Source: Eubacteriales bacterium | Lineage (GTDB): Bacteria; Bacillota; Clostridia; Oscillospirales; CAG-272 | Direction of reading: 5' to 3' | Assembly (NCBI GenBank): GCA_045596505.1 | Contig: JAZOCO010000043.1 | Location: 1 to 49,081 of the forward strand | Length of the DNA: 49,081 nt | Part shown: piece by piece, positions 1 to 49,081 of the stretch | How the letters are laid out: each line of letters starts with the position of its first letter | Position numbering within the stretch: the first letter of the stretch is position 1 | The notes under the pieces: model-generated | The model's database searches: none | What the model saw: the letters and a program-made list of their open reading frames with translations, nothing else | Told to the model about the DNA's origin: nothing | Position numbers and translations under genes: made by a program

Positions 1-60
1 ACAAGATCATTCTACTCTGAATTTTTATTTGCTTTCTGCTCATCGGCAAAGCCTTTATGG

Positions 61-128
61 AACCCCGCCACTATGGCGGGGTTTTCGTCTTACAAAAAGG
101 CACCGCTTGATCGCGGTGCCAATTTTTT
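61..128. terminator. Two tandem intrinsic terminator hairpins
   Basis: AACCCCGCCA-cta-TGGCGGGGTT+T tract (61-85); GGCACCGC-ttgatc-GCGGTGCC+T tract (99-128). Confidence 0.7.
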
Positions 129-158
129 GAAATTTTTTGAAATTTTTTCAAAAAACCA

Positions 159-187
159 TTGACATACTATTAATAGTATGGTATAAT
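159..187 (+). promoter_or_regulatory. SigA consensus promoter with overlapping 18-bp palindromic operator
   Basis: TTGACA(159-164)-17-TATAAT(182-187) with extended -10 TG; perfect palindrome CATACTATTAATAGTATG at 163-180. Confidence 0.85.
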
Positions 188-211
188 ATATACAGAAAGG
201 AGGTAAGCACT

Positions 212-343
212 GTGGAAAACATAGAAAAAGCCCTGCGAGATTTAGCAAAAGCAGTTGAAAGTAACGCAACAGTCAAGAATGTTAAAATTACAATCACGAT
301 GCAAAAGCCAAAATCGTGCAAGGCAGACCAAGAAAACCGATAA
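212..343 (+). CDS. Small hypothetical protein (43 aa)
   Basis: AAAGGAGGT RBS before GTG at 212, directly after a consensus promoter; the ORF-track start at 137 lies upstream of that promoter. Confidence 0.7.
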   Translation: MENIEKALRDLAKAVESNATVKNVKITITMQKPKSCKADQENR

Positions 344-388
344 GGTTTTCAAGGCAGGGAGGGGGGCGAAACCCCTCCCGTAAGTCCT

Positions 389-417
389 ATTATATCACGA
401 ACAAAAAATTTTGTCAA
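389..417 (-). promoter_or_regulatory. Antisense SigA consensus promoter
   Basis: Minus strand TTGACA(417-412)-17-TATAAT(394-389) with extended -10 TG, pointing into ORF 212-343. Confidence 0.8.
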
Positions 418-443
418 TTCCATAAATAAAGAAAGGACTAAAA

Positions 444-611
444 ATGATTATTGAAAAGAACGGCAAAAACTATGAAATTACCGAATATACTACACATTGG
501 GTTGTTCGCCTGAAAAACGGAGATCTTACCGTGGATTTTCAAATCCCAAAAGAGATCTGCAAAAGCATCGTTGAATTAAAAAATTACATCTACACAGAAA
601 AAATGTTTTGA
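444..611 (+). CDS. Small hypothetical protein (55 aa, MIIEKNGKNYEITEYTTHW...)
   Basis: GAAAGGA RBS, ATG 444 to TGA 611; translated by hand because it is below the ORF-track cutoff. Confidence 0.7.
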   Translation: MIIEKNGKNYEITEYTTHWVVRLKNGDLTVDFQIPKEICKSIVELKNYIYTEKMF

Positions 612-621
612 GGTAAAAGAT

Positions 622-828
622 ATGGAAATCCAAAAAAGAAAAACTAAAACATCAACAGAAGTAAAAGCTCGCTACAACAAAAAGACCTATACTGCTATAA
701 CCGCGTACATTCCAAAAGAAACGGCACAAGCCTTTAAGGAAAAATGTGCCGCAGAGGGAATCGCACAAGCACAGGTCATCAAAGAAGCTATCAAACGATT
801 TTTAGATGCTGACGAAAGGAACATTTAA
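622..828 (+). CDS. Small basic DNA-binding protein, ribbon-helix-helix/antitoxin-like
   Basis: GAGGT RBS; basic N-terminus, then a beta-helix-helix-like pattern (AITAYIPKETAQAFKEKCAAEGIAQAQVIKEAI). Confidence 0.65.
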   Translation: MEIQKRKTKTSTEVKARYNKKTYTAITAYIPKETAQAFKEKCAAEGIAQAQVIKEAIKRFLDADERNI

Positions 829-829
829 C

Positions 830-1222
830 ATGAGTGCTGTTATCACATACATTTTGGTTGCAAGCGCACAAATACCCGTGTTTCTCTTGCTTTATACTCT
901 TCTTATTGGTATGCGTGACGATGAGAGAGAAACGAGCGGTTGGGGCCGCTGGTGGTTGTTTACGCTCGTACCGCTTTTGTGCTTGCCACCTCTTGTATTC
1001 TCTGGTATGCATTTGTATTTCAACCTGAGCGAATTTTCCACTTCTTTGATTCTAACGGTAATTATTGTAACGATCGCTTGTCTTTTATCAATCATTCCCT
1101 CTTACTATTACTGCATCTACAGGCGCAGAGAAAACAATATACCCACAAGCCCGGAAGTCTTAACCATGATCGTTTTTCATGCCATTGCGGTCATTATAGC
1201 AACGTGGTGCATTTGCCTGTAA
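830..1222 (+). CDS. Hypothetical integral membrane protein (~4 TM)
   Basis: GAAAGGA RBS before ATG 830; four hydrophobic stretches. Confidence 0.65.
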   Translation: MSAVITYILVASAQIPVFLLLYTLLIGMRDDERETSGWGRWWLFTLVPLLCLPPLVFSGMHLYFNLSEFSTSLILTVIIVTIACLLSIIPSYYYCIYRRRENNIPTSPEVLTMIVFHAIAVIIATWCICL

Positions 1223-1237
1223 AGCAGCACAATTTTA

Positions 1238-1284
1238 TGGTTGCATCGTGGTTGCAAGCCCATTTTGGTTGCATTTTGGTTGCA
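1238..1284. repeat. Four TGGTTGCA direct repeats, putative integrase arm-type sites
   Basis: Copies at 1238, 1249, 1266 and 1277 (two pairs 11 bp apart), about 150 bp from the att-like core. Confidence 0.6.
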
Positions 1285-1432
1285 TTTCGTTTCCGTTTTT
1301 GGAAAACTTTTTTTGAAACTATAAAAAACACTTTCAAGCAAAAAAGACTTTTAACAGCCCTCAAACCCTTGTAAAATAAAGAAAAACCCCGAAGCCCTTG
1401 CAAAACAAGGACTTTCGGGATTTTTCTGTTTT

Positions 1433-1460
1433 TGGTGGATCCGAGGAGAGTCTGAACTCC
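1433..1460 (-). repeat. Duplicated tmRNA 3' end (att-like core)
   Basis: TGGTGGATCCGAGGAGAGTC is identical to 1636-1655; the match continues (GAACTCC) after a 1-nt insertion. Confidence 0.9.
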
Positions 1461-1600
1461 GCAGGCGCGCTTCGCGCGGCTGCTTGAAGGTGCTCTTTGA
1501 TGCCGTCCTTCCCCATATTGTTATATCCTTCAATATACTTCCAACCCTGATGAAGGCTGCACCTTCCGCAGGAGTTCGACGGTCCCCGCCCGATTCGCCA

Positions 1601-1635
1601 AAGCAAAAAGACCGCGCAAGGCGGTCTTTTTGCTT
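1601..1635 (-). terminator. ssrA terminator hairpin
   Basis: AAGCAAAAAGACCGC-gcaag-GCGGTCTTTTTGCTT, a perfect 15-bp stem right after the CCA end. Confidence 0.8.
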
Positions 1636-2004
1636 TGGTGGATCCGAGGAGAGTCGAACTCCTGTCCGAAAACCCGTTCACAGGACTTTCTTCGTGGGTA
1701 GTCTTTGGTTTAAAATTCCCTTACAGCGTCGAGCAAAGACACCCTACGCCGCTTGGTAGCCCTTTTTTGCATGATCGGTACAAGTGCGAACTTCCGATGC
1801 ATGTTCACCACTGCATGACGCTCCCATCGGGGTCGTGGTCCTCCCCGCGGAAACGGGCGGCCTTAAAGCCGCGGCACTGCCAAATTAGGCAGCCAGTGCG
1901 ACGTTTTCGTCAGCGTTTAATTTTAAGGTTGAGCCTTTTTCGTGATTGCTCGGCACGCCACGCTTATCCTGCTTCAAGATCCCCGTCGAAACCTTTACGG
2001 ACCC
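1636..2004 (-). ncRNA. ssrA: tmRNA; tag peptide (A)ADENVALAA at 1914-1885
   Basis: 5' GGGTCCGTAAAGGTTTCGACGGGG; 3' GGAGTTCGACTCTCCTCGGATCCACCA; acceptor stem with G3.U pair; tag ORF ending ALAA-stop; smpB nearby. Confidence 0.97.
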
Positions 2005-2018
2005 AGATACACCATACT

Positions 2019-2047
2019 ATTTTACAGCGCTTTTATAAATTTGTCAA
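2019..2047 (-). promoter_or_regulatory. ssrA promoter
   Basis: TTGACA-17-TAAAAT just upstream of the mature 5' end. Confidence 0.75.
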
Positions 2048-2050
2048 GTG

Positions 2051-2084
2051 CCACCCTCTCCCACCTGCGGGTGGGAGAGGGTGG
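2051..2084 (-). terminator. Hairpin after the large repeat-protein gene
   Basis: CCACCCTCTCCCACC-tgcg-GGTGGGAGAGGGTGG. Confidence 0.7.
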
Positions 2085-2090
2085 ATAATT

Positions 2091-5000
2091 TTAGGATTGG
2101 GACGGTATCGTACCGTTGATAAGATAATTCAAAAAGTCAATGATCGTATATTTACTTGCCCAATCAGCACCAAGTGCCGTAGCAAATATCGCTTGCTTTT
2201 CCACACTTATATTAAGAAGCTCTGCATCCATCAGGCTCTTGATCTTGCAATTCATCATAGCCGTATCAAGCTCGGTTACCTTGGTTGTGGGATCAATAGC
2301 CTTCAAAATCCCTTCGGGCTCCGGATAAAGCTGCGCTACGGTCATATTTTCAATATCCCCAACGATATGGTCAAGATCCGAGCCCGCAAGCACGGCAAGA
2401 ACACCTGTTACCTTGTTATTGCCCGAATCGTACCAGCCGTCTGCTTTTTTCGTAAAATCAAGCATTGTGCCAATGGAGATGGACTTTAGCTTATTCTCGA
2501 CTCCGCCGATCTCGGTATCTGCCAATGCGCCAAGGAGCCCTGTGACGGGCTTTTCTTCATCCGCGACGGTATTCCCTGCGGCATCGGTCTTTGTTTTATA
2601 CCAAACACCCTCGACGCATTTATATCCCATACTGTCCCCCAGCTTTGCCGTTTGCAGTGCCCCCGCGATCTTATCGGCATTGTCAAGGTCGGAAACCAGC
2701 ATGTCGGCAAACACAAGATCAAGACCCGTGAGCGGCTTGCCGTTTGCATCCTCCCAAGCGCCCTCATTGAAGGAATGTCCAAGCAGCCTGCCAAGCTTCA
2801 TGCTGTTAAGCTCCTCGCGTGCGTGGGTGAGGTGGATATTGGCAAGCGAGGCGGTGATGCCCGTGGGCTTCTTGCTCAGCGCCTGATCGGTAAACCATTC
2901 CCCTGTTTCCTCGTTGCGATAAAAGCCGAAGGCGTATCCCAGCGGCATTTCATCGATCTCGTGCTCAACGGCATTGATCTTAAGTCCCATCAGGTGTGCC
3001 ATCACACCGGAGGCTGCCACGTTATTCTTATTGACCCACTGTCCGTCAACGTACTTATAATTAAGGACCACCGAAAGCTCGACCTCTCCTAACTTTTCGC
3101 TGACTGCCGCTGAGTCCTTCAGCGCACCGACCGTAAGATCTGCCATAGTCCCCATAATGCCCGTGGCGGGCACGTCATCCTGATACCACGTGTCGGCAGC
3201 GCCGTCGCCATTGGTGTCCTTTTTCATATAACCTATGGCATCACCAAGCAGGATCGCGTCGATGGTGGCAGTGTTGATATCCTTTAGCGGATTGGTTGCC
3301 AAAGCAGCCAAAATACCCGTTAACTTCACGTCATTGGTGCTATCACCGTCATCACTGTATTCGGAGTACCAAACGCCGTCAACCAACGTATAGCCCATCG
3401 CATCCGCCAGCGCCAGCTCGCGTATTTTAGCGGTGAGCGTGTCGGCATTTGAAAACTCGCCTATCGTAATATCCGCCAGGGTTGCAAGCATACCCGTGAC
3501 CCGTTTATTATTCTCGTCATACCATTTATCGGGCGTGCCGTCCGCGTCGGTATCCTTTTCCGTGTAGCCCAGCACCTCGCCTACTGCGATGGCATTGATG
3601 GTGCTTTCATTCAGCTCCTTCACGCGATTGCCTGCAAGGACCCCGAGCACGCCTTTTACGCGCACGTTTTCATCGCTGTTTGCAGCAACAAAGGTGGAAT
3701 ACCATACGCCCTCGTGCTCGGTATATTCGAGAACCTCGCCAAGGCGCATATCCTTTACGGTATCGCTAAAATCTGCGCGCCCCTCTAAGACGTCGGAAAG
3801 CGGCAGGTTGGCGATCTCAAGCATAGTTCCCGTAACCTCAACAGGTGGCGTTTCTCCTTTGGTAAACTCATATTTGTCGTAGGAAGCTTCGTCGCTTGGA
3901 TCTTTGCTCTCGTAAATATCGCCACGCGTATAGCCCATTGCATCGCCCATGCGAAGCTCACCGAGCGCACTTGAAAGGCTAAACTGACCGCTCATCACGT
4001 CGGAAAGCAGCACGTTAGCGAGAGCGTTTTGCACAGCGCCCACGTAAACAAGCGTGCTCTCGTCACCCTCAGTGACCGTGCGATACCAGCGCAGATCCTC
4101 GCCGCGCGTGTAGCCCTGCACCTCACCCAACGTGAGCGCACCGAGCGCTTCGGTCATATCCAACTGACCGTTCAAAACGGTAGAAAGCGAAATATCGGCA
4201 ATGGCGGAAAGCACGGGGGAAACCTCAGTTTCGGTGTTGTCCGTGCCCTTCTTCATCCACTTATGACCCACAAGGGTATCTCCCTCAAGCACCTCGCGGT
4301 AGGTATAGCCCTGGAGATCGCCTATATACAGCGAGCCAAGTGTGGCATTCAGGTCAAGGTGACCGTTCAGCACGTCACTTACTGCCATATTGGCGATCTT
4401 TGCCTGCATTTTACTGACCTTGGCACCGTCCTTCATCCAACAGTAGCCAACGACAATATCCTCGCCACCCTCAGGATTGGGCTCGGTGATAGCATCGCCG
4501 CGAGAGTAGCCGTTTTGAAGATCGCCAAAATACATGCCGTCAAAGGTTTGATCGAGGGAAAGCGTTCTGTTTATCACGTCAAGCAAAGAGATCTTTGCCA
4601 GCGCCGCATTCATTGACGACGCGGGAACATCATCGGTATCGTCACCATTGTCGGTATAGGCGGTGTACCACGTGTCACCAACCTTTATATACCCAAGCGC
4701 ATCACCAAGATACACACCCGTGCAAAGCGCGGGAAGGCTGAAGGTATAGCGACCCGTATTGGCATCGGGCAGGATCACGTCCTTTACAAGACGCCCCTCA
4801 CACATTTTTTCAAGAAGCGCGCCCGTCATAAAGCCCGAAAGTATGGGGCGAAGCTCCTGCTCTCCAAGATCGGTTGCCAAAACGCCAAGCAGATCGCCGT
4901 TTTGCGTGGTGGCACTAAGGATCCTGCCAAGGTCAAGCTCTGCCATCGCCTCCTGCATAGTCAGCTGGCTTGCGTTAACAGGAACGACATTGCCCTCCTC

Positions 5001-6035
5001 GTCAAAGGTAACGCCTGTGAAATAGCCAAGCTTTACGCCTGCGAACAGCTCACCGTACTGCCCGTTTGTCAAAAGTGCAAGCGGACGCTCGGAAAGCGTT
5101 TCAACAACACGCGGGCTGAGCATTGCGGGGGGCAAAAATGAAAGCAGATACCCAAACTTGAGATTTTGGGCGATCACCGCACCTCCCTCGCTTGAAACAA
5201 GCGTGGTGATGGGAACGGAAAAGAGATCCGTTGGCAAGACTGCCAGTGTTTCTGCGGGCAGTGCAATACCGTAATGGTCGATCAGGGTCTGCAGGGTATG
5301 CTCTCCGAGATCTGCGCGCACAGCGTTAAGATCGGCGATCAGCTCAAGTAAGGACGTGCTTGTAAGATCAATGTCGCCGTTTTGCGTCAAATACTTATCA
5401 GCATCGGTCGCGATGCCGAATTTTTGCAGCTCGTCGATGGTAAGCCCGCTTACAACATGATAAACTGCACCGATCACGGAGCCGTAGGCGATCGCCATGC
5501 CGAGGACAAGCGTTAAGGTAAAGCGCAGCAGTGCACCCACCACACGGTAAATATAATGCTTTCTGCGTGGGCGACGGTTTTTAAGCTTTTCCTTAAGCTT
5601 TTCGTCGCGCTCCGCTTGCTTTTTCAGCTTTTCCGCTTTCTTTTTTTGACGCGCTTGCCTTTTTTCCTCACGCTTTGCCTCGGATGCCGCCGCTTCGGCC
5701 TTTTTTTTCTCAGCCCTTTCGCGTGCAGCTGCTTCCCTGTCAGCTTCCCTGTCAGCTTCCTTTTCAGCTACTTGTTCCACTGTTGGGGCTTCTTCCTTTG
5801 GCATCTCTGCCGCCTCGACAGGCTCAGCGGCGCTCTCCTGTGCGGGGGCAACATTACTCACCTCGACGGGTGGAGTAACGCTCTCCTCAACAGAGGTAGC
5901 CTCGCTCTCCTTAGCGAGGGCAGCTTCGCTCTCCTTAGCGGTTATCTCGTGCTCATTCTGCGATAAGGGAGTATGCGCCTCTTGGGAGTTGTTTTCAACA
6001 TTATCTTGATTTTTGTTTGCATTTTCGTCCATCAC
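2091..6035 (-). CDS. Large membrane-anchored repeat protein of unknown function (1314 aa)
   Basis: GGAGGAG RBS; own promoter TTGCTT-17-TATAAT (6127-6099); charged low-complexity N-terminus, one hydrophobic segment, ~14 LG(D/E)xxGY...W(Y)...TGhhxxLA repeats. Confidence 0.9.
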   Translation of the reverse strand: MMDENANKNQDNVENNSQEAHTPLSQNEHEITAKESEAALAKESEATSVEESVTPPVEVSNVAPAQESAAEPVEAAEMPKEEAPTVEQVAEKEADREADREAAARERAEKKKAEAAASEAKREEKRQARQKKKAEKLKKQAERDEKLKEKLKNRRPRRKHYIYRVVGALLRFTLTLVLGMAIAYGSVIGAVYHVVSGLTIDELQKFGIATDADKYLTQNGDIDLTSTSLLELIADLNAVRADLGEHTLQTLIDHYGIALPAETLAVLPTDLFSVPITTLVSSEGGAVIAQNLKFGYLLSFLPPAMLSPRVVETLSERPLALLTNGQYGELFAGVKLGYFTGVTFDEEGNVVPVNASQLTMQEAMAELDLGRILSATTQNGDLLGVLATDLGEQELRPILSGFMTGALLEKMCEGRLVKDVILPDANTGRYTFSLPALCTGVYLGDALGYIKVGDTWYTAYTDNGDDTDDVPASSMNAALAKISLLDVINRTLSLDQTFDGMYFGDLQNGYSRGDAITEPNPEGGEDIVVGYCWMKDGAKVSKMQAKIANMAVSDVLNGHLDLNATLGSLYIGDLQGYTYREVLEGDTLVGHKWMKKGTDNTETEVSPVLSAIADISLSTVLNGQLDMTEALGALTLGEVQGYTRGEDLRWYRTVTEGDESTLVYVGAVQNALANVLLSDVMSGQFSLSSALGELRMGDAMGYTRGDIYESKDPSDEASYDKYEFTKGETPPVEVTGTMLEIANLPLSDVLEGRADFSDTVKDMRLGEVLEYTEHEGVWYSTFVAANSDENVRVKGVLGVLAGNRVKELNESTINAIAVGEVLGYTEKDTDADGTPDKWYDENNKRVTGMLATLADITIGEFSNADTLTAKIRELALADAMGYTLVDGVWYSEYSDDGDSTNDVKLTGILAALATNPLKDINTATIDAILLGDAIGYMKKDTNGDGAADTWYQDDVPATGIMGTMADLTVGALKDSAAVSEKLGEVELSVVLNYKYVDGQWVNKNNVAASGVMAHLMGLKINAVEHEIDEMPLGYAFGFYRNEETGEWFTDQALSKKPTGITASLANIHLTHAREELNSMKLGRLLGHSFNEGAWEDANGKPLTGLDLVFADMLVSDLDNADKIAGALQTAKLGDSMGYKCVEGVWYKTKTDAAGNTVADEEKPVTGLLGALADTEIGGVENKLKSISIGTMLDFTKKADGWYDSGNNKVTGVLAVLAGSDLDHIVGDIENMTVAQLYPEPEGILKAIDPTTKVTELDTAMMNCKIKSLMDAELLNISVEKQAIFATALGADWASKYTIIDFLNYLINGTIPSQS

Positions 6036-6168
6036 AGATCTCCTCCAGTATGTGTCAGCACTATAAAATCAAAATCATCGTACAAAGCTTCCTATTTTAT
6101 TATAGCACACGGCTACCGTAAAAGCAACCGTTTCGCGTACAAAAAGTGAATTTCCTTTCAAGTAAAAT

Positions 6169-6648
6169 TCAATATTCTCGATTGCCGCCCTTGAAGGCAC
6201 GCTCCATATCACGCTTTGCCGCGTTTTTCGCCATATCCTCACGCTTATCGTAAAGCTTTTTACCTCGGCACAGCCCCAGCTCCATCTTCACGCGCGAGCC
6301 TGAAAAATAAAGTGACAGGGGTATGACGGAATAGCCCTTCTCCTGTGCCTTTCCCGAAAGACGCAGGATCTCACGCTTGTGCATCAGTAGCTTTTTGGGG
6401 CGTAGCGGATCGCGATTGAATATATTGCCCTTTTCGTAGGGGCTTATGTGCATACCAAGCGCAAAGATCTCACCGTTTTTAAAGGTACAGTAGGAATCCT
6501 TTAAATTGACCGCACCTGCACGCAAGCTTTTGACCTCGGTGCCAAACAGCTCGATGCCCGCCTCAAATTTTTCATCCACGAAATAATCGTGCCAAGCTTT
6601 TTTATTCTGCGCGATATTGCGCGTTGCTTTTTTATCCTTTTCTGCCAT
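6169..6648 (-). CDS. smpB: SsrA-binding protein SmpB
   Basis: [35 protein letters not shown] and GKKLYDKRE motifs; start moved to ATG 6648 after a GGAGA RBS. Confidence 0.97.
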
Positions 6649-6689
6649 AATTTTCTCCATACTGAAAGTATATACAAAAGAGCCACCGT

Positions 6690-7040
6690 TTAATCCTTGC
6701 CGCACGACGAGCACGCACGCAGCTTGCCAGCCGCATGTGCCTCATCGACCGTGCCCGATATAACACCCTCTTTTTCGCTGATGTAGCGACATGCCTCGCT
6801 AAGGTGGTATACCGACCCTCCGCTTAGCCAAAAAACGATACCGTTGTGGGGTGTTTCATCTTCAGGCAGCGTGTCATCACCGCCCTTTTCATCCGAATTT
6901 TGCGCCTCAAGCCGGGCTCGTTGCGCTGCGACCTCTTCTGCTGTAAGCAGCTTGCCCGCATCAAAGCGCGCCGTATTGCCACAAGCGGCAAGAAAAAGCG
7001 TGAGCAATAAAAACAATACTGCAATGGATCTCTTACGCAT
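6690..7040 (-). CDS. Lipoprotein with C-terminal His/Cys metal-binding domain
   Basis: Lipobox LAAC; YH-x4-C ... CxxC pattern. Confidence 0.75.
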
Positions 7041-7927
7041 TACGATTCCTCAAGAAGACGCTCAAGAAGCCCCATGCGTGAGGAGGCAAACTCATAAGCA
7101 CGCTTATAGTCATCTCCTTGCCGACAGCACTGCTCCATATCTCCAAAGACCTCATAAAGGAGCACCCCCACGGGCAATGCATCGCTGGAAAGCAACAATT
7201 CAAACGCCTCCATTGCTTCCTTCAAGCACCCCTTTCGCATTAGGGACAGCGCGTGCAGCCGCGCACCCCAAACACTTTCACCATTACGGGCAAGATATGC
7301 GTCGACCTCGCCCTCCCTGCCCCCGTCAAGGGCATCCAAGGCAAGCATATAAGCACAAAAATCATCTCCTACGGACTTCGCCATCTCCACCTCGTTTTCC
7401 TCAAGCAGATCCGAAACAAGGGTTGGCGAAAGTGTGCTAAGATACCGAAAGTAAACAGCCGCACGGTTTCGGATCCACGCCGTGTTGTAAACAGTATCGT
7501 TTGACGAAGCAACGGCACGATCAAAGCCCGCTGCCGCGGCACGAAGTCTGCCGCAGTCAAACGCATCCTTTGCGATATAGTATTCACATTCCGCACGGAT
7601 GAGGGCGATCTCGTCATCATAATCATCACCGAAATTTGCGTTAAGCACGGCAATGCAGCCTGTAAAATCCCCGCCCGAAAGTGCACGACGCACGTTTGGC
7701 ATAGCAACCATCTTTCGGTATGAAAGCGTTTCCTCCTCGCGAGAGAGCAAATACCCCACGGGAACGTTCAGGCGCTCGGCAATATAGCAAGCCGTTGGCA
7801 CGGACGGCAACGCCGTTCCTTTTTCGATGGCACACAGCATATTGCGCGTGATTTGATCTCCTGCAAGATCTGCCTGCGTCATCATTTTCGAGAGTCGCAG
7901 CGCGCGTATCCTTTCTCCGACATTCAT
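7040..7927 (-). CDS. XRE-family HTH regulator with helical/TPR-like C-terminus
   Basis: GERIRALRLSKMMTQADLAG...IEKG HTH; AAGGAG RBS before ATG 7927; promoter TTGACA-18-TATAAT (7990-7961). Confidence 0.85.
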   Translation of the reverse strand: MNVGERIRALRLSKMMTQADLAGDQITRNMLCAIEKGTALPSVPTACYIAERLNVPVGYLLSREEETLSYRKMVAMPNVRRALSGGDFTGCIAVLNANFGDDYDDEIALIRAECEYYIAKDAFDCGRLRAAAAGFDRAVASSNDTVYNTAWIRNRAAVYFRYLSTLSPTLVSDLLEENEVEMAKSVGDDFCAYMLALDALDGGREGEVDAYLARNGESVWGARLHALSLMRKGCLKEAMEAFELLLSSDALPVGVLLYEVFGDMEQCCRQGDDYKRAYEFASSRMGLLERLLEES

Positions 7928-8330
7928 AAAATTCACTCCTTAGTGTAAATGGCATTTAACATTATAGCACGCGCGCGGCGAACGTGTCAAGAACAATCCG
8001 TCGAAAAACTAAAAATCTAAAAATAGATCATTGCTGAGATTACTATTTTGTTACTATCGTATTATCAACGCACAAAAATTGACCCAAACAGACAAAAAGA
8101 AAAATCCCATAAACCCAAGGGAAACCTTGAATTTATGAGATTGATCTTTGTGCTTGAATTATCTTTCGGAGCGCCGTGAGGCGTTAAGAAAACATGCCTG
8201 CGGCATATTTTTAGCCCGAAAGACGAAGCCTTAGCGGTTTTGGATGCCTCGTTTACATGGCGGGACAAGAAAATGGCACCCACCGAAAACGATGGATGCC
8301 ATTTGATAACACTTTGTGGGTGCTGTTTTC

Positions 8331-8732
8331 TTATCTCTTGGAGAACTGAGGTGCACGACGCGCGCCCTTGAGTCCGTACTTCTTTCTTTCCTTCATACGA
8401 GGATCGCGACGAAGGAACCCTGCTGCCTTAAGAGCTGCACGGAAGTTGGGATCTGCCTGAAGCAGTGCACGGGAAAGACCGTGGCGAATAGCGCCTGCCT
8501 GACCCGAGATACCGCCGCCCGTAACGTTTGCGATGATATCAAACTTGCCCGTGGTGCCGGTAACACCGAAGGGCTGGTTTACGATAAGCTTCAAGGTTTC
8601 AAGACCAAAGTAATCGTCAACGTCTCTGCCGTTGATGGTGATAGCGCCCGTGCCGGGAACGATGCGAACACGCGCAACGGATTTCTTTCTTCTGCCTGTG
8701 CCGTAGAAATAAGGCTTTGCACTTGTATACAT
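8331..8732 (-). CDS. rpsI: 30S ribosomal protein S9
   Basis: [13 protein letters not shown] and [19 protein letters not shown]. Confidence 0.99.
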
Positions 8733-8755
8733 ATAAATTTACCTACCTTTCTCTA

Positions 8756-9178
8756 TTACAGCACGATGGGCTTTTGTGCTTCGTGCTTGTGTGCCTCGCC
8801 TGCATACACCTTAAGGCGGGTTGCAGCCTTTGCACCAAGTTTGTTGTGGGGCAGCATGCCCTTCACTGCCAGCTCCATTGCCTTTTCGGGCTTGGTTGCC
8901 ATCAAGGTCTTGTACTGAACGGACTTCAAACCGCCGATGTAGCCAGAATGGTGATGGTAGTACTTATCCTCCAGCTTGTTGCCGGTAAGCACTGCCTTGT
9001 CAGCATTGATAATGATTACAAATTCGCCGCAATCAACGTGAGGGGTAAACTCAGGACGGTGCTTGCCGCGCAGAATGGTGGCAGCCTGAACGGCGGTTTT
9101 GCCAAGGGGCTTGTTTGCCGCATCAATGACAAACCAACGGCGCTCGATGGTTTCTGCCTTTGCCATAAAAGTGGACAT
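8756..9178 (-). CDS. rplM: 50S ribosomal protein L13
   Basis: [16 protein letters not shown] and AVKGMLP; promoter TTGACA-17-TATAAT (9250-9222). Confidence 0.99.
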
Positions 9179-9426
9179 AATGTTTCCTCCATAAAATTAG
9201 CTTATTTTTTTCGACCTGCACATTATAGCATAAGGGTCATTTATTGTCAACCCCTTTTTCTAAAAAAATTTCAAAATTTTAATTTAGCACCGCAAAACCT
9301 CGCGTTTTCTCCGTTTTTTGCCCATTTTGCTCTCTCTTATAGGTGTGCAACATCGCTTTTTTGCGTACTATTTAACGGATGCCACGCATAATATCAAAAG
9401 GAAACAACCGTTTTGGAGGTAAAAAG

Positions 9427-10380
9427 ATGACAAACCGTTTTAAACCCGAGGGGATGCTTGAGAAAACAAAGGAAAACAAGGAGGCGCTCTCTTGCGTTGC
9501 GGCTCTTGAGCGCGCTTGCCGCACGGGACAGATCTTAGAAGCGCCCGTGCTGCTTTGCGACAGCGGGATGCGCCTGCACGTGGATCTTGGCTGCATGCGC
9601 GGTGTGATGGAGCGCGAGGAAGCGCTATACTGCCGCCCGAACGAGGCCATAAAGGACATTGCCATCATTACGCGAGTCGGAAAGACCGTTGCCTTTAAGA
9701 TCCTTGGCTTTTCCGAGGAGAGGGGCGAGCGCATTGCCCTGCTTTCGCGCCGTGCCGTACAACGGGATTGCATTTTTGAGTTTTTGGCAAGTCTAACCCC
9801 CGGAGATATCATTCCCGCACGCGTGACGCACCTTGAAAATTACGGTGCTTTTGTGGACATTGGCTGCGGCGTTTCCTCTCTTTTATCCATTGACTGCATC
9901 TCCGTTTCTCGCATTGCGCATCCGCGCGACCGCCTCACGTGCGGCATGTTTTTAAACGTGGTGATCAAAAGTCTTGATAAAAGCCTCAACCGCATTTTCG
10001 TGACCCTTAAGGAGCTGCTTGGCACGTGGGAGGAAAACACGGCACAGTTTGGGGCGGGGGAAACGGTTGTGGGACGCATACGAAGCATTGAAAGCTACGG
10101 CATCTTTGTGGAGCTTACTCCAAATCTTGCAGGCTTGGCGGAGCTGCGCGGCAGTGGAAATACGCCTGTGCGCTGCGCGGTGGGGGACGTTGCAGCCGTG
10201 TTTATCAAAAGCATCATTCCCGATCGCATGAAGGTAAAGCTGGTGATCATTGACGCGTACCCTTCAAACGACCCGCCCGAGCCGCTAAAATATTACATTG
10301 ACGCAGAAAAGACAGCACATATCGATTATTGGGAATACTCCCCCGCGTCCTGCACACGCTTGATCGAAACGATATTTTAG
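9427..10380 (+). CDS. S1 RNA-binding domain protein (short S1-like)
   Basis: VTHLENYGAFVDIG and IRSIESYGIFVEL S1 motifs; GGAGGT RBS. Confidence 0.85.
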   Translation: MTNRFKPEGMLEKTKENKEALSCVAALERACRTGQILEAPVLLCDSGMRLHVDLGCMRGVMEREEALYCRPNEAIKDIAIITRVGKTVAFKILGFSEERGERIALLSRRAVQRDCIFEFLASLTPGDIIPARVTHLENYGAFVDIGCGVSSLLSIDCISVSRIAHPRDRLTCGMFLNVVIKSLDKSLNRIFVTLKELLGTWEENTAQFGAGETVVGRIRSIESYGIFVELTPNLAGLAELRGSGNTPVRCAVGDVAAVFIKSIIPDRMKVKLVIIDAYPSNDPPEPLKYYIDAEKTAHIDYWEYSPASCTRLIETIF

Positions 10381-10382
10381 CC

Positions 10383-10414
10383 AAAAGCAGCCCCGACGCG
10401 TCGGGGCTGCTTTT
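10383..10414. terminator. Bidirectional terminator between convergent genes
   Basis: AAAAGCAGCCCCGACGCGTCGGGGCTGCTTTT palindrome. Confidence 0.85.
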
Positions 10415-10418
10415 GATT

Positions 10419-11282
10419 TTATATCATTTTACAAAGGAATGCGCGAACTCCCTCTCCTTGCAGAGCTTCTACCGCGCGGGAAGCGCTTTGCTCATCCTCA
10501 AAAATACCAAACACAGACGGGCCGCTACCACTCATTTGTGCGGCAAGTGCGCCGTTTTTCAGCATTGCTTCCTTGATGCTTGTGACTGCGGGGCGAAGCG
10601 GCTCAATGACAGCCTCAAAGCGATTAAAGAGCGCGGCGGCAAGCTCCTTGACGTTGCCCGCTTCAAGTGAACGGATCAGTGGCTGCGGTGACACAGCTCC
10701 CTCAAAGCTCTTATAATCGTCAAAAAGCCGATCAAGCGTGCCAAATGCTACGGGTGTGGACACGCCCTCTCCCCCCATTGCCACCACAACGGTGGCGTTT
10801 ATACGATTCAAAATGGGTGTGAGCACCTCGCCAACGCCCTCGCAAAGGCAGGTGCCGCCCTGCACGCAAAAGGGGACGTCAGCGCCGATAGCGGCGCCCA
10901 TTTCCGCGAGCTCGTGCACGGTATAGCGGTTGCCGTCAAGCTCGTTTAACGCCTTTAGCATCGCCGCCGCATCCGCCGATCCGCCGCCCATTCCCGCCGC
11001 CATGGGAATACGCTTTTTAAGAGTTACAGTGACGCCGAAGGGTGCGCCGCTTGCCGAAAAATAGCACTTTGCCGCACGCACGATGAGATTGCTGTCATCA
11101 GCGGGTAAAGCGCCCCCCGTATCAAGCGAAATGCCCTTTCCCGCTTCTCTTGTAACGACCAGCGTATCGCACAGCGACACGGACTGCATCACACTCACCA
11201 CGTCGTGATAGCCATTCTCTCGCTTGCCGATCACGTCAAGGTGCAAATTGATCTTTGCATTGGCTGTTACGGTTACGGTCAT
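10419..11282 (-). CDS. ispE: 4-diphosphocytidyl-2-C-methyl-D-erythritol kinase
   Basis: AKINLHLDV, IPMAAGMGGGSADAA, GADVPF and MSGSGPSVF GHMP-kinase motifs. Confidence 0.95.
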   Translation of the reverse strand: MTVTVTANAKINLHLDVIGKRENGYHDVVSVMQSVSLCDTLVVTREAGKGISLDTGGALPADDSNLIVRAAKCYFSASGAPFGVTVTLKKRIPMAAGMGGGSADAAAMLKALNELDGNRYTVHELAEMGAAIGADVPFCVQGGTCLCEGVGEVLTPILNRINATVVVAMGGEGVSTPVAFGTLDRLFDDYKSFEGAVSPQPLIRSLEAGNVKELAAALFNRFEAVIEPLRPAVTSIKEAMLKNGALAAQMSGSGPSVFGIFEDEQSASRAVEALQGEGVRAFLCKMI

Positions 11283-11444
11283 TATCACACCTCTTTTCGG
11301 TTTCATCACACTGCCCACAGTATATCACATTTCCCGCATATTTTCAATAATGCGACAAATATTTTTAAAAACAATCTATATGCCCTTGACGGACAAAAAT
11401 AAAATGTTTATAATATTATTAGAGTTTTTTACCCACGGAGGGCT

Positions 11445-13466
11445 ATGATGATTGATTTAAAAGAACAAAACGGCGAAGATCCCCGCCCCCAAAAGCCAAG
11501 ACTCCCCAGGCGCAATTGGATGCTATGGGTGCTGGTGGGCATTTTGGCGGTGCTGATCCTTGCCAATCTTGATGCGATCCTAAAGCCGATCAAGACCTTA
11601 AACGATATCCTGACGCCCATTGTCATCGGTCTTGTGATCGCGTATCTTTGCAATCCCTTTTTGCGTTTCTTTGAGATCAAGGTGTTTTACAAGCTGAAGC
11701 GTACGGTAAATCGCGCGTTATCTATGCTTCTCACATATGTAGTCGTTCTGCTCATCATCAGCGGCGTGGTTCTGCTTATCATACCACAGTTGATCGAGAG
11801 CATTAACGATTTCCGCGTGAACGGTATGTTTTACGTGAACCGCTTGATCTCCTCTGTAAACGACTTTGCCACATCCCTCCCCTTTGATCTGCCGAGAGAT
11901 ACCGAAAACCTGCTCACCCTTGAAAAGCTGCTGACCGTGGCAATGGATCTGCTTGATCAATTCGGCACGGGTATATTGGGCAGCCTTGGCACGTTTGCGG
12001 GCAGCGCGCTGACACTTCTTAAAAACATTTTGGTCGGCGTGTTCGTATCCATTTACGTTCTGCTCTCAAAGGACCGCCTGAAGGCAGGCTGCTGCCGTGC
12101 GATCCACGCACTGTTCTCGGAGCGTAGTGAGCGAAAGATCCTCTACTACACGACCCAAGCAAACCGCAAATTTGGCGGATTTATCGTTGGCAAAATGATC
12201 GATTCCATTATGGTCGGCATCACTGCCGTGATCCTCTTTACCATCTTTAAGATCCCCTATCCTATTCTCATTGCCGTGATCATCGGCATTACCGATTTTA
12301 TTCCCTTTTTCGGTCCATTCATCGGTGCGATCCCCTCTGCAGTCATTATCTTTATCGCAGAGCCCTCTAAAGCGCTTTTATTTGTGGTCCTTATCCTTGT
12401 CATCCAGCAGATCGACGGCAATCTCTTAGCACCTATGATATTAGGTGACCATACGGGTCTTACCTCCCTTGGCGTGCTGATCGCTATCACCCTGATGGGT
12501 GGTCTTTTCGGCTTTATCGGTATGCTGATCGGTGTGCCGCTGTTTGCCGTGATCATCACGATGCTTGACGACTATCTGAAGCACCGACTGCGCGACAAGG
12601 GCAGCCCTACCGACCTTTACTCCTATTACGCCGCTGATGCCTTTATCAGGCCCTCTGACGAGGCGGAGGGGCAGCATGACACACTGACGAAAAAGCTTGT
12701 GCGCTGGATCGCTGCCGTTGAAACGGAAATGGAAGCTGACGATTACGATCCCGGACGTTGGCGTATGGCTATCAACACGCTTAGATTGGGACTTTTACAG
12801 ATCGGCAAATTCTTCCGCCGCGTCTTCTCCGTGAAGCAGATCTCCGAGGACTATCGTGGCTCACACGTGAGCCTGATCCTTAAACGCGGAATGATCTCAA
12901 GCCGCACGTTCCTGCGCGTTACTTTGCTGACCATTTTTACCCTTGGTATCTATCCGCTTTATCTGCTTGAGACCATTGCGGTCAATACCAACATTTCTTG
13001 TAGCCGTGACGGCAGGCGCACGTGGGGCATTCTACCCGTGCTGATGCTCTCCATCATCACCCTTGGTATATTCCCCATTATCTGGCACTGCCAGGTGCTT
13101 TGTCGCTACCGCCGCTACTGTGAGCAAAACGGCGTACAGACCAAAGCATCAATGAAGCATTATTTGCTTTGGACGCTTGTCGGCTTACCCACCGTAGTGG
13201 GTCCTCTTATTGCATATGCCCGCTTCCTTAGCGCCTATAATCAGTCCTGTCGCATCTTCAATGAAACGCACACCTTCCCCCTTTCCCCTGACGTGCTCGC
13301 AGAGGAGGCTGCCGAGGGTGCTGCATATCTCGCGGCAATACGTGCCGCCAAGGCAGCGGAAAAGGTTTCTGCTGTTGGATCTGATACTGTTTTGTTTGGT
13401 GTGTTTGAGGCAGAAAGCAACGAGGATCTCGCATCCGCCACGGATGGCGGGACGGAGCAACCGTAA
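11445..13466 (+). CDS. AI-2E family transporter with C-terminal extension (DUF4234-like repeats)
   Basis: AYLCNP, DFIPFFGPFIGAIP, QQIDGNLLAP and GMLIGVP motifs; ~290 extra aa; promoter TTGACG-17-TATAAT (11386-11414). Confidence 0.88.
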   Translation: MMIDLKEQNGEDPRPQKPRLPRRNWMLWVLVGILAVLILANLDAILKPIKTLNDILTPIVIGLVIAYLCNPFLRFFEIKVFYKLKRTVNRALSMLLTYVVVLLIISGVVLLIIPQLIESINDFRVNGMFYVNRLISSVNDFATSLPFDLPRDTENLLTLEKLLTVAMDLLDQFGTGILGSLGTFAGSALTLLKNILVGVFVSIYVLLSKDRLKAGCCRAIHALFSERSERKILYYTTQANRKFGGFIVGKMIDSIMVGITAVILFTIFKIPYPILIAVIIGITDFIPFFGPFIGAIPSAVIIFIAEPSKALLFVVLILVIQQIDGNLLAPMILGDHTGLTSLGVLIAITLMGGLFGFIGMLIGVPLFAVIITMLDDYLKHRLRDKGSPTDLYSYYAADAFIRPSDEAEGQHDTLTKKLVRWIAAVETEMEADDYDPGRWRMAINTLRLGLLQIGKFFRRVFSVKQISEDYRGSHVSLILKRGMISSRTFLRVTLLTIFTLGIYPLYLLETIAVNTNISCSRDGRRTWGILPVLMLSIITLGIFPIIWHCQVLCRYRRYCEQNGVQTKASMKHYLLWTLVGLPTVVGPLIAYARFLSAYNQSCRIFNETHTFPLSPDVLAEEAAEGAAYLAAIRAAKAAEKVSAVGSDTVLFGVFEAESNEDLASATDGGTEQP

Positions 13467-13534
13467 TTTAAAGCGAGATGCCCCGCGGGGCAGCTCACTC
13501 TTTTATAACTTTTTACAAAAAGGAGAACCGAAAA

Positions 13535-15379
13535 ATGTCAGAAAAACAGCAGGGCGGTATTTCCGTCGACAGAGAAAATATTTTCCCCATCATAAAAAAA
13601 TGGCTCTATTCCGAGAAGGACATTTTTTTGCGCGAGATCGTATCAAATGCAACGGATGCCATTACCAAGCTAAAGCGCTTGGTATCTCTTGGCAAGGCTT
13701 CCGAGTCGGGACAGCCGTTTCGCATTGACGTGCGCCTTGACAAGGCAGCAAAGACCATTACGGTTGAGGATAACGGCATTGGTATGACGCGCGAGGAGCT
13801 GCAGCAATATATTTGCTCCATTGCTCTGTCGGGTGCTGTTGATTTTATTAAAAAGTACGAGGGTGAGGGCGAGGAAGCCACCAAAAACGGCATTATCGGT
13901 CACTTTGGTCTTGGCTTTTATTCCGCCTTTATGGTCAGTGAGCAGGTGGAGATCCACACACGCTCACACACGGGCGCGCCTGCCGTTCATTGGGTATGCT
14001 CTGCCGAGGGCGAGTATGAGCTTGAGGGGGGCGATCGCGAGGAGAGTGGCACTGAGGTCATTATGCATATAGAAGAAGGCGAGGCGGAATATCTTGATGC
14101 CGAGAAGCTTCGCGCGATGCTTGACAAATACTGTGCCTTTATGCCCGTCCCGATCTATTTTGTGGACGGTGGCGAGAAAGCGGACGAGGAGCCTGCTCCC
14201 ATCAACGATACAGCACCCCTGTGGCAAAGATCCCCCTCCGAGTGCACGGACGAGGAATATTGCGCCTTTTACCAAAAGGTGTTTTCGGATTTTCGCGAGC
14301 CGCTGTTCTATATTCACATTAACGCAGATTATCCACTCAATTTTAAAGGTATTTTGTATTTCCCACGTATCATCAGCCAGTATGAAAGCATTGAGGGTCA
14401 GGTAAAGCTTTACTACAATCAGGTCTTTGTGGCGGACAACATTAAGGAAGTGATCCCCGAGTATCTCCTGATGCTCAGGGGCGTTCTCGACTGCCCTGAG
14501 CTGCCGCTGAACGTATCGCGCAGCTATCTGCAAACTAACAGCTACGTATCAAAGCTCAGCGCGCATATCGTGAAAAAGGTGGCGGACAAGCTCTGCTCCC
14601 TCTCAAGAAATGATCGGGAAAAATACGAAAAGGTATGGGACGATATTAAAACCTTTGTGGAATATGCCGCGATGCGCGACACCAAATTCCGCGATCGTGT
14701 AAAGGACCACCTGCTCCTGAAGCTGACTGACGGCACGCACAAGACCATTGACGAATATCTTGATGCCGCCGCGGACACTCACAAAAACACCGTTTATTAC
14801 ACCACGGACAAGGCGCTGCAGGCGCAGTATATCGCGCTGTTTGCCGAAAGGGGCATTGCTGTGGCAGAATTTGACAGTCTGCTGGACACGCAGTTTGCAG
14901 CATCCGAGGAAGCACACCGTGAGGGCGTGCGTTTCTTACGCGTGGATGCTGACCTTTCCGTGCTTGAAAAGGAGGGCGAGCAAGAGGAAAGCAAAGCGCT
15001 TTGTGACTTGTTCGTGCGGGTGAGCCAAAATGAGAAGCTAACCGTCAAGCAAGAGAGCTTTGAGGGGAGTGAGATCCCTGCCATCCTTAAGGTGAGCGAG
15101 GAAAGTCGCCGTATGGAGGATATGATGAAAATGTACCGTATGGCAGGCGAGGGTGACGATGCACCCGCTTTTCCCCTTGATATGACGCTGGTGGTCAACA
15201 CCGATGCACCGCTGATCAAAAAGCTGCTTTCTATGCTGACGCAGGAGAGCGAAAAATGCGAGCTGCTTGCCACTGAGATCTACCGCCTTTCCCTACTCTC
15301 TCACCGCAAGCTTACTAAGGATGAGATGCAGGCATTCCTCACGGACAGCTACAAGCTGCTGCTTGATGTTTCAGAGTAA
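13535..15379 (+). CDS. htpG: Hsp90 chaperone HtpG
   Basis: LYSEKDIFLREIVSNA, DNGIGMT, IGHFGLGFYSAFMV, LPLNVSRS. Confidence 0.97.
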   Translation: MSEKQQGGISVDRENIFPIIKKWLYSEKDIFLREIVSNATDAITKLKRLVSLGKASESGQPFRIDVRLDKAAKTITVEDNGIGMTREELQQYICSIALSGAVDFIKKYEGEGEEATKNGIIGHFGLGFYSAFMVSEQVEIHTRSHTGAPAVHWVCSAEGEYELEGGDREESGTEVIMHIEEGEAEYLDAEKLRAMLDKYCAFMPVPIYFVDGGEKADEEPAPINDTAPLWQRSPSECTDEEYCAFYQKVFSDFREPLFYIHINADYPLNFKGILYFPRIISQYESIEGQVKLYYNQVFVADNIKEVIPEYLLMLRGVLDCPELPLNVSRSYLQTNSYVSKLSAHIVKKVADKLCSLSRNDREKYEKVWDDIKTFVEYAAMRDTKFRDRVKDHLLLKLTDGTHKTIDEYLDAAADTHKNTVYYTTDKALQAQYIALFAERGIAVAEFDSLLDTQFAASEEAHREGVRFLRVDADLSVLEKEGEQEESKALCDLFVRVSQNEKLTVKQESFEGSEIPAILKVSEESRRMEDMMKMYRMAGEGDDAPAFPLDMTLVVNTDAPLIKKLLSMLTQESEKCELLATEIYRLSLLSHRKLTKDEMQAFLTDSYKLLLDVSE

Positions 15380-16311
15380 TGGCAGACAGGCACATGATGG
15401 ATGATGCTGCAATGGCAGTAGCGCTTGAAAATCTTGCCGTGTGGCATGCTGAGATCGACCGTGCAGGCGAGTTGGTGAGCTTACAGATCGAAGATCTCGC
15501 CGCGCATTTTGCAAAAAACAGCCGGGAGAGCACCGCGCAGGACCTTGCCGCCTTACGGCGGTGGGCAAGCGAGCTGACCGAGGTTGCCGCCGACACACCG
15601 CTTGCACCGGCGCAGCGGCTCTCAAAAAGGCTGGCGCTTTGCCGTGCCCTCTCGGGGAGCACGCTTGATCTGCTCCTTGATGTAACGGGAATCAACGCAG
15701 CTTCACTTGCCACACAGATGACTGCGAGCGAGGGGAGCGTTGCGATTCTGGCAAGCCCCCTTTTTCACACGGCTATGCAGGATTTTGCCGCAGTGCTCCC
15801 CGAAGCGAGTGCCGTGCCCTGTAAAAGCTTTGCCGATATTTGTGAAAGAATTGCTACGGGCGTCACGCCATATGGTATCCTGCCGCTTGAGGACTCTTTT
15901 GAGGGAAAGCTCTTTCGCATTTACGAGCTGCTCGAGCAGTTTGATCTGCATATTGCCTGCAGCAAGGATATTTCCGCACAAAGCGAGAGTAAGACCGTGC
16001 GCATGGCGCTTTTGTATAAAGCCGTGCGTCCCGCGGTCGTGCCCCACGGAACGCGCACGATAGAATGTGTGCTCTATGAGGAAGACGATGCCTCTCTTAA
16101 CAATTTTTTAGCGGCGGCAAATGCCTTTGGGCTTTTTGTGCGGCGCATTGATTCGCTGCCCATTTCCTACCGTGAGGACGGCTTTGCCAAGCATATCGTA
16201 CTAAAAGCCAAGGAAGCAACGCCCCGATTACTTGCGGCATATATCACCCTTTTTATGCCCCGCACGGTGATCATAGCAGACTATATCAATATAGATAAGG
16301 AGTTCGAATGA
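15379..16311 (+). CDS. Degenerate prephenate dehydratase-like/ACT-like protein
   Basis: YGILPLEDSFEG resembles PDT YGVLPIENSTAG; RRIDSLP resembles ACT TKLESRP; the middle of the PDT domain is missing. Confidence 0.65.
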   Translation: MADRHMMDDAAMAVALENLAVWHAEIDRAGELVSLQIEDLAAHFAKNSRESTAQDLAALRRWASELTEVAADTPLAPAQRLSKRLALCRALSGSTLDLLLDVTGINAASLATQMTASEGSVAILASPLFHTAMQDFAAVLPEASAVPCKSFADICERIATGVTPYGILPLEDSFEGKLFRIYELLEQFDLHIACSKDISAQSESKTVRMALLYKAVRPAVVPHGTRTIECVLYEEDDASLNNFLAAANAFGLFVRRIDSLPISYREDGFAKHIVLKAKEATPRLLAAYITLFMPRTVIIADYINIDKEFE

Positions 16312-16571
16312 AGGAATTAGAATTTGCGCCAAAGGGTGTTTGTGCCAGGCGTATTCGCATCAAGATCGACGGTGACACCGTAAAAGAGGTTTCCTTCCTC
16401 GGCGGTTGCTCGGGGAACACGCAGGGCGTCGCGGCGCTTGTTGCCGGCATGAAGGTTGAAGAAGTGATAGAGCGACTTGCGGGCATTCGTTGCGGCTTTA
16501 AAGCCACCTCCTGCCCCGATCAGCTGGCTAAAGCGCTACGTGTGGCTCTTGCGGATGGCACGGAAGCATAA
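16308..16571 (+). CDS. TSCPD-domain protein (TIGR03905-like)
   Basis: PKGVC, FLGGCSGN, GIRCG and TSCPDQLA motifs. Confidence 0.9.
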   Translation: MKELEFAPKGVCARRIRIKIDGDTVKEVSFLGGCSGNTQGVAALVAGMKVEEVIERLAGIRCGFKATSCPDQLAKALRVALADGTEA

Positions 16572-16636
16572 TTAACAAAAAAGAGAGAACTTTACGGATT
16601 AACCGTTGTTCTCTCTTTTTGCTTATAAAACAGATT

Positions 16637-17200
16637 TTACTCGGTCGGTGCTTCCAAAACGATCTCCCCGTATTGGGAAAAGTCAAAGGTATAAACGATC
16701 GGCTTAGCAACAACGCCCTGACGATATGTATATGAAATTTTGCTGATCTGTTCATCGGTGAAGGTGACATATACGTCCTCAATATAATCACCTACCCACA
16801 TAATGTCTTTTACGGAAGATTTTTCGCAAAAATACGTGCCGTCCTCAAGAAGTGTAAATTCCTCAAAGCAATCGGCGAATTTAAACAACCGTACCAGCTC
16901 TTTGCGTTCCACGAAAAGCTTTTCGCGTATAACGGGCTCATCACTGCCAATAAGCCACTCCTTTCCGTTTGCCACCGCCACAGTATCTCCGTCAAAAAGA
17001 TAATGTGTGCCGCCATAGATCGGTTCGTGGGCGTGGGGTTCTTCATTCCATATTTGTGTTGTGCAGTCAACACGCACGTTTTCAAAAGCAAATGCGGCAC
17101 GCCACTGCTCCTCGGATACCTCTTTTTTGCAGGAGGAAAAGCCGACGCACGCACCAAGGCACAGCGCAAGTGTCACAAGCACAAGTGAAATTTTTTTCAT
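16637..17200 (-). CDS. Hypothetical lipoprotein
   Basis: MKK + hydrophobic stretch + FSSC lipobox; AAGGAG RBS. Confidence 0.75.
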   Translation of the reverse strand: MKKISLVLVTLALCLGACVGFSSCKKEVSEEQWRAAFAFENVRVDCTTQIWNEEPHAHEPIYGGTHYLFDGDTVAVANGKEWLIGSDEPVIREKLFVERKELVRLFKFADCFEEFTLLEDGTYFCEKSSVKDIMWVGDYIEDVYVTFTDEQISKISYTYRQGVVAKPIVYTFDFSQYGEIVLEAPTE

Positions 17201-17225
17201 AGAATTCTCCTTTTGAAATTCTTTG

Positions 17226-18665
17226 CTAATTTAAGATACGCAAGAATTCTTTTACGGTACGGAAGATGCGCGAGAAGGAGGCAATTTCCATGGTTTCAAA
17301 CGGCGTGTGTAGATCGTGGATATTGCACCCAACGGCAATGGCAGAAAGTCCCTTTACTGCATTTGTAATAAGACCCGTTTCAAGCCCTGCGTGAATGAGC
17401 GTTGGCTCGGTGCTGCCGCCTGTGACTGTATGATATGCCTCTTGCCACGCCCTCACAAGCGGTGCTTCCATCGCGCTTTCCCAGCCGGGGTATGCGTTAT
17501 AATAGGTAACGGTGGCTCCGATATCGGCAGCAAGCGCATTCTGCTCGGCGCGCGACTCATCAAGGCGGTACTCCTTTGCGGAGCGCGACGAGATACCAAA
17601 GGTGACCTTATCCTTATGCGTGCGGCAATTGGCAAGGTTACGGGATGCCTCGGGCATCACAGGGGGCTCTTTGCGCATATGCAGCACACCGCCCGAAATG
17701 GAAAGCACCCGTATGATCTTATCGGTATCGGTATGGGACATTGCCTCGCTGACAGGTATTTGTTCTATCTTAACGGAAAGCTCCCTGTCCTCCTGCGCTA
17801 CGATGTAGCTCCTTGCAAGTGCTTCAAGCTTTGGCAAAAGCAGCTCTGCCGCCGCCTTATCATCTACCAACAGCACTGCCTCGCACTCACGCGGAATGGC
17901 ATTGGTCTTCTCGCCACCCGTCACGCAGGCAAGGCGAAAGGGCGTTTGCCTGCGCAATGCCGTTAAGAGCTTACCCATCAAGCCAAGGGCATTGAGGCGT
18001 CCGCGATGGATATCCTCACCCGAATGACCGCCGCAAAGACCGCCGATCGCAACCGAGAGCCCCTCTTCGTTTACAGGCGCAAGGCTGATGGGAAGTGCCA
18101 GCTCCGAGCGAACGCCGCCGCAGCACCCGACAATGACGGTATTTTCCTCGGCAGAATCAAGGTTGAGCATGTTTTTGGCGGTGATATGACTGTAATCGAA
18201 CTGCCCTGCGCCCACAAGACCGATCTCCTCAGCAGAGGTGAAAAGACACTCGATAGGTGGGTGAGAAATCTCCTTTTCATCGAGCACGGCAAGCATGATC
18301 GCCACGCCAAAGCCATCATCAGCCCCAAGCGTGGTGCCATCGGCAGAAATTCGGTTATCCCGCACTACAAGAGCAAGCCCCTCAGTATTGAAGTCGTGCT
18401 TCACATAAGAATGCTTTTCTGTGACCATATCGGTATGCGCTTGCAACAAAACGGCTGGCTCATTTTCCCTGCCCTTGGTGGCGGGCTTTTTGATCAGAAC
18501 GTTGTGTGTGGCATCGCGGTAGCACCAAAGACCGCGTGAGGCGGCAAACGCCTCAAGATAATCCGCGATCCCGGCTTCAAGGAGTGAGGGACGCGGGATC
18601 GCCGAGATCTCCTCAAAAAAGCGAAAGAGAGCACGCGGCTCAAAACGGTCAAGTATATATTTCAT
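17226..18665 (-). CDS. pepD: Aminoacyl-histidine (beta-Ala-His) dipeptidase, M20 family
   Basis: LQAHTDMV, TTLGADDG, EEIGLVGA, GGHSG, IHAGLETG motifs. Confidence 0.92.
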   Translation of the reverse strand: MKYILDRFEPRALFRFFEEISAIPRPSLLEAGIADYLEAFAASRGLWCYRDATHNVLIKKPATKGRENEPAVLLQAHTDMVTEKHSYVKHDFNTEGLALVVRDNRISADGTTLGADDGFGVAIMLAVLDEKEISHPPIECLFTSAEEIGLVGAGQFDYSHITAKNMLNLDSAEENTVIVGCCGGVRSELALPISLAPVNEEGLSVAIGGLCGGHSGEDIHRGRLNALGLMGKLLTALRRQTPFRLACVTGGEKTNAIPRECEAVLLVDDKAAAELLLPKLEALARSYIVAQEDRELSVKIEQIPVSEAMSHTDTDKIIRVLSISGGVLHMRKEPPVMPEASRNLANCRTHKDKVTFGISSRSAKEYRLDESRAEQNALAADIGATVTYYNAYPGWESAMEAPLVRAWQEAYHTVTGGSTEPTLIHAGLETGLITNAVKGLSAIAVGCNIHDLHTPFETMEIASFSRIFRTVKEFLRILN

Positions 18666-18696
18666 GGTAACAGTCCTTTGATCCGGTTTGTAAAGG

Positions 18697-19671
18697 TTAT
18701 TTTAAAAGACGCTCAAGCGCAAGTGCTGCGCCCTCTGCAGCAGCAGTATCGGCATTTGCGGCTACACGTGCGCGCAGCCCCATCACGTCGGCAAGCAGCT
18801 GATCCATACCCGAAAGCACACCGCCGCCTGTTAAAACAATACCGCCTCTTGCGATATCTGCGCGCATATCGTCACCCGTTTGCTCCACCACGGAAACAAT
18901 GGCATCCAGCACCGCAGAAAGAGGTGAGCGCAATGCGCCCAGCATCTCGCGCGAGGAGAGCGTGACCACGCGCGGGACCTTGGTGTCAACAAATCTGCCT
19001 TTAACGTCAAGCTTTCGCTCCACGTGTGTGGCAGAAAGGTCGGCTAAGCGGATCTTGATCTGCTCCGCAGTGCGTGTGCCGATATACAGCTTATGCTTAC
19101 TGCGCATATAACGCACGATGGCATCATCAAATTGCTTACCTCCCGTTTGCACCGTGATGTGCGTGACCATATCACCGATAAAGATCATTGCCGCTTCGGT
19201 GCGGGATGCACCCACGTGCACCAGCATTTGCCCTGTTGGAGAGGCAAAATCAAAGCCCGCGCCAAGTGCGGCACAAAGCGGTGCCTCTAAAAGATGCACG
19301 CGTGACGCGCCCGCGCCGAGCACTGCGTCCTCCACTGCGTTAGACTGTGCCTCGGTTAGATCGCACGGAATGGCGACCATCACCTGCGGACGTAGCACCG
19401 TGCGCCCGATGGCGCGCCGCAAAAAAATGCGCAAAATTGCCGAAAGGATACGCTGGCTTTTCACCACAGGATCCCAAACCGGCCAGCATAGACGCAGCTT
19501 ATCAGGGGAGCTGTTGACCATTTTGATGGCAGCATCGCCCGCTTCCATGACCTCGTCGGTATCCACGTCCACCGCGGCAACCGTAGGCTCTCGCAGCAGC
19601 ACGCCGTCCTCAACCGAACAAACGGTCGTTTGCGTGGTGCCGATATCCACGCCTAAGCCCTTGCGAAACAT
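18697..19671 (-). CDS. Divergent MreB/Mbl-family actin homologue
   Basis: GVDIGT, EPTVAA, AEQIKI and IVLTGGG motifs; degenerate catalytic motifs; promoter TTGCTT-17-TATAAT (19734-19706). Confidence 0.85.
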   Translation of the reverse strand: MFRKGLGVDIGTTQTTVCSVEDGVLLREPTVAAVDVDTDEVMEAGDAAIKMVNSSPDKLRLCWPVWDPVVKSQRILSAILRIFLRRAIGRTVLRPQVMVAIPCDLTEAQSNAVEDAVLGAGASRVHLLEAPLCAALGAGFDFASPTGQMLVHVGASRTEAAMIFIGDMVTHITVQTGGKQFDDAIVRYMRSKHKLYIGTRTAEQIKIRLADLSATHVERKLDVKGRFVDTKVPRVVTLSSREMLGALRSPLSAVLDAIVSVVEQTGDDMRADIARGGIVLTGGGVLSGMDQLLADVMGLRARVAANADTAAAEGAALALERLLK

Positions 19672-19805
19672 TCAGCTCCCCCCTTTCTTAGAATACTATC
19701 GTTTAATTATACAACATTTACCCGAAAAAAGCAATGCTTTGACGAAAATTCTCACCATTTTTTAAAAGGCGCACCCTCTTGGCGCCTCAAAAAACATCAA
19801 TGCCG

Positions 19806-20561
19806 TTATTTTTTCTCGGTAACCGCAATACTGACCGCGATGGTTTCCCCCGCCCCGAGGACCGAAGCGCCCTCAGCCATAGCGGCACCTGTTGTGATCA
19901 GATCGTCGACCAACAAGACCCTAAATGATGCGGCATCACCAAGCGGTGCAAACGCCCCCTTGATGCGCTCCATGCGTTCCTTGCGGGAAAGCTCCTTTTG
20001 CGGCACACCATACCCCACTCTCTTGAGAAGGGGACGGTAGATAAGTCCCATCTCGCGCGCGAGGGCCTTTGCAAGCTCGGCGGATTGGTCAAAGCCCGCA
20101 CGTCTTTTACGGAGCTTCGGGCGCGGCAGAAATGTAACCACCGTTTGAGGAAGCTCGCACTCTCCCTTTTCTCGCCTCTTTTGTGCCGCCGCCTCGATCG
20201 CGGCGCGCACACCCGGCGCCAGCTCTGCGGCAAGAAAAGAAACACTTTCCTTTGTCACTTGCTCCTTCAGGCGAAGGATCAGGCGGCCCGCTACGGTATT
20301 ATCGTTCTCGTCCTCATAGCGCGCAAGCTTCACGTGCTGTAGGATCCCGCTTTTCTTCATATGCGGCAAGGAGCACCGACAGGCGTAATAGGAGAGAAAG
20401 CAACGGGGACACGCTTCGTTCAGCTCTTTCGTCCACCTCGCGGCACATCCCTCACAAAGTGGGCTAATCGCCCGTGTTAACCCCGGCTTTCTTAACTTCC
20501 CGCACGACGCACAACGCGGCGGAAAGATGAGTTCCCTTGCCAAATGAAAAAACCTTATCAT
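19806..20561 (-). CDS. ComF family protein (Zn ribbon + PRTase-like)
   Basis: PPRCASCG...CxxC repeats; VLLVDDLITTGA. Confidence 0.88.
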   Translation of the reverse strand: MIRFFHLARELIFPPRCASCGKLRKPGLTRAISPLCEGCAARWTKELNEACPRCFLSYYACRCSLPHMKKSGILQHVKLARYEDENDNTVAGRLILRLKEQVTKESVSFLAAELAPGVRAAIEAAAQKRREKGECELPQTVVTFLPRPKLRKRRAGFDQSAELAKALAREMGLIYRPLLKRVGYGVPQKELSRKERMERIKGAFAPLGDAASFRVLLVDDLITTGAAMAEGASVLGAGETIAVSIAVTEKK

Positions 20562-22804
20562 TCCTCGCCCTTTCCGACAAGCAAACGTGCCGTAAGCCCC
20601 GTGTAGCGCAGTGCCTCTTTATTGTTTGTTACCATTTGCTCGGCGACGTGTCTTTTCCCGACCAGCACCACCATTTTCTGTGCGCGCGTGACGGCGGTGT
20701 AAAGAAGATTGCGCGTCAGGAGCATCGGGGCGGCACTTCCAAGTGGCAGGATCACCACGGGATATTCACTGCCCTGGCTCTTATGTACGGTCACGGCATA
20801 CGCGAGCTCCAGTTCATCAAGTCCTGTAAAGTCATAGATCACGTGGCGGTCATCAAACGCTACCGTAAGACACTTTTTGCCCTGATCGATCTCCTCGATC
20901 ATACCGATATCGCCGTTAAAAACGCCGCATCCCGTTTCCTCACCGCGTTCCCATTGCAGATCGTAATTGTTGCGGATCTGCATCACGCGATCACCCTCGC
21001 GAAAAACGATGTCCCTTACCTTATGCTCACGCTTATACCCCGCGGGTGGATTGAGTGTTTCCTGCAATTGACGGTTGAGATTTTCCGTACCCGCCTCGCC
21101 CTTGCGTGAGGGACAGATCACTTGAATGCCTCCCACGATCTCAGTACCGTATGCGCGTGGCAATCTATTCTTACAAAGATCCCCTATGGTGGCGGCGATC
21201 TCACCGTCACTTGTCCGCGGAAGATAGAAAAAATCCCCGTTCTTTGCATCAAGCCTTGGCATTTCGCCACGGTTGATGGCGTGCGCGTTGGTCACAATAA
21301 GACTGTCCTGTGCTTGCCTGAATATTTCTGTGAGCGCCACGGTGGCAAAGCGCCCCGAAGCGATCACGTCACGCAAAACATTGCCTGCACCAACCGATGG
21401 GAGCTGATTGGCGTCACCCACCAAAATAAGCCTTGCACCCGGCTTGATAGCGGCAAGAAGTGCCGCCGCAAGCGACGCATCCAGCATAGAGCTTTCATCC
21501 ACAATGATGGCGTCCTCATCAAGCAGATTGCGCTCGTTGCGCAAAAACTCGGCTTTTTTTGCACCGTTATAGGTCATTTCAAGCAAACGATGCACTGTTT
21601 TTGCCTCGGCACCCGTTGCCTCGGACAGGCGCTTTGCGGCACGCCCGGTGGGAGCCGAGAGCGCCACGCGCAATCCCATACTGTTAAAGATACGCAAAAG
21701 CGCACGCACAACAGTGGTCTTACCCGTGCCGGGGCCACCTGTTAGGATCATCACACCGTTTTCAAGCGCACCTGCAATGGCGTGCTTTTGCAGCTCTGCA
21801 TATCCGATCGCACAAAGGCGCTCCTCTCTTGCAATAAATCCCGCCACATCCGTGTTCTCAATAGCAACACAGCTGCGGTCGATCATCACAAGCTTTTCCG
21901 CAATGCTGCGCTCGGTGAGATAAGATGCGTGATCGTAAACAAGGGTGGTTCGCCCCTCCTTCGTGCGCGTATGTATGCGGCGCAGCCTTCCCTCACGGCG
22001 AAGCTCGCAAGCCGCCTCAACCACAAGCGACACATCCACCTCAAGCAATGCCGCGGCAGCCTCGTGCAGCATTTCCTCGGGCAGGCAAACGTGTCCGTGC
22101 TGTGTGGCGTTATAGGTAAGTGTATAGAGAATACCGCTTTTTACGCGCGCCATTCCTCCACGATCCATACCGAGCTGCTCTGCCATCATATCCGCTTTTT
22201 CAAAGCCGATCCCCTCGATCTCCTCGCAAAGCGCATACGGATTCTCCTTGGCGCGTGCCACGGCACCAATGCCCCAAGCATTATAGATGCGGACTGTGAG
22301 CGTTACCCCAAAGAACTCGCGAAAGAACAGCATTGCCTCGCGCACGCCCGCTTGGCGGCGGAATTCCTCTGAGATCTGCTCTGCAAGACGGCGATTGATG
22401 CCGGAGATCTGGGTGAGCCAATCGGGATGATTTTCGATCACATCGAAGGTATCCTCGCCAAAAAGCTCCACGATCCTTTGTGCTTTTTTCGCACCAACGC
22501 CCTTAATGACGCCCGATGAAAGATAGCGCAAGATCGCCGCGCTATCCGACGGCAGACGCTTTTCAAAGTGCTGTACGGCAAACTGTCTGCCGTATTTTTT
22601 GTTATGTACCCATTTGCCAAAAACAGTCAGCTCGTCACCCTCAGCGACAAACGGCATAATACCCACAATGGTGACCAGCTCATTTTCCACCGTACCAAGA
22701 TCAAGGATCGCATAGCCGTTTTCCTCATTCGTATAAATGATGCTTTCCACGCTTCCCACAAGATTTTCCATACCGTCTGTGGGTGTTTTCACATCCTCGT
22801 CCAT
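20558..22804 (-). CDS. recD2: ATP-dependent RecD2-like DNA helicase
   Basis: GGPGTGKTT, APTGRAAKR, VDESSM, GDANQLPSVG, HKSQGSE, LLYTAVTRA and long N-terminal domain. Confidence 0.95.
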   Translation of the reverse strand: MDEDVKTPTDGMENLVGSVESIIYTNEENGYAILDLGTVENELVTIVGIMPFVAEGDELTVFGKWVHNKKYGRQFAVQHFEKRLPSDSAAILRYLSSGVIKGVGAKKAQRIVELFGEDTFDVIENHPDWLTQISGINRRLAEQISEEFRRQAGVREAMLFFREFFGVTLTVRIYNAWGIGAVARAKENPYALCEEIEGIGFEKADMMAEQLGMDRGGMARVKSGILYTLTYNATQHGHVCLPEEMLHEAAAALLEVDVSLVVEAACELRREGRLRRIHTRTKEGRTTLVYDHASYLTERSIAEKLVMIDRSCVAIENTDVAGFIAREERLCAIGYAELQKHAIAGALENGVMILTGGPGTGKTTVVRALLRIFNSMGLRVALSAPTGRAAKRLSEATGAEAKTVHRLLEMTYNGAKKAEFLRNERNLLDEDAIIVDESSMLDASLAAALLAAIKPGARLILVGDANQLPSVGAGNVLRDVIASGRFATVALTEIFRQAQDSLIVTNAHAINRGEMPRLDAKNGDFFYLPRTSDGEIAATIGDLCKNRLPRAYGTEIVGGIQVICPSRKGEAGTENLNRQLQETLNPPAGYKREHKVRDIVFREGDRVMQIRNNYDLQWERGEETGCGVFNGDIGMIEEIDQGKKCLTVAFDDRHVIYDFTGLDELELAYAVTVHKSQGSEYPVVILPLGSAAPMLLTRNLLYTAVTRAQKMVVLVGKRHVAEQMVTNNKEALRYTGLTARLLVGKGEE

Positions 22805-22816
22805 TGCGACCCTCCT

Positions 22817-23116
22817 TTACTCTTTTTTGATACAGCACATAGCGCCAAGCGCTGTAAAGATATTTATCAGCTCCTGCGCGTTTTCTACCGTACTGTCGAT
22901 CATGACGACCACGCGCCGATAAGAAATCGCAAAGCCTGCATCCCTTGCGCGCCACAAAAGGCTTGCCGCCTCCTCGTGCGTGAGTGATCGATCGACCAAC
23001 ACCGCAAGAGTGACCTCCTTTGGCACGAACAAATAAATACAAAGCAACCGCACCGCCGCATAAAGACCAAACACGGCGAACAGTGAGAACAGGATCTCAG
23101 CAAGTATCTTTACCAT
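22817..23116 (-). CDS. Hypothetical protein with N-terminal TM helix
   Basis: GAGGGGG RBS; fills the metK-recD2 gap. Confidence 0.7.
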   Translation of the reverse strand: MVKILAEILFSLFAVFGLYAAVRLLCIYLFVPKEVTLAVLVDRSLTHEEAASLLWRARDAGFAISYRRVVVMIDSTVENAQELINIFTALGAMCCIKKE

Positions 23117-23188
23117 GTGTCTTCCCCCCTCTGGCTATCGCCCAAGGAAAGTGTATGCAAAGCGGTGCGGGTGTGCGCAAGAGAACCG

Positions 23189-24381
23189 TTATTTTAAGAG
23201 ATCTGCCGCCAGAAGTGCCGCCATATCGCGCTTTTCCCACGGAATGTCAAGATCTTCTCTACCCATATGTCCGTAAGCAGCCACCTGACTATAGATCGGA
23301 CGGCGCAGACCGAAGCGCTCGATAATTGCGGCGGGGCGCAGATCAAAGTGACGCTCCACTGCCTCGGCAATTGCTGCTTCACTGACCTTGCCTGTGCCGA
23401 AGGTATCGATCATCACGGACACGGGGCGTGCAACGCCAATGGCATACGCCACCTGCACCTCGCACTTATCCGCAAGCCCTGCTGCCACTATGTTTTTGGC
23501 AATATAGCGCGCGGCGTAGCAAGCGGAACGGTCCACCTTTGTGGGATCCTTACCCGAAAATGCGCCACCGCCGTGACGTGCGTAGCCGCCGTAGGTATCC
23601 ACAATGATCTTACGGCCCGTAAGTCCCGTATCACCCGCAGGACCGCCAATGACAAAGCGCCCCGTGGGATTGACATAGATAACGGTTTTTTCATCAAGGA
23701 GAGTGGCGGGAATGATCGGCTTTATCACGTGCTCGATCATATCGGCACGAATTTGCTCTGCCTCAGCCTCGGGCGCGTGCTGCGTGGAAATGACACGGTA
23801 TCCACACGCAGGGGCTTGCCATCAACGTATTCTACCGTCACCTGTGTTTTTCCGTCAGGACGCAAGTAAGCAAGCGTGCCATCCTTGCGAACCGCGGTAA
23901 GACGCTGTGCCAGCTTATGGGCAAGTGAGATGGGCAACGGCATCAGCTCGCTTGTTTCGTTGCAAGCATAGCCAAACATCATGCCCTGGTCGCCCGCACC
24001 CGTATCAAGCTGATCCTGCATCTCCCCCACCTTTGATTCAAGTGCCTTATCTACACCCATGGCAATATCGGGAGATTGCTCGTGAATGGAATTCAACACC
24101 GCGCAGCTATCACAGTCAAAGCCGTATTTGGCGCGATCATAGCCGATCTCGCGCACCGTTTCGCGCACGATGGTGGGAATATCCACGTACGCCTTTGTCG
24201 TGATCTCGCCCATCACACACACCATACCCGTGGTGCAAAAGGTCTCGCACGCAACGCGCGACATGGGATCTTGACGGAGCATTTCGTCAAGGATAGCGTC
24301 TGAAATTTTGTCACAGATCTTATCCGGATGCCCCTCCGTAACAGATTCTGACGTAAACAGCATTTTCTTTTTTAACATCAT
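23189..24381 (-). pseudogene. metK: S-adenosylmethionine synthetase split by a 1-nt frameshift near 23795 (possibly an assembly error)
   Basis: [13 protein letters not shown] and GAGDQG in one frame; [17 protein letters not shown] and [10 protein letters not shown] in another; one added base restores VDTVVISTQH. Confidence 0.9.
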
Positions 24382-24391
24382 ACACCTCAAC

Positions 24392-24522
24392 AAAAAATCC
24401 CTCGGCGACCGAGGGAGACAGTAACGCTTCTCATCTCTCGGGATTTAGCACCTTACAAGATTTGCACCTTGCAGGTTGCTGTAGGTTCTGCGGGCCTGTC
24501 CCTCCCCTACTCTTGATGATTT
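24392..24522 (-). promoter_or_regulatory. SAM-I (S-box) riboswitch with terminator
   Basis: ATCAAGAG...GGAGGGACAGGCCC...CAGCAACC...AGGTGCTAAATCC...AGATGA (24522-24428); terminator TCCCTCGG-tcg-CCGAGGGA+T tract; upstream of metK. Confidence 0.93.
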
Positions 24523-24603
24523 ATTAGATTGCTTTATCAGTATAACACAAACCCCTTGCAATTGCAAGGGGTTTATGTCGATATTTTCAGCTTTTTTATA
24601 AAA

Positions 24604-25116
24604 TCAGGAGAAAACAGCAAAGGCGGCGACCACGCCGTATGAGGCGAGAGTCATAATAACGCCTGCCAGCATCACGCCAAGCAAGCAGGAAAGAAGCGCT
24701 TTCCAAAATTTCATATCGATCACGGCGGCAACAAGAGAGCCTGTCCACGCGCCCGTGACGGGCAATGGGATCGCCACAAAAAGGCAAACGCCCCAAAAGG
24801 AGTATTTTTCAATCTTGGCGCGATTCTTTTCCGCCTTTCTCACAAGCCATCCGCCGATCTTGTTAAAAAGACTCACGCGGCAAGAGGTCATCCATGCAAT
24901 GATTTTTTTGATAAACAAGAGAATAAACGGCACGGGAATCATATTTCCCACCACCGCACAAATGTAATTCAGCCACCACGGCATCCCAAGTGCCGCGCCA
25001 AGGGGTATCGCGCCACGTAGCTCGATGATGGGGATCATAGAACAGATCATCACACCAAAGTGTGCACCGAGCGTTTCCGTGAGAAAAAGCTCGATCGCCT
25101 CAATGATAGCGTGCAT
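24604..25116 (-). CDS. Small multidrug export family (COG2426-like) membrane protein
   Basis: SMIPIIELRGAIP and FVAIPLPVTGAWTG motifs. Confidence 0.88.
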   Translation of the reverse strand: MHAIIEAIELFLTETLGAHFGVMICSMIPIIELRGAIPLGAALGMPWWLNYICAVVGNMIPVPFILLFIKKIIAWMTSCRVSLFNKIGGWLVRKAEKNRAKIEKYSFWGVCLFVAIPLPVTGAWTGSLVAAVIDMKFWKALLSCLLGVMLAGVIMTLASYGVVAAFAVFS

Positions 25117-25128
25117 AAAATTTCTCCT

Positions 25129-25839
25129 TTATTTTGAAATACCAAAGCCAAAGGAACCGTCAAAAACCGTGAAAACAAGCACCATTGACGCCCCAATGAG
25201 CAAAATCCCAACTGCCGCGATTATCACGGTAGCAATGCGCCCCTTCGGTTTTGTCACGGCTGCCTTATCATTTGCCACGGTGGTATGACTCGTCAAAAAT
25301 CCGGCACGGTGCAAGGCACGCGACATAGATTTGTAAAGCAGCAGCACAACGCCTACATTCACGATCGCCTTTAGGAGATTGAACGGAAAAAGGAGCGTGG
25401 GGATCATCCCTCGCACTGCATCCACAGTAACACCCATATAAAACGGTGTGATAAGTAAATTGGCAAGCAGCATCACGGCGACCATCAAAGAGGCACCCGA
25501 TACAAGCGCCAGTATTGCACCCTTAAGGGTCTTTTTGTATTTATAAATGAGCGACGCGGTAACTGAAAAGGACACCGAGCCGAGTATGTTCATAATAAGA
25601 CCGTAGTAGCCCGTGGTGCTGACTGAAAGCTCCAAGAGTGGAACGGCTACGGAAATAAAAAGTGCGGGGGCGGGGCCGAAATACAGCCCGCAAAGCGTAA
25701 TAACTGCGTCCTTTACGTCAAGGGTTAAAAACCCAACTTTGATGTGAATCAGCAGCATTACAACGTATGCCATAGCGCAAAACATTGCAATGACTACTAT
25801 GCGGCGGATCATTTCTCCGCTCTTGGTACGGTGCTTCAT
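25129..25839 (-). CDS. ribU: ECF transporter S component, probably riboflavin (RibU)
   Basis: FLTLDVKD, FGP and PFNLLK S-component motifs; FMN riboswitch upstream. Confidence 0.85.
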   Translation of the reverse strand: MKHRTKSGEMIRRIVVIAMFCAMAYVVMLLIHIKVGFLTLDVKDAVITLCGLYFGPAPALFISVAVPLLELSVSTTGYYGLIMNILGSVSFSVTASLIYKYKKTLKGAILALVSGASLMVAVMLLANLLITPFYMGVTVDAVRGMIPTLLFPFNLLKAIVNVGVVLLLYKSMSRALHRAGFLTSHTTVANDKAAVTKPKGRIATVIIAAVGILLIGASMVLVFTVFDGSFGFGISK

Positions 25840-25873
25840 AACAATCTTCCTTTCAAATTTAACACGGAAGGCA

Positions 25874-26046
25874 CAAAAAATCCCGACGAAAAACACGTCG
25901 GGGTATTCGCGCATCTTCTCTCATCCGGACTTTACACGTCCTAAGACGTGGATAACCGTCGGCACAGGGATCTCACCTGTTCGGCTCCCTTTGGAGTTCG
26001 TGGGCTTTCACCACCGGTATGGAATTTCACCAATCCCCGAAAATAT
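25874..26046 (-). promoter_or_regulatory. FMN (RFN) riboswitch with terminator
   Basis: TTCGGGG..GGTGAAATTCC.ACCGGTGGT..AGCCCACGA...GGTGAGATCC...GCCGACGGT...AGTCCGGATGAGAGAAG (26046-25913); terminator at 25903-25874. Confidence 0.95.
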
Positions 26047-26061
26047 TGTATGTAGGATAAG

Positions 26062-26245
26062 TAGGGGCTGTCTCAAATGCCAAGGCATTTGGTCGACAAG
26101 CCCCTATGGTTTTTGTTTGGCGGCTAAACGCCGCCATTTTCACCCGTTTAACGGGTGAAAAACCCAAATTCCCAGCCACAAAAAGCCTACCGTCGCCTTT
26201 TTGTGGCGAAGGGGTGTCTCAAATTTGCAATCTGAGACACCCCTT
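26062..26245. mobile_element. Structured intergenic repeat element (MITE/REP-like), copy A
   Basis: Bounded by GGGGCTGTCTCAAA-like palindromes; the reverse complement of 26101-26210 aligns with 48856-48964. Confidence 0.75.
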
Positions 26246-26273
26246 GTTTATCGATGATCGATCAGATGATCAA

Positions 26274-27476
26274 TTACTCGATGATGGTAGCAACAACGCC
26301 GGAACCAACGGTTCTGCCACCCTCACGGATAGCGAAACGAAGACCCTCTTCACAAGCGATGGGGCTGATAAGCTCAACAGTCATATCAACGTTATCGCCG
26401 GGGCGGCACATCTCAACACCTTCAGGAAGGTTGATGGTGCCGGTAACGTCGGTGGTTCTGAAGTAGAACTGAGGACGGTAGCCAGCGAAGAAGGGCTTGG
26501 AACGGCCGCCTTCCTTCTCGGTAAGAACGTAAACCTGACCAACGAACTTGGTGTGGGGCTTTACGGAACCGGGCTTAGCAAGAACCTGACCGCGCTCGAT
26601 CTCGTCCTTTGCAATGCCACGAAGCAGTGCGCCGATGTTGTCACCGGCCTCTGCCTGAGGAAGAAGCTTGTGGAACATCTCAACACCGGTAACGGTGGTG
26701 TTCTTGGTTTCGGTGGCAAGACCAACGATCTCAACCACATCGCCTACCTTAACGGTACCACGCTCTACACGACCGGTAGCAACAGTGCCACGACCGGAAA
26801 TGGAGAACACGTCCTCAACGGGCATCAGGAAGTCAAGGTCTGCCTGACGTGCGGGGGTAGGAATGTAGGAGTCAACAGCCTCCATAAGCTCAAGAATGCA
26901 CTTGTACTCAGGTGCATTGATATCGGTGCTGGTAGAGGTAAGAGCCTCACGAGCAGAGCCGCGGATGATGGGGGTGTCATCGCCCGGGAAGTCGTACTCG
27001 GAAAGAAGCTCACGGATCTCCATGTCGATGAGGTCAAGAAGCTCCTCGTCAGCGATGTCGCACTTGTTCATGAATACAACCAGTGCAGGAACGCCTACCT
27101 GACGGGAAAGAAGAACGTGCTCGCGGGTCTGCTGTAGAGGACCGTCGGTACCTGCAACAACGAGGATCGCGCCGTCCATCTGAGCAGCACCGGTGATCAT
27201 GTTCTTAACGTAGTCGGCGTGGCCGGGGCAGTCAACGTGAGCGTAGTGACGGTTTGCAGTCTCGTACTCAACGTGACGGGTGTTGATTGTGATACCACGT
27301 GCTCTCTCTTCGGGAGCGTTGTCGATCTGGTCGTAAGCCATGAACTCGTTCTTGCCGTTTGCGAGAGAAAGAGTCTTGGTGATAGCTGCGGTAAGAGTGG
27401 TCTTACCGTGGTCAACGTGACCGATGGTACCAATGTTAACGTGCGGTTTTGTTCTTTCAAAGGTTTCCTTTGCCAT
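26274..27476 (-). CDS. tuf: Elongation factor Tu
   Basis: [32 protein letters not shown]. Confidence 0.99.
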
Positions 27477-27516
27477 TGTAGTATCCTCCGTAAATAAAAT
27501 TTTAATTTAGTTATAA

Positions 27517-29631
27517 TTAACCGTTGCCCTTATTGCGCTTTGCAACGATCTCTTCCTGAATGGACTTCGGCACTTGCTCGAAGCCGCAGGGCTCCATAGC
27601 GTAAACGCCGCGACCCTGAGTTTTGGAGCGAAGGTCGGTAGCATAGCCAAACATGTTGGCAAGCGGCACGATCGCATGAACCTCGGTTGCGCCGTTGGTG
27701 GGCTCCATCGACTGGATCTGACCGCGGCGGGAGTTAAAGTCACCGATAACATCGCCAAGGTAATCGTCCGGCACGGTGGTAACCACCTTCATAATAGGCT
27801 CGGTAAGCACAGGATCTGCCTTACGCATTGCTGCCTTAATAGCAATAGAGCCTGCGATCTTGAACGCCATTTCCGAGGAGTCGACCTCGTGATAAGAGCC
27901 ATCGTAAAGGGTGACCTTGATGTCAACTACGTTGTAGCCCGCAAGCACACCGCTTTGCAGCGCGCCCTGGATACCGTTGTCAACAGCAGGGATATACTCC
28001 TTCGGAATTGCACCGCCTGTAACGGCGTTGACAAATTCGTAGCCCTTGCCGGTTTCGTTGGGCTCGACGGTGATCTTAACGTGACCGTACTGACCCGAAC
28101 CGCCACTCTGGCGCTTGTATTTCTCCTCGTGGTCGACCTTCTTCTTGATGGTCTCCTTGTAAGCAACCTGAGGTGCACCGATGTTTGCCTCTACCTTAAA
28201 TTCGCGCAGAAGGCGGTCAACGATGATCTCAAGGTGAAGCTCACCCATACCTGCAATGATGGTCTGACCCGTTTCCTCATCCGTGTAGGTGCGGAAGGTG
28301 GGGTCCTCCTCTGCAAGCTTTGCAAGTGCAATGCCCATCTTTTCCTGACCTGCCTTGGTCTTGGGCTCGATCGCCACGTGAATAACGGGCTCGGGGAAGA
28401 CCATGGATTCAAGGATAACGGGATGCTTTTCGTCACAGAAGGTGTCGCCCGTAGTGGTGTTCTTCACACCAACGACTGCTGCGATATCGCCGCTGTAGCA
28501 AATGTCGATATCCGCACGGTTGTTTGCGTGCATTTGCAGGATACGGCCAAATCGCTCGCGCGCGCCCTTGGTGGAGTTGTAAGCGGTGGTGCCTGCCGCG
28601 ATCGTACCGGAGTAGACGCGGAAGAAGCAAAGCTTACCAACGTAAGGGTCAGTCATGATCTTGAATGCCAAAGCGGAGAAAGGTGCATTGTCGTCAGCGG
28701 GACGCTCTTCCTCCTCCTCGGTGTCGGGATTGATACCCTTGATCGCAGGGATATCCAAGGGAGAAGGCATATAGTCAAGCACTGCGTCAAGCAGCTTCTG
28801 CACACCCTTGTTTTTGTAAGAGGTGCCGCAGATGACGGGAACGATCTCATTGTTGATGGTAGCCTTGCGAAGTGCTGCCTTCAGCTCCTCAACCGTGATC
28901 TCCTCGTCCATGAGGAATTTCTCCATCAGCTCGTCATCGGTTGCGCAAATTGCCTCAACCATTGCGGCGCGGTATTCCTCTGCCTTTTCCTTCATATCCT
29001 CCGGAATGGGCTCGACGCGCATATCCTTACCCATATCGTCATAGTAAACGTCCGCCTCCATATTCATCAGGTCGATGATGCCGCGGAAGAGCGACTCAGA
29101 ACCGATGGGAAGCTGGATCGGAACGGCATTTGCCTTTAAGCGATCCTTGATCATACCTACAACGCGGTAAAAATCCGCACCCGTGATGTCCATCTTGTTG
29201 ACGTAGCACATACGCGGTACGCGATACTTGTCCGCCTGACGCCAAACGGTTTCAGACTGGGGCTCAACGCCGCCCTTTGCACAAAGAACGGTAACGGAGC
29301 CGTCAAGCACGCGCAGTGAGCGCTCTACCTCTACGGTAAAGTCAACGTGTCCGGGCGTGTCGATAATATTGATACGATGGGAAGCATCCTTCTCGCCCAC
29401 CTTTTCGGTGTGGGTCCAGAAGCACGTGGTTGCAGCGGATGTGATGGTGATACCACGCTCCTGCTCCTGTGCCATCCAGTCCATCGTAGCAGCACCCTCG
29501 TGCGTTTCGCCGATCTTGTGGGTCTTACCCGTGTAGAACAGGATACGCTCGGTGGTGGTAGTCTTACCGGCATCGATGTGTGCCATGATGCCAATATTAC
29601 GAGTCCTTTGAAGCGGATATTCTCTTGCCAT
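27517..29631 (-). CDS. fusA: Elongation factor G
   Basis: [30 protein letters not shown]. Confidence 0.99.
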
Positions 29632-29643
29632 ATCGGACTCCTC

Positions 29644-30114
29644 TTAATATCTGTAATGTGCGAAAGCCTTGTTGGCTTCTGCCATTCTGTGGGTTTCTTC
29701 CTTCTTCTTGAACGCGCCACCCATACTGTTCTTTGCGTCGAGGATCTCGGCAGCAAGGCGATCAGCCATGGTGCGTTCGCCGCGCTTTCTGGCAAACAGA
29801 ATGAGCCAACGAAGTCCAAGCGTCTGACGGCGCTCTGCACGGACCTCCATCGGAACCTGATAGGTAGAACCGCCTACACGGCGAGCCTTTACCTCCAGCA
29901 CGGGCATAATGTTTTCAAGAGCTTCGTTAAATACTTCGAGGGGATTCTGACCCAGCTTTTCCTCGATGGTGCGGAATGCATCATACACGATCTTCTGGGC
30001 AACACCCTTCTTGCCGTCTTCCATTACGTTGTTTACCAGCTTGGTAACAAGCTTCGAATTATACAACGGATCCGGAAGCACGTCTCTTTTAGATATACGA
30101 CCTCTTCTCGGCAC
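29644..30114 (-). CDS. rpsG: 30S ribosomal protein S7
   Basis: GTG start after GAAGGAGGG; [11 protein letters not shown] and [12 protein letters not shown]. Confidence 0.98.
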
Positions 30115-30253
30115 TTTTCTTCCCTCCTTCATTAAAAATATGAAATCATTGGTACTCGGGCTTTCCACCCGTCAGCGCTCGTCAAGGGTAAAACATAAAC
30201 ATTAAAATTTCTGCTCAACCGGACGATGCTTTTTTTAATACCCTGCTCCCCAA

Positions 30254-30667
30254 TTACTTCTTAGGAGCCTTTGCGCCGTACTTAGAACGGCTCTGCTTGC
30301 GGTTTGCAACGCCCTGTGCGTCAAGAGTACCGCGAATAACGTGGTAACGAACACCGGGCAGGTCTCTTACACGTCCGCCGCGAATAAGGACAACGGAGTG
30401 CTCCTGCAGGTTGTGACCGATACCGGGAATGTAGGTGGTTGCCTCAAGACCGTTGGTAAGACGAACTCTTGCGATCTTACGAAGTGCAGAGTTAGGCTTC
30501 TTCGGGCTTGTGGTGGATACCTTCGTGCAAACGCCTCTTCTTTGAGGTGCGCGCTGGTCGGTCTGCTCGTTACGAAGCGTATTCAGTCCTTTTTGCAACA
30601 CGGGGGACTTGGACTTGTACGTTTTGTCGGTGCGGCCCTGTCTGACAAGCTGATTAAAGGTTGGCAT
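30254..30667 (-). CDS. rpsL: 30S ribosomal protein S12
   Basis: [26 protein letters not shown]; promoter TTGACA-17-TATAAT (30769-30741). Confidence 0.99.
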
Positions 30668-31016
30668 TTTCTTCCTCCTTCTTAAAAATTTTAATGTTTA
30701 AGCTAAAATGGGCATAGTTATCCCAAAGCGCTTACGGTTCATTATACCATTTCTTTTTTTCGTTGTCAAGAGAAAAGTGATTTTCTACCTTTTGCACAAA
30801 AAATGCGCCGTTATACCGATCATTTTGCACCGTTTGGGGTGTTTTTATGCAAAATTAACCAAAAAGGCGCAGCGTTTGTTTCAGCGTTTGTTTCAAAACA
30901 ACGCGTGACGCGCGCGTGCGATTCTTGAATTTTTGAATGTTGAGTGAATGGGGTTGATTTTAAAAGAAAAAGGGCGTATAATGGAACAAGAACGATTAAA
31001 AAGGGGGGGATCTTTG

Positions 31017-31409
31017 ATGAATTACGATCCTAACAACGGCTACAACCGCGACACCGAGCGGCAAAACGCCTGGCACTACGAAAGCAGTGGGCAGAGCTGG
31101 CAATACGGGAGCGAGCAGATGCCACCCGTCAACAACCCCTTTGAGGGGCAAAAAAGTGCGCAAACGGCGCAAACCCTTGGTATCGTTGCGCTTGTGATTT
31201 CCCTTGTGCTCTTTCCACCCGTGGGGATCATACTCGGCATTCTGGCAATCACACGCGCCCGCGCTGCCAAGCGTTCCCTTGGCTACGAGATCTCCGAGGC
31301 AAGGGTGGGGCGCATCTGCGGCATCATTGCAATTGTGTTCGGCGGTGTTTCCATCGTTGCAAACGTGTTTTTGTACATACTTGCCTTTATCCTTTTCGGG
31401 CTATTTTAA
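31017..31409 (+). CDS. Small membrane protein, DUF4190-like
   Basis: Polar N-terminus; LGIVAL...GIILGILAI...ARVGRICGIIAI pattern; promoter TTGATT-17-TATAAT (30954-30982). Confidence 0.7.
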   Translation: MNYDPNNGYNRDTERQNAWHYESSGQSWQYGSEQMPPVNNPFEGQKSAQTAQTLGIVALVISLVLFPPVGIILGILAITRARAAKRSLGYEISEARVGRICGIIAIVFGGVSIVANVFLYILAFILFGLF

Positions 31410-31428
31410 ATTTAAATTGGGATAAAAA

Positions 31429-31461
31429 AGGCTGCCTCAAATTTGCAATTTGAGGCAGCCT
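31429..31461. repeat. Palindromic repeat-family copy / bidirectional terminator
   Basis: AGGCTGCCTCAAATT-tgc-AATTTGAGGCAGCCT between convergent genes. Confidence 0.8.
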
Positions 31462-31464
31462 CTT

Positions 31465-33276
31465 TTATATAACGGTAAGCCCGAAAAGGCAGATCAGGAA
31501 AAGAAATACAAGCAGCAGGATCGCCGAATATGCAATGCGCTTATGCAGCTTTCTGTCAAGCACGGTAAAGACAAAGGCGAAAAGATATGACACCACCGTG
31601 CCGATCGCCGCTAAAAGGACGAGTATCTGCATAGCAAGATAAGCCGAGGAGATCGCCGCCGCGCCCACATTATATGCTACCAGCAGCTGGATCGCAACAA
31701 GCACACCGAGGAAGCAAGCAAAAAGATCGGGCAAAAGCGGCAAAAGACGCACGTCCCTACCGTTACAGCGATCGGAAATATGCCGTACAAGACACAATAG
31801 TCCTGACAAAACGAAGTATGCGGTAAGCAACAGGAGCGCACCAAGCAGCAAGGCAGCAGGCACGCGGGAATAATAAAACGGCAGCGGCGTATAGCTCTCG
31901 CCCTTATCGGTGACGATCGCCGTGACCTCACCATCTTCGTTTAGCAAAAACTGCACCACAGGACGGCTGATATCGCCATCGGCATCGGCAAAAACGCCGC
32001 GCGCGATCTGCACAAGGCGCATACCAAGGAACTCTACCGTTCCGTCATCGTTTGCGCTGACCGTGACGCGCTCTCCTATTGCCTGAAGGCGTCCGACGAG
32101 CGTGCGTGCCTCCCCGCGAGTGGAAAGATACGTGCCCGTAAGATCCTTCACGTTAAGTGGCTCGCCCTCGGGTAAAGGCAAAGGCAACGCCGCACCTGTA
32201 AAGGTTGTTTGCGGCAGTGAAAGAAGTGTATTTTGTGCAGTGTTGGTGAGCACCAGCATCAGCTCTCCCTTTTGGCGGTCAAACGCAAGAGAAGCGCCAA
32301 AAAAGCGGGTAGCGGTACCAAGTGAGTAGACCGCGCCGCACCCATGGAGCACCATGGCGGTGGGGGCAAAGGTTGAGGCGGCATCTTGAAGAAGCTCCTG
32401 CCCGACACGTGGTAGCGGCGCTTCCCCCTCGCACAAGAGCCAACCGAAAAAGCGAGCGAGATCCGCCGCGGTGCTTGCCGCGCCAGTTGCGGGATAAAGC
32501 CCCGCGTAGGTCCGATATCTACCCGTATCGGTAACGAACACACCGTTATCCGTCATACGGTAGCCGACGGCGGGATTTTCAAAGACCGTGTCGGCAGTAA
32601 ACCTGAGCACGGTATCGTTCATGCCAAGGGGATATAAAAGATGCTCCGTCACGTAGCTTTCATACGCCATGCCGCTTGCGTGCTCGATCACCAATGCAGC
32701 AAGCGCCATGCCGAAGCGCGAATACGCAAAGACAGTGCCGGGAACAGTCACCTGCTGTGGCACGTCGGCAAGCAATGCCTCCTCAAGACTTTCAAAGCAA
32801 TACCTATCCTTATCAAAGGAAACGTCAAGCACTCTGCCGCCAAAGCCGGCATACCCTGTGAGGAGCTGACGGGTGGTGACAGGATAGGAAAGCGCGAGAT
32901 CCTTTACCAGCTTTTCGGGCAGATACGTGGCGATATCAGCATCAAGATCAAGACGCCCCTCATCTGTGAGCAGCAACGCCGTTGCCGCCACAAAAAGTGC
33001 CGAAAGATCGCCTATTTCAAACACCGTATCGGGTGTAACCAACAAACGCGTGTCAAGATCGGCATACCCAAAGCCATCTGCCATAACGGCCGTTCCGTTT
33101 TTAAGGAGCACCACCGCGGCGCCCACAGTATCCACGCCAACGCTGGCTAACACCGCCCCCTCAACGATGGCGACAGACGCATCAAAGGGGGCAACGGGCG
33201 CCGCCGCTACCGGCATCAGAAGCGCAGCAAGCAATGTGACGGCAAGTAAGCCCGCCACGATATGTTTTGTTCTCAT
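31465..33276 (-). CDS. Beta-lactamase/serine hydrolase-fold membrane protein with degenerate active site
   Basis: Signal peptide, GFGYAD, DTVFEIG, GRLDLD, PLGMNDT and three C-terminal TM helices; SxxK reads DLSA. Confidence 0.85.
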   Translation of the reverse strand: MRTKHIVAGLLAVTLLAALLMPVAAAPVAPFDASVAIVEGAVLASVGVDTVGAAVVLLKNGTAVMADGFGYADLDTRLLVTPDTVFEIGDLSALFVAATALLLTDEGRLDLDADIATYLPEKLVKDLALSYPVTTRQLLTGYAGFGGRVLDVSFDKDRYCFESLEEALLADVPQQVTVPGTVFAYSRFGMALAALVIEHASGMAYESYVTEHLLYPLGMNDTVLRFTADTVFENPAVGYRMTDNGVFVTDTGRYRTYAGLYPATGAASTAADLARFFGWLLCEGEAPLPRVGQELLQDAASTFAPTAMVLHGCGAVYSLGTATRFFGASLAFDRQKGELMLVLTNTAQNTLLSLPQTTFTGAALPLPLPEGEPLNVKDLTGTYLSTRGEARTLVGRLQAIGERVTVSANDDGTVEFLGMRLVQIARGVFADADGDISRPVVQFLLNEDGEVTAIVTDKGESYTPLPFYYSRVPAALLLGALLLLTAYFVLSGLLCLVRHISDRCNGRDVRLLPLLPDLFACFLGVLVAIQLLVAYNVGAAAISSAYLAMQILVLLAAIGTVVSYLFAFVFTVLDRKLHKRIAYSAILLLVFLFLICLFGLTVI

Positions 33277-33377
33277 ACCACACCCTCCTCTTGATGATAC
33301 CTATATTCTACCATACTTTTCCCATTTTGGCAAGTTCTTTGCTTATTTTTACCCCAACTGCCTTTCCCTATACAAAA

Positions 33378-33413
33378 AGGGGCAGTCGCAAATTTTCATT
33401 TGCGACAGCCCCT
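33378..33413. repeat. Palindromic repeat-family copy
   Basis: AGGGGCaGTCGCAAAT-tttc-ATTTGCGACaGCCCCT. Confidence 0.7.
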
Positions 33414-33429
33414 GTTCTCTTTAAAATAA

Positions 33430-34419
33430 TTAAACTAATTTCGGCAAAACGGCATCACGAACCATCGCCTCAGCTTCCTCGGCCGAGGAAGCCGTGAGAG
33501 TCGCGCCTGCGGCGCGCGAATGACCGCCACCGCCAAAGCCGGCAGCGATCTGTGCCACGTCAAGCTCGACATTTGCGCGTAGGGAAACGCGGAAATTCCC
33601 ATCCCTTGTGCCACGGATCGCCGCCGCGACCTCAACGCCCCGCACACAGCGCGCAACGTCGATCAGTGTGCTAAGATGCTCTTCCCTAACGCCAAGCTCA
33701 CACTGCAAGGAATAGGGAAAGGTTATGATCGCGAGCTTGCCATCCGCATAAAAGCGAAGACGCTCGAAGCCCGCCTTTTCTGCCTTCAGCCCCTCATACG
33801 ATCTGGTTTCAAAAAGCAGCCGATTGATCCTTGCGGTATCAATCCCCTCTTTCACCAGCACCGCCGCGTGCAGATGCGTGTTTTCGTTTACGTTTGAATA
33901 TCGAAAGCATCCTGTATCCGAGGAAATAGCGGCATAAAGCAGCTCAGCAGCCTCCCGCGGCACGTCAGCGCCCGATGCGGCGATCAGATCAAAGACCAGC
34001 TCGCCGCAAGCGGCGGCGTGCGGGTCGATAAGATGATCGGCATACGGCGTTCCCGTGCCATGATGATCGATCATCAATAAAACACGGTCGCCAAAGCGAT
34101 CGAAAAGTGATCCAAGCTGCGCGGGCGATGCAGTATCCACAGTGACGATACGTGCATTTTCAAAGCCCGCGGGGATGCTTTCCGACAAAACGCTCTCTTG
34201 CAGGCCCTTTGTCAAAAAGGAGAGATACTGCGGCACCTCGTCTGCCGAAACGCAGTAGCACTTGCTCCCCATTGCGCCAAGCCAAAGGGAAAGTGCAAAA
34301 GCAGAGCCCACCGCATCCCCGTCAGGTCGTGCGTGAAAAAGGATCAGCGTGGGAGCGGGCTTTCTTAGAATTTCAACGACCTCGCCAAGGGTGAGCGCGC
34401 GAAAATCAGTTTTCCCCAT
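33430..34419 (-). CDS. nrnA: DHH/DHHA1 phosphoesterase (NrnA-like)
   Basis: HARPDGDAVGS, VD, IDHH, SDTG, FGGGGH motifs; follows rbfA. Confidence 0.9.
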   Translation of the reverse strand: MGKTDFRALTLGEVVEILRKPAPTLILFHARPDGDAVGSAFALSLWLGAMGSKCYCVSADEVPQYLSFLTKGLQESVLSESIPAGFENARIVTVDTASPAQLGSLFDRFGDRVLLMIDHHGTGTPYADHLIDPHAAACGELVFDLIAASGADVPREAAELLYAAISSDTGCFRYSNVNENTHLHAAVLVKEGIDTARINRLLFETRSYEGLKAEKAGFERLRFYADGKLAIITFPYSLQCELGVREEHLSTLIDVARCVRGVEVAAAIRGTRDGNFRVSLRANVELDVAQIAAGFGGGGHSRAAGATLTASSAEEAEAMVRDAVLPKLV

Positions 34420-34777
34420 ACTCTTCCCCATCCTCCTCGCTGATCTCAATGGAATTAAGAAGCTTCGAGATATGAGCGCCATAGGCAATGGAGTTGTCCT
34501 CCACAAAGGTAAACTCGGGCGTGGCACGCAGATTAAGGCGCTGTGCCACCTGACGACGAATAAAGCCCGCCGAGGATTTCAGCCCCTGTCGCACCTCCTT
34601 CGGCTCGCCACGCATTGCCGAATAGTAGACCTTTGCATATTTGAGATCGGGTGTAACGTCAACGCCCGTGATGCTGATGAATGCATCCGACACGCGCGGA
34701 TCCTTGACCTCGCGCATGATCGCTGCCAGCTCCTTTTTCATTTCATCGTTGATGCGGCCTCTCCTATAATTTGCCAT
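34406..34777 (-). CDS. rbfA: Ribosome-binding factor A
   Basis: VKDPR, VTPDLKYAKVY, GFIR, LRATPEFTF. Confidence 0.96.
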   Translation of the reverse strand: MANYRRGRINDEMKKELAAIMREVKDPRVSDAFISITGVDVTPDLKYAKVYYSAMRGEPKEVRQGLKSSAGFIRRQVAQRLNLRATPEFTFVEDNSIAYGAHISKLLNSIEISEEDGEEYGEN

Positions 34778-34810
34778 AAAGCTTCCTTTCCAAGTGGGAT
34801 TTGTCAAAGA

Positions 34811-35078
34811 GGGCTGTCTCAAATTTGCATTTGAGACAGCCCCTCCAAGGGGGATGGTCAGATTTAGACGAGAAGCGTTCATCGTGGGGCGTGAGGCGTA
34901 CTCAGTACGTCGAGCCTTGAGAGGGACGCTAGAAAAAGTCCGTTTTAAAATGGAAGAATTTCGAAGAAATTCAACCTATTTTCTTCGCACAACCGTCTCA
35001 TTTGCTCTTTTTGTGGGCAAATGAGTTTTTTCTTTATTCTGCGGACTTTTTCGGTCGCGCCAAATATGACAGCCCCTT
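34811..35078. mobile_element. Palindrome plus ~225-bp nested-hairpin MITE-like element
   Basis: GGGCTGTCTCAAAT-ttgc-ATTTGAGACAGCCC (34811-34842); imperfect outer IR GGGGATGGTCAGATTT / AAATATGACAGCCCC; inner IR GAAAAAGTCCG / CGGACTTTTTC. Confidence 0.6.
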
Positions 35079-35081
35079 TAT

Positions 35082-35849
35082 TTATTGTGCTGCGTCTACA
35101 ATAGCAGTAAACTTCTCTGCCACAAGTGACGCGCCGCCGATCAGACCACCGTCAACATTCGGCTTTGCCAGCAGCTCGGCTGCGTTCTTCTCGTTCATAG
35201 AGCCGCCATACTGAATGGTGGTTGCCTCGGCAACCTCGCTGCCGTACAGCTCGACGAGAACATCACGGATCACGCCACAGGTCTCCTCAGCCTGCTCGGG
35301 CGTTGCCGTGAGACCTGTGCCGATCGCCCAAACGGGCTCGTAGGCAATGACCACGTTCTTCATATCCTCGGCACTGATGCCTGCAAGATCAAGCTTGATC
35401 TGCATCGCACACACCTCGTTGGTGATGCCTGCAACGCGCTGCTCCTTGACCTCACCCATGCAAAGGATCACGCGCATGCCTGCCGCAAGCGCTGCCTTTG
35501 TACGAAGATTGACAGTCTCATCCGTTTCGCCAAAGTACTGGCGGCGCTCGGAGTGACCGACGATCACGGTGTCAACGCCGATCGCCTTCAGCATTTCAGC
35601 GGACACCTCGCCCGTATAAGCACCCTTAGCGGCAAAATGCACGTTCTCGGCACCGATCTTGATATTAGAGCCCTTTGCCGCCTCCATAGCGGCTGCAATG
35701 GTCACGTAGGGTGCGCAGAAAATAATATCACAGTTATCCTTGCCCGCCACCATCGGCTTGATCTCGCCGATAAACGCGGTAGCTTCCGCAGGCGTCATAT
35801 TCATTTTCCAGTTGCCTGCAATGACAGTTCTTCTCTTTGCGGGGTTCAT
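35082..35849 (-). CDS. tpiA: Triosephosphate isomerase
   Basis: AGNWKMN, GHSERR, AYEPVWAIGTG. Confidence 0.99.
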   Translation of the reverse strand: MNPAKRRTVIAGNWKMNMTPAEATAFIGEIKPMVAGKDNCDIIFCAPYVTIAAAMEAAKGSNIKIGAENVHFAAKGAYTGEVSAEMLKAIGVDTVIVGHSERRQYFGETDETVNLRTKAALAAGMRVILCMGEVKEQRVAGITNEVCAMQIKLDLAGISAEDMKNVVIAYEPVWAIGTGLTATPEQAEETCGVIRDVLVELYGSEVAEATTIQYGGSMNEKNAAELLAKPNVDGGLIGGASLVAEKFTAIVDAAQ

Positions 35850-35885
35850 TAGATAGCTTCCTCTCTTTTACGTGATTTATGAAAA

Positions 35886-37181
35886 TTATTTGTCAAGAAG
35901 GCATGCGATGCCCGGCAAGGTCTTGCCCTCAAGGAACTCAAGGGATGCGCCGCCACCCGTAGATACGTGGGTCATCTTATCGGCAAAGCCAAGCTTTTCA
36001 ACGGCTGCTGCAGAGTCACCGCCGCCGATGATCGAAATAGCGCCGCTTTCTGCCACTGCCTTAGCAACAGCCTCAGTGCCTGCTGCAAAATTCTCCCACT
36101 CGGAAACGCCCATCGGGCCGTTCCAAACAACGGTGCCTGCGTTTTTCAGGACCTCGGCAAACGCCTTTTGGGACTTCTCGCCAACGTCAAGACCCATCCA
36201 ACCTGCGGGCATTGCATCGGAATCCACCACCATGCTTTCGGTATTGGGATCATATGCCTTGCCGACCTTGTTGTCAAGGGGCAGCATAAAGTTTACGCCC
36301 TTTGCCTTTGCCTTTGCCATCAGCTCAAGCGCAAGATCGAGCTTATCGTTCTCGCAAATAGAGGTGCCGATCTCAAGCCCCTGTGCCTTGAAGAAGGTAT
36401 ATGCCATACCGCCACCGACAATGAGGGTGTCCACCTTTTCAATAAGGTTGTTGATAACACCGATCTTATCGGACACCTTAGCGCCGCCAAGGATCGCCAC
36501 GAAGGGACGCTTCGGGTCGGAAAGCGCGCCGCCCATAATGGAGATCTCCTTTTGAATGAGGTAGCCACAAACAGCGGGCAGATAGTCTGCAAGGCCTGCG
36601 GTGGATGCGTGTGCGCGGTGTGCCGTGCCGAACGCGTCGTTTACGTAGATCTCGGCAAGAGATGCCATTTCCTTGGCAAACTCGGGATCGTTCTTGGTCT
36701 CCTTTTTGTGGAAGCGCACGTTTTCAAGGAGCAAAACCTCGCCTGCCTTAAGAGCAGCCGCCTTTGCCTTTGCATCAGCGCCCACCACGTCCTTTGCCAT
36801 TTGAACCTCAATGCCGAGCAGCTCGGAGAGCCTTTTTGCGATGGGTGCAAGAGAAAACTTCTTGTCGTCGTCCTTTGCCTTGTCAAGGTAAGCGGCAGTA
36901 GCGGCTGCCTGCTCGGACTCGGGGAGCTCCGCCACCTTTGCCTTTTCCTTCTTGTCAAGCTCTACCTTTGCATCAAACACATTGTGGGGTCTGCCAAAGT
37001 GAGAGCAAAGGATAACAGCCGCACCCTTGTTCAGCAGGTACTGAATGGTAGGCAGCGCGCCGACGATACGCTTATCATCGGTGATAACACCGTCCTTCAT
37101 CGGAACGTTGAAGTCGCAGCGTGCAATTACCTTTTTGCCGGCAACCTCGATATCTTCAATAGTCTTCTTGTTGTAGGTCAT
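35886..37181 (-). CDS. pgk: Phosphoglycerate kinase
   Basis: [44 protein letters not shown]. Confidence 0.98.
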
Positions 37182-37292
37182 TTGATGATCCACCTTTCAT
37201 AAGTTTGACACCCAAAAAAAGATGTCTTGTATCAAAACAGTAATATTTTACCACATTGTCGAAAATTTATCAAGAGCAATGCCAAAAAAATA

Positions 37293-38051
37293 TTATTTAT
37301 ATTTTTTGAAGATCTTGCCAAGGAGATCGCGTGCGACGGAAGGCTTTTGGGGTACTTGTGTCCTTGCCCTTGGGGGAGCTGTCTTCGGCACCTTCTCAAG
37401 TCGTATAAGACGGGGCGTGACGGACGCTTCTTTCGGAGGGAGCTGTGCGGCAACTATGGGCGAGATCTTTTGCTCGGCTTTTGGGGGCAAGGGCAGTTGC
37501 TGTGTGGCAGGCGGCACCTCATCGCAAATATCCTGCGGTTGTTCCACCTCGTTGAAGAACACTTCCGCCTCGATCGGCTCGGGGGCAAAAATGGGCTTGT
37601 CTGCCTCAAAGGGCAAAACGGGCTTTGGTGAAGCGGGCTTAGCCGCCGCGCCCCGTGGGGGCTTCATGGTAAGGGGGGTAAGCCCCTCCTTGGTATAAAA
37701 CAGGATCTCATAATCCGAAACGCCACGCCGCAGCATGGTTATGGCGCGCAGGCACGCCTTTTTGGTGGCGTATGCGGGCGAGGTCAGCACGCTCTTGCCG
37801 TTTGCGGATTTCATCAAAAAGACGAAGCCCGTGCCCGCAGCTGTGATCTCAAATTTGGGATTTTTTCCGTACTCCCCCACGGTGGCATCCAGCACAGGGA
37901 TCACGGGAGCGTTGACGATAAGACTGGCAATGCCCTTTTTGCAGGCATCGAGCGTTCTATAATCGCGCGACACCGCGAGGATCCGTCCGCTATCGGAGCG
38001 AAGCGAAAAGCGATCGCCCGCCGCTGAGCGTGAAATGATAAATTGACCCAT
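37293..38051 (-). CDS. YegP/DUF1508-like protein with Pro-rich tail
   Basis: Two F-x-L-x-(S/A)-x-(N/S)-G...S-x2-Y units followed by a low-complexity C-terminus. Confidence 0.75.
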   Translation of the reverse strand: MGQFIISRSAAGDRFSLRSDSGRILAVSRDYRTLDACKKGIASLIVNAPVIPVLDATVGEYGKNPKFEITAAGTGFVFLMKSANGKSVLTSPAYATKKACLRAITMLRRGVSDYEILFYTKEGLTPLTMKPPRGAAAKPASPKPVLPFEADKPIFAPEPIEAEVFFNEVEQPQDICDEVPPATQQLPLPPKAEQKISPIVAAQLPPKEASVTPRLIRLEKVPKTAPPRARTQVPQKPSVARDLLGKIFKKYK

Positions 38052-38165
38052 AGCCCCCTCCTAACTTGAGATCTTATGTGCTTCACTTCTTTTTTATTTT
38101 AACATTTATTGAGAACGCTGTCAAGCGCCCTCGCGTCTAAATCGGGGTTTGCGCTTCCCTCAAGG

Positions 38166-38195
38166 CAAAAAGTCCACCCGCGGGTGGACTTTTTG
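38166..38195 (-). terminator. Intrinsic terminator
   Basis: CAAAAAGTCCACCCGCGGGTGGACTTTTTG palindrome after the DUF11 gene. Confidence 0.8.
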
Positions 38196-38205
38196 TGAAA
38201 AGATC

Positions 38206-39024
38206 TTAGACTGTTACAACACCGTTCACGGTGAGGATCGCAACAGCGCCTGCGGGCAGTGTGATGAGAGCGACGGGATCAAGGGTGAAAAGACCCGCCC
38301 CGCTGACCGTGTAGTCAGTGCCCGCCACAAGCGGTACGTCAGCGCCGTTTACCGTGAGCGTTGCCGACGTGAAGGAAAAGCCCTCGGGCAACTGATCGGT
38401 CAACTGATCAAGCACGATGGGTGCGCCGGAGTTATTGGTGATGACGAAGCGATAACTGATGGTGTCACCAACGCTTGCCGTTTCGGGCGCGTCCTTCACG
38501 ATCGTAAGGAGCGTGCGCGTGATAGTGGCTGTGTCGCTATCCGCGATGGTGGGACCCGTTTCGCTGCCCTCATTTGCGCCGCCCTGTGCGGTCGAAACGA
38601 TCTCATTATCGGTGGCACTTTCCACCACGGCAGCATAATTGATATACACGAAGCCGCCTGCGGGAATGGTGGTGTCAAGATCAAACGTGATGGGGGAATT
38701 CTCAGTGACGGTCACGGGCACGGCAGTAACGTCGCCGTTTGCAAACAAAAAGGCGGTGGCGCTCCCCGCGACATAGGAGAGTTCTCCGCCTGTGGCATTG
38801 ACCGCTACAAAGGGGTTGTACAGTGTGCCCGACCCCGTGTTGCGTAGCAAAACGGTATAAGAGATCGTGTCCCCCACGGCAAAGGTGGTGGGTGTGGCGG
38901 CGTGGCTGACCTCAATGCCGTAGCTAACGCTCACCTCGGTGGCGGTTATATTGGAAGTGAGGGATTGCTGCGTGCCCGCCTCAGGCGTGAAAAGCAGCGT
39001 TCCCTGATTGATAAGAGTTGCCAT
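38206..39024 (-). CDS. DUF11 (conserved repeat domain) protein
   Basis: Two VGDTISY-x-(V/F)-x3-N units; TDQLPEGFSF; no obvious signal peptide. Confidence 0.8.
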   Translation of the reverse strand: MATLINQGTLLFTPEAGTQQSLTSNITATEVSVSYGIEVSHAATPTTFAVGDTISYTVLLRNTGSGTLYNPFVAVNATGGELSYVAGSATAFLFANGDVTAVPVTVTENSPITFDLDTTIPAGGFVYINYAAVVESATDNEIVSTAQGGANEGSETGPTIADSDTATITRTLLTIVKDAPETASVGDTISYRFVITNNSGAPIVLDQLTDQLPEGFSFTSATLTVNGADVPLVAGTDYTVSGAGLFTLDPVALITLPAGAVAILTVNGVVTV

Positions 39025-39150
39025 TGTCATATTTCCTTTCTGCGGGGCTTCTCCCCGCATTAACAGGATATGACAAAAAGGGACGAACTGCGCGGCGGTT
39101 TTTTATATAAAAAGATCGCCGCAAAAAGCACGGCGATCCTTTTGTTTTCC

Positions 39151-39768
39151 TTATTTCTTGGCGATCTCCTCAAGGAGCTTGGTCTGGCGCTCGACGCTGG
39201 CATAGAATGCGGCGAGTGCCTCCTCCTTTGCCTTTGCCTCGGCGGCAGCGACTTCAGCTTTTGCCTTTTCCTCCGCCTTCTTCTTTGCCTCGGCTTCAGC
39301 TGCGGCGGCAAGCTCCTTGGCTCTGAGGCGCTTCGAAATGCCCGTGATCACACGCACGGCAACGAAAATGCTGACGGCGATGATAAAGAAGTTGATGATG
39401 GTCTGGATCCATTCGCCCCACAAAATCGCCACCTCGGGAGTGGTGACCTTGCCTGCGTCGTTTACGACCTCCGCCTTCAGCACGGTCTTCCATCCGTCAA
39501 GGCTGACGCCCCCCGTCATCAGTGCGATAACGGGATTGATGATCATTTTTACAAGGCCGTTTACGATAGCGCTGAACGCCGAGCCGATCACAACACCGAC
39601 TGCCATATCCATCACGTTGCCCTTGGTGATGAACTTCTTAAAATCCTTCAAAAATCCGTCCTTTTTTGCTTTTAACTCCTTTTTCATTTGCTTTTTCCTT
39701 TCTTTTTTCATATTTTCCTCGCCCGCCACTCTGCGAGCGTTTATGACCTCCATATCTTCCCTTCCCAT
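39151..39768 (-). CDS. mscL: Large-conductance mechanosensitive channel
   Basis: DFKKFITKGNVMDMAVGVVIGSAF and INFFIIA; extended termini. Confidence 0.93.
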   Translation of the reverse strand: MGREDMEVINARRVAGEENMKKERKKQMKKELKAKKDGFLKDFKKFITKGNVMDMAVGVVIGSAFSAIVNGLVKMIINPVIALMTGGVSLDGWKTVLKAEVVNDAGKVTTPEVAILWGEWIQTIINFFIIAVSIFVAVRVITGISKRLRAKELAAAAEAEAKKKAEEKAKAEVAAAEAKAKEEALAAFYASVERQTKLLEEIAKK

Positions 39769-39913
39769 ACTGTCCTCCAAAGCATATTATAGCTTGACTA
39801 TACCACCCTTTTGTCGTTTTGTCAAGGGAAACGGCGAATTTTGGGCAGGTAAGGAGCAAAAAGCGACCGCCTCGACAAGGGAGGCAGTCGCTTTTGAGTA
39901 TAACTGCTAAATG

Positions 39914-40942
39914 TTAGATAAGCTCGGCGATATCCAGCACAAGGTGCTCGGTCCTTTCCCAGCCAAGGCAAGGATCGGTGATGGATTTACCAAACACCCC
40001 TTCCCCGATCTTCTGGCAGCCGTCCACAAGATAGCTCTCGATCATAAAGCCCTTGGTGAGCGCGCTGATCTCGGCGTTATGGCGGCAGGAATGCAGGACC
40101 TCCTTGCAAATACGGGGCTGCTCGTCGAATTTCTTGCCCGAATTTGCGTGGTTGCAGTCCACCACAAGGGCAGGATTGCTAAGCCCCGCCTTAGCGAACA
40201 GCTCCGAGAGATGCGCAAGATCCTCATAATGATAATTCGGCAGGCTTTGCCCATGACGGTTGACGTATCCGCGCAAAATGGCGTGTGCCAAGGGATTGCC
40301 TTCCGTTGAGATCTCCCAGTTGCGGTACTGGAACACGTGGGGGTGCTGTGCGGCGGTGATGGAATTCATCATGACCGTAAGGTCGCCTCCTGTGGGGTTT
40401 TTCATACCAACGGGCACGTCCATACCGCTTGCCACCAAGCGGTGCTCCTGATTTTCCACCGAGCGCGCGCCTACGGCGACGTAGGACAAGAGATCGGAAA
40501 GATATTGATAATTGGCAGGATACAGCATCTCATCGGCGGTGGGTAGCCCCATATCGGTAAGAATGCGGGTGTGCAGCTCGCGAATGGCGAGCAAGCCACT
40601 GTAAAGATCGGGCTTTTTTGTGGGATCGGGCTGGTGGAGCATACCTTTGTATCCATCGCCCGTGGTGCGCGGCTTATTGGTATACACGCGCATGACCAGC
40701 ATCAGCTTATCCGCCACCTTTTCCTGCAAACGCGCAAGGCGCGCGGCATATTCAAGAACAGGTGGCTCGCTATCCACCGAGCAAGGGCCGATCAGCAGCA
40801 CCTTTTTGCTGCTTTTACCCGAAAATATGTCGGCAAGCTCGGCATCGTGTGCCGCCTTGGTAGCCAGCGCCCTTGCGCCCACAGGATATTTTGCCTTGAC
40901 CTCCTCGGGCGTGGGCAGCTCGTGTACAAATTTCATTGACAT
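39914..40942 (-). CDS. DAHP synthase, class I-alpha (AroF/G/H-type)
   Basis: IGPCS, KPRT, VGARSVENQEHR, VGMKN, DCNHANS, KSITDPC. Confidence 0.95.
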   Translation of the reverse strand: MSMKFVHELPTPEEVKAKYPVGARALATKAAHDAELADIFSGKSSKKVLLIGPCSVDSEPPVLEYAARLARLQEKVADKLMLVMRVYTNKPRTTGDGYKGMLHQPDPTKKPDLYSGLLAIRELHTRILTDMGLPTADEMLYPANYQYLSDLLSYVAVGARSVENQEHRLVASGMDVPVGMKNPTGGDLTVMMNSITAAQHPHVFQYRNWEISTEGNPLAHAILRGYVNRHGQSLPNYHYEDLAHLSELFAKAGLSNPALVVDCNHANSGKKFDEQPRICKEVLHSCRHNAEISALTKGFMIESYLVDGCQKIGEGVFGKSITDPCLGWERTEHLVLDIAELI

Positions 40943-40986
40943 AAAAATCACTCTTTTCTTTGGCGGAGTTAACGGACTTTTTCAAG

Positions 40987-41127
40987 GTTAGTGTGACAAA
41001 ATTTTTAACACCACTTGACAAGCGCCGTTTTATATGTTACACTTGTAAATGTTACAACCGTAACCGTTACGATTGTACCACCAAAAAATAGAAATGTCAA
41101 CTGCGCCTGCAGTTAGTGTGACAAAAT
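40987..41127. promoter_or_regulatory. Face-to-face promoters and candidate operators of the aro divergon
   Basis: Plus TTGACA-17-TACACT (41015-41043); minus TTGACA-17-TACAAT (41100-41072); palindrome GTTAC-aacc-GTAAC (41051-41064); 16-bp direct repeat at 40987 and 41112. Confidence 0.7.
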
Positions 41128-41141
41128 GGAGGTTTTTGTTC

Positions 41142-41702
41142 GTGTCAAAAGGAAGTGAATCCAACCGTCTTGCCAAGGAGTGCATCGTTACCGCCTTGGT
41201 TGAGCTGATGAAGGTCAGAGATTATGACAGTATTTCCATCACGGATATCGCCAAAAAAGCGGGCGTTTCGCGTATGGCTTACTACCGTAACTACATTTCA
41301 AAGGACGATATTCTAAATAAGTATATCGAAGAAGTGAGCGAAAGCATCCATGAGATGATCGCAAGGAGCAACAGCTCCGCCGTGCCCTACGACTACTTTC
41401 TCGCGCTCTTTGAGCAGCTCGGGAAATACAGCGATCTTGCTATTGTTGCCTACCGCGCACACCTTGGCGAGCTGATCCTCACCGCGCTGATCAAAAATAT
41501 GTTTATTACCTTTCCGCCCCCAAATGACAGCGCCGCTGAGCGATATCACCGCTATTTCCTTGCGGGCGCGTTTTATAATGTATTTATCGAATGGCTGAAG
41601 GGGGGGCTTCATGAATCCCCCGCCGATATGGCAAGGATCTGTGCGGATATGGCGACCAAGGGATGCCCCACGCCCTTTGACGAGGTGCAGAAAAATGTCT
41701 GA
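41142..41702 (+). CDS. TetR/AcrR family regulator
   Basis: ISITDIAKKAGVSRMAYYRNY HTH; GGAGG RBS before GTG. Confidence 0.92.
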   Translation: MSKGSESNRLAKECIVTALVELMKVRDYDSISITDIAKKAGVSRMAYYRNYISKDDILNKYIEEVSESIHEMIARSNSSAVPYDYFLALFEQLGKYSDLAIVAYRAHLGELILTALIKNMFITFPPPNDSAAERYHRYFLAGAFYNVFIEWLKGGLHESPADMARICADMATKGCPTPFDEVQKNV

Positions 41703-42558
41703 CAAAAAGCTGACAGTTGGCATTGTGGGGCTTGGTCTTATTGGCGGCTCTATGGCGCGCACCTACGCAGCGGCAGGACACACGGTGCTGGCTGCCGACA
41801 CGAACGCCGTCACCCTCGGGGAAGCGATGGACGACAGGGTGGCTTCGGGCGAGCTTGACCGCAACACTGCACGTGACTGTGACCTTATCCTGCTTGCCGT
41901 TTACCCCAAGGCAGCTATTGCAAAATTAGAGGAATTGGCTGACGTGATCCCGAGGGGCACGCTGGTGATGGATCTGTGCGGCACAAAGCGGGACGTGTGC
42001 GCCGCGTGCTTTGCGATAGCCGCGCGGCACGGCTTCTCCTTTGTTGGCGGGCATCCGATGGCGGGCACGCAATTTTCGGGCTACTGCAACAGCCGCGTGG
42101 GGCTTTTTCGGGGCGCACCGATGGTGATCGTTTTACCCGATGAAAATGACAAGGCGCTTTTCGAGAAAGCGAAGCGTCTGCTTGCGCCCCTTGAGTTTGG
42201 CACGTATGCCGCCACCACAGCCGAGGCACACGACCGCGTGATCGCCTTTACCTCACAGTTGGCGCACGTGGTATCGAATGCCTACGTGAAAAGCCCGCGG
42301 GCACAGATCCACCACGGATTTTCGGCAGGCTCTTACCGCGATCTCACACGTGTGGCGTGGCTAAATGAGCACATGTGGTGCGAGTTATTTCTTGAAAACC
42401 GCGATTTCCTCACCGAGGAGATCGACCATATCATAAAAGCGCTTGGCGCTTACAAAACGGCACTCTCAGAAAACGATGCCGACACCCTGACTGCTCTTTT
42501 GCGTGAGGGGCGGATCGCCAAGGAAAATGCCGATAAGGACGGAGATGATATCCTGTGA
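41695..42558 (+). CDS. tyrA: Prephenate dehydrogenase
   Basis: GLGLIGGS, GGHPMAG, HDRVIAFTSQLAH, DLTRVA. Confidence 0.93.
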   Translation: MSDKKLTVGIVGLGLIGGSMARTYAAAGHTVLAADTNAVTLGEAMDDRVASGELDRNTARDCDLILLAVYPKAAIAKLEELADVIPRGTLVMDLCGTKRDVCAACFAIAARHGFSFVGGHPMAGTQFSGYCNSRVGLFRGAPMVIVLPDENDKALFEKAKRLLAPLEFGTYAATTAEAHDRVIAFTSQLAHVVSNAYVKSPRAQIHHGFSAGSYRDLTRVAWLNEHMWCELFLENRDFLTEEIDHIIKALGAYKTALSENDADTLTALLREGRIAKENADKDGDDIL

Positions 42559-43616
42559 AATCCATACCTGTTAATGCTTCAAAAGCCTATGAGGTGCTGG
42601 TGGGCAGTGACTTGCTGCGCACAGCAGGCGAACGCCTTAGTACCCTGCTCCCCGCAGCGCGGCGCGTGATGCTTGTCAGCGATGACACTGTGTTCTCCCT
42701 TTACGGCGACGCGGCAACAAAATCGCTTACCGAGGCGGGATTCTGTGTAAAAGCCTTTGTTTTCCCGCACGGCGAGGCATCAAAATCCACTGACACACTG
42801 GTCGCCCTTTGGAATGCAATGGCAAAAGCAGAGCTTACCCGCACGGACTGCGCGGTGGCGCTTGGCGGCGGGGTGGTGGGCGACCTTACGGGCTTTGCCG
42901 CCGCAACCTTTTTGCGCGGGATCGCTTGCTATCAAATTCCCACAACGCTCCTTGCCATGGTAGATTCCTCCGTTGGCGGAAAAACGGCTGTGGATCTTAG
43001 CGCGGGCAAGAACCTTTGCGGTGCATTTTCTCAGCCCGTTGGCGTCCTTTGCGACACGGACGTGCTAAAAACCCTGCCCGACGATATCTATAAGGACGGG
43101 TGCGCAGAGGTGATCAAATACGGCTATCTTGGCGATGCCGACCTGCTCTTGATGCTGGAAAACGATTTTAAAAGCGACCCCTCGGAAGTGATCGCGCGCT
43201 GCATTGCTGACAAGCGCGACGTGGTTGAGGCGGATGAGTTAGATAACGGCAAGCGCCAGCTCTTAAACCTTGGTCACACGGGGGGACACGCAGTAGAGCA
43301 CCTTTCGGGCTTTTCGATCTCACACGGCAGTGCCGTTGCCATTGGTATGCTACTGGCGGCAAGGGCATCTGTTGCCATCGGCTGTTGCACGCCTGACGTG
43401 CCGACGCATATGGAAGCGATGCTGAAAAAATACCGTTTGCCGACAAATTGTCCTTACCCCGCCACAGCGCTTGCCAAGGTGGCGCTATCCGATAAAAAGC
43501 GGCGCGGTGGCACGATCACCCTGGTTTTACCAAAAAGCCTTGGGGAAAGTGTGCTTTATCCCCTGCCGACCAAGGAGCTTGCCTCTCTCTTTCTTGCAGG
43601 AGGTGCGCCCAAATGA
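42555..43616 (+). CDS. aroB: 3-dehydroquinate synthase
   Basis: GGGVVGDL, PTTLLAMVDSSVGGKT, LNLGHT, HGSAVAIG. Confidence 0.96.
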   Translation: MKSIPVNASKAYEVLVGSDLLRTAGERLSTLLPAARRVMLVSDDTVFSLYGDAATKSLTEAGFCVKAFVFPHGEASKSTDTLVALWNAMAKAELTRTDCAVALGGGVVGDLTGFAAATFLRGIACYQIPTTLLAMVDSSVGGKTAVDLSAGKNLCGAFSQPVGVLCDTDVLKTLPDDIYKDGCAEVIKYGYLGDADLLLMLENDFKSDPSEVIARCIADKRDVVEADELDNGKRQLLNLGHTGGHAVEHLSGFSISHGSAVAIGMLLAARASVAIGCCTPDVPTHMEAMLKKYRLPTNCPYPATALAKVALSDKKRRGGTITLVLPKSLGESVLYPLPTKELASLFLAGGAPK

Positions 43617-44875
43617 AGATCGTATTACAGCGCCCCGCTTATGCAGATGAGCTGACGGCGCCCACCTCGAAATCCGCCGCACACCGCGCCCTGATCGCGG
43701 CGGCGTTTGCCGATAAAAAAACAGAGCTTGTGCTACGCACGAGCTGCGAGGACATTGAGGCGACAGTACGGTGTCTTGCGGCGCTTGGTGTTGGTATTGA
43801 GAGAACAAACGAGGGATTGACCGTTACGCCCATAACACGGGACAAGGTACTAGAAAACGCGGTGCTTGATTGCGGCGAATCCGGCTCAACGCTCCGTTTC
43901 CTTCTGCCCGTTTGCGCGGCTCTTGGCGCTGACGCCACGTTTTTGCGGCGCGGCAGGCTTCCCCAGCGTCCGCTTTCTCCCTTAAAGGAGGAGCTTGAGG
44001 CGCACGGGCTTACCGTTTGGGAGGACGGCACGACGCTAAAAACAAGCGGCAGCATCTCAAGCGGCGAATACCGCATTGCCGCAAACGTTTCCTCACAGTA
44101 TATAACAGGGCTTCTGTTTGCCCTTTCTCTCTTAGATCTACCCTCTACGCTTACGTTGACGGGTACGGTGGAATCTGCACCCTATATCGATATGACCCTT
44201 GATACACTGGCTTGCTTTTTGGCAGCACCGAAAAAGGAAGCTGACCGTTTCCTTATTTCGGGAGCGTTTGAAACGCCGCTGCGCTCACCGAAAAAGCTCA
44301 CACCCGAGGGGGATTTTTCGGGTGCGGCATTCCCCTTGGCGCTTGGCGCCATCGGCACGCACGCCGTGACGGTAAAGGGATTGACCCTTCCCTCCCCCCA
44401 GGGTGACAGCGAGATCCTTTCGCTCCTTACACGGTTTGGTGCGAGAACAGAACGCAAAAGGGACAGCGTGACCGTTTTTCCCACCTCTCTTAAGGGTATT
44501 GATATTGATGCGCGGCAGATCCCCGATCTTGTGCCGATCCTTGCCGTGATCGCAGCGGCGGCAGAGGGCACAACGCGCATCACGGGCGCGGAGCGTTTGC
44601 GCCTTAAGGAAAGCGACCGCCTTGCCGCAACCACCGCTTTTTTAAGCACCCTTGGCGGGGATATCAAAGAAACACCCGATGGATTGGTGATCACGGGCGG
44701 CAAGCCGCTACACGGCGGCGCGGTGGACGTGTGCGGCGATCACCGCATTGCAATGAGCGCTGCCGTGGCGGCGTTGCTGACTGACGACCCCGTCGTGATC
44801 GACCACGCCGAGTGCGTACAAAAATCCTATCCGGACTTCTTTAGCGACGCCGTATTTGCCACGGCACAGGAGTAA
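43613..44875 (+). CDS. aroA: EPSP synthase
   Basis: SKSAAHR, CGESGSTLRF, SSQY, KESDR, DHRIAM. Confidence 0.96.
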   Translation: MKIVLQRPAYADELTAPTSKSAAHRALIAAAFADKKTELVLRTSCEDIEATVRCLAALGVGIERTNEGLTVTPITRDKVLENAVLDCGESGSTLRFLLPVCAALGADATFLRRGRLPQRPLSPLKEELEAHGLTVWEDGTTLKTSGSISSGEYRIAANVSSQYITGLLFALSLLDLPSTLTLTGTVESAPYIDMTLDTLACFLAAPKKEADRFLISGAFETPLRSPKKLTPEGDFSGAAFPLALGAIGTHAVTVKGLTLPSPQGDSEILSLLTRFGARTERKRDSVTVFPTSLKGIDIDARQIPDLVPILAVIAAAAEGTTRITGAERLRLKESDRLAATTAFLSTLGGDIKETPDGLVITGGKPLHGGAVDVCGDHRIAMSAAVAALLTDDPVVIDHAECVQKSYPDFFSDAVFATAQE

Positions 44876-44877
44876 TT

Positions 44878-45972
44878 ATGAAAAATACGTACGGCAACAA
44901 TATTTCCCTTTCCGTATTTGGTGGCTCACACGATGCCGAGATCGGCATGACGCTTCAAGGCTTCCCCTCGGGATTAAAGCTTGACACCGCGGCGCTACAC
45001 GCCCTGATGGCACGCCGCGCGCCCGGAAGCACCCCGCTTGGCACGCCGCGCCGCGAAAGCGACCTACCCATTTTTACACATGGGCTTGACAAGGATGGCG
45101 TGACAACGGGGGGCACGATCCGCGCGGTGATAAAAAACCAAAACACACGCTCCTCGGATTACAGCTTTATTTATGATACGCCCCGCCCGGGTCACGCTGA
45201 CCTGGTGGCTCTGAAAAAATACGGAACGGGTGTGGATCTTAGAGGCGGCGGACGCTTTTCGGGGCGTTTGACCGCACCGCTTTGCATTGCGGGCGCGATG
45301 TGCTTACAGTATTTAAAGGAGCGCGGAATACGCATCGGCGCACACATTGCTTCTGTGGGCAGTGTGAAGGATCAGCTTTTCGACCCCGTTTGCCCCGATA
45401 TTAGGCTATTTGACGAGCTGAAAAAGCGCCCTGTTGCGGTAATTGACAAGACAGCCGCCGAGGAGATGGCACGCGTGATCACAGATGCGCGCGCCGCAGG
45501 TGATTCTGTGGGCGGCACAGTAGAATGTGCCATAACGGGGCTACCAATGGCACTTGGCGAGCATATGTTTGATGGCGTTGAGGGCAGGCTCTCCTCCCTT
45601 TTATTTGCCATTCCCGCCGTAAAAGCCGTTGAATTTGGCGCGGGCTTTTCCCTTGGAGAAATGCACGGCAGCGAGAGCAACGACGCTTACGTAACGGACG
45701 GTATGACCATCACCACAAAAACAAACAATTGCGGGGGGATCCTTGGCGGTATGACCAACGGTATGCCCGTGATCTTTCGCATTGCTGTGAAGCCCACACC
45801 CTCTATTGCATGCGAGCAACAGACCGTTTCCCTTAAAGCCATGCAAAACACCACGATACGTGTGGGAGGGCGGCACGATCCTTGTATTTTACCCCGCGCC
45901 GTGCCCGTGGTGGAGGCGGTTGCCGCCATTGCGATCTTAGATCTTATGCTGGATAATGAGGAGTTACAATAG
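44878..45972 (+). CDS. aroC: Chorismate synthase
   Basis: PRPGHAD, GGGRFSGR, KPTPSI, GRHDPC. Confidence 0.96.
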   Translation: MKNTYGNNISLSVFGGSHDAEIGMTLQGFPSGLKLDTAALHALMARRAPGSTPLGTPRRESDLPIFTHGLDKDGVTTGGTIRAVIKNQNTRSSDYSFIYDTPRPGHADLVALKKYGTGVDLRGGGRFSGRLTAPLCIAGAMCLQYLKERGIRIGAHIASVGSVKDQLFDPVCPDIRLFDELKKRPVAVIDKTAAEEMARVITDARAAGDSVGGTVECAITGLPMALGEHMFDGVEGRLSSLLFAIPAVKAVEFGAGFSLGEMHGSESNDAYVTDGMTITTKTNNCGGILGGMTNGMPVIFRIAVKPTPSIACEQQTVSLKAMQNTTIRVGGRHDPCILPRAVPVVEAVAAIAILDLMLDNEELQ

Positions 45973-45975
45973 ACG

Positions 45976-47139
45976 ATGGAGAACAACGAAAAAAAGCCAC
46001 TTGACCTTGGCGAATTACGCCACGAGATCGACCGCATCGACAAAGAGCTTGTATCCCTTTTCTCATCACGTATGCGGGTATGTGCCGACGTTGCCGAATA
46101 TAAGCGCTTGGTCGGCATGGCGGTAACCGACCCCACGCGCGAGGCGGCACTGCTTGACCGCGTGGCGTCAATGTCCCCTGAGGAGACCGCCAGCTACACA
46201 CGCACACTTTACACGAGCATCCTTTCCCTATCCCGCGCCTATCAGCATACAAGGCTTGGCACGGAATCGGAGCTGATAAAGGCTATGAGGGAGGCGGCGG
46301 CGCGCACCCCAAAAGTGCTTAAAAGCAACGCCGCAGTTGCCTGTCAGGGCACGGCAGGGGCTTATTCCTGCAGGGCGGCACAAAAGCTTTTTGATGCCCC
46401 AAGCATCCGCCATTACGCGCAGTTCTCCGACGTTTTTGCCGCCATTGAGAGTGGCGAATGCCGCTACGGCGTTTTGCCTATTGAGAACAGCACGGCAGGG
46501 TCGGTGACCGAGATCTATGACCTGATGTCGAAGCACCGCTTTTATATCGTGCGTGCGGTACGGCTTAGCATTGATCACTGTTTACTTGCCAAACGGGGTG
46601 TAAAAATAGAGGATATTAAGGAGATCGTTTCTCACAGGCACGCCCTTGCGCAGTGCACTGATTTTCTTGCAAAGCATCCACATATCAAGGCGGTGGCAAT
46701 GGAAAACACCGCCGTTGCCGCACGTTATGCCGCGGGGGCGGGCGCGGGGGTTGCCGCAATTGCAGGCGCTGACTGTGCCGCGCTTTACGACCTTGACATT
46801 ATTGAGAAAGGGATCTGTGACAGCAAAAACAACTGCACCCGCTTTATCTGCATTTCCAAGGACCCCGAGATCTATGAGGGAGCTGACAAGACCAGCCTGA
46901 TCCTCACCATTCCCCACAAGCCCGGCTCGCTCTCCCGCATTCTCACGCGCTTTGATGCACTTTCCATCAATCTTACAAAGCTGGAATCTCGCCCGATCCC
47001 TCAGCGTGATTTTGAATTCCGCTTTTACTTTGATCTTTCAGCTCCCTTCACCGCCCCCGCGCTTTGCCATCTGCTTTCCGAGCTTTCGGGAGAGGTAGAG
47101 GATTTCCGTTATCTCGGCACGTACAGCGAGATAGAATAG
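45976..47139 (+). CDS. pheA: Bifunctional chorismate mutase/prephenate dehydratase
   Basis: LRHEIDRID CM domain; PIENS and TRF motifs; ACT domain LTKLESRP. Confidence 0.94.
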   Translation: MENNEKKPLDLGELRHEIDRIDKELVSLFSSRMRVCADVAEYKRLVGMAVTDPTREAALLDRVASMSPEETASYTRTLYTSILSLSRAYQHTRLGTESELIKAMREAAARTPKVLKSNAAVACQGTAGAYSCRAAQKLFDAPSIRHYAQFSDVFAAIESGECRYGVLPIENSTAGSVTEIYDLMSKHRFYIVRAVRLSIDHCLLAKRGVKIEDIKEIVSHRHALAQCTDFLAKHPHIKAVAMENTAVAARYAAGAGAGVAAIAGADCAALYDLDIIEKGICDSKNNCTRFICISKDPEIYEGADKTSLILTIPHKPGSLSRILTRFDALSINLTKLESRPIPQRDFEFRFYFDLSAPFTAPALCHLLSELSGEVEDFRYLGTYSEIE

Positions 47140-47147
47140 AGGCACGT

Positions 47148-48395
47148 ATGGCAAACGATCCAACTAACAAGCGACTGCGGACAGGGCTGATCGGAGAGCA
47201 TCTGTCTCACAGCTATTCCCCTGAGATCCACGCCGCACTCGGCGATCGCGACTACCGCCTTTTTGAGCTGCCCGCCGAGAGTGTAGGCGACTTTCTCAAC
47301 TCCCGCGAATTTGACGCACTGAACGTCACGATCCCCTACAAGCAGGACGTGATCCCCTATCTTGACCGCTTATCCGACACGGCAAAAAAAATAGGCGCTG
47401 TCAATACCATCGTGCGTGAGGCAGACGGCACGCTTTCGGGATACAACACCGATTATGACGGACTTTCCCAGATGATAACCGATCTTGGCGTATCTCTTAA
47501 AGGCAAAAAGGTACTGGTGCTTGGCTCGGGTGGCGCCTCTAAAACGGCGGTTGCCGTTGCAACGGATATGGGCGCCTCTTTAGTGATCGTGATCTCACGA
47601 AAGGGCGAGGATAACTACCAAAACCTTGGAAAGCACGAGGATGCCGCGATCCTCATAAACACCACGCCTGTGGGTATGTATCCCAATAATGGCGCGGCGC
47701 CCCTGTCTCTTGATCGATTCCCCCACCTTGAGGCAGTTTTTGACCTCATCTACAACCCCTTGCGTACCGCGCTCCTACAGGACGCCGAGGCTCGTGGGAT
47801 CCCGCACCAAAATGGGCTTTTGATGCTGGTATCACAGGCACGACGCGCGCGAGAGCTTTTCACAGGAAAAGCCATTCCAAAAAGGAAATGCAGGGAGATC
47901 ACCGATTTGATCACGCAAAACACCGAAAATATTATTCTTATCGGGATGCCCGGTTGCGGCAAGACCACACTTGGCAAGCGCTTGGCAAAGGAGCTTAGGC
48001 GTCCCTTTATTGATGCAGACGAAGCACTGACCCTTGCCGCAGGGTGCGCCATCCCCGAAATTTTTAAAAGCGAGGGTGAAGCGGGCTTTCGCGCAAGGGA
48101 AAGCAGGGTCCTCTTTGAGCTTTGCCGCGAAAAGGGGCGTGTGATCGCCACAGGCGGCGGGTGCATAACGGTTGCAGAAAACTATAAAGCCCTGCACCAA
48201 AACGGTAGGATCGTGTTTCTTGACACACCCCCAGAGGGGCTTGCCGTTGACGGCAGACCCCTTTCCCTTGCGCGCTCACCCGAGGCGCTGTATCGCGAGC
48301 GCCTGCCGCTTTACCGCAAATTTGCAGACGTGACCGTTCACATTACAAGAGACGTGGAGGAAAATCTAAAACGCATCAAGGAGGCACTGAAATGA
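47148..48395 (+). CDS. aroE: Shikimate dehydrogenase-shikimate kinase fusion (AroE-AroK)
   Basis: HSYSP, NVTIPYK, GAVNT, NTD, then GMPGCGKTT, FRARE, ATGGG. Confidence 0.93.
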   Translation: MANDPTNKRLRTGLIGEHLSHSYSPEIHAALGDRDYRLFELPAESVGDFLNSREFDALNVTIPYKQDVIPYLDRLSDTAKKIGAVNTIVREADGTLSGYNTDYDGLSQMITDLGVSLKGKKVLVLGSGGASKTAVAVATDMGASLVIVISRKGEDNYQNLGKHEDAAILINTTPVGMYPNNGAAPLSLDRFPHLEAVFDLIYNPLRTALLQDAEARGIPHQNGLLMLVSQARRARELFTGKAIPKRKCREITDLITQNTENIILIGMPGCGKTTLGKRLAKELRRPFIDADEALTLAAGCAIPEIFKSEGEAGFRARESRVLFELCREKGRVIATGGGCITVAENYKALHQNGRIVFLDTPPEGLAVDGRPLSLARSPEALYRERLPLYRKFADVTVHITRDVEENLKRIKEALK

Positions 48396-48823
48396 AGCTG
48401 TTGATCATCAACGGACCAAACCTTAATATGCTGGGGCTGCGCGAACCGCAAATTTACGGGAACCGCAGCTACGGGGCGCTTTGCGAATGTATAAAAAAAG
48501 CCGTCGACGAGGCAGGGGCTACGTGCGAGATCTATCAATCCAACCACGAGGGTGCGATCGTAGATAAGATCCAAGCAGCATACGGCAGCTTTGATGGCAT
48601 CGTGATCAATCCCGCCGCCTACACGCACACCAGTGTGGCAATTGCGGACGCACTTTCTGCCGTGGCGATCCCAACGGTTGAGGTGCACATTTCAAACGTG
48701 ATGGAGCGCGAACCGTTCCGCCACCATTCATACGTCGCCCCCGTTGCAAAAAAGACCTATATGGGTCTTGGCTTTGAAGGGTATAAAAAAGCAATACGAT
48801 ATCTTGTGCTGGGGGAGGAATAA
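48392..48823 (+). CDS. aroQ: Type II 3-dehydroquinate dehydratase
   Basis: NGPNLNMLGLREPQIYG, QSNHEG, NPAAYTHTS, EVHISN. Confidence 0.97.
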   Translation: MKLLIINGPNLNMLGLREPQIYGNRSYGALCECIKKAVDEAGATCEIYQSNHEGAIVDKIQAAYGSFDGIVINPAAYTHTSVAIADALSAVAIPTVEVHISNVMEREPFRHHSYVAPVAKKTYMGLGFEGYKKAIRYLVLGEE

Positions 48824-48828
48824 GAAAG

Positions 48829-49081
48829 GGGGCTGCGTCTCATTAGCGCAGCCCCTTCTCAAAAAAGCCGACGGTAGGCTTTTTTGAAGCGCGGAATTTG
48901 CGTTTTTTGACCGAGAAACTGTCAGAAATGATGGCGTTTAGCCATCAAGCAAAAACGACAGGGGTGAGTAGCCGCAAGGGAATCGAACACATAAGGTTTT
49001 CGCCTGCAAATATTTGTCCATCCATCAGCCAAAAGCCTTGTAATATCCGCATATTGCTTCGGCTTTTCGCTTCGTCTTGCC
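48829..49081. mobile_element. Structured intergenic repeat element, copy B (may run off the window end)
   Basis: GGGGCTGCG..CGCAGCCCC hairpin, then 48856-48964 homologous to the reverse complement of 26101-26210, then further hairpins. Confidence 0.7.

What the first reader, a model, noticed from the sequence alone, without database searches (positions are those of the whole stretch)
2091..6035. 1314-aa membrane-anchored protein built from an unrecognised ~45-75 aa repeat, between smpB and ssrA
Seen: ~160 aa of acidic-then-basic low-complexity sequence, one TM, then 14 clear units starting LGDALGY, FGDLQNGY, IGDLQGY, LGEVQGY, MGDAMGY, LGEVLEY, VGEVLGY, LADAMGY, LGDAIGY, LSVVLNY, LGYAFGF, LGRLLGH, LGDSMGY, IGTMLDF. 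Nearly all are followed by a variable-length loop with W(Y) and a TGhhxxLA helix. Units 6-7 resemble 8-9 (higher-order duplication). Some loops carry DxDxDG-like motifs (DTDADG, DTNGDG). The gene has its own promoter and terminator. Inference: an extracellular, possibly Ca-binding solenoid with variable display loops (envelope scaffold or adhesin). I recognise no named family.
Basis: partly seen in the sequence, partly recalled or inferred. Interest (0 to 1): 0.7.

Follow-up and report, generated by a model that had tools for sequence, protein, structure and literature searches.

The report
Unrecognised membrane-anchored helical solenoid family
This real 1,314-residue gene of an uncultured gut Clostridia bacterium encodes a membrane-anchored protein with 14 copies of a repeat that matches no catalogued family; it is predicted to fold into an unfamiliar helical rod and likely serves as a structural stalk in the cell envelope of small-genome gut bacteria, most of which appear unable to make fatty acids.

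The parts
2091..6035 (-). Gene for the 1,314-aa repeat protein (GTG start; ATG alternative at 6032)
   Evidence: single copy in G000
5553..6035 (-). Residues 1-161: acidic-then-basic low-complexity tail, predicted cytoplasmic; poorly conserved and missing from most distant members
   Evidence: 6-30% identity in 10 of 11 homologs; 68% in the closest
5445..5552 (-). Residues 162-197: long helix holding the single membrane segment, with conserved glycines; predicted N-in/C-out anchor
4734..5444 (-). Residues 198-434: membrane-proximal helical region of mostly hairpin-less bridge-helix motifs; the best conserved extracellular part in most close homologs
   Evidence: (pLDDT 88-98)
2346..4733 (-). 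Residues 435-1230: 14 repeat units (short helix - GY beta-hairpin with Trp - TG helix - short helices)
3102..3767 (-). Units 6-7 and 8-9: two-unit duplication
3528..3554 (-). Dx[DN]xDG loop with later Asp in the unit 7 hairpin (residues 828-836), candidate Ca site
3192..3218 (-). Dx[DN]xDG loop with later Asp in the unit 9 hairpin (residues 940-948), candidate Ca site
2094..2345 (-). Residues 1231-1314: C-terminal helical cap; no second membrane anchor
6099..6127 (-). Sigma-A-type promoter candidate (weak -35, 17-nt spacer, perfect extended -10)
   Evidence: sequence
6040..6046 (-). Ribosome-binding site
   Evidence: sequence
2051..2084 (.). 15-bp GC-rich hairpin abutting the ssrA -35; no U-tract in the gene's direction
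2019..2047 (-). ssrA promoter candidate (11 of 12 consensus matches)
1636..2004 (-). ssrA (tmRNA), neighbour only
6169..6714 (-). smpB, neighbour only

Best explanation
The gene encodes a single-pass membrane protein whose acidic outer part is predicted to fold into a stacked helical solenoid rod, which likely works as a structural stalk in the cell envelope of small-genome gut Clostridia. Shown: one N-terminal hydrophobic helix, no C-terminal anchor, 14 repeats, and repeat number and inserts that vary across relatives. Predicted: each unit has short helices joined by single beta-bridges and packs on the next unit; a beta-hairpin projects from each unit with its Trp folded back on the unit's own Gly. 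Inferred: the conserved membrane-proximal end docks at the membrane (in one family possibly beside a CvpA-like protein encoded directly upstream), the rod crosses the peptidoglycan, its length is tuned by adding or deleting units, and the hairpins or larger inserts form the variable exposed surface, some probably stiffened by calcium.
For: Topology: 174 of 177 proteins are more basic before than after the anchor; a C-terminal membrane-like segment in 1 of 187. Ectodomain net charge -8 per 100 residues, below all but 0.3% of 596 host ORFs. Models: residues 162-570 pLDDT 94.4, pTM 0.75; residues 191-1314 pLDDT 74, pTM 0.31, i.e. locally ordered, globally uncertain. Covariation on 2,032 units: within-unit G10-W23, L9-V43, Y15-V31, L13-M35; next-unit L41-A3' (z 11), A37-L7', Y15-G10'; i to i+2 at most z 2.3. 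Unit number 10-25 in close homologs; open frames up to 10,224 aa. Hairpins are less conserved than the helical core in 11 of 11 homologs. Housekeeping-like spread: 60 of 61 genomes of family f27, 78 of 101 of f79; cvpA-like gene 1-91 nt upstream in 30 of 30 f27 loci. Three of three hosts tested have Mur ligases. EHEC CvpA is tied to bile-salt and envelope stress (10.1101/2020.09.25.314492, abstract).
Against: No experiment or expression data. 'Structural stalk' is the least specific reading and does not by itself explain the tilt towards genomes lacking fatty-acid synthesis or the lipid-kinase neighbour in f79. In the host genus the gene was found in only 9 of 19 genomes and in no other genus among 186 genomes of the order, so it is dispensable there. 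The host's own CvpA-like gene is on another contig. Coordinates of the models were not available, so rod shape, rise per unit and cavities were not measured.
Confidence: 0.45

Rival explanations
1. The solenoid is a lipid-scavenging bridge: a hydrophobic groove along the stacked helices would carry fatty acids or phospholipids from the gut environment or a neighbouring cell across the wall to the membrane, working like AsmA-type or eukaryotic bridge proteins or Mycoplasma P116 but with an unrelated helical fold.
For: Host lacks FabF and FabZ at 99.9% completeness yet has PlsY and three DegV-like genes. In a class-wide draw 7 of 8 carriers lack FabF, against 119 of 400 genomes overall. f27: FabZ in 1 of 61. 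f79: carriers are 65 of 78 FabZ-negative but 13 of 23 FabZ-positive genomes. A DAGK/YegS-family kinase gene lies upstream in 11 of 16 f79 loci, with acyltransferases in one and DegV in another. Hairpin-free regions are 33-40% I/L/V/F/M against a host mean of 29% and amphipathic in three giants. Conserved membrane-proximal end plus variable repeat number is the layout of bridge proteins (recalled).
Against: 9 of 18 FabF-negative genomes of the host genus have no detectable copy; 96 of 98 FabZ-negative genomes of the order have none; f79 genus g238 has neither (0/8, 0/8) and g234 has FabZ in 8/8 with the gene in 5/8. Only three or four lineages carry it, so the association is confounded with small genomes. 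The query's own repeat region has ordinary hydrophobicity (27%) and no excess helical moment. The kinase neighbour is seen in one family only. No groove was shown.
Confidence: 0.22
2. It is an adhesin or contact fibre: the rod holds hairpins or its tip away from the cell to bind plant fibre, mucus or other bacteria, on which these auxotrophs depend.
For: Variable hairpins and tip; extreme lengths up to 10,224 aa; large inserts differ by lineage; Asp loops enriched 126 versus 37 in shuffles; patchy in the host genus.
Against: No known binding domain in 56 aligned members or 22 long members. Single copy in the host, fixed neighbourhood and near-universal presence in f27 are unlike typical accessory adhesins (general knowledge). 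The hairpin Trp covaries with its own helix rather than forming an inter-hairpin pocket.
Confidence: 0.17
3. It is a sporulation or germination envelope protein of these lineages.
For: Host has Spo0A; in f27 and f79 the gene lies near yyaC (DUF1256) and origin-proximal genes such as dnaA, ssb and rpsF (several of these gene names read from the sequences by recall).
Against: Upstream regions carry sigma-A-type sites or adjoin smpB; found in only 8 of 400 Clostridia genomes.
Confidence: 0.05
4. The repeats face the cytoplasm as an EzrA-like scaffold, or act with SmpB/tmRNA.
For: N-terminal anchor plus helical repeats; position between smpB and ssrA in one subclade.
Against: Positive-inside asymmetry in 174 of 177; strongly acidic, Asp-loop-bearing repeats; smpB-ssrA context absent from all f27, f79 and f57 loci inspected and from 4 close loci.
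Confidence: 0.04

Closest known systems
Gram-positive repeat stalk proteins (S. aureus Ebh/SasG, streptococcal Rib, recalled; Apilactobacillus Giant1-5, PMC12863079, passages)
   Same: Long extracellular tandem-repeat rod, variable repeat number, giant members in small genomes.
   Different: Anchored by an N-terminal membrane helix with no C-terminal anchor; no recognised tip domain; no Pfam match to their repeats; near-core gene in two families.
Choline/cell-wall-binding repeats (PF01473; consensus recalled)
   Same: The hairpin superficially resembles the aromatic hairpin of these repeats.
   Different: Period 45-69 aa with about 30 helical residues between hairpins; no Pfam hit in 56 members; Trp couples to a Gly of its own unit.
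Dx[DN]xDG calcium loops (PMC3123361, passages)
   Same: Two loops fit the motif and have a later acidic residue.
   Different: They sit in isolated hairpins on a helical solenoid, not in an EF-hand or propeller blade, and most distant members lack them.
Bridge-like lipid transfer proteins (AsmA/TamB/YhdP, VPS13; recalled) and Mycoplasma P116 (PMC10023570, passages)
   Same: Membrane-tethered, conserved proximal end, modular length; hosts that must import lipid, as for P116.
   Different: No extended beta-sheet groove in either model; no fold match listed; lipid binding not shown.
CvpA / Colicin V production protein (PF02674)
   Same: A CvpA-like gene is the immediate co-oriented upstream neighbour in 30 of 30 f27 loci.
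   Different: The protein itself has no CvpA domain, and the linkage is absent in the host genome.

Membership tests
Any characterised Pfam/NCBIfam/PHROG repeat family | Profile match to the repeat | tested here: not met
   Query: 0 Pfam families at E<=1, 0 PHROGs, one weak below-cutoff NCBIfam hit; no family hit more than 3 of 56 members in Pfam or 2 of 56 in NCBIfam
Choline/cell-wall-binding repeats (PF01473) | About 20-aa hairpin repeats in direct tandem | tested here: not met
   Period 45-69 aa with helical spacers; no hit in 56 members
Choline/cell-wall-binding repeats (PF01473) | Aromatic pocket between adjacent hairpins | tested here: inconclusive
   Strongest Trp coupling is to G10 of the same unit; coordinates unavailable
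Dx[DN]xDG calcium loop | Motif plus later acidic ligand | tested here: met
   Residues 828 and 940; 23 of 26 close homologs; 126 versus 37 shuffled family-wide
Dx[DN]xDG calcium loop | Calcium actually bound | not testable with these tools
   Needs ITC or a structure
Bridge-like lipid transfer proteins (AsmA-like/RBG) | N-terminal membrane anchor with variable number of modules | tested here: met
Bridge-like lipid transfer proteins (AsmA-like/RBG) | Repeating beta-groove (taco) fold | tested here: not met
   Secondary structure of both models is helices, isolated bridges and two-strand hairpins, with no extended sheet
Bridge-like lipid transfer proteins / P116 | Hydrophobic groove or cavity holding lipid | not testable with these tools
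   Model coordinates not provided; composition is suggestive only
Mycoplasma P116 | P116 fold | tested here: inconclusive
   Not listed in fold searches; absence from a list does not exclude it
Sortase- or C-terminally anchored stalk adhesins (SasG, Rib, Ebh) | C-terminal wall or membrane anchor | tested here: not met
   C-terminal hydrophobic segment in 1 of 187 proteins
Sortase- or C-terminally anchored stalk adhesins (SasG, Rib, Ebh) | Tandem repeats with length variation | tested here: met
EzrA-type cytoplasmic helical repeats | Repeats on the cytoplasmic side | tested here: not met
   Positive-inside asymmetry in 174 of 177; an inference from sequence
Known alpha or alpha/beta solenoids (HEAT, ARM, TPR, LRR, TALE) | Structural superposition over several repeats | tested here: inconclusive

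The most novel reading that the evidence does not exclude
A new solenoid fold forms an alpha-helical bridge that carries host or dietary lipids across the peptidoglycan into the membrane of fatty-acid-auxotrophic gut Clostridia: the first bridge-like lipid importer in wall-bearing, single-membrane bacteria, scalable from 500 to over 10,000 residues.
Probability: 0.22. Interest if true: 0.9.

Novelty: new variant of a known kind. Interest (0 to 1): 0.62.

Why it matters
The family is a near-core envelope gene of whole families of uncultured gut Clostridia, some of which spend up to 30 kb of a roughly 2-Mb genome on it, yet it has no annotation. The repeat gives a confident model with no counterpart found among 48,161 solved chains, so it is a good structural target. 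Uncultured gut bacteria often lack fatty-acid pathways (PMC6784871, passages) and how they obtain lipid across a cell wall is open; this protein offers a concrete candidate that can be tested by purifying the ectodomain. If it is only a stalk, it is still a new, length-tunable scaffold.

Tried and rejected
No fold match: Foldseek PDB for both models, viral library, VIA-align wide (in one search most rows covered only residues 1-140 of the model, so the rest was barely tested). AlphaFold DB was not available, so 'new fold' is not proven. PDB sequence search: one hit at E 0.95. ESM Atlas: no usable hit for the query or a 608-aa relative. Pfam hits on long repetitive members were scattered and inconsistent. 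Complex prediction of f27 CvpA with the protein's N-terminal 215 residues: no answer, score 0.00, partner fold uncertain; not evidence either way. No RNA holder listed. PF01473 genome search rang in no control, so uninformative. Functional link to trans-translation rejected: both smpB and ssrA flank the gene in 4 loci and 3, one flank or a partial ssrA in 5 loci cut by contig ends, a different context in 4 close loci and in all f27, f79 and f57 loci; one search annotated 10 of the 15 loci, of which L060 and L061 were not informative. Lipoprotein reading rejected: the mid-helix Cys is in 38% of 62 sequences and is followed by further hydrophobic residues. The hairpin at 2051-2084 is not a genome-wide repeat (1 copy). 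Tree of 109 N-terminal regions: 16 of 17 rows labelled as host-genus or close form one clade (0.98), one falls elsewhere; deep nodes unresolved and midpoint-rooted, so no donor is claimed. Genome searches scored few candidates per genome and may miss divergent members; the f57 hit is weak (E 8e-5). Eight literature searches (listings and abstract starts) and passages of two giant-protein papers showed no description of this family; supplements were not read, and bioRxiv supplements are closed.

Full report
Observation. The ORF lies on the minus strand at 2091-6035 and encodes 1,314 aa, between smpB and tmRNA. Leave-one-out profiles score each unit at 22-57 bits against at most 8 for shuffles. 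Units 6-7 and 8-9 are the best of 66 two-unit comparisons. The gene is single-copy in a 1.58-Mb, 99.9% complete genome. Contigs from other gut metagenomes carry it beside smpB at about 90% identity, and 30 of 39 displayed substitutions in the gene are at third positions (40 of 1,047 rows shown). A perfect extended -10 promoter and a ribosome-binding site precede it; the downstream hairpin has no U-tract in the gene's direction.

Family. A word-based search gave 34 proteins and the exhaustive search 283 clusters at 50% identity, of which 150 were listed. Named members are all hypothetical proteins of Clostridia or Ruminococcaceae MAGs; record titles of close relatives include sheep colon, goat caecum and roe deer caecum. 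Most distant members start directly with the membrane helix; the 160-aa tail is typical of the host's clade. Close homologs have 10-25 units. Other members replace hairpins by large beta-rich inserts, Cys/His knuckles or thousands of residues of plain amphipathic helices, giving open frames up to 10,224 aa. No Pfam, NCBIfam or PHROG family matches consistently, nor any PDB sequence.

Distribution and context. In a class-wide draw 8 of 400 genomes carried it, all 1.1-1.9 Mb, from four families. It was found in 60 of 61 f27 genomes, 78 of 101 f79 genomes, 9 of 19 of the host genus and no other genus among 186 genomes of the host order. An earlier unchecked note calls the lineage of the 10,220-aa giant Borkfalkiaceae; I did not verify family names. 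The smpB-ssrA position is confined to a subclade of close relatives. In f27 a cvpA-like gene lies 1-91 nt upstream in 30 of 30 loci. In f79 the gene precedes rpsF-ssb or ssb in most loci, and a DAGK/YegS kinase gene lies upstream in 11 of 16. Earlier notes describe CvpA domains fused to other acidic helical rods in gut bacteria; I did not test homology to those. A complex prediction with CvpA gave no answer.

Lipid metabolism. The host lacks FabF and FabZ but keeps PlsY and DegV-like genes. Seven of 8 class-level carriers lack FabF against 119 of 400 overall; f27 has FabZ in 1 of 61; in f79 carriers are 83% of FabZ-negative and 57% of FabZ-positive genomes. Against this, half of the FabF-negative host-genus genomes and 96 of 98 FabZ-negative genomes of the order have no detectable copy, 14 FabZ-positive genomes have one (13 in f79, 1 in f27), kin are not independent, and the query's repeat region is not unusually hydrophobic.

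Mechanism. The most likely reading is an outward-facing, length-tunable solenoid stalk that is part of the envelope, with variable hairpins on its surface and optional calcium loops (0.45). The lipid-bridge reading (0.22) explains the auxotroph bias, the kinase neighbour and the hydrophobic giants, but no groove could be examined. An adhesin (0.17), a sporulation protein (0.05) and a cytoplasmic scaffold (0.04) are weaker. Anatomy and distribution are shown; fold is predicted; topology and function are inferred.

Novelty. As a kind, a membrane-anchored repeat rod is known. The repeat, its predicted fold and the family were not found in any library or in eight literature searches. Papers seen: PMC12863079, 10.1101/2023.11.21.568195, PMC6784871, PMC10023570 and PMC3123361 as passages; 10.1101/2020.09.25.314492 as abstract and outline; no supplements. 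Comparisons with SasG, Rib, Ebh, EzrA, AsmA-type proteins and the choline-binding consensus are recalled. Verdict: real, an undescribed family with a probably undescribed fold, function open; interest 0.62.

Noticed in passing
window 1431-1460 and 1634-1662: A 22-bp exact repeat of the ssrA 3' end lies about 200 bp downstream of ssrA, next to low-GC DNA (37-41% over 1-1500): likely an attachment-site scar of an element integrated at ssrA.
   Followed up: partly
G000:C5:27994-29475; L092, L093: Host-genus CvpA-like proteins are about 510 aa, with a long acidic helical-looking tail; no significant match to this repeat family.
   Followed up: partly
L078-L079 (G478:C21): A 10,220-aa member made mostly of acidic, hydrophobic helical repeats between the family's N- and C-terminal ends.
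   Followed up: partly
L090 (G505:C26): A DAGK/YegS kinase, an acyltransferase and a glycosyltransferase-acyltransferase fusion lie in a row upstream of a 2,103-aa member.
   Followed up: partly
P0034, P0167: Some members carry Cys/His knuckles in place of plain hairpins.
   Followed up: no
window 6690-7936: A small lipoprotein-like ORF and an HTH regulator with a helical tail are conserved upstream of smpB in most close relatives.
   Followed up: no
L049, L052, L053 and window 2051-2084: GC-rich hairpins of different sequence sit immediately before the ssrA -35 box, without a U-tract.
   Followed up: partly
L077 (G291:C27): The apparent split of this FabF-positive carrier's gene coincides with a run of N and duplicated flanks, so it is probably an assembly gap.
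   Followed up: partly

Follow-up and report, generated by a model that had tools for sequence, protein, structure and literature searches.

What is the repeat that lies just behind two genes in this contig, and what put it there? The window analyzed here (the whole stretch of 49,081 nucleotides) is one entire contig of a draft genome, G000, which comprises 89 contigs and 1.58 Mb at 52% G+C and is 99.9% complete; other G-numbers denote the genomes of relatives, C-numbers denote contigs, and L-numbers denote loci. A sequence-only reading of the window had aligned the reverse complement of one stretch colinearly with a second stretch and had proposed that both are copies of either a structured RNA or a mobile element that is recognized as single-stranded DNA and targets or supplies terminators. 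The alignment is real: when 26101-26214 is reverse-complemented, it aligns with 48852-48964 over 115 nt with 75.7% identity (an E of 6.8e-15 in a search of the whole 1.58-Mb genome), and, judged by sequence comparison, this likeness is well past chance expectation. The conserved motifs and stem changes quoted in that reading are present in the sequence, and its account of the gene context is confirmed by the identities of the two genes, which encode EF-Tu (tuf) and a class II dehydroquinase (aroQ). Both window copies start 8-35 nt past a stop codon, in the same orientation as the gene.

Extent, build, and distribution of the repeat

We aligned all G000 matches with their flanks; this analysis identified a unit of 170-185 nt, here called E1, that is built of several hairpins. 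The ~110-bp unit first proposed was thus too short, and copy A alone exceeds it (Table 1). The parts of E1 follow one another in the order H1, H2, P3 5' strand, H4, H5, P3 3' strand, and H6, which we write as H1-H2-P3[H4,H5]-H6. The core is a three-way junction in which the long-range stem P3 surrounds H4 and H5. H1 and H6 are terminal hairpins, H2 is an A-run/T-run stem capped by a fixed loop of 7 nt, and the apex of H5, GGCGTTTAGCC, can also be written GGCGTTYAGCC. The boundaries are sharp, with GGGGCTG.. at one end and ..CACCCCC at the other. The termini form an imperfect inverted repeat made of the outer arms of H1 and H6, and each end is itself a hairpin; the terminal inverted repeat is GGGG(C)TGTCTCAAAT at either end in subfamily A and GGGGCTGCGTCA versus GGGGGTGAGTCA in subfamily B. 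The GGGG palindromes that the sequence-only reading placed before each copy are present, but they are part of the repeat and not separate preceding palindromes: because the GGGG..CCCC hairpins H1 and H6 are conserved between loci, they are parts of the element rather than local terminators.

Copy A lies 30 nt behind tuf, between the tuf stop codon and the promoter region of an FMN riboswitch, and its H1 is conserved, with compensatory changes, in the copies of C2 and C1. Copy B starts 5 nt after the aroQ stop codon. It is a real second copy, as claimed, but not a whole one, being truncated by an inserted 282-bp repeat (a MITE) that severs H6 after its first 10 nt; sister copies in C5, C52, C79, and C63 have H6 intact. 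We aligned nine copies of the MITE with their flanks, and the window contig stops inside this element. At C11 and C54, the other half of a split H6 adjoins the 282-bp MITE.

Table 1. Coordinates of E1 copies, their parts, and neighboring features in the window
Feature	Positions	Strand	Basis or remark
E1 copy A, subfamily A, complete H1-H2-P3[H4,H5]-H6	26064-26243	-	nhmmer, covariance model (CM; match at 26105-26208, 113.4 bits), alignments
H1 of copy A, 5' terminal GGGG..CCCC hairpin	26211-26243	-	Outer arm is one terminal inverted repeat
H2 of copy A, A-run/T-run stem	26175-26207	-	Conserved 7-nt loop
H4 of copy A, hypervariable stem	26137-26162	-	Framed by fixed T and A runs
H5 of copy A, stem	26118-26136	-	Near-invariant apex GGCGTTTAGCC, kept in other genera
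H6 of copy A, 3' terminal hairpin	26064-26104	-	Outer arm forms the second terminal inverted repeat
E1 copy B, subfamily B1; H1, H2, P3, H4, and H5 intact, H6 cut	48828-48970	+	CM (match at 48856-48960, 115 bits), alignment
282-bp MITE, terminal inverted repeat TAGCCGCAAGGGAATCG..	48969-49081	+	TA flanks; inserted at the TA of copy B H6
EF-Tu gene (tuf), before copy A	26274-27476	-	
Class II dehydroquinase gene (aroQ), before copy B	48392-48823	+	
Promoter-like site GAGACA..TACAAT	26045-26083	-	Before the FMN riboswitch
FMN riboswitch	25909-26048	-	
ECF-transporter S-component gene	25129-25914		
SAM-I riboswitch	24428-24522	-	Above Rfam gathering score
tmRNA	1636-2004	-	Above Rfam gathering score
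Stand-alone terminator hairpin	33379-33411		Arms GGGGCTGTCTCAAAT..ATTTGAGACAGCCCC
Stand-alone terminator hairpin	34811-34842		Arms GGGGCTGTCTCAAAT..ATTTGAGACAGCCCC

The 282-bp MITE has terminal repeats TAGCCGCAAGGGAATCGAACAC.., is also found at C74:14905-15182 and C45:52105-52384, and gives ~25 BLAST hits. It breaks many G000 contigs and lies at the same H6 TA at two or more sites. At C63:6915-7030, a partial E1 copy carries a third small repeat (GGCACAACCGAC..) in its H2 loop; this repeat also adjoins copies of the 282-bp MITE at C26, C70, and C74, and these small elements are nested in one another.

Instead of the two copies first counted, G000 holds 14, both by nhmmer and by a core covariance model (R1) built from 12 copies. 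These copies belong to three subfamilies, and the genome also carries a few solo modules (H1+H2 alone, or H6 alone). Within its own genus, E1 occurs in 11 of 40 genomes, with 14, 30, 10, 8, 4, 3, and 2 copies plus four singletons. In the family sample, it occurs in 7 of 151 genomes and in 5 of 97 genera; 16 other families of the order, each represented by one genome, gave no match. When one genome per prokaryotic species was scanned for the exact pattern, 93 stretches were identified, and among the matches listed (80 of 93), all are MAGs labelled Oscillospiraceae, Clostridia, Eubacteriales, or Clostridiales, and their titles place them in the guts of animals or humans. No stretch with the E1 pattern was found in viral contigs. 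E1 is confined to a clade of uncultured Oscillospiraceae-type Clostridia of the gut.

In G043, all 20 copies compared are nearly identical and have identical sharp ends. Copies of subfamily B2 are 97-99% identical among G000, G042, and G043, whereas identity in the flanking genes is 67-90%, a contrast that suggests recent spread among species. E1 has recently multiplied in some genomes, and it is common, nearly unchanged, to several species. We also observed one variant with an insert of ~30 nt in the H4 loop (among L044 and L048 of G008; L049, L053, L056, and L059 of G021; and L052, L055, L046, and L058). Within the same variant group, one copy has H5 swapped for foreign sequence and one has an unrelated hairpin instead of H2. 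Forms that precisely lack H4 occur at L228, L229, and G000 C89:5841.

Insertion sites and native terminators

The spacer from tuf to the FMN riboswitch is syntenic in the genus, and in 6 of 6 relatives it holds one conserved native hairpin (TAACTCCCGACCC..GGGTCGGGAGTTA) and no E1. In the G000 spacer, exactly this native hairpin is gone, E1 is there instead, and both flanks can still be aligned. A hairpin is replaced likewise at G000 C5:14339 relative to 3 of 3 relatives (G008, G044, and G021), at L068 of G043 relative to its closest relative G042 as well as G021, G008, and G000, and at L063 and L076 relative to G000. At these five sites, the orthologous positions of the relatives hold ordinary terminator hairpins. 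We infer, from species that are 5-30% diverged, that the native terminator stem-loop was replaced by E1; in a two-step alternative, E1 may have inserted beside the native hairpin, and the hairpin may have been lost afterwards. A few E1 copies have small hairpins alongside.

A direct repeat at the ends is absent in 21 of 25 distinct loci, and in the other four it consists of 2-4-nt matches within A/T runs. The last four bases of the left flank are A-rich in 19 of the 25 loci, and the first four bases of the right flank are T-rich in 17; the flanking A-run and T-run are those of a two-way terminator. Thirteen of the 14 G000 copies lie ≤35 nt from a stop codon, and the remaining one lies at 77 nt. 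Based on a terminator scan, one G043 copy has 5 terminator-like sites on both strands versus 0.6 expected, and E1 bears hairpin-plus-T-run modules on both strands, making it a predicted two-way terminator. The hairpins of copy A are not followed by a good T-run, and the scan made no call there because the tail, inherited from the native site, is T-poor.

Over 25700-27400, RNA contigs from three metatranscriptome runs (with contigs from one DNA run) cover tuf, mostly with sequence of other organisms, and leave E1 uncovered; some contigs from those runs join 26038 to about 26272-26293, which fits relatives without E1. The -35-like hexamer of the promoter-like site before the FMN riboswitch lies in the outer arm of E1 H6, and the riboswitch leads the gene for the S component of an ECF transporter.

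The replaced native hairpins have no sequence in common with each other or with E1, its ends included. This bears on the proposal that E1 spreads without a dedicated transposase, by template switching or by short-homology gene conversion via the shared A-run, GGGG../..CCCC, and T-run. Such a process would fit the replacement of a hairpin with retention of the A and T runs and no duplication, and the transposase searches described below were negative. It would also fit the ~15 stand-alone hairpins of G000 that have the arms of subfamily A H1/H6 (GGGGCTGTCTCAAAT..ATTTGAGACAGCCCC). However, it would have to act on native hairpins that share no sequence with the E1 ends, and the 30 near-identical copies in one genome, together with near-identity across species, resemble bursts of an active element. 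We therefore regard transposase-free spread as quite improbable. The stand-alone hairpins, two of which lie in the window (Table 1), may be minimal relatives of E1 or its preferred context.

Copy numbers that range from 0 to 30 between species, near-identical copies, empty sites with native terminators, and predicted terminator-like hairpins on two strands support the original proposal of a non-autonomous mobile element that targets or supplies terminators. E1 is a real, undescribed family, and the reading of it as a mobile element is right in substance. That it is specifically a mobile element that replaces terminators is, in our judgment, likely.

Conserved fold and the case for a structured RNA

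The minimum-free-energy fold of one copy is H1-H2-P3[H4,H5]-H6, with z of -9.48 and -9.50 on the two strands. Across 12 G000 copies (11 distinct), 93.5% of cells are paired and 10 of 36 pairs are changed on both sides. The compensatory changes first seen between two copies hold with many more: across 62 copies from many genomes (52 distinct), in an alignment that was fitted to the model and whose copies are related to one another, 96.1% of cells are paired and 21 of 36 pairs are changed on both sides. In both sets, 0 of 500 shuffles reach the score. When the partners in the 62-copy set were slid by 1-3 columns as controls, ≤53.6% of cells were paired and ≤10 pairs were changed on both sides. 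The loops of E1 are nearly invariant and the stems vary; in H4, 7 of 9 pairs are changed on both sides among the 52 distinct copies.

Subfamilies in other genera (G141, G102, and G090) retain H1-H2-P3[H4,H5]-H6 with largely different sequence, including new versions of P3. Across genera, the T-run/A-run frame of H4 and the apex of H5 hardly change. This persistence of the architecture with different sequence is more telling than the pair counts.

These observations could indicate that E1 is primarily a structured RNA, either a 3'-UTR module or a small RNA, with its junction and loops selected at the RNA level and its spread secondary. The pairing statistics set against the slid controls, the covariation of the long-range stem P3, the architecture kept in other genera, and the near-invariant loops are all in its favor. 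On the given strand, there are 57 G-U versus 14 A-C cells, although 26 of the 57 G-U cells come from a single loop-closing pair. No T-run follows H1 in the sense orientation, so a transcript would carry the entire element as far as H6. Against this reading, the larger alignment is model-fitted, and short local palindromes in DNA are established to acquire paired changes via template switching, without selection. The two strands fold equally well. G043 copies occur in sense-only, antisense-only, and convergent settings in similar numbers, and this occurrence in either orientation relative to genes counts against a strand-specific RNA. Two copies were examined for a promoter-like site, and none was found. 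At Rfam gathering thresholds, a scan of the window identified only tmRNA and the FMN and SAM riboswitches, none of them over E1, and two E1 copies searched against Rfam gave no match even at E up to 10. We consider a primary RNA identity unlikely; it stays a minority possibility because the junction is conserved.

The conserved junction with its invariant loops exceeds the needs of a simple MITE. It may be that the three-way junction P3/H4/H5 is a functional folded module riding on E1, conserved across genera while every stem changes, although we think this improbable as well. A group II intron derivative, a retron RNA, an integron attC site, and a tRNA-like element were also considered for E1 and rejected because size and copy number did not fit and no Rfam family matched.

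Candidate transposases and comparison with known systems

The hairpin at each end, the conserved loops, and the lack of target duplication would suit an element that is REPIN/BIME-like or derived from IS200/IS605 and that a Y1 (HUH) transposase moves in the form of folded single-stranded DNA, and a Y1_Tnp gene (PF01797) is indeed present in G057 and, in pieces, in G008. However, no Y1_Tnp was found in G000, despite its 99.9% completeness, or in G056, which has the most copies among the exact-pattern matches listed. TnpB (PF01385) was found in 0 of 5 genomes, G000 included; the ends of the G057 Y1 element have no similarity to E1; and the left flank of E1 is merely A-rich, without a fixed short target motif. 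We therefore judge a Y1-based origin very unlikely. Of the original proposal, recognition as single-stranded DNA is the part that gained no support, and the RAYT that it suggested might co-occur was not found in G000.

Searches of the same five genomes for an IS110 DEDD transposase (PF01548) found none above the cut-off, and those for the IS630 DDE_3 domain also found none, so that no IS630-type transposase was found for the 282-bp MITE. G000 has no assembled repeat >650 bp, and clustering of ORFs at its contig ends identified only the 282-bp MITE and k-mer overlaps. Because these are draft MAGs without repeats >650 bp, in which an IS630 gene is missing despite an abundant TA-flanked MITE, a missing transposase says little.

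Furi et al. in 2016 are said to have reported stem-loop-replacing transposition in the IS1182 family, to which IS1272 belongs. No IS1182 transposase above the cut-off was identified in the 10 E1-bearing genomes searched (G000, G056, G057, G008, G021, G141, G068, G102, G090, and G178), although 50 of 401 genomes sampled across the bacterial family encode an IS1182-family transposase. The one genome in the genus with an intact IS1182, G003, has no E1, and none of 29 IS1182 loci has E1-like ends. In G000, a degenerate N-terminal remnant of an IS1182-like transposase (46 residues, E 3.9e-7, with a frame break) lies at C65:9537-9690. This remnant is cut by the 282-bp MITE, and before it stand a GGGGCT..-type hairpin and an A-run hairpin arranged as H1-H2. 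The terminal repeat of the IS1182 copy at L241 shares 19-20 of 22-23 positions with the extended 3' arm of H2, a weak, A-rich match (E 7e-4 to 2e-3 in a small search); the outermost ends of E1 do not match IS1182 terminal repeats. A match in G141 was rejected as IS1182, being a truncated IS5-like fragment without E1-like ends. IS1182 copies within one genome are ≤71% alike or unrelated.

According to excerpts of Wan et al. 2017 (PMC5678879), IS1272 targets stem-loops that are unrelated in sequence, several of which lie immediately downstream of genes; the target hairpin is removed without duplication, and the transposon ends join at the feet of the cruciform. As far as these excerpts describe it, E1 resembles IS1272 in having stem-loop targets of unrelated sequence, removal of the target, no duplication, and terminal inverted repeats. 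Unlike IS1272, E1 has no transposase gene, is ~175 nt rather than ~1.9 kb long, ends in whole hairpins, and has a three-way-junction core. The hosts also differ, being uncultured gut Clostridia for E1 and staphylococci for IS1272, and no IS1182 with matching ends was found. The insertion mode of E1 is closest to that of IS1272. At three IS1182 copies from other genera (L239, L241, and L245), a complete terminator hairpin stands in direct orientation on either side, so the whole stem-loop was apparently duplicated upon insertion; direct duplication of this kind corresponds to the other pathway in the excerpts of PMC5678879.

In function and position, E1 is closest to the pneumococcal SPRITE as that repeat is described. 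Excerpts of the SPRITE paper (PMC3049150) describe it as terminator-like, with A/T ends, located near gene 3' ends, and lacking both a duplication and a matching IS; it forms one long AT-rich duplex followed by a U-rich tract, is enriched between convergent genes, and had no empty sites available. Going by those excerpts, E1 is likewise a small dispersed Firmicute repeat that is terminator-like, lies at gene 3' ends, and has A-run/T-run ends, no duplication, and no matching IS, but it differs in its six helices, its GC-rich terminal hairpins, and the documented replacement of native terminators. E1 differs from IS1272 and SPRITE alike in being a mosaic of six helices and in having a conserved junction.

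Other mosaic repeats are less similar. E1 has the terminal inverted repeats of a classical MITE, but not the target-site duplication, and an autonomous IS with the same ends was not found in these draft MAGs. REP/BIME/REPIN sequences with RAYT are mosaic palindromic intergenic repeats at gene ends, with possible effects on termination or mRNA stability. The neisserial mosaic or Correia elements are intergenic palindromic units, and Correia elements make TA duplications, according to excerpts of a review (PMC10969869). Like these, E1 is a mosaic intergenic repeat at gene ends and is built of palindromic units; unlike REPIN and Correia elements, it has no RAYT in G000, makes no TA duplication, and has an internal junction without counterpart. 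A non-exhaustive search of the literature, which took in excerpts of that review on MITEs from 2024, identified no miniature element lacking genes that is shown to replace terminators and no work on this lineage.

The account we lean towards is that E1 is a non-autonomous mosaic mobile element that undergoes stem-loop-replacing transposition with a transposase acting in trans and that supplies two-way terminators. E1 would move by structure-dependent, stem-loop-replacing transposition, as described for IS1272, and its transposase would be provided in trans; because the partner transposase was not found, we infer this transposition step. After insertion, the terminal hairpins of E1 would assume termination in both directions. 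We propose that insertions are tolerated and retained because the hairpins of E1 take over termination. That the mechanism is specifically of the IS1182 type is a tentative suggestion, and we hold it less probable than its negation. The conserved three-way junction with fixed loops might be a handle recognized by the mobilizing protein, or it might have a role at the RNA level. If functional, it could be a structure-specific handle for an enzyme that moves terminator cassettes between genes and species; alternatively, it could be an RNA domain that dozens of genes have acquired simultaneously in their 3' UTRs.

Intrinsic terminators are commonly seen as static and locally evolved, whereas here a mobile cassette appears to have overwritten them at the housekeeping genes tuf and aroQ and to have spread between species. 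E1 would carry stem-loop-replacing transposition, so far known from a staphylococcal IS, to a gene-less miniature element of an uncultured gut lineage, and it would turn what was only a suspicion for SPRITE into a concrete example with empty sites. Repeats of this type break MAG assemblies, and they can mimic structured RNA genes in covariation screens. If the junction module is functional, gut Clostridia would be swapping intrinsic terminators for a mobile structured cassette, whichever role the module has.
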